This document shows, piece by piece, positions 1 to 22,053 of a DNA stretch of 22,053 nt (the first letter of the stretch is position 1; each line of letters begins with the position of its first letter). The translations under genes were made by a program, and so were the position numbers. This DNA comes from a virus (Duplodnaviria; Heunggongvirae; Uroviricota; Caudoviricetes). Under the pieces are notes generated by a model, which made no database searches, had not been told where the DNA came from, and saw only the letters and a list, made by a program, of their open reading frames with translations. The DNA is taken from IMG/VR virus record IMGVR_UViG_3300022924_000017, positions 1 through 22,053 of that record; one strand, given 5' to 3'.

Positions 1-2
1 TT

Positions 3-629
3 TGAACCTATAGCAAGTCTTGACGCATAATCGTTCTGTGCTTTGAACGCAATCGTAGTCATCATCGAGTCTTTGATTCCGTTATCGTATATCTTCTTGT
101 GTGCTGTCTGTGAAATCAGCACGAGAAAGATATTCATTCCCGCACCCTCTGCAATAAGTCGCTCAAGAGCAATCTTAGCTCCTTCACCACACTGCTTTAT
201 AAAGGTTGCGAACTCGTCAATCACTATATACATAGGTACGCTGTTATCTTCAACAGTATCGCCCTTCTTCATACTAGCCTTCCAGCTCGCTCGGTTACGC
301 TTTTCAAGTTCACCGACTGTACGACGTAGAACTCCTCTGAAAGCGTCAACATCGCTGTTTACGTAAGCGCCTTTTGCGAACTTCGCATAGTCTTGTGCTT
401 TAGGCGACCATATCGCTACTTCTGCAATCTTGACCATATCTTCGAGCATAAACTTTACCATCGTTGACTTTCCAGACCTAGACATACCAGAGATAAGGGT
501 GTGCCCCATTTGTCGTGGTCCCATAGTCACAGCTGTACCAATCTCGGTTTCACCAAGTCGTATCTGTGCCGTTTCGGTTTTCTTGACCTTGTAATCTTTC
601 ATCATATCATCGAATACATTTCTACTCAT
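3..629 (-). CDS. FtsK/SpoIIIE-family P-loop ATPase, C-terminus runs off the window
   Basis: Not in the ORF track; translated by hand from ATG at 629 (SD GAAAGGA upstream): MSRNVFDDMMKDYK...GHTLISGMSRSGKSTMVK (Walker A in FtsK-like H-x-L-I-x-G context)...MYIVIDEFATF (Walker B)...IFLVLISQ...TTIAFK. There is no stop before the window edge. Confidence 0.75.
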   Translation of the reverse strand, partial: MSRNVFDDMMKDYKVKKTETAQIRLGETEIGTAVTMGPRQMGHTLISGMSRSGKSTMVKFMLEDMVKIAEVAIWSPKAQDYAKFAKGAYVNSDVDAFRGVLRRTVGELEKRNRASWKASMKKGDTVEDNSVPMYIVIDEFATFIKQCGEGAKIALERLIAEGAGMNIFLVLISQTAHKKIYDNGIKDSMMTTIAFKAQNDYASRLAIGS

Positions 630-645
630 AACATATCCTTTCTGG

Positions 646-876
646 TTATTCAAACCATTCAATTAACGTGTGTGTACTGGTCTCGACGTTCCCGTCATCA
701 TCAGTACCCTCGTATTCAGTTTCTTCGTATCGGTAGCCCATTTTGTCGCAGTGGTCGCAGTATAATCGCTGACCGTCCTCTTCGTAATCAGAGTGCAAGC
801 ACTCCAACCAAAAGGGTGTGCCATAACTGGCCCATGTACCTGTAGCTATATAATTGACTTTTATCTGCTTGCTCAT
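646..876 (-). CDS. small acidic hypothetical protein with CxxC (probably leaderless)
   Basis: 76-aa ORF containing YCDHCD and many D/E residues. The ATG lies 6 nt after a TATGAT -10 box. Confidence 0.7.
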   Translation of the reverse strand: MSKQIKVNYIATGTWASYGTPFWLECLHSDYEEDGQRLYCDHCDKMGYRYEETEYEGTDDDGNVETSTHTLIEWFE

Positions 877-882
877 ACTACT

Positions 883-911
883 ATCATAGCACGAAAATAG
901 ATAAAATACAA
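883..911 (-). promoter_or_regulatory. sigma70/sigmaA promoter for 646..876
   Basis: Minus strand TTGTAT-N17-TATGAT, preceded by AAAAGGTA. Confidence 0.75.
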
Positions 912-917
912 TACCTT

Positions 918-1487
918 TTATTTATCGAGTATTGTTGTTAGTGCCCGTTCGGTAGACCAGCCTAAGTGGTTGATCCTATAAAACAAAGTTCTGTAGCCTA
1001 TCCCTGTGATTTCAGCCCACTCGGTGATATTGTGCGTTTCTCCGTTGAAGGTAACGTAACGGTTAGTAGACCTGTTATTGGCCTGCTCTTTAGGGGTTGC
1101 CCACCGACAGTTTTTTGGTTCGTAATCTCCATCGTTGTCAATTCTGTCGATTGATGTACCAGGAGGCTTCTCTCCCATATCGGTACAAAAATTGGCAAAA
1201 CCACTCGCGCCCAGCCACCTATCGCACATCTTGACACCACGACTGCCGTGACTACTATAACTTCTCGTCTTGGGGTTATAGCACCGTTGCCTCATACTAT
1301 TCCACGTTTGATATAGTGGGTGGGATCCAGGCTTGAACTCTACACCCTTGTACATAATCCGCACACCCCTGTTCTGCGGGAGTATATTAGTTATCTTGCC
1401 GTGAACAATAATCTGTGTCTGGTGCATACTGCAATATAGTTTATAGTTCCTGATATTGTTACAACCGTCAACGTAGCAAGCTCTCAT
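918..1487 (-). CDS. HNH homing endonuclease (free-standing phage type)
   Basis: Contains an N-terminal CYVDGC...YCSMH Zn motif, YQTWNSMRQRCYNP, the SIDRIDNDGDYEPKNCRWATPKEQANN core, and a C-terminal ITEWAEITGI...GWSTERALT helical DNA-binding tail. All are typical of phage HNH endonucleases. Confidence 0.9.
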   Translation of the reverse strand: MRACYVDGCNNIRNYKLYCSMHQTQIIVHGKITNILPQNRGVRIMYKGVEFKPGSHPLYQTWNSMRQRCYNPKTRSYSSHGSRGVKMCDRWLGASGFANFCTDMGEKPPGTSIDRIDNDGDYEPKNCRWATPKEQANNRSTNRYVTFNGETHNITEWAEITGIGYRTLFYRINHLGWSTERALTTILDK

Positions 1488-1493
1488 AAGCCT

Positions 1494-1522
1494 ATTTTAC
1501 CACTAAAGTAGCTAATTGTCTA
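1494..1522 (-). promoter_or_regulatory. sigma70/sigmaA promoter for the HNH gene
   Basis: Minus strand TAGACA-N17-TAAAAT with an extended -10 TG. The ATG follows 6 nt later. Confidence 0.65.
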
Positions 1523-1700
1523 GGCTGTTGTACCATTCGCTATCGCTGACCGCACCAAGTTTAGCCATAAAAGGTTCAAACTCATCAACTCGCAAACACA
1601 AACCACCTGGGCTGCAAATCAAACCACCGTTAACCCAAAGGCTAAAGTTAATATGAGCAGGGGTTTCGTTGGTAATCCTGTACGTAATTCGGTCAATCAT
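1512..1700 (-). CDS. hypothetical protein
   Basis: 62-aa ORF whose start overlaps the upstream stop (TAATG). Confidence 0.65.
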   Translation of the reverse strand: MIDRITYRITNETPAHINFSLWVNGGLICSPGGLCLRVDEFEPFMAKLGAVSDSEWYNSLDN

Positions 1701-1855
1701 TATTCTTCACTTTCTTCGGCCATCTCGACCACTTCTTGTGCTTCTTCAATCAACTCCTCGAACTCGCTCTGCTTCGACAAAAGCCACAAAGCGTCGTCAT
1801 ACGTTTCTATATCGTATTCAGCCCCCTCGAGGACCTCTCGTAAACTAACTGACAT
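1700..1855 (-). CDS. very acidic small hypothetical protein (51 aa)
   Basis: Below the ORF-track cutoff; hand-translated as MSVSLREVLEGAEYDIETYDDALWLLSKQSEFEELIEEAQEVVEMAEESEE. It packs tightly between its neighbours. Confidence 0.7.
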   Translation of the reverse strand: MSVSLREVLEGAEYDIETYDDALWLLSKQSEFEELIEEAQEVVEMAEESEE

Positions 1856-1856
1856 T

Positions 1857-2102
1857 TTAGCTCTCCATTCTGTGCAAACATTTCATACACGTTACTTTTC
1901 TATCGTTAGTGGTTACGTTCATATCCTGTGTAACCCATTGACCGCACAGCAAGGCCCATTTACCTTTAGTGCCGAACATCTTATCGTACTTGCTCTTTAC
2001 GCGCCCACGACCTTTTCTACGATGGACAACGACCCGATGCGAACTAATCCTGGGACGGGGGCAGGCTCGAACAAATGTTTTCGCCGCCTCACGCAGACTC
2101 AT
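1857..2102 (-). CDS. basic hypothetical protein with LCG...CxxC Zn-binding motif
   Basis: C-terminal ALLCGQW...VTCMKCLH. The start is uncertain; ATG at 2102 avoids most of the overlap with the upstream gene. Confidence 0.55.
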   Translation of the reverse strand: MSLREAAKTFVRACPRPRISSHRVVVHRRKGRGRVKSKYDKMFGTKGKWALLCGQWVTQDMNVTTNDRKVTCMKCLHRMES

Positions 2103-2229
2103 CTTCGTCCTCGTCATCGGCAAGGCCATCACAGCAGGACCGTGGGTACCCAGGCTCATCACCGTCAATCAACGTGCCGCAAGTCATGCAACATAACCCG
2201 TCCTGCACATAGTCTTCAAAGAAACTCAT
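2089..2229 (-). CDS. small Cys-rich, acidic-tailed hypothetical protein (46 aa)
   Basis: Hand-translated as MSFFEDYVQDGLCCMTCGTLIDGDEPGYPRSCCDGLADDEDEDESA. It has a strong SD (AAGGAG) and an ATGA overlap with the upstream gene. Confidence 0.7.
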   Translation of the reverse strand: MSFFEDYVQDGLCCMTCGTLIDGDEPGYPRSCCDGLADDEDEDESA

Positions 2230-2408
2230 ACGTTCTCCTTTGCAATCGGTTGTCCCGTGATACCATTCTTGAAATCACTTAGACGTTCACCTAGCTCAGG
2301 CTCGCTTGTAACCCAACCGATAGTTTTGCCTGCACACAGTATCTCACCGTTAGGCATTACGAGAACATCTAACTTAGCCAGTGTTATTTCTTTAGGTGCT
2401 TTGTTCAT
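2226..2408 (-). CDS. hypothetical protein
   Basis: MNKAPKEITLAKLDVLVMPNGEILCAGKTIGW...; start reassigned to 2408 (ATGA overlap with the upstream stop). Confidence 0.65.
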   Translation of the reverse strand: MNKAPKEITLAKLDVLVMPNGEILCAGKTIGWVTSEPELGERLSDFKNGITGQPIAKENV

Positions 2409-2689
2409 ACTGTTGCCTCGATACCGTAAAAGTTGCACCAGAACTCTTCTCGCCTTGCCCTGATCTGCCTGTCTTCTGGGTAGTCTTTCACACTCTCCAT
2501 ATAATCAGGTGTACAGGTTGGGCAATAAGCACTGTTCAATACTGGTATCACCACGGCAAGCTCATCGTGTTTCAACAGGTTGTTGCAATTATCGCAAACC
2601 AATTCAGGTATCCTGCTGTACGACATTAGCTCGTCATAAGTAACCGTAAGGTAGCCTATGTTCTTGGGTGTTCTTTCAAAAATTGCCAT
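2405..2689 (-). CDS. Zn-finger hypothetical protein (2x CxxC)
   Basis: LVCDNCN...YCPTC; translationally coupled to both neighbours. Confidence 0.7.
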   Translation of the reverse strand: MAIFERTPKNIGYLTVTYDELMSYSRIPELVCDNCNNLLKHDELAVVIPVLNSAYCPTCTPDYMESVKDYPEDRQIRARREEFWCNFYGIEATV

Positions 2690-3192
2690 TACAGTTGTGC
2701 TCCTATAGCTTTGATGCCTTTTATAATTGTTTTCAGTTCGTAGTTGCGAAAGGCTGACTCAGCGTATACGACCGCGCCCTTACCGAAGTGGTAGTGGTTG
2801 TCGTCTAGGTACTCTTGAGCTTCCTTCTCGGTCAGGAACGCTACCCCGTCGTAGGTACTAGCCGCGGGTAGAAGGTCGATGTCATACGTCCAGTGGGCAT
2901 CTTCAAGACCGTCGCAATAACAGCCTTCTTCACCTAGCTGGGGCAGCTTATCGTAGTCGAAATCGCTCTCTTCTAAAATATCCGTACAGGTATGACAATA
3001 ATGTTCTTCTGCGCCCTCGTAGGTCAGACGCTCAGTGTGGTCCCCACAGCCATCACGCTTTTCAACTTTTATCTCATCGTATATACGAAAGATAGGCGTG
3101 TCGGTGTGTCGGTTGTCCTGTGTTTCGAGTAGGTTAGCGGTTGTTTTGAAAAACTCGGCTAACTCATCATCGAGTTCAATCGTCTTGACCAT
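2689..3192 (-). CDS. conserved phage protein related to the domain found in Ead/Ea22-like family proteins
   Basis: The motifs TQDNRHTDTPIF, FLTEKEAQEYL..N and VYAESAFRNYE resemble the TQDNR...F.TE...YL..N...IY..S..RN pattern I recall from those proteins. SD is AGAGGAG. Confidence 0.6.
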   Translation of the reverse strand: MVKTIELDDELAEFFKTTANLLETQDNRHTDTPIFRIYDEIKVEKRDGCGDHTERLTYEGAEEHYCHTCTDILEESDFDYDKLPQLGEEGCYCDGLEDAHWTYDIDLLPAASTYDGVAFLTEKEAQEYLDDNHYHFGKGAVVYAESAFRNYELKTIIKGIKAIGAQL

Positions 3193-3475
3193 TTTGTCGC
3201 TCCTCTTCTACTATGCTCATCACAAGCAGGTTAGTTATATAGTTCTCCGTATACTCGCTTGGTTCACCGTCTGAGGGCGACCAACCGCTTAACGAATACA
3301 GTATGCTCACCGAAGATCGGATAAGGGCATCACTGCGGTCTGGGTATCTATCCTTCATCATAAGCATTACACGCTCATCGAACGTATAGTGCTCCCGAGT
3401 GATAGGTACACCGTCTTTGACTTGAGGAGCAACGTAGTTACCCCAATCTGGTAGGTTCACTTTAGCCTTTGTCAT
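3176..3475 (-). CDS. hypothetical protein
   Basis: 99-aa ORF in the contiguous minus-strand operon. Confidence 0.65.
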   Translation of the reverse strand: MTKAKVNLPDWGNYVAPQVKDGVPITREHYTFDERVMLMMKDRYPDRSDALIRSSVSILYSLSGWSPSDGEPSEYTENYITNLLVMSIVEEERQNGQDD

Positions 3476-3698
3476 TATTAGCCTCTTTCTCAGCTATCCT
3501 CTTACGAAGTTCGTTGCGAACGTCTGCTCGCATCTCGCCCTCGTGAAAGTTTGATACACCGAACCCGATAAGGTATGCCAGTGATACTAGGTACATAACC
3601 AAGTCATCACCGACAGCCTTATGCAGAATAGTTGCTATTAAAATAAAAGCCCCTAATTGAAACAGGTCGTGTTTCCATTTCCTATCGAGTATCACCAT
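3462..3698 (-). CDS. small membrane protein (2 predicted TM segments)
   Basis: Hydrophobic stretches LFQLGAFILIATIL and LVMYLVSLAYLIGFGV. Confidence 0.65.
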   Translation of the reverse strand: MVILDRKWKHDLFQLGAFILIATILHKAVGDDLVMYLVSLAYLIGFGVSNFHEGEMRADVRNELRKRIAEKEANNDKG

Positions 3699-4900
3699 TA
3701 TCGTATTTCCGTTTCCACAAGCATTGTTGCATTGAAACGGTTAGCAATACGAGTGCCGTAACCTGGCTCAACTGAAACGATCCAAACGGCATCAACATCA
3801 GCGACATTCATTCGCCCGTCGTTGTCGTTGTCAGTTACAATCGCCACGTCCCGATACTTGTTAATGTTAATATCATCAATAACAGCCGAGTAGTTAGTAC
3901 CACCACCAATGTTACCGCTAAGGGATACCTCATCGCTAAAGTATTTGGTAATCACCGTAACGTGGTTAAGCCTTTTGACGGTGTTCGCAAGAATACGCTC
4001 GGCTTTACCAGTCTTTTCATCGCTCATACTTCCCGAACGGTCAATATAAACAACTAAAGTTTTACCTGGGCTGCGAGTCTTACGTCGGCCCTTCTTGACG
4101 ATAGCGCCTTGGTATTTCTTGTTTGGTCGTGCATAGCTTTTGTTTCGGCTCAACTGTTGCTCTTTGATGAAGTAACGGTTAAGGGAGTAGAACAATTCAA
4201 GTTCAGCGTCAATATCGACCTCGTCCCGCAAACCTTTTTGAATGTCTGCTTGCTCGTATCGTTCCTGTCGCTCGACTTTGATTTTCTTCAGTAAGTCCTT
4301 CTTAACTTTATCGCTCATACCGCCTGGCTGGGGACTAGGCGAAACAGATGTATCCTGCTTTTTCTTGTCGTCAAGGTCTCCTGCGCTCGCCCCACTACTT
4401 TGACCTTTGCCATCTCCTTGAATACAATCACCAAGCGGTTGACCTTTTGCCTTGCCGTTCTTGATTAAGTCGTCATAGATTTCAATGGCGTCTTTGCCGT
4501 AGTACTTATTGTGGGCACGTCGTTGCACGTTCAAACCACCTGCTAGAGGACCACCGATATTAAAGTGTCGGCTGTCAACCTCATCGTAGTAGTGGGACAA
4601 CTCTAAGTCACCAGCCATGTTCCGAATTTCGTGGTCATCACGTCCGTCACCCCAGATTTTGTCGTCTAGGTGGCGAAGGAGCGTGTGCAATACTTCGTGA
4701 CGGGCAACCAACGATTGCTCGTTGATGTTAAGAGTGCCGTTAATTACTATTCCTTGCGGGTTGGTAAAACCGATTACGCCCTTTTCATCTGTCCATCGAG
4801 TACCGAGTTGCTGTAGGGCAACACCGTATGAAGTATAGCCATGACGCTTCAAGGATTTCACGAGTGCGTCTAGCTTGTCCTGGTCGTCATAGATTTTCAT
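3698..4900 (-). CDS. HExxH metallopeptidase-like domain + vWA domain protein (DUF2201-like), MoxR partner
   Basis: ARHEVLHTLLRH (HExxH), IRNMAGDLE, a Gly/Lys/Gln-rich linker, a MIDAS motif VYIDRSGS, then GGGTNY and IVTD. It lies directly downstream of a MoxR ATPase. Confidence 0.85.
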   Translation of the reverse strand: MKIYDDQDKLDALVKSLKRHGYTSYGVALQQLGTRWTDEKGVIGFTNPQGIVINGTLNINEQSLVARHEVLHTLLRHLDDKIWGDGRDDHEIRNMAGDLELSHYYDEVDSRHFNIGGPLAGGLNVQRRAHNKYYGKDAIEIYDDLIKNGKAKGQPLGDCIQGDGKGQSSGASAGDLDDKKKQDTSVSPSPQPGGMSDKVKKDLLKKIKVERQERYEQADIQKGLRDEVDIDAELELFYSLNRYFIKEQQLSRNKSYARPNKKYQGAIVKKGRRKTRSPGKTLVVYIDRSGSMSDEKTGKAERILANTVKRLNHVTVITKYFSDEVSLSGNIGGGTNYSAVIDDININKYRDVAIVTDNDNDGRMNVADVDAVWIVSVEPGYGTRIANRFNATMLVETEIR

Positions 4901-4901
4901 A

Positions 4902-5792
4902 TTATTCCCGTTCTTCGATACGTTTGCTTAATCGAGCGTGTAGGCTGCTGACTTGGATACCGTTAGTACCAGTCGCGCCCTTCTCACCCGTTTGCTTAGC
5001 CTTTGGTTCAGCTTTTTCACGACTAAAGAAACTATTGCCGCGAATATCAACGTCTACTTCTTTGTAGGCATCAATAAGTGCAACTGCGTCCTTACCGATG
5101 AAACTTGGTGAGAACAATTTAACGTCCTGCACTGATGTTGCGAATTGCAAGAGCCGAGTCAAAGATCGAGGAGTAGTAAAGACGTTGGTTTCTTCTGTGA
5201 AGCCCTTGTCGTCTGTGAATACCAAACCGTCCTCGTTGATTAGCTTGTCAACCATAACTCGAACGTCATCGTCTTCAGGCACATCAACACCAAAGTTCGT
5301 CCACCATTCTTTAGCGTCTTGTGTCCAACGTACCCACGCAAAACGGTTACGCATTGCAGGAGATAGTTCATAGTTACCGTAGGCAATCGCAGGGTTCATT
5401 GCTGCCACGATGATTGTTTCAGGGTGGAGCTTTGTACCATCTGGTAAGTGCCGTGACTCAATAAGTGTCAGCAAAGCATCTGCTGTTTCCTTTACAGAGG
5501 TATTAAGCTCATCTAGGAACAATACTGTACGTTCTTTTACAACCTTGTCAAGAAGGCCAAGGGAGTAGTACTCACCTGTATGACTTTCGTGGTCGGCTAC
5601 GATTACACCTGCGATGTCTTCCTCGCTCAGTGTGCTTGCGAGTAGCTTGACAACGGGAATATCATTCTCGTTTGCCCAGCTCTCAACGATTGCTGATTTG
5701 CCCATACCTGCTTGACCTTCGATTGCTAAGGCAATACGAGGTTGCTCTTTGATACGGTCCAGCATCTTTTCAATTAGTGATGTTTTGCTCAT
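4902..5792 (-). CDS. MoxR-family AAA+ ATPase
   Basis: Walker A IEGQAGMGKS, Walker B VLFLDELN, IVAAMNP and LSPAMRNRF (sensor/Arg finger). Confidence 0.9.
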   Translation of the reverse strand: MSKTSLIEKMLDRIKEQPRIALAIEGQAGMGKSAIVESWANENDIPVVKLLASTLSEEDIAGVIVADHESHTGEYYSLGLLDKVVKERTVLFLDELNTSVKETADALLTLIESRHLPDGTKLHPETIIVAAMNPAIAYGNYELSPAMRNRFAWVRWTQDAKEWWTNFGVDVPEDDDVRVMVDKLINEDGLVFTDDKGFTEETNVFTTPRSLTRLLQFATSVQDVKLFSPSFIGKDAVALIDAYKEVDVDIRGNSFFSREKAEPKAKQTGEKGATGTNGIQVSSLHARLSKRIEERE

Positions 5793-6040
5793 TATGATTT
5801 AACTCCTTTAAAGTCTTTATCAGTTGCAAAGTTCAGCCGAACTCGTATCTCCATCAAACCCTTACGAATAAAGGCTTCATTGATACTCTGTGAGAACGGA
5901 GCTTTACCAGATTTAGTATAAGTTGGGCGAATATAGTGCCCTTTGTCAATGCTCGTCTTAGCTGGTCCTTCGAGTCTCACCCGAGGAAGCATATACGTCA
6001 TTTCCTCTTTGATTTCTTTGTGAGCGCCGTATCCAATCAT
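5792..6040 (-). CDS. hypothetical protein
   Basis: 82-aa ORF coupled on both sides by 1-nt overlaps. Confidence 0.6.
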   Translation of the reverse strand: MIGYGAHKEIKEEMTYMLPRVRLEGPAKTSIDKGHYIRPTYTKSGKAPFSQSINEAFIRKGLMEIRVRLNFATDKDFKGVKS

Positions 6041-6306
6041 TACAGACCTTTCATTTTGGTGGCGTCAATGACGACACGGTAGCTGAACTCAGGGAGCTCA
6101 ATCCATTCTGAACCTTCAGTAAGTTGGGCTTCAACTGTACCGTTTGCAACTGCACCGACTCCCTTGTCGCTGTCCCAGCCAACAATTTGCTTGTACTGTT
6201 CAATGCGAAGGTGCCCTGGTAGCATAGCATCGGCAAGAATACCTGCGAAGATGTAGCCTTCTGGTGCGATTACGATTACTTTTTGTCCGTTTGAATAATT
6301 GTTCAT
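6040..6306 (-). CDS. hypothetical protein (small beta-rich)
   Basis: 88-aa ORF with a strong SD GAAAGGAG. Confidence 0.7.
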   Translation of the reverse strand: MNNYSNGQKVIVIAPEGYIFAGILADAMLPGHLRIEQYKQIVGWDSDKGVGAVANGTVEAQLTEGSEWIELPEFSYRVVIDATKMKGL

Positions 6307-6360
6307 AGTGTGTTTCTCCTTTCAAGAGAATTAAAATAAAGTTGAACGTATGTAACTGGG

Positions 6361-7056
6361 CTAAGGCGTTTTGATCGCCTCACCCTCTTTTGCTTTACGG
6401 TTTTCTTCGAGGACTACTTCTGTAGCGTCAAAGTTGCCGTCATATATATCTGAACTGTACTCAGACACGAAATCGTCCGCTATTTCAATAGCACCGTTCG
6501 CGTCCTTGTAATCTGACCAAGCGGTTGAAACTTCATCGCCATACATTATGTCGATTGCTTCCCACTCGTCATACCCGAAGACTTCCATCATATTAGTTAC
6601 GTTGTAGTCCTCGGTGTGGCTGTCGATGTATGGTTCGTCATTGTCTACATTCTCCTTGTTAATAGAGAGAGTGCCGATGTCGATGAACCCTGCACCGCCT
6701 TCTTCGTCTTGATATTCAATCTCGAAGTCGCCATCGTGCTTTTTGATTGCCGCAACTAGCTTACCGAACGTGATGTGGGCATTCTTACCTTCACCGTCAC
6801 GCCAGCTTTCTTTAACTAACCTTCCCGCAAAGTAACTTTGTAGGTTGTTTGAATAGGCCCAGCGACCAGTGGCCCACCCACCAACGCTGACGTATTCTTC
6901 GCCGTCGAACTCTTTGTAGTCAATCTCAGCTAAAGCGTCCTCGTTGATAATGTTATATTCACTATCAGTCTGAACTGCCTCGATGTACGCAAAAAGCTCT
7001 TTGGCTATCTTTGGGTGGGCACTGATGCTCACTGTGGCAGAACTTTGGTTTGCCAT
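6361..7056 (-). CDS. acidic hypothetical protein
   Basis: 231-aa ORF with SD AGGAGG and a very D/E-rich C-terminal half. No family recognised with confidence. Confidence 0.75.
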   Translation of the reverse strand: MANQSSATVSISAHPKIAKELFAYIEAVQTDSEYNIINEDALAEIDYKEFDGEEYVSVGGWATGRWAYSNNLQSYFAGRLVKESWRDGEGKNAHITFGKLVAAIKKHDGDFEIEYQDEEGGAGFIDIGTLSINKENVDNDEPYIDSHTEDYNVTNMMEVFGYDEWEAIDIMYGDEVSTAWSDYKDANGAIEIADDFVSEYSSDIYDGNFDATEVVLEENRKAKEGEAIKTP

Positions 7057-7536
7057 TTACTGACCTCCTCTCATCTCACCTAGAACCACTAGGCGACGTT
7101 GCGACTGCTCGATCTCCTGTAGTTCACGAATAAGTCGCAGGTTGTTACCACTGCCTTTACGAGTCTTCTCAAGTTGTCTTGCGACTTCCATTGAAGCTGT
7201 TTCCAACAATCGAATACCGTTGCGAATAATCGCTGCAGGCTCTAATGAGTTGGTGTCGATAGGCGTGTATATGATTTTATCGCTCGTAACGCCATTCTTG
7301 CTAAGTGCTGAACGCAAGTAGCTAAGATGTCGTCCTGTCGATGTCGAATACCGTTCGGTGTTCACCAGCCAGGTACTACCTATAAGGGTTCCTAGTATAT
7401 AGTGATGACCGTATGAGTATATAAACTTGTCCTCAGCGAATACGTTTGAACTGGTTCGCCGTTGCAAAGTTGCTCGAACGTTCCCTTTCTTCGTTATTTC
7501 GCTGACCATTTGCTCAAGGCGTAAACTGTTATTCAT
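7057..7536 (-). CDS. conserved hypothetical phage protein
   Basis: IYSYGHHY...YSTSTGRH motif pair of a type recurrent in phage early proteins, plus a C-terminal coiled-coil. Confidence 0.7.
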   Translation of the reverse strand: MNNSLRLEQMVSEITKKGNVRATLQRRTSSNVFAEDKFIYSYGHHYILGTLIGSTWLVNTERYSTSTGRHLSYLRSALSKNGVTSDKIIYTPIDTNSLEPAAIIRNGIRLLETASMEVARQLEKTRKGSGNNLRLIRELQEIEQSQRRLVVLGEMRGGQ

Positions 7537-7898
7537 TATGCGTTCTCCGATACCAAGAAAACAACTATCTGTTGCTCTCCTGTAACCTCGAATTGATTGC
7601 GATTATATGAACTGCCTTGCATATCGTCTACAAGCAATACAAAGGCATCAACACCATTGTCTAAGAGGTATACGGTAATATGCTTATCCATTTTGAGTGG
7701 GTAAGTCATCGACTGCCGTGCATTCTCTTTCCAAGGTTGTTTGTAGTCTTTGAGTGCCTGTACCAAATCTGCAAGAACATAGTTTTGTCGCCCTAAAATC
7801 TGTAGGTTCTTATCGAGAGCCCATCGTCGGTAGTCCACTTTTTCAATGCGGTGAACGCCCTTGATCGGCTCAAACTTGTTTGGTGTAAACTCGGCCAT
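7536..7898 (-). CDS. hypothetical protein
   Basis: Start reassigned to ATG 7898 (SD AGAGG; MAEFTPNKF...). The track start at 8033 overlaps the upstream gene. Confidence 0.7.
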   Translation of the reverse strand: MAEFTPNKFEPIKGVHRIEKVDYRRWALDKNLQILGRQNYVLADLVQALKDYKQPWKENARQSMTYPLKMDKHITVYLLDNGVDAFVLLVDDMQGSSYNRNQFEVTGEQQIVVFLVSENA

Positions 7899-7899
7899 G

Positions 7900-8124
7900 C
7901 TATACCTCTTTGATATAGCCCATGTATGAAGCAAGTTGCTCGAACTCGTCCTCGTTGATAACAATGATTTTGCTATCGTGGTTTGAGCCCGTACGCTTGT
8001 AGTCATACAGTACAACCGAGCCATCGCTAGCAACGGTTGCGTTTAGTGAAAAGGCAACGTCAGGTGTCGAAAAGTCTTTGAGGACCAATACTTCGCCAAC
8101 GTTGTCGTGTGGTGTGTTTGCCAT
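7900..8124 (-). CDS. hypothetical protein, first gene of the leftward operon
   Basis: Start reassigned to ATG 8124 (SD AAAGGAG; MANTPHDNVGEVL...). Confidence 0.75.
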   Translation of the reverse strand: MANTPHDNVGEVLVLKDFSTPDVAFSLNATVASDGSVVLYDYKRTGSNHDSKIIVINEDEFEQLASYMGYIKEV

Positions 8125-8276
8125 TATCGCTCTCCTTTGAGTAATAATTATTATGATTTGGGGGCAGGCTAAAACAAATGTATATAAGGAGGCACTTTCA
8201 CCGCCCCACGTCGTAATCTCGACTCGCTGGAGACAGGCTGAAAAACCTCGGCAACATCTGTTCTTGCCTTGCAATT

Positions 8277-8299
8277 AAAAGAACCCCCATAAAGGGAGT
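8277..8299 (-). terminator. probable intrinsic terminator
   Basis: Minus strand ACTCCC-TTTAT-GGGGGT followed by TCTTTT (6-bp stem with one G-U pair). Confidence 0.5.
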
Positions 8300-8362
8300 A
8301 CTATCAACTGCCGCAATGACCTGTAGCACTCAAGTTACGAGTGAACTCTACAGCTATCGCTT
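8277..8362 (-). ncRNA. candidate ~85-nt structured small RNA or attenuator leader
   Basis: Lies downstream of a TTTACA-N17-TATAAT promoter. It contains the hairpin CTGTAG-agtt-CACTC-gtaactt-GAGTG-CTACAG and ends in a GC stem + UCUUUU. There is no ORF. Confidence 0.45.
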
Positions 8363-8368
8363 ATATAC

Positions 8369-8397
8369 ATTATACAACAAGGCTAAGGTATTGTAAA
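8369..8397 (-). promoter_or_regulatory. strong leftward sigma70/sigmaA promoter
   Basis: Minus strand TTTACA-N17-TATAAT. Confidence 0.8.
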
Positions 8398-8490
8398 CAC
8401 CCAAATCAAACACCAGGCTTACTCAAATCACGGCTTTTTACCCCGCTGCTGCCTGTGAAGAGTAACAATCCACGGTCTCCTAGAGTAGAA

Positions 8491-8527
8491 AAAACCTATT
8501 GTATTTAGTCTATCCTTATTGTATAAT
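8491..8527 (+). promoter_or_regulatory. AAAACCTA-class promoter for 8586..9023
   Basis: AAAACCTA-TTGTAT-N17-TATAAT. Confidence 0.8.
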
Positions 8528-8585
8528 AGTAGCATACGAACAAAACAGTAAACGTATAATAATCATAATCAAGGGAACTGTTACA

Positions 8586-9023
8586 ATGAAAACCAATTAT
8601 TTAGGACAAGTTACTGATACTGCTATGAGCTTCATACCAGGAGAGAAGAACAAACCAAGTCGAGTAGGCGTTTATATGGGTGTAAAAAAGGGCGGTCGCA
8701 AAGCTCTTGAACTCGTAAAAGCGGGACCTCACGTTGACGTAGAAAAAGCGGCAAACGTCTATATTCACCAAGTTGTGAAACGTACAGGGCAAACAGTAAG
8801 GTTCAGGTACTACGATATTAAGGAAGTAACTGTATATCACCGTATCAACCACGCCCTCTACCACAAGCTAATTCTTCAATACAGTCGTATGAGAATGAGA
8901 GATACAGCGGCATTCGGTCTACCTGCTGAACAAGCTATGCTTACGGACGCAGACATCGCAAAGGTACTTGAGTTTAGTCGAGGCGAACTGCTTAGTCGCA
9001 ACGGTCTATACATTTACGCATAG
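8586..9023 (+). CDS. basic hypothetical protein
   Basis: Start reassigned to ATG 8586 (MKTNYLGQ...), downstream of the promoter and AAGGG. The track start at 8499 is the -35 box. Confidence 0.7.
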   Translation: MKTNYLGQVTDTAMSFIPGEKNKPSRVGVYMGVKKGGRKALELVKAGPHVDVEKAANVYIHQVVKRTGQTVRFRYYDIKEVTVYHRINHALYHKLILQYSRMRMRDTAAFGLPAEQAMLTDADIAKVLEFSRGELLSRNGLYIYA

Positions 9024-9057
9024 GCGAAAAAACCTCGGCAAAGAACCCTTTTGTGTG

Positions 9058-9252
9058 CTATTCGTGTATAGAACGTATAAGTACATCAACGAGCCTAGTA
9101 TAGCGTTTGCCTTCAACGGTCATCGTTACCGCCCTACGCCCATTAACCATAAACTCCGATAGCCAACGCTCCGATCGAAAGGACCACACCTTGCCTTCTT
9201 TGGTTACTGCATAGTCCTCTAGGGGGTATTCAAGTAGCTCCATCTTACCCAT
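9058..9252 (-). CDS. NUMOD4-like DNA-binding module without HNH domain (truncated or stand-alone)
   Basis: DYAVTKEGKVWSF...GRRAVTMTVEGKRYTRLV parallels the NUMOD4 pattern Y.VS..G.V.S...GY..V.L......VHRLV. It stops before any nuclease domain. A TTTACA-N17-CATAAT promoter-like site lies just upstream. Confidence 0.6.
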   Translation of the reverse strand: MGKMELLEYPLEDYAVTKEGKVWSFRSERWLSEFMVNGRRAVTMTVEGKRYTRLVDVLIRSIHE

Positions 9253-9555
9253 TATTATGACGTGTAGGCTCGATATTGTAAAGAACCAGTCTGCCTTACC
9301 CGAAACGAAAAAAATCTCGCCAATAACCCTTCTCCTGTGTCTGATTGCTATATAGAGAGTATAAGACCGTATACTAAAGGCTTTATAAAGAATTGCGTGA
9401 AGAAAGCCAAGAGGAAAAAGTATTGTGTTTTATCACGAAAACGCACCTAATCCCAGACCTAGATAGCCAAAGCCAACCAATCACAACGGAAAAGGCGGAA
9501 CGCAAGCCACAATCTCCAACTTTTCTGAACACTCTTGGAGTAGGAATCCGCCCCC

Positions 9556-9652
9556 TTTTTGCCAATCATGGCTTGTTTTTGCCGAATTGAACCCGTTTTT
9601 TGCCAACGACCAGCCCAAATCCGTGAATTGAAGCTCTGGATTGCCAACGACC
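9556..9652 (+). repeat. phased direct repeats (iteron-like)
   Basis: TTGCC at 9559, 9579, 9600 and 9641 (~20.5-nt phase). GAATTGAA-N8-TTGCCAACGACC is duplicated with a 41-nt period (9584 and 9625). Confidence 0.6.
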
Positions 9653-9988
9653 TCCTGGCAGCTACACCATCCGAAGCCAGACTTACGAATCCTGTACTAT
9701 CTGGATTAAAACCAGCAGATTTCAGCATACCCCCCGAATACTGAAGTTTTAGGTATCCAGCTAACCCAGGCCTCCCAGAACCGCGTTATCTCAGAGCTCC
9801 TAGAATCCACAAGAACCTGGCTTCTTCCAGCACGGGTAGGCTGCTGCACTATACAGCCACGAAACAAGGGCGAACAAATGCAAATCACCACAGGCTACTT
9901 GCCAAAGCCTCACTCCAGGTGGCATACTCCCCAGTTCTACGGCTTTACTGCCGATCCGGACGGTATCCAGCGGAATCCTGATGTGCCA

Positions 9989-10025
9989 AAAACCTATTGT
10001 ATTTTATCGTCGCCTATGAGATAAT
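9989..10025 (+). promoter_or_regulatory. AAAACCTA-class promoter for 10075..10377
   Basis: AAAACCTA-TTGTAT-N17-GATAAT with an extended -10 TG. Confidence 0.75.
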
Positions 10026-10074
10026 ACTTACAGTGGTAGAGATACCCATATAATCATAATCACAAGGAGATATT

Positions 10075-10377
10075 ATGACAGCAACCAAAGCACCAGTTAA
10101 GGCTAAGGTAACAGTACCAGCCCACAAACTCGAAGTGGCTAAAACATTTCGCAAGAACATCGTCAAGTCAGTAACAGGTAAGGCTACCAGCTTACGTGAC
10201 GAAGCAGGCAAGAAGATTAACCGTCAACACGTTATCACTTACCTCGAAGGCGACAAAGTCGTTACAGCTACCCTACAAATCATCTACGGGAAAGAGTTAC
10301 TTGCACACACTAGCAAGGACATCTTAGAGCTTACGAACCGCAAGGGCAGTGTCTATTACTTCGTACCAGTTGCTTAG
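10075..10377 (+). CDS. Lys-rich basic protein, paralogue A
   Basis: SD AAGGAG; 69/92 identical to 10832..11155 by manual alignment from KAKVTVP onward. Confidence 0.85.
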   Translation: MTATKAPVKAKVTVPAHKLEVAKTFRKNIVKSVTGKATSLRDEAGKKINRQHVITYLEGDKVVTATLQIIYGKELLAHTSKDILELTNRKGSVYYFVPVA

Positions 10378-10389
10378 TTAGGCATAGGA

Positions 10390-10413
10390 TAGCGTGATTG
10401 GTGGGTCACGCTA
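10390..10413 (+). terminator. stem-loop after paralogue A (no U-tract)
   Basis: TAGCGTGA-N8-TCACGCTA perfect 8-bp stem just after the stop. Confidence 0.45.
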
Positions 10414-10640
10414 CTCCAAGCTCAGGCAGGGGATCTGGTGAGGTCTGACAGCTATTTGTCCTGCATACAGAGGACGCGATCACACCGCTGCTGGGCTAAG
10501 CCAGACAAATGTAATCCGCTACAGGCTATTCGGTAGTGGGGCGCCCGCATGGCGGCTAAGGCTGGCAAATGAATCTTAGGTAAGGCGAAAGAAAAGAAAG
10601 GCGGCCTGGGGGACCGAGCAGGGAGGCTGCAGGCCGTGGC

Positions 10641-10657
10641 AGTTTCACGTGAAAACA
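10641..10657. other. parS-like palindrome
   Basis: AGTTTCACGTGAAAACA versus the bacterial parS consensus TGTTTCACGTGAAACA: 13 contiguous identical bases, with one extra A in the right arm. Confidence 0.4.
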
Positions 10658-10730
10658 TTCCGCCCGTATCCTCGTCCTGTGTTGTGAGGACGTGCTATAC
10701 CATCGCCATAAATCCGTAAAGATTATTGAT

Positions 10731-10767
10731 AAAACCTATTGACTTTTATCATCATCTGTAGTATACT
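10731..10767 (+). promoter_or_regulatory. AAAACCTA-class promoter for 10832..11155
   Basis: AAAACCTA-TTGACT-N17-TATACT. Confidence 0.8.
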
Positions 10768-10831
10768 TATAAACAGTAGAGAGGGACGCGACTACTACAA
10801 TTATAATTATAAGCGTCTGAGGTATAACATT

Positions 10832-11155
10832 ATGGTAAGCACTAAAGCTACAACCACTAAAGCAAAAACAACTAAAGCAAAAGTTACAGTACCTAAGCAC
10901 AAGTTACAAGTTGCCCAAGATTATCGCAAGCAGATTGTCAAAAGTGTAGAGGGTAAAGCGTCAAGCGTACGGGACGAAGCGGGTAAAAAAGTAAACCGCC
11001 AACACGTGATACGCTACACCGAGGGCGACAAGGTAGTTACAACCACTATGCAGATTGTATACGGCAAGGAACTACTAGCACACAAGGTAAAAAACATTTT
11101 AGAACTAACTAATAGTAAAAAATCTGTTTACTACTTTATCCCACTAAGCAAGTAA
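10832..11155 (+). CDS. Lys-rich basic protein, paralogue B
   Basis: Start reassigned to ATG 10832 (GAGG upstream; MVSTKATTTKAKTTKAK...); paralogue of 10075..10377. Confidence 0.85.
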   Translation: MVSTKATTTKAKTTKAKVTVPKHKLQVAQDYRKQIVKSVEGKASSVRDEAGKKVNRQHVIRYTEGDKVVTTTMQIVYGKELLAHKVKNILELTNSKKSVYYFIPLSK

Positions 11156-11172
11156 GCACAATATAAATAAGG

Positions 11173-11206
11173 TGAACGGGCCAAAAACCCGTTCATCTTT
11201 TTGTTT
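11173..11206 (+). terminator. intrinsic terminator
   Basis: TGAACGGG-N7-CCCGTTCA followed by TCTTTTTGTTT. Confidence 0.85.
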
Positions 11207-11244
11207 ACGTGAGGCCGTAGCAACCCCCCTCGTAATTTTTTTTT

Positions 11245-11601
11245 CTAATTTCTCTGACGAGTGAGCCCGACAAAAGGTAAGCAAAACAGACCCAAGAAGC
11301 CTACTACGACAATGACGGGTGCTGCGAACGCGATAAGTATTGCGATCCACCCTATCGCGAGTGTGAGTATGACAAAAAAGAAGGTCATTAAGAATAAGAA
11401 TGCTGTGACGTTACTCACCCCCGACACTGCCGAGTTGGATTTTCTACGGGTAGGATAAGTAGGAGTATTGGAGTTCTTTCGTCGTGATCTACCACCGTAC
11501 ATCGTGAAGCCACCGCGTTTGATACCACCACCAACGACGATTTTACCACGCGTTACACCACCACCGACACGAATGCGAGACTGGTTCGATGCGAAACTCA
11601 T
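11245..11601 (-). CDS. membrane protein with Gly/Arg-rich N-terminal hairpin repeats
   Basis: RVGGGVTRG / VVGGGIKRG repeats loosely reminiscent of DUF4236, a basic linker, then a ~45-aa hydrophobic C-terminus (about 2 TM). ATGA-coupled to the upstream HTH gene. Confidence 0.65.
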   Translation of the reverse strand: MSFASNQSRIRVGGGVTRGKIVVGGGIKRGGFTMYGGRSRRKNSNTPTYPTRRKSNSAVSGVSNVTAFLFLMTFFFVILTLAIGWIAILIAFAAPVIVVVGFLGLFCLPFVGLTRQRN

Positions 11602-11930
11602 ATCAGTATGCTACCTTTCTTTGCGCGCTTCATTATTATTTTGCCTTCATTGCCTAATGTATTTATTATGACACGATTTAGTATGCTACCAACTGAAGAA
11701 GTGCTGAGGTGTGTGACTTCTGCGATGCGAGCGTACTCTATCAACCCCGTGCAATACGCGTGAAAGATGATGAGGTTGCGCTTGGTTGAGTCGTAGTTCT
11801 TGTAGTACCCACGTTCTTCTGCGAGTCGGACTAGATTTTGGACGTTTCGGCAGCGTTGGACGCTATCGCGTCGTGCGGGTGACAAGTCACCAAGGTATAC
11901 CCACTCATTGAAATTAACGGTTGGCATCAT
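11598..11930 (-). CDS. HTH transcriptional regulator (Mor/sigma70-region-4-like)
   Basis: RNLIIFHAYCTGLIEYARIAEVTHLSTSSVGSILNR fits the RN..I...Y..G......A....LS...V..I pattern. Confidence 0.7.
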   Translation of the reverse strand: MMPTVNFNEWVYLGDLSPARRDSVQRCRNVQNLVRLAEERGYYKNYDSTKRNLIIFHAYCTGLIEYARIAEVTHLSTSSVGSILNRVIINTLGNEGKIIMKRAKKGSILI

Positions 11931-12214
11931 ACCAGTATATCCAGCGTCTCGTCACCTGCGAGTATTTGATCTTCGTATTGGAGGGTGCGCTCGGCAAGCC
12001 GAGTAAAGATTTTCGATATGGTGCTTGGGTGTAGACCCCACTGTTCGCTCGTTGCTTTAAGTGTGTCCCAGCCCTGTGCGTAACCGAGAAACATCACGAC
12101 GTTACGCATACTGGTCATATAATTACCGTAGTTACCGTTCTCCATAGCCTTGTGAACGAGAGGTATCAGTTCGATATACCCGTTCTCTTCATACAGGTCG
12201 CGGTACATACCCAT
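11927..12214 (-). CDS. HTH transcriptional regulator (Mor/sigma70-region-4-like)
   Basis: RNVVMFLGYAQGWDTLKATSEQWGLHPSTISKIFTR. Confidence 0.7.
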   Translation of the reverse strand: MGMYRDLYEENGYIELIPLVHKAMENGNYGNYMTSMRNVVMFLGYAQGWDTLKATSEQWGLHPSTISKIFTRLAERTLQYEDQILAGDETLDILV

Positions 12215-12215
12215 A

Positions 12216-12359
12216 TTAGTTCTCGTACTCGTCGTACTTTTGGTGGTACGCGTCTATTTGGTTAGCGGTGTCGATTATTGTGTACGCGAATGCGCAAGTT
12301 ATAATTGTCATAAGCACGAATGCCCAGATGACCATAGCGTTATACATTTTTTGACTCAT
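12216..12359 (-). CDS. small single-TM protein (47 aa)
   Basis: Hand-translated as MSQKMYNAMVIWAFVLMTIITCAFAYTIIDTANQIDAYHQKYDEYEN. SD AAGGAG and TGATG coupling. Confidence 0.65.
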   Translation of the reverse strand: MSQKMYNAMVIWAFVLMTIITCAFAYTIIDTANQIDAYHQKYDEYEN

Positions 12360-12514
12360 CAGTCTAGCTCCTTTCTTGCATTAGCGAGTAACCCGCAACG
12401 CGAGCATATTACGATTGCTTCTTCATACCCCACCCATTTGTTCTCGTGAACCGTTTCGGGTTCAGTGATCGGAACTAGCTTGTGCATACCGAAGAAACAT
12501 CGAATGCTACGCAT
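12359..12514 (-). CDS. small Zn-binding protein (CxxxxH...CxxC; DUF1660-like)
   Basis: Hand-translated as MRSIRCFFGMHKLVPITEPETVHENKWVGYEEAIVICSRCGLLANARKELD. TAATG coupling. Confidence 0.65.
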   Translation of the reverse strand: MRSIRCFFGMHKLVPITEPETVHENKWVGYEEAIVICSRCGLLANARKELD

Positions 12515-12972
12515 TATCGTTTGACCATCTCGCTTATGAGTGGTTCGTTGAAGTCCTCTCTGGCGCGTCGGAGTTCTTCGTTGCGGGTGACATCTTTGAT
12601 GATTTGATTGATACGCGCTTCGGTGAGGTTGTACTTCGTAGATAGGTCGTAGATACTATATTCACCAGTACACCACTTTTCGTAGATGTTTCGGTTGCGT
12701 CGCCATAGGGTTTGGTCAGTGATTTGCGGGTCGGGTTGGTTCGGGTTCTTAATTTGATACTCGACCTTCTTCACGATCTGTGAGATACGTGAACCGCGTA
12801 GCTTGTTATACTTCTGACCCAGTGACTCGTACGTGTACCCACCTGTAGCGAAGTCTTTGAAGATAGCTACATCACGTTTGATTTGATTACCGATAAGCTC
12901 GTGCTCTACCTTGAACAGCTTTGGCATCAGCTTACGACACTCAGCTGCTCTATTCATTGATTTGCTGTACAT
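12514..12972 (-). CDS. tandem Mor-like HTH regulator (two HTH repeats)
   Basis: KRDVAIFKDFATGGYTYESLGQKYNKLRGSRISQIVK and RRNRNIYEKWCTGEYSIYDLSTKYNLTEARINQIIK both match the Mor C-terminal pattern RN..I......G.....L..KY.L....I.QI. Confidence 0.75.
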   Translation of the reverse strand: MYSKSMNRAAECRKLMPKLFKVEHELIGNQIKRDVAIFKDFATGGYTYESLGQKYNKLRGSRISQIVKKVEYQIKNPNQPDPQITDQTLWRRNRNIYEKWCTGEYSIYDLSTKYNLTEARINQIIKDVTRNEELRRAREDFNEPLISEMVKR

Positions 12973-13201
12973 TTAAACCCCTGCTTTCTAGAGCTTCTAA
13001 TAGTAGCGTCTCGTACGCATTGCTCTTGTTATCGTTAAAGTCGATGTTCGCGAGATTTTCTACCACCTCGGTAAGTGCGATAGGTAACGTCATAGAGACG
13101 GTCTTCTTCTTACCGCTTGGTTTGTGGTATTGAGTTGGAACCTGTCGTGTGACACCGTTCTTCATCGTGACCGCGTTGTATTGTTTCACTGGTTTGCTCA
13201 T
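12950..13201 (-). CDS. ribbon-helix-helix (Arc/CopG-like) DNA-binding protein, probably leaderless
   Basis: KKTVSMTLPIALTEVVENLA...NKSNAYETLLLEAL shows an alternating beta strand, helix and S-x-x-x-x-L helix. Start reassigned to ATG 13201, 6 nt after TATACT. Confidence 0.7.
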   Translation of the reverse strand: MSKPVKQYNAVTMKNGVTRQVPTQYHKPSGKKKTVSMTLPIALTEVVENLANIDFNDNKSNAYETLLLEALESRGLNVQQINE

Positions 13202-13207
13202 AGAATA

Positions 13208-13244
13208 AGTATATTGCACTTTTAGTAAAAATACAATAGGTTTT
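13208..13244 (-). promoter_or_regulatory. AAAACCTA-class promoter for the regulatory operon
   Basis: Minus strand AAAACCTA-TTGTAT-N17-TATACT. Confidence 0.8.
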
Positions 13245-13261
13245 GTCAACTCTAGGACAAC

Positions 13262-13298
13262 AAAAAACCACCCCTGAACTGGAAAGTAAGAGGGTGGT
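13262..13298 (-). terminator. intrinsic terminator after 13317..13577
   Basis: ACCACCC...GGGTGGT stem with an A6 run on the plus strand (U-tract on the minus strand). Confidence 0.7.
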
Positions 13299-13316
13299 CA
13301 TTCATATTCTATTACG

Positions 13317-13577
13317 TTAGTAGTGCGCTGTCAAGCAAAGTCTACCGTCATAGTGAAACGCGCAGAACGTTCGGATATACTCGTTGTCTGGTATGTCTGG
13401 GTAGATGTGCTTTGAGTCGTCGGGTACCAGTAGGTCTGGCTTCCACCCGTGTTTTTCGAAGTACGCGTCTTCAATACGTTGGTAGTAGACCTTGGTATCG
13501 TCAGGTAGATTTTCTAGGACGCGTCGGAGCTGACCTACGGTCAGATAGAAGTCGTCATCATTTTTTGAATAGCTCAT
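13317..13577 (-). CDS. hypothetical protein, monocistronic, probably leaderless
   Basis: 86 aa; LTVGQLRRVLENLPDDTKV is a common phage small-protein N-terminal pattern. It has its own promoter and terminator. Confidence 0.75.
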   Translation of the reverse strand: MSYSKNDDDFYLTVGQLRRVLENLPDDTKVYYQRIEDAYFEKHGWKPDLLVPDDSKHIYPDIPDNEYIRTFCAFHYDGRLCLTAHY

Positions 13578-13583
13578 AAACTT

Positions 13584-13612
13584 ACTATACAGGTGCCTCG
13601 TCTGGGTCGCAA
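13584..13612 (-). promoter_or_regulatory. sigma70/sigmaA promoter for 13317..13577
   Basis: Minus strand TTGCGA-N17-TATAGT, then 6 nt to the ATG. Confidence 0.7.
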
Positions 13613-13615
13613 ACG

Positions 13616-13644
13616 TTGACTTTGATATACCCCACCCCTATAAT
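13616..13644 (+). promoter_or_regulatory. near-consensus sigma70/sigmaA promoter driving a non-coding unit
   Basis: TTGACT-N17-TATAAT, back-to-back with the 13584-13612 promoter. Confidence 0.8.
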
Positions 13645-13650
13645 AGTGAG

Positions 13651-13778
13651 CTGTGTTAACTGATAAATAACACTTTATACCCCCTATAGGTGTGTATCAA
13701 AGGCATCATGGGCGATACTCACCGACTTATACACCCTCCTTATCGAGAACACCGCGCTACCATGCGGTGTTTTTCTTT
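13651..13778 (+). ncRNA. candidate ~125-nt small RNA with an anti-SD-like CCCUCCUUA motif
   Basis: Bounded by a consensus promoter and a strong terminator. It has a 5' hairpin GTGTTA-N9-TAACAC and CCCTCCTTA at 13734-13742. No complete ORF lies inside. Confidence 0.55.
13748..13778 (+). terminator. intrinsic terminator
   Basis: AACACCGC-N8-GCGGTGTT followed by TTTCTTT. Confidence 0.85.
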
Positions 13779-13851
13779 ACCTCTCTCGAGCCTGTGATAT
13801 TTCACTTCTATGTATAATCAAAATAGAATAAACAATTAGGTAAAACAACGC

Positions 13852-15522
13852 GTGAATAAAAATCTTGATAGTCTTTCAAGAGCCAATGCAACGGCCGTAG
13901 CAAAGACAAAGAACAATTTATCGACAGACTTTCTTCGGAATGGCGGGAGAACTATGTCTCCTTCTTGGTCTGCAACTACGATTACAGATAAGGATATGTA
14001 CAGCGACTTCGGATACGCTGTTATTACTCGACGTGCAAACCGCACAGCAGTTATCGGTAAACGAAACATCTACACTAACGCTTCTAAGAAAGTCCTTGAG
14101 AACGCTAACCATGACAAGACTGCGGTAGTTCACCCTTACCTTCCTCTTATCCGTGAATCAAAGAACTTCTCTGAACGAGTGTTCTGGTACAACATCTCGA
14201 CGTACCTCGACCTCGAAGGAGTCTTCTACCTATACGCAGCTCGACGTGTATACGCTGACGGACACTTAGGTGCAGTACAATCGTTCTCACTTTTGAACCC
14301 GTACAATATCCGTAAAGTAATTAACAGCGAAACTGGTGAACTTGGTGGCTACATTGAATCTCGTAACGGTAAGACCCGCGATATTCACAAGGACATGATT
14401 ATCCCTATCTCGCTCATGGACCCGTTCAATAGTGGCGGACACTTCTCAATGGCAGACGCGGCTCGCGATGCTCAGTTTACAATGAAACAAGCCTCTGACT
14501 ACGCTCGACAGGCTATTCAGGGTAACCTTAACACTCCTGGTATCATCTCTACTTCAATCGAACTAGAAGAAGAAGACTTTGCGAACTTCGTTTCACGTCT
14601 TCAGAACCACAACAAGGGTGAACCAATCTTCGGTAACGGTAGCGGTACTGTTGACTGGGTCGACATGCAACAAGACCTCGACAAGGCTGCACTTGGTGAC
14701 ATTAACAAGATTCACCTCGACAACCTATTCGCTATCGGTGGCGTGTCTAAGACACTCATGGGTATGGAAGAATCTGGTACTGGTCGCGAAGTTTCTCGTA
14801 CACAAAAAGACGACTTCACAGAAAACGCGATTATGCCTCAGATCGAAACTATCATCGACGCATTGAACCTCGACTACCGAACACACTACAAAGACGAGTG
14901 GGAAAAGACCCACTACGAAATGGCTCTAGATAACCCACTTGAATCTGACCAAGACGCTGCTAAGGCTGCAGTCGAAGTACGACAAGCTGAGTTCGATGTA
15001 ATGAAGGCACTAACTGATGCTGGTTATGGTGCAGACGTGGCTTCAAAGTTCGCTCGAGGCGAAATCGAAGTTACCGACCTTGGTAAGCCAGAAGAAACAA
15101 CAGCTGACGACGGCAACGATGGCGACACTACTGGTGGACCAAACCGAGACGACGAAGACGTTGAAGAAAACGGCACTAAAGAAGTCGCTTACAACCTCAA
15201 CGAGCTGGCTGATGATGACCTCGTAGAAATCACAGTAAACAAAGTCCCTATTCGTCAGTTCTTACCTGACCTCGAAATCGAGTTCGCACACGAAGATAAC
15301 CCTACCGCTATGATTAACTCAGCGGTGAAGGACGACACTACACTCATTACCCTTAACGGTATTGAAGCTAAAGACGGTGCAGTATCTGGTACTACCGACA
15401 TCTTTGGTAAGTTTGAGAACGGTTACGTTAAACTGCTCACCGTATTATTCGATGACACAGAAGCCGCACTCAAAGAAGTAACCAAGCGTTACTCAAAACA
15501 GAAAATCGCTGTCAAGAACTAG
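13852..15522 (+). CDS. phage portal protein (HK97 family) with acidic linker and C-terminal extension
   Basis: Size and motifs fit a portal: FWYNISTYLDLEGVFYLY, FSLLNPYNIRKV, NLNTPGIIS, LFAIGGVSKTLMG and IMPQIETIIDALN. A capsid gene lies downstream. GTG start. Confidence 0.85.
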   Translation: MNKNLDSLSRANATAVAKTKNNLSTDFLRNGGRTMSPSWSATTITDKDMYSDFGYAVITRRANRTAVIGKRNIYTNASKKVLENANHDKTAVVHPYLPLIRESKNFSERVFWYNISTYLDLEGVFYLYAARRVYADGHLGAVQSFSLLNPYNIRKVINSETGELGGYIESRNGKTRDIHKDMIIPISLMDPFNSGGHFSMADAARDAQFTMKQASDYARQAIQGNLNTPGIISTSIELEEEDFANFVSRLQNHNKGEPIFGNGSGTVDWVDMQQDLDKAALGDINKIHLDNLFAIGGVSKTLMGMEESGTGREVSRTQKDDFTENAIMPQIETIIDALNLDYRTHYKDEWEKTHYEMALDNPLESDQDAAKAAVEVRQAEFDVMKALTDAGYGADVASKFARGEIEVTDLGKPEETTADDGNDGDTTGGPNRDDEDVEENGTKEVAYNLNELADDDLVEITVNKVPIRQFLPDLEIEFAHEDNPTAMINSAVKDDTTLITLNGIEAKDGAVSGTTDIFGKFENGYVKLLTVLFDDTEAALKEVTKRYSKQKIAVKN

Positions 15523-15980
15523 AAGGGTAAGCTATCGTCAAAGATGCTTTCTCTGCTACCCCACGGGTCCATTTCGATGGGCTCGTTTTCTTGTCGCTCG
15601 TCTTCTTTCTTCTTGCAGTCGACACAAAGAACCGTGCCACCGTCATCGTCATAATACCCACCTGATTGACTGTACCCAGCACACTTTAGGTGAATGATAT
15701 TATCACAAGCGTTACAGTAAACTTCATCGCTATCTGCCATGTAGTCTTTGCAGGTTTCGCATTTGTTAGCGCCCATACGCTCGAGTATCTTGCCGTAGGT
15801 GTCAGCTTTCACTTCTGCAAAGCGCACCCGCTCAGCGGTGACCAACTCAGTGTATTCGTCAATCTGCCACATTAGCTCATCACGACCGCAGACACACTCA
15901 ATCAAACAACGCTTCCCGTGAACTAGCTTAGCCTGAATGAGACCTTTGCGTAGTTCTTCGCGTTGTTTCTTGTAGATCAT
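15519..15980 (-). CDS. Zn-finger protein with C4HC3 (PHD-like) spacing and an SSB-like acidic C-terminus
   Basis: C74-x2-C77-x11-C89-x2-C92-x4-H97-x2-C100-x18-C119-x2-C122; the protein ends in IFDDSLPF. Confidence 0.7.
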   Translation of the reverse strand: MIYKKQREELRKGLIQAKLVHGKRCLIECVCGRDELMWQIDEYTELVTAERVRFAEVKADTYGKILERMGANKCETCKDYMADSDEVYCNACDNIIHLKCAGYSQSGGYYDDDGGTVLCVDCKKKEDERQENEPIEMDPWGSRESIFDDSLPF

Positions 15981-16207
15981 ATCTCGCGTTTAGACTCTTC
16001 TAATTCAGCGAGCACCAGCTTTTCAGCTTCTTCGAACTCGAGCTTACCGTACTTCATCGCAGACTCGATACGAGCGTCAAGCATTAGTTCTGCAATACTT
16101 GCACGAGCGTCAACCACACCGAAAACATTATGCTCATTGAATACATTGTCAGTGCTCTTGATGAAAGCGGTGATTTTAATTTCGTCTTTGTCAAATTCTA
16201 AACTCAT
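15977..16207 (-). CDS. hypothetical protein
   Basis: 76-aa ORF with ATGA coupling. Confidence 0.7.
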   Translation of the reverse strand: MSLEFDKDEIKITAFIKSTDNVFNEHNVFGVVDARASIAELMLDARIESAMKYGKLEFEEAEKLVLAELEESKREI

Positions 16208-16566
16208 ACTATTGGGTGACCCTTCTCGAAGTCTTCAATCAACTTCATTACATCGTTACTTCCACCGTGCATATAGAAATGCTCATAGCGTAAGTACGTA
16301 TCCTTATAATCTGGCATAATTGCACCGAGCTGTCTGAAAACGCGCCAAGGTTTGTTCTCAATCTCATCTAGGTCGAACAATAAATCGTTCTGTGCAGTAT
16401 CAACCGCACTATCAGCTTGCTCATCTGCAAAGCGCATAATCGCGATTTTCAACTCGTTCAAATCTATCTTAGCGTCGAACTTACCGTTTGCGTGGTCGCC
16501 CAGCACAACACCGTGTGCTTCGCACCACTTACCAAAGTTATTGCTAAACATTTCAGTGTCGTTCAT
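16204..16566 (-). CDS. hypothetical protein
   Basis: 120-aa ORF with SD AGGAG and TAATG coupling. Confidence 0.7.
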   Translation of the reverse strand: MNDTEMFSNNFGKWCEAHGVVLGDHANGKFDAKIDLNELKIAIMRFADEQADSAVDTAQNDLLFDLDEIENKPWRVFRQLGAIMPDYKDTYLRYEHFYMHGGSNDVMKLIEDFEKGHPIV

Positions 16567-16793
16567 TATTGCTCTCCTAGGTTCATTGATTGTTGGTAGT
16601 AAACGTCGTCTAGCTCAGCTTGAATAGACTCAGCGTTTTCATACTGCTCTTTAATAATCTTGCTCATTTCTTCAATGACATCATATATAGCTAAGTCACC
16701 GTCATCGTGGTCATTGTGAAACTTATCGGTCGCAGCGTGCTTGATAGCTTGTACGCGAGCGTCTATCTCGGGGTTAACACTAACAGCGGTCAT
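16566..16793 (-). CDS. small acidic helical hypothetical protein
   Basis: 75-aa ORF with ATGA coupling. Confidence 0.65.
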   Translation of the reverse strand: MTAVSVNPEIDARVQAIKHAATDKFHNDHDDGDLAIYDVIEEMSKIIKEQYENAESIQAELDDVYYQQSMNLGEQ

Positions 16794-16963
16794 AGGTTCT
16801 TACTCATTTCGGTGTATTCAGCCCAGTATTCTGGCCACGTTTGTTTGATCTTCGCTAGGTTGGTCGCGTCAGCTTGTCGACACGCGTGGGCGAGTGCAAC
16901 AACGAATGACCCACCAAAGATAGTCATCGCTTCAACTGTTGCATAGTCTTCTTCGGTATACAT
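16790..16963 (-). CDS. conserved small phage protein (GGSF...AD..N motif)
   Basis: Hand-translated as MYTEEDYATVEAMTIFGGSFVVALAHACRQADATNLAKIKQTWPEYWAEYTEMSKNL. It fills the gap exactly, with coupled start and stop. Confidence 0.7.
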   Translation of the reverse strand: MYTEEDYATVEAMTIFGGSFVVALAHACRQADATNLAKIKQTWPEYWAEYTEMSKNL

Positions 16964-17328
16964 TACACTTCCCTCTCTAGAAATATCTGGTTATAGTGAC
17001 CTACATCAGGGTAGCTCGTTGCGTCTGCTGGTGCAGTATCGTATCGAACGTCTACCGAAACGAACCCGTCTTCACCATTTGACGCTATAGACTTGTAGCT
17101 TTTAATCACCGTACCCGCACCGTGGTAAGTGTTAACACGTTCACCTACTTCAAAGAGGTGAGTAAGTGTTCGCTCGACTTTATTGTGTCGCCACTGGGGT
17201 AAAAAGTTAAGCAAGTGCTTAATTGAGTATTCAAACTTAAAGCTCGCCTTCATTAACAGCGTTTGCTTGCTTCTACCGAAGTATTCGCTACGTTTCGCGT
17301 CTTTAATTGCTTGCTTAGTGTCGATCAT
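16963..17328 (-). CDS. hypothetical protein with C-terminal SH3-like beta region, probably leaderless
   Basis: FEVGERVNTYHGAGTVIK...VDVRYD. Start reassigned to ATG 17328, 6 nt after TACTAT. Confidence 0.65.
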   Translation of the reverse strand: MIDTKQAIKDAKRSEYFGRSKQTLLMKASFKFEYSIKHLLNFLPQWRHNKVERTLTHLFEVGERVNTYHGAGTVIKSYKSIASNGEDGFVSVDVRYDTAPADATSYPDVGHYNQIFLEREV

Positions 17329-17334
17329 ATACAT

Positions 17335-17371
17335 ATAGTACAACGATTATGAAGAAAACGCAATAGGTTTT
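17335..17371 (-). promoter_or_regulatory. AAAACCTA-class promoter for 16963..17328
   Basis: Minus strand AAAACCTA-TTGCGT-N17-TACTAT. Confidence 0.75.
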
Positions 17372-17825
17372 ATATCAACGAACGTATTTTTGAACGTGAA
17401 TAGCGCGGGTCGAGTCGTTGTCGTGACAAACGCACTACACGAGGGGTGTTGAACGCTTCATCTGAGAAAGCGGTGCGGTCAACTTCTGCAAGAATCTCTT
17501 CAATATCAATAGCTTGTGGGAAAACACCTACGTCGTGAACGTGTTTGAAGCTGATAGAGTATACCTCACCCTGACTTACGGTGATGTCGCAGATAGGAGT
17601 CATAAGGGTTGCGAACGCAGTTGGTCGCATTTCATACTGGTTCTGCTGAAAGTTGTTATAGATACCGTTCTTATCTATGTATAGCAAGACGTTGGGGTTG
17701 AGTAGCACTCGATTGTCGTCTACCATCTCTAAACGCATGTGTAAACGGTCTGGTGAGTTGAGAATATGGTTGCCAAGCGTAAAGATACCTTGTATAATAA
17801 CCTTTTCTAACTCAGAATGGGTCAT
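17370..17825 (-). CDS. hypothetical protein
   Basis: 151-aa ORF with ATGA coupling. Confidence 0.65.
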   Translation of the reverse strand: MTHSELEKVIIQGIFTLGNHILNSPDRLHMRLEMVDDNRVLLNPNVLLYIDKNGIYNNFQQNQYEMRPTAFATLMTPICDITVSQGEVYSISFKHVHDVGVFPQAIDIEEILAEVDRTAFSDEAFNTPRVVRLSRQRLDPRYSRSKIRSLI

Positions 17826-17998
17826 CTTTCGCTTTCTCTAGTGGTGACCTTGATGATCTGGTCGTCATCTGTTAAAAACCAATATGTTTCACCATCGTCG
17901 CATTCATGCTTAATAACACTGCACGCTTTCACCACTTGGTCGGGGTTATCGGGCATCTTTTCATTGAAGATAGCTAGTTGTCGGTCTAATTCACTCAT
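17822..17998 (-). CDS. small hypothetical protein, probably leaderless
   Basis: Start reassigned to ATG 17998 (MSELDRQL...), 7 nt after TATGAT. Confidence 0.6.
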   Translation of the reverse strand: MSELDRQLAIFNEKMPDNPDQVVKACSVIKHECDDGETYWFLTDDDQIIKVTTRESER

Positions 17999-18005
17999 TG
18001 AAACT

Positions 18006-18034
18006 ATCATAAAACAATAATATGTATAATACAA
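18006..18034 (-). promoter_or_regulatory. sigma70/sigmaA promoter for the inverted cassette
   Basis: Minus strand TTGTAT-N17-TATGAT; overlaps a plus-strand TATAAT at 18025-18030. Confidence 0.7.
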
Positions 18035-18143
18035 GAAGAAGAACGTATAGAGGTCATGCACAGACACTGCGAATGGTCTTCGAACGAAACAAACAAAAGT
18101 TTTACACAAAAAACGTCCCTTAAAACAAAAAAGGAATAGAAAC

Positions 18144-20429
18144 GTGGAAAAAAGTATAAATAGTTACGTTGTTACTGCCGAAGTAGGTGGTTTCACGGAT
18201 GAGGGAGATGGCGTTGTATCATTCCCGAACGGACTAATTATCACTGACGATTCTACGCAACGCAACGGCACACGATACGACATTGATTCAATGAGCCTCG
18301 AAGATTACGGTAACCAGCTTACTGCCGATCACGATGACACATTGAGAAGCCTTATCGGAAAAACTGTTGGTGTTAAGAAATCTGGCAACAAAGTTATTGT
18401 TGAGAAGATTATTTATGCTATTAAAGAAAACGCATACGCGAAAGTCGCGTACGACCTATTGGTTGGTGGTTTCTCAAATAGCTTTAGTATTGAAACTCTC
18501 GGTCGCCTTGATCCTGATACTGGCATCTACAATAACGCTGAGCTTTGCGGGTTAAGTCAAGTAGTTACTCCTAACAACTATAACGCACACGTTAACTCGT
18601 TTAACGAAACTGTCCACAATTCCTTAGAAAAAGCGAAAGCTGAGGGTCTCAAAGTCGACGGACTAGAGGAAAAATTAGTAATCGCACCTAAAGAGGAAAA
18701 CATGGCAAAAGAAACAAAAATTTCTGAAGCTACTGAAGAATTTGTTGAAGTTAAACTCAACGAAGCCCCTACAGAAGTCGAAGATACAGACACAAAGGTT
18801 GTCGAAGTCCCAGAAGTGGTTGAAGTACCTGAAGAAGATACTGAAGTCGTTGCTGAAGAAATCGAAGCCGCAAAAGAAGCCGAAGAAGTAGAAGCTGAAG
18901 AAGAAGTTGCTGAAAAAGTAGCTGAAGCTAAAGAAGAAACTCCTGAAGTTGAAGCCGAAACTGTTGAAGAAACTACTCGCGAAAAAGCTGAGAACGGTAC
19001 ATGGATCGAAACGGTCACTACCACTCGCACTAGCGAATACATCGAAACAGAAGAGGAAAAGGCAGAACGTCAAGCTCGAGAAGCTCGATGGGAAGCCGAA
19101 CTCGCTAAAGACGATGACGCAGAAATCACCATCAAGGTTGATGTAAGCGACAACGAAGCAAGCGAAACAGTTGACAACGAAGCTGAAGAAACTGAAACCG
19201 AAGAGGTGGAAGCGACTGAAGAAGTTGTTGAAGAAAAAACAGAAAATAAAAAGGAAATTGAAATGACAAAAGAAGAAGCACAAGCTATGATTGACGCTGC
19301 TGTGAAGAACGCTCTTGACGCTCAAGTTGAAGAAACTGAGTTCGTTGAAGAAGCTCCTGTAAGCAAGAACGCTACAATCAAGAACCAACTTGCTCTTGCT
19401 ATTGCATCAACACGTGACCTAAACGTAGAAGCATACAACGAATTGCGTGCTATCAACAAGGTTAACTACGACGCACTTGTAGAAGCTGGTAAAGTAGAAA
19501 ACTCAATCAAGCTAGAAGACCTCGGTAACCTAGTTATCGGTCCTGAAGTTCTTTCAGAAGTACAAGGTAAGCTAAACAGCTACTCTGCACTACTTGAAGC
19601 AACTGACTGGCGTGAAACTGACGCGATCAAGTTCGCATGGCTATCACGTGGTACTACAGTTGACATGCAAAACGTATCAACTGGTTACTCAGGTGGTTTG
19701 ACTCCTGGTCCAATCGACGACGACGAACTATTGAAGCCTTACGGTGAACCAACATTCGCTCCACACGACGACGAACTAGAAGAACTTGCTTACGTTACTG
19801 CTGTAGCACTTGCAACAATTAAGTTCGCTGCTGTTGACATCATGCGTGACATTGCTAAGCAATTCACAAACGACTACGACAAAAAGCGTGCCCAACTTGT
19901 TATCGCTCGTCTACAACAAGCTGTTAACGCAACAGGTCAAACTGTTGAGTTCTCAGGAAGCACTGCTGACCTAGCAGAAGCCGTAGCTGAAGCTGCTGAC
20001 AGCACAACTGTTGGTAAGTTGATCCTATCAAACAAGACTAAGGCTGCAATCCTACGATCAGCAATCACAGAACAAAACTTCGGTCTTGTTGCTGAATTGA
20101 ACGCTGGTTCAGTATTCGGTACATCTTTCGTAACAGTCCCTAGCGACCTCCTACCTACGCTAAACGCAGGTGACACTCGTACTTTCCTAGTACACGGTGT
20201 AGCAGTTGTTGTTACTGACCCAATCTTCTACGCAGACATGAGCGCATTCACAGGACGAACATCTGGTGGTCTCTCATACGACGTAGACGGTCGTGCATCT
20301 TACGAAGTGAACGGTGAAGTTCGTTCAGCATTCCAACGCAACGAAGTTGTGATCCGTGGATCATTCTTCCGTGGTGGTGTTGTAACAGAACCAGAACTCG
20401 TAGCTTCAATCTCTAGCTCAGAAAGCTAA
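18144..20429 (+). CDS. fused prohead protease - acidic scaffold - major capsid protein (HK97 fold)
   Basis: N-terminal HK97-type protease motifs (LTADH...LIGK; GGFSNSFSIE; ELCGLSQVVTPNN), an ~190-aa Glu-rich linker, and a C-terminal ~390-aa capsid-like region (GNLVIGPEV...; LILSN; FQRNEVVIRG). GTG start with SD AAGGA. Confidence 0.88.
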   Translation: MEKSINSYVVTAEVGGFTDEGDGVVSFPNGLIITDDSTQRNGTRYDIDSMSLEDYGNQLTADHDDTLRSLIGKTVGVKKSGNKVIVEKIIYAIKENAYAKVAYDLLVGGFSNSFSIETLGRLDPDTGIYNNAELCGLSQVVTPNNYNAHVNSFNETVHNSLEKAKAEGLKVDGLEEKLVIAPKEENMAKETKISEATEEFVEVKLNEAPTEVEDTDTKVVEVPEVVEVPEEDTEVVAEEIEAAKEAEEVEAEEEVAEKVAEAKEETPEVEAETVEETTREKAENGTWIETVTTTRTSEYIETEEEKAERQAREARWEAELAKDDDAEITIKVDVSDNEASETVDNEAEETETEEVEATEEVVEEKTENKKEIEMTKEEAQAMIDAAVKNALDAQVEETEFVEEAPVSKNATIKNQLALAIASTRDLNVEAYNELRAINKVNYDALVEAGKVENSIKLEDLGNLVIGPEVLSEVQGKLNSYSALLEATDWRETDAIKFAWLSRGTTVDMQNVSTGYSGGLTPGPIDDDELLKPYGEPTFAPHDDELEELAYVTAVALATIKFAAVDIMRDIAKQFTNDYDKKRAQLVIARLQQAVNATGQTVEFSGSTADLAEAVAEAADSTTVGKLILSNKTKAAILRSAITEQNFGLVAELNAGSVFGTSFVTVPSDLLPTLNAGDTRTFLVHGVAVVVTDPIFYADMSAFTGRTSGGLSYDVDGRASYEVNGEVRSAFQRNEVVIRGSFFRGGVVTEPELVASISSSES

Positions 20430-20443
20430 GATATAGTTGCAAA

Positions 20444-20466
20444 GCTCCCGTCTTATGGGCGGGGGC
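20444..20466 (+). terminator. GC-rich stem-loop after the capsid gene (no U-tract)
   Basis: GCTCCCGTC-TTATG-GGCGGGGGC, a 9-bp stem with two G-U pairs. Confidence 0.4.
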
Positions 20467-20504
20467 ACCCAAGATAAAAAGAAAATAAAAAAAGGTATAA
20501 GAGA

Positions 20505-21281
20505 GTGACTATAGAACAGTACGAACAGCTAACGGGCAACACTGTATCTGACGAAGACGAAAATATGGTTCTCGCAGCAATCGCTCGTGCAATCGTTGAG
20601 CTTGAGTCTGCTCTAGGTTACTCTCTGACACCGCAAACGAACATTTACAGTGAGCTTGGAAAGACCCATTACAACGGGTACTCCTTCGGTCAAACACTAC
20701 CAGTTCCCCAAAACGTCATCGACAATTTATTGCCTGCTGACGAACCAATTGGTGACCTGATGGTGTTTCCGCTTGAGCTCAAAGACAAATTCGCACTCGT
20801 ACAGCCTTTTGACACTGCGTACCGAGCAAAGTTAGTACTCGTACTAGACGACGAAAGTTTCATTACTCTCGACGACCTACACGGTGCTGTCCCTCAGTAC
20901 AACGGTAACGGTTGGGGCAAGTGGATCGAAATCGACGTTCCAGGGTGGTCTTACGACCCTACAGTTATCGCAACCTTCACGACACTCTTTGCAGATGGTC
21001 ACCCGAAGCAGATAAAGTTTGCCCTTGCAATCGACGCAGATTACCACGACGTGATGTCAGACCCAGCAATCCAATATCTCATTGCAGATATGGTTGACTA
21101 CCGACTAGACTCAAACAACTCAGCAGCGATGGGCAACATCACTTCTGAATCTGTTGACGGTCACAGTTGGTCAAAGACTGACAAACCAGTAACCCCAATT
21201 AGCAGTAGCGATCATGTAGCAACAGTTGCTCTATACGCTGGTCCTAAAGGGGCTAAACGTAATAGGGTACCTGTACGATGA
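20505..21281 (+). CDS. head-tail connector/adaptor protein (gp15/gp6-like) with a large insertion
   Basis: First gene after the capsid. It has an N-terminal MTIEQYEQLTG...AIARAIVELESALG helix and a C-terminal ITSESVDGHSWS motif typical of connectors. Confidence 0.7.
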   Translation: MTIEQYEQLTGNTVSDEDENMVLAAIARAIVELESALGYSLTPQTNIYSELGKTHYNGYSFGQTLPVPQNVIDNLLPADEPIGDLMVFPLELKDKFALVQPFDTAYRAKLVLVLDDESFITLDDLHGAVPQYNGNGWGKWIEIDVPGWSYDPTVIATFTTLFADGHPKQIKFALAIDADYHDVMSDPAIQYLIADMVDYRLDSNNSAAMGNITSESVDGHSWSKTDKPVTPISSSDHVATVALYAGPKGAKRNRVPVR

Positions 21282-21664
21282 TAAGCTATAAAGATAAAGT
21301 CAAATTGATCCTTGTTGATGCAGATGGGTACAATGACAAGACCGTCGTTTTAAACCAAACGGTTAAATCATTGTTTCACCTCGGTGGCTCATACTCACAA
21401 ACAGCAAGCGCAGAAGAACATGCAGCCGACGCTCATGTGTACCTAAACCCGAAAGACCCAATCGTTCTCGCGAACGCCTACCGTCTCGAAGGTATGTACA
21501 TAGTCGCTAACATGTTCGGTGGTGACGAATCTGATGCATGGTACCGCATTGGTAGCGTCGTAGTGGGGCAACGAAAGTTACTCGCTAACAACGTAGACAA
21601 TGTGCACTGCTTCTTGAACAAAGTTCACGCTCTCGCAGACCTACCAGAACCAGAGGAATCATAA
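21278..21664 (+). CDS. head-closure/stopper protein (gp16-like), by synteny
   Basis: 128-aa beta-rich protein directly after the connector; ATGA coupling. Confidence 0.6.
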   Translation: MISYKDKVKLILVDADGYNDKTVVLNQTVKSLFHLGGSYSQTASAEEHAADAHVYLNPKDPIVLANAYRLEGMYIVANMFGGDESDAWYRIGSVVVGQRKLLANNVDNVHCFLNKVHALADLPEPEES

Positions 21665-21665
21665 T

Positions 21666-22031
21666 ATGCCGCTAGTGAAAAACATCAACGCGCAGGTTAT
21701 CGGTGATAGTATCGACAACCACTTCGGGGTAGCCCTCGTGCAGATCGCAGAAGCGGTCATACGAACAGCTGAACCGAATACGCCAAAGAAGACTGGTGCC
21801 CTACGTGACTCTGCACACCCAACACGAGCTGGCCAACGCCAAGTTTCAGTTGAGTGGTCAGAACCATACGCAGGTGACCAAGAAGAAGGTGTCGCATCAG
21901 ACGGAACCCCGATCCACAGGTACACAACTCCTGGTACGGGTAAAGACTTTGCGAAGAACGCTATCAACAAGGTGGCACGAGGTGACGAAGCTATGATTAT
22001 ACTAGACATAACAATGATGGACGCGATATGA
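21666..22031 (+). CDS. neck/tail-completion protein (HK97 gp10-like / minor capsid 2-like)
   Basis: TPKKTGALRDS...PYAGDQEEG...YTTPGTGKDF motifs and its position in the head-tail module. Confidence 0.7.
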   Translation: MPLVKNINAQVIGDSIDNHFGVALVQIAEAVIRTAEPNTPKKTGALRDSAHPTRAGQRQVSVEWSEPYAGDQEEGVASDGTPIHRYTTPGTGKDFAKNAINKVARGDEAMIILDITMMDAI

Positions 22032-22053
22032 CAGACCCAGTAACCGTATCAGA
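22028..22053 (+). CDS. 5' end of the next structural gene (probably tail terminator), truncated by the window
   Basis: ATGA overlap with the previous stop; reads MTDPVTVS... Confidence 0.4.

Follow-up and report, generated by a model that had tools for sequence, protein, structure and literature searches.

The window, meaning the whole stretch of 22,053 nucleotides analyzed here, is the first 22 kb of a phage record of 86,053 bp that was judged complete, and its source is probably a large, lytic tailed phage. Searches by blastn and tblastn against 50,697 phage records (cultured phages) returned no relative of the region or of its portal gene. A Bacteroidota host was considered and rejected: the match of the large terminase to Bacteroidota phages is distant (~30% identity), and the sigma-70-type promoters and AAGGAG sites argue against it. 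Relatives for comparison were found through the portal protein and comprise L002–L005 (IMG/VR, 93–98% identity) and L038–L041 (73–81%).

The segment of interest (13616–13778) lies inside a 274-nt divergent intergenic region, flanked on the left by a leaderless 86-aa gene on the minus strand (13317–13577) and on the other side by the portal gene on the plus strand (13852–15522), which matches phrog_2662 and PF04860 and is the downstream neighbor of the small RNA described below. The 86-aa gene has its own promoter, TTGCGA-N17-TATAGT (13584–13612, minus strand), which stands back-to-back with that of the small RNA and gives the leaderless layout of -10 box, 6 nt and ATG; its -10 box and spacing are kept in relatives, while the gene itself is an extra, present in the window's group and in L039. 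A tRNA/tmRNA scan gave no match. The portal gene begins with a putative GTG start, and nucleotide conservation of the first 34 codons from this GTG (13852–13953) extends even to L041, the relative with 73% identity, in which the gene caller picked an internal ATG at the position of Met35, a residue invariant in 13 portal sequences; either codon may be the true start.

A Mor-family activator (PF08765, E = 8e-11) is encoded two genes to the left of the portal and small RNA region. It overlaps by 23 nt an RHH-like 83-aa gene that is leaderless and carries a promoter of the AAAACCTA-TTGTAT class (together 12514–13201, minus strand), and its ribosome-binding site is G-rich (AGGGGU) and falls within Arg-Gly codons of the overlapping RHH-like gene. 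This pair adjoins the small RNA across the lineages examined, except that no Mor-like match was found in L041. With that exception, the Mor-like gene is followed by the RHH-like gene, the small RNA, the late promoter and the portal gene in every locus examined. Elsewhere in the window, TTGGCAAAAA-like words are repeated at least four times on the minus strand at 9540–9660, where an 89-aa frame is not protein-like; these repeats may be iterons or operators.

A promoter-to-terminator unit upstream of the portal gene

An earlier note on this DNA had described the segment as a stand-alone non-coding transcription unit with a consensus-like promoter, a 5' hairpin and a strong U-tailed terminator and with no complete ORF enclosed. 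Each of these elements is present, and the unit is conserved, with a structure backed by compensatory changes. The promoter, TTGACT-N17-TATAAT, occupies 13616–13644 on the plus strand (TTGACT at 13616–13621, TATAAT at 13639–13644) and is an 11/12 match to consensus; the 86-kb genome contains just five TTGACN-N16-18-TANAWT sites, this one included. In nine related loci the spacer is free to vary but neither hexamer of the promoter (-35 or -10) changes, a pattern that marks it as real. Because it is a near-consensus promoter of the host type, the RNA is probably made from the start of infection. Genome-wide, three promoter classes seem to coexist, namely consensus TTGACN-N17-TATAAT, AAAACCTA-TTGTAT and TGTATAAT boxes lacking a -35 element; there are about five consensus sites of the first class, two of which head small RNA units.

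If transcription begins 7 nt past the -10 box, as assumed here, and stops in the U-tract, the predicted RNA is ~128 nt long (13651–13778, plus strand) and scores 124 bits (E = 3e-26) with R1, a covariance model built on its three helices. By search with this model the unit is single-copy in the phage's own genome. The intrinsic terminator (13748–13778) has a GC-rich stem of 9–12 bp, with arms at 13748–13756 and 13763–13771, followed by UUUUUCUUU, and folds at -15.9 kcal/mol; a simple terminator scan missed it, yet it folds, is conserved and covaries. None of 200 shuffles folds as well as the whole 128-nt RNA (z = -2.9). Two plus-strand frames start inside the unit (13690–13797 and 13692–13817), and both run out through the terminator and are disrupted in relatives by indels of 4–5 nt. 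No ORF is enclosed in the window's unit and none is conserved across the relatives, so the segment combines its own promoter and its own intrinsic terminator with the lack of a conserved frame, the combination expected of a stand-alone small RNA. It is very probably a genuine structured RNA gene.

Downstream of the terminator and ahead of the portal gene there is a TGTATAAT box (13811–13818, plus strand) with no usable -35 box. The TGTATAAT word occurs 15 times in the genome, several copies having an apparent gene start within about 40 nt. The box upstream of the portal gene is present in all relatives and, with the next 40 nt, is better conserved in them than any other part of the region, and phages with portals of ~50% identity show a similar TGnTATAAT box before the portal gene. 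It is a probable separate, late, activator-dependent portal promoter. Activators of the Mu Mor/C type would suit a promoter that has no -35 box. The unit stands alone because the portal gene has this promoter of its own downstream of the terminator, and insulation of the portal gene by the terminator, as the earlier note had suggested, is plausible.

Ahead of the portal gene, all eight relatives carry a promoter, then 110–190 nt, then an intrinsic terminator. With R1, seven of the nine RNAs score at E = 5e-13 or lower, so that the unit could be aligned in six further contigs with portal identities of 80–98%; L041 is marginal (E = 0.058) and L040 gives no match. We count L041 as probably an eighth lineage with the unit. 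The nine loci examined (the seven aligned with R1, probably L041 and doubtfully L040) represent about six lineages, and in all of them the unit has the RHH/Mor-like regulatory operon on one side and the portal gene on the other. The status of the L040 unit as an RNA gene is doubtful: R1 does not recognize it, and an 81-aa leaderless frame (L040 2752–2997), whose ATG follows the -10 box after 6 nt, spans the whole RNA-like unit and the portal promoter. This frame, in a 73%-identity relative, is dissimilar to the small peptides of more distant relatives. In phages whose portals are ~50% identical, the slot holds a consensus promoter driving leaderless, tail-anchored peptides of 42–56 aa that are homologous to one another (L046 1072–1203, L051 1074–1244, L053 1064–1192), so the RNA gene belongs to one subclade. 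The tail-anchored peptides are followed in these phages by a second small membrane peptide.

A search of the window against Rfam 15 at the gathering score matched no family, including RsaE, 6C, SprX and GcvB; the best sub-threshold match was GcvB (20.4 bits against a threshold of 42). Six related loci likewise gave nothing in Rfam at E <= 0.01. Pattern scans of viral, metagenome and genome collections, combined with R1, found among the matches listed only the known relatives and L153, which is identical to L003. The small RNA is a new family, absent from Rfam, of a known kind.

Covarying helices and exposed C-rich words

The RNA contains three helices. Helix 1, the 5' hairpin (13653–13673, plus strand), begins 2 nt after the presumed RNA start and pairs GUGUUA (13653–13658) with UAACAC (13668–13673); 95% of its pair cells are paired, and its G-C to G-U wobble changes fit an RNA of the plus strand only. 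Helix 2, the central hairpin (13689–13723, plus strand), pairs GGUGUGUAUC with GAUACUCACC around the loop AAAGGCAUCAUGGGC, and six of its nine pairs show compensatory changes, while its loop sequence, the 12-nt GGCAUC(A/U)UGGGC, is kept only in the closest group. The third helix is the terminator stem, in which G-C pairs are replaced by A-U pairs in L004 and L038. Over the three helices, standard pairs fill 91% of pair cells, compared to 28–52% when the partners are slid, and double changes occur in 9 of 24 pairs, a number reached by none of 500 shuffles; these figures come from seven sequences in about five lineages, in an alignment fitted to the model. The central hairpin is neither promoter nor terminator and yet carries six double-change pairs out of nine, which points to selection on the RNA fold itself.

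Two C-rich words, UAUACCCCCUAU and UAUACACCCUCCUUAU, lie in the linkers between these helices. Motif A, UAUACCCCCUAU (13676–13687, plus strand), is unpaired, with P(unpaired) = 0.92. Motif B, UAUACACCCUCCUUAUC (13728–13744, plus strand), includes the word CCCUCCUUA to which the earlier note had drawn attention as an anti-Shine-Dalgarno sequence; CCCTCCTTA is indeed present at 13734–13742. Its CCUCCUU is predicted to be mostly unpaired (P = 0.73 in the window, 1.00 in L005) and falls in a single-stranded linker in the covariation-supported fold. Although CCUCCUUA is thus predicted to be accessible in the window phage, it is conserved neither in sequence nor in position. L003 and L004, whose portals are 93–95% identical, have CCCCCUUAU and CCCCCUAUU at the motif B site and CCCUCC at the upstream site. 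The sequence of motif B is not kept in L003, L004 or L038, while that of L039 is similar to the window's; CCUCC is lacking altogether in L038, L040 and L041. The anti-Shine-Dalgarno word is therefore not the conserved feature of the RNA. A palindrome singled out in the same note fared similarly: CCTATAGG is present at 13682–13689, but L005 has it only in broken form and L003 and L004 lack it, so it is incidental.

What is conserved instead is an unpaired UACCC(C/U)(C/U), which is found in all lineages and usually twice, with one copy between helix 1 and helix 2 and the other just before the terminator. The RNA bodies contain 12 copies of UACCC against 0.86 expected (Poisson P = 1.6e-10, with lineages treated as independent). 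For 15 of 17 motif copies in nine loci P(unpaired) is 0.74–0.99, compared to a mean of 0.35–0.51 over all positions; the two remaining copies, motif B of the window and that of L002, are at 0.45. The C-rich stretches are in this respect predicted to be single-stranded, like those of known sRNAs with C-rich seeds.

A second small unit is present on the other strand. In the window (13258–13334, minus strand), a terminator hairpin (ACCACCCU.../...GGGGUGGU plus U6) comes directly after a consensus promoter, TTGACA-N17-TAGAAT. In L003 (~2345–2470) and L004 (~2350–2475), also on the minus strand, a body of ~100 nt separates the same promoter from the same hairpin and includes GACACCUCCAAC, a sequence similar to the 3' end of 16S rRNA. 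The window's version appears to have lost about 55 nt of this body, and L038 has a comparable minus-strand unit.

Possible functions of the small RNA

The best explanation for this locus, in which we place about even confidence, is a trans-acting sRNA expressed early in infection and carrying a C-rich seed. An independent gene with a near-consensus host-type promoter would produce a structured non-coding RNA of ~125 nt, with a protective hairpin at its 5' end, a hairpin in the center, an intrinsic terminator and, between these helices, two single-stranded UACCC(C/U)(C/U) words. The exposed C-runs would base-pair with G-rich, Shine-Dalgarno-like stretches of host mRNAs, phage mRNAs or both, and the pairing would block the initiation of translation, as it does for RsaE/RoxS, 6C, SprX and LhrC.

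Searches for such targets within the phage genome gave negative results. There is no antisense target of at least 12 nt, and 9-mer complementarity is at chance (80 hits versus 67 ± 18). Against 324 candidate start regions, motif A, the loop and motif B formed duplexes no better than those of shuffled seeds, and pairing with the cognate portal leader was not significant (z = -1.4 to +0.8). The best start-region match, GGGGGGUAUG at 9728, was rejected because it belongs to a doubtful frame in a repeat-rich, probably non-coding stretch. The complementarity to ribosome-binding sites that characterizes sRNAs with C-rich seeds was thus not found in the phage genome.

The Shine-Dalgarno consensus of the phage is AAGGAG(A), AGGAG being enriched 11-fold before candidate start codons. 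The earlier note had proposed that the RNA silences AAGGAG-led mRNAs, and the five genes that it named (starting at 2229, 6306, 8124, 10075 and 12359) are real and do carry AAGGAG. Such silencing is possible but found no support, because pairing of AAGGAG(A) sites with the window's motif B would extend over just 6 nt and no phage start region exceeds shuffled seeds. Sites of the GGGGUA type were also considered as a target class and set aside: GGGTA is enriched only 1.8-fold before candidate start codons, the enrichment for the class is weak (1.8–3.6 fold), and its orthologues were reached only in genomes 98–99% identical, where they are uninformative. The Mor-like gene is a candidate only. 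Its G-rich Shine-Dalgarno variants read AGGGGU, AGGGGG or GAGGUA; CCCCCUAU of L039 would pair with this site over 8 bp and the RNAs of the other lineages over about 5 bp, and there is no co-variation between the sRNA and the Mor-like site across lineages.

The lack of a detectable base-pairing target in the phage genome would also fit an RNA that binds or sequesters a protein, the UACCC words flanking the hairpin serving as recognition sites and the RNA as a sponge, scaffold or cofactor. The conserved core of the RNA, a short, fixed UACCC usually in two copies with variable flanks where a longer duplex would form, is consistent with this. We nevertheless think it unlikely, as no candidate binding protein is linked to the unit, the only conserved neighbors being the RHH-like and Mor-like DNA-binding regulators, and as C-runs in open RNA are a known signature of base-pairing seeds.

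The position of the unit raises another explanation, that it is the leader of the late operon in the manner of pR'-tR' of lambda and Stx phages: transcription from a constitutive promoter would stop just short of the structural genes, a phage factor would permit read-through into the portal gene, and the short RNA would be a by-product, perhaps with a role in trans like that of StxS. A strong promoter, ~125 nt, a terminator and a portal gene 74 nt further on fit this arrangement, and so does a Mor-like late activator encoded next door; StxS sets a precedent for it (PMC7547250). Against it stands the conserved TGTATAAT promoter at 13811, one of a 15-member class, whereas with a lambda-type leader the late genes would have no promoter of their own past the terminator; in L039, moreover, an insert of about 330 nt separates the RNA terminator from this promoter. 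Folds of truncated RNAs show no partner for the 5' arm of the terminator that is shared across lineages, hence neither an antiterminator nor the conserved alternative pairing on which a riboswitch or attenuator leader would depend. Mor-family proteins activate initiation and are not antiterminators. Taken together, the portal gene's own promoter, the L039 insert and the lack of an antiterminator argue against the leader, attenuator and lambda pR'-tR' readings, and we judge a late-operon leader decidedly improbable.

An RNA without function, either a promoter-terminator insulator of the late genes or a remnant of small leaderless genes, is about as improbable. An equivalent promoter does drive small leaderless membrane peptides in the relatives with ~50% identical portals, and the 81-aa leaderless frame of L040 runs through the unit, and both speak for this reading. 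An insulator, however, needs neither the fold nor the words, whereas the central hairpin keeps its pairing through six double changes and the UACCC words are kept unpaired.

A particular form of trans action, which we regard as a long shot, is that the RNA mimics the 3' end of 16S rRNA and masks G-rich Shine-Dalgarno sequences, mainly of host messages. Motif B reads CACCCUCCUUA, and the 16S rRNA of E. coli ends in CACCUCCUUA. The promoter-proximal phage genes, being leaderless (-10 box, 6 nt, ATG), would then be immune, and the SD-led phage genes use AAGGAG(A) rather than GGAGG; the C-rich unit of the other strand (CACCUCC in L003 and L004) would be part of the same strategy. If true, such mimicry would be a means by which a phage tilts translation towards leaderless messages.

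A small protein gene, for example a frame of 29–35 aa starting at 13690 or 13708, is scarcely credible: the closest relatives do share a frame with a conserved ATG inside GGCAUCAUGGGC, but it crosses the terminator, is shifted by the indels in L003 and L004, has no proper SD, is absent from L038 (longest ATG frame 8 aa) and has no homologous frame in L039 or L041.

Comparison with known small RNAs

To our knowledge, few small RNAs of lytic phages have been described, and almost none from uncultured phages. The present locus is a clean case: its promoter is conserved, covariation supports its fold, UACCC is fixed and exposed, and its location in the regulatory hub of the phage, with an RHH/Mor-like operon on one side and the first late gene on the other, is constant. 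It contributes a family missing from Rfam and provides a defined object for experiment, and at present it is a solid annotation rather than a new principle.

In the RsaE/RoxS RNAs of Bacillales and in the UCCC-type sRNAs of Firmicutes such as LhrC and RNAIII, unpaired C-rich stretches located on hairpins or between them can cover Shine-Dalgarno sites. The RNA described here resembles RsaE/RoxS, LhrC and RNAIII in its length class (~100–130 nt), in having its own promoter and intrinsic terminator and in carrying several unpaired C-rich stretches. It differs from RsaE/RoxS and the UCCC-type sRNAs in being encoded by a phage, in using UACCC rather than UCCC and in matching nothing in Rfam 15.

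The 6S RNA of lambda and StxS are short, terminated pR'-tR' transcripts made from a constitutive promoter (PMC7547250). Like them, the present unit is short, terminated and placed directly upstream of phage late genes; unlike them, it is followed by a separate promoter between the terminator and the late gene, and neither a Q-like antiterminator nor an antiterminator fold was found. The 6C sRNA of Actinobacteria binds several mRNAs directly through C-rich loops and without a chaperone (PMC6486639). Our RNA shares with 6C the possession of more than one C-run, but the C-runs of 6C lie in the loops of a conserved two-hairpin fold and no Rfam match to 6C was obtained.

SprX (RsaOR), carried by converting phages of S. 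aureus, uses a C-rich loop to pair with the ribosome-binding site of spoVG and thereby blocks ribosome loading (PMC4005690). SprX resides on temperate phages and has its seed in a hairpin loop, whereas the seeds proposed here lie in linkers, there is no homology between the two RNAs and, in the part of this phage that was examined, there are no lysogeny genes. Both RNAs are phage-borne and have an accessible C-rich sequence, for which pairing with ribosome-binding sites is here only proposed. If the targets of the present RNA are ribosome-binding sites, the C-rich-seed mechanism would extend beyond Gram-positive hosts and temperate phages and would reach a phage that is large, is probably lytic and makes heavy use of leaderless genes.
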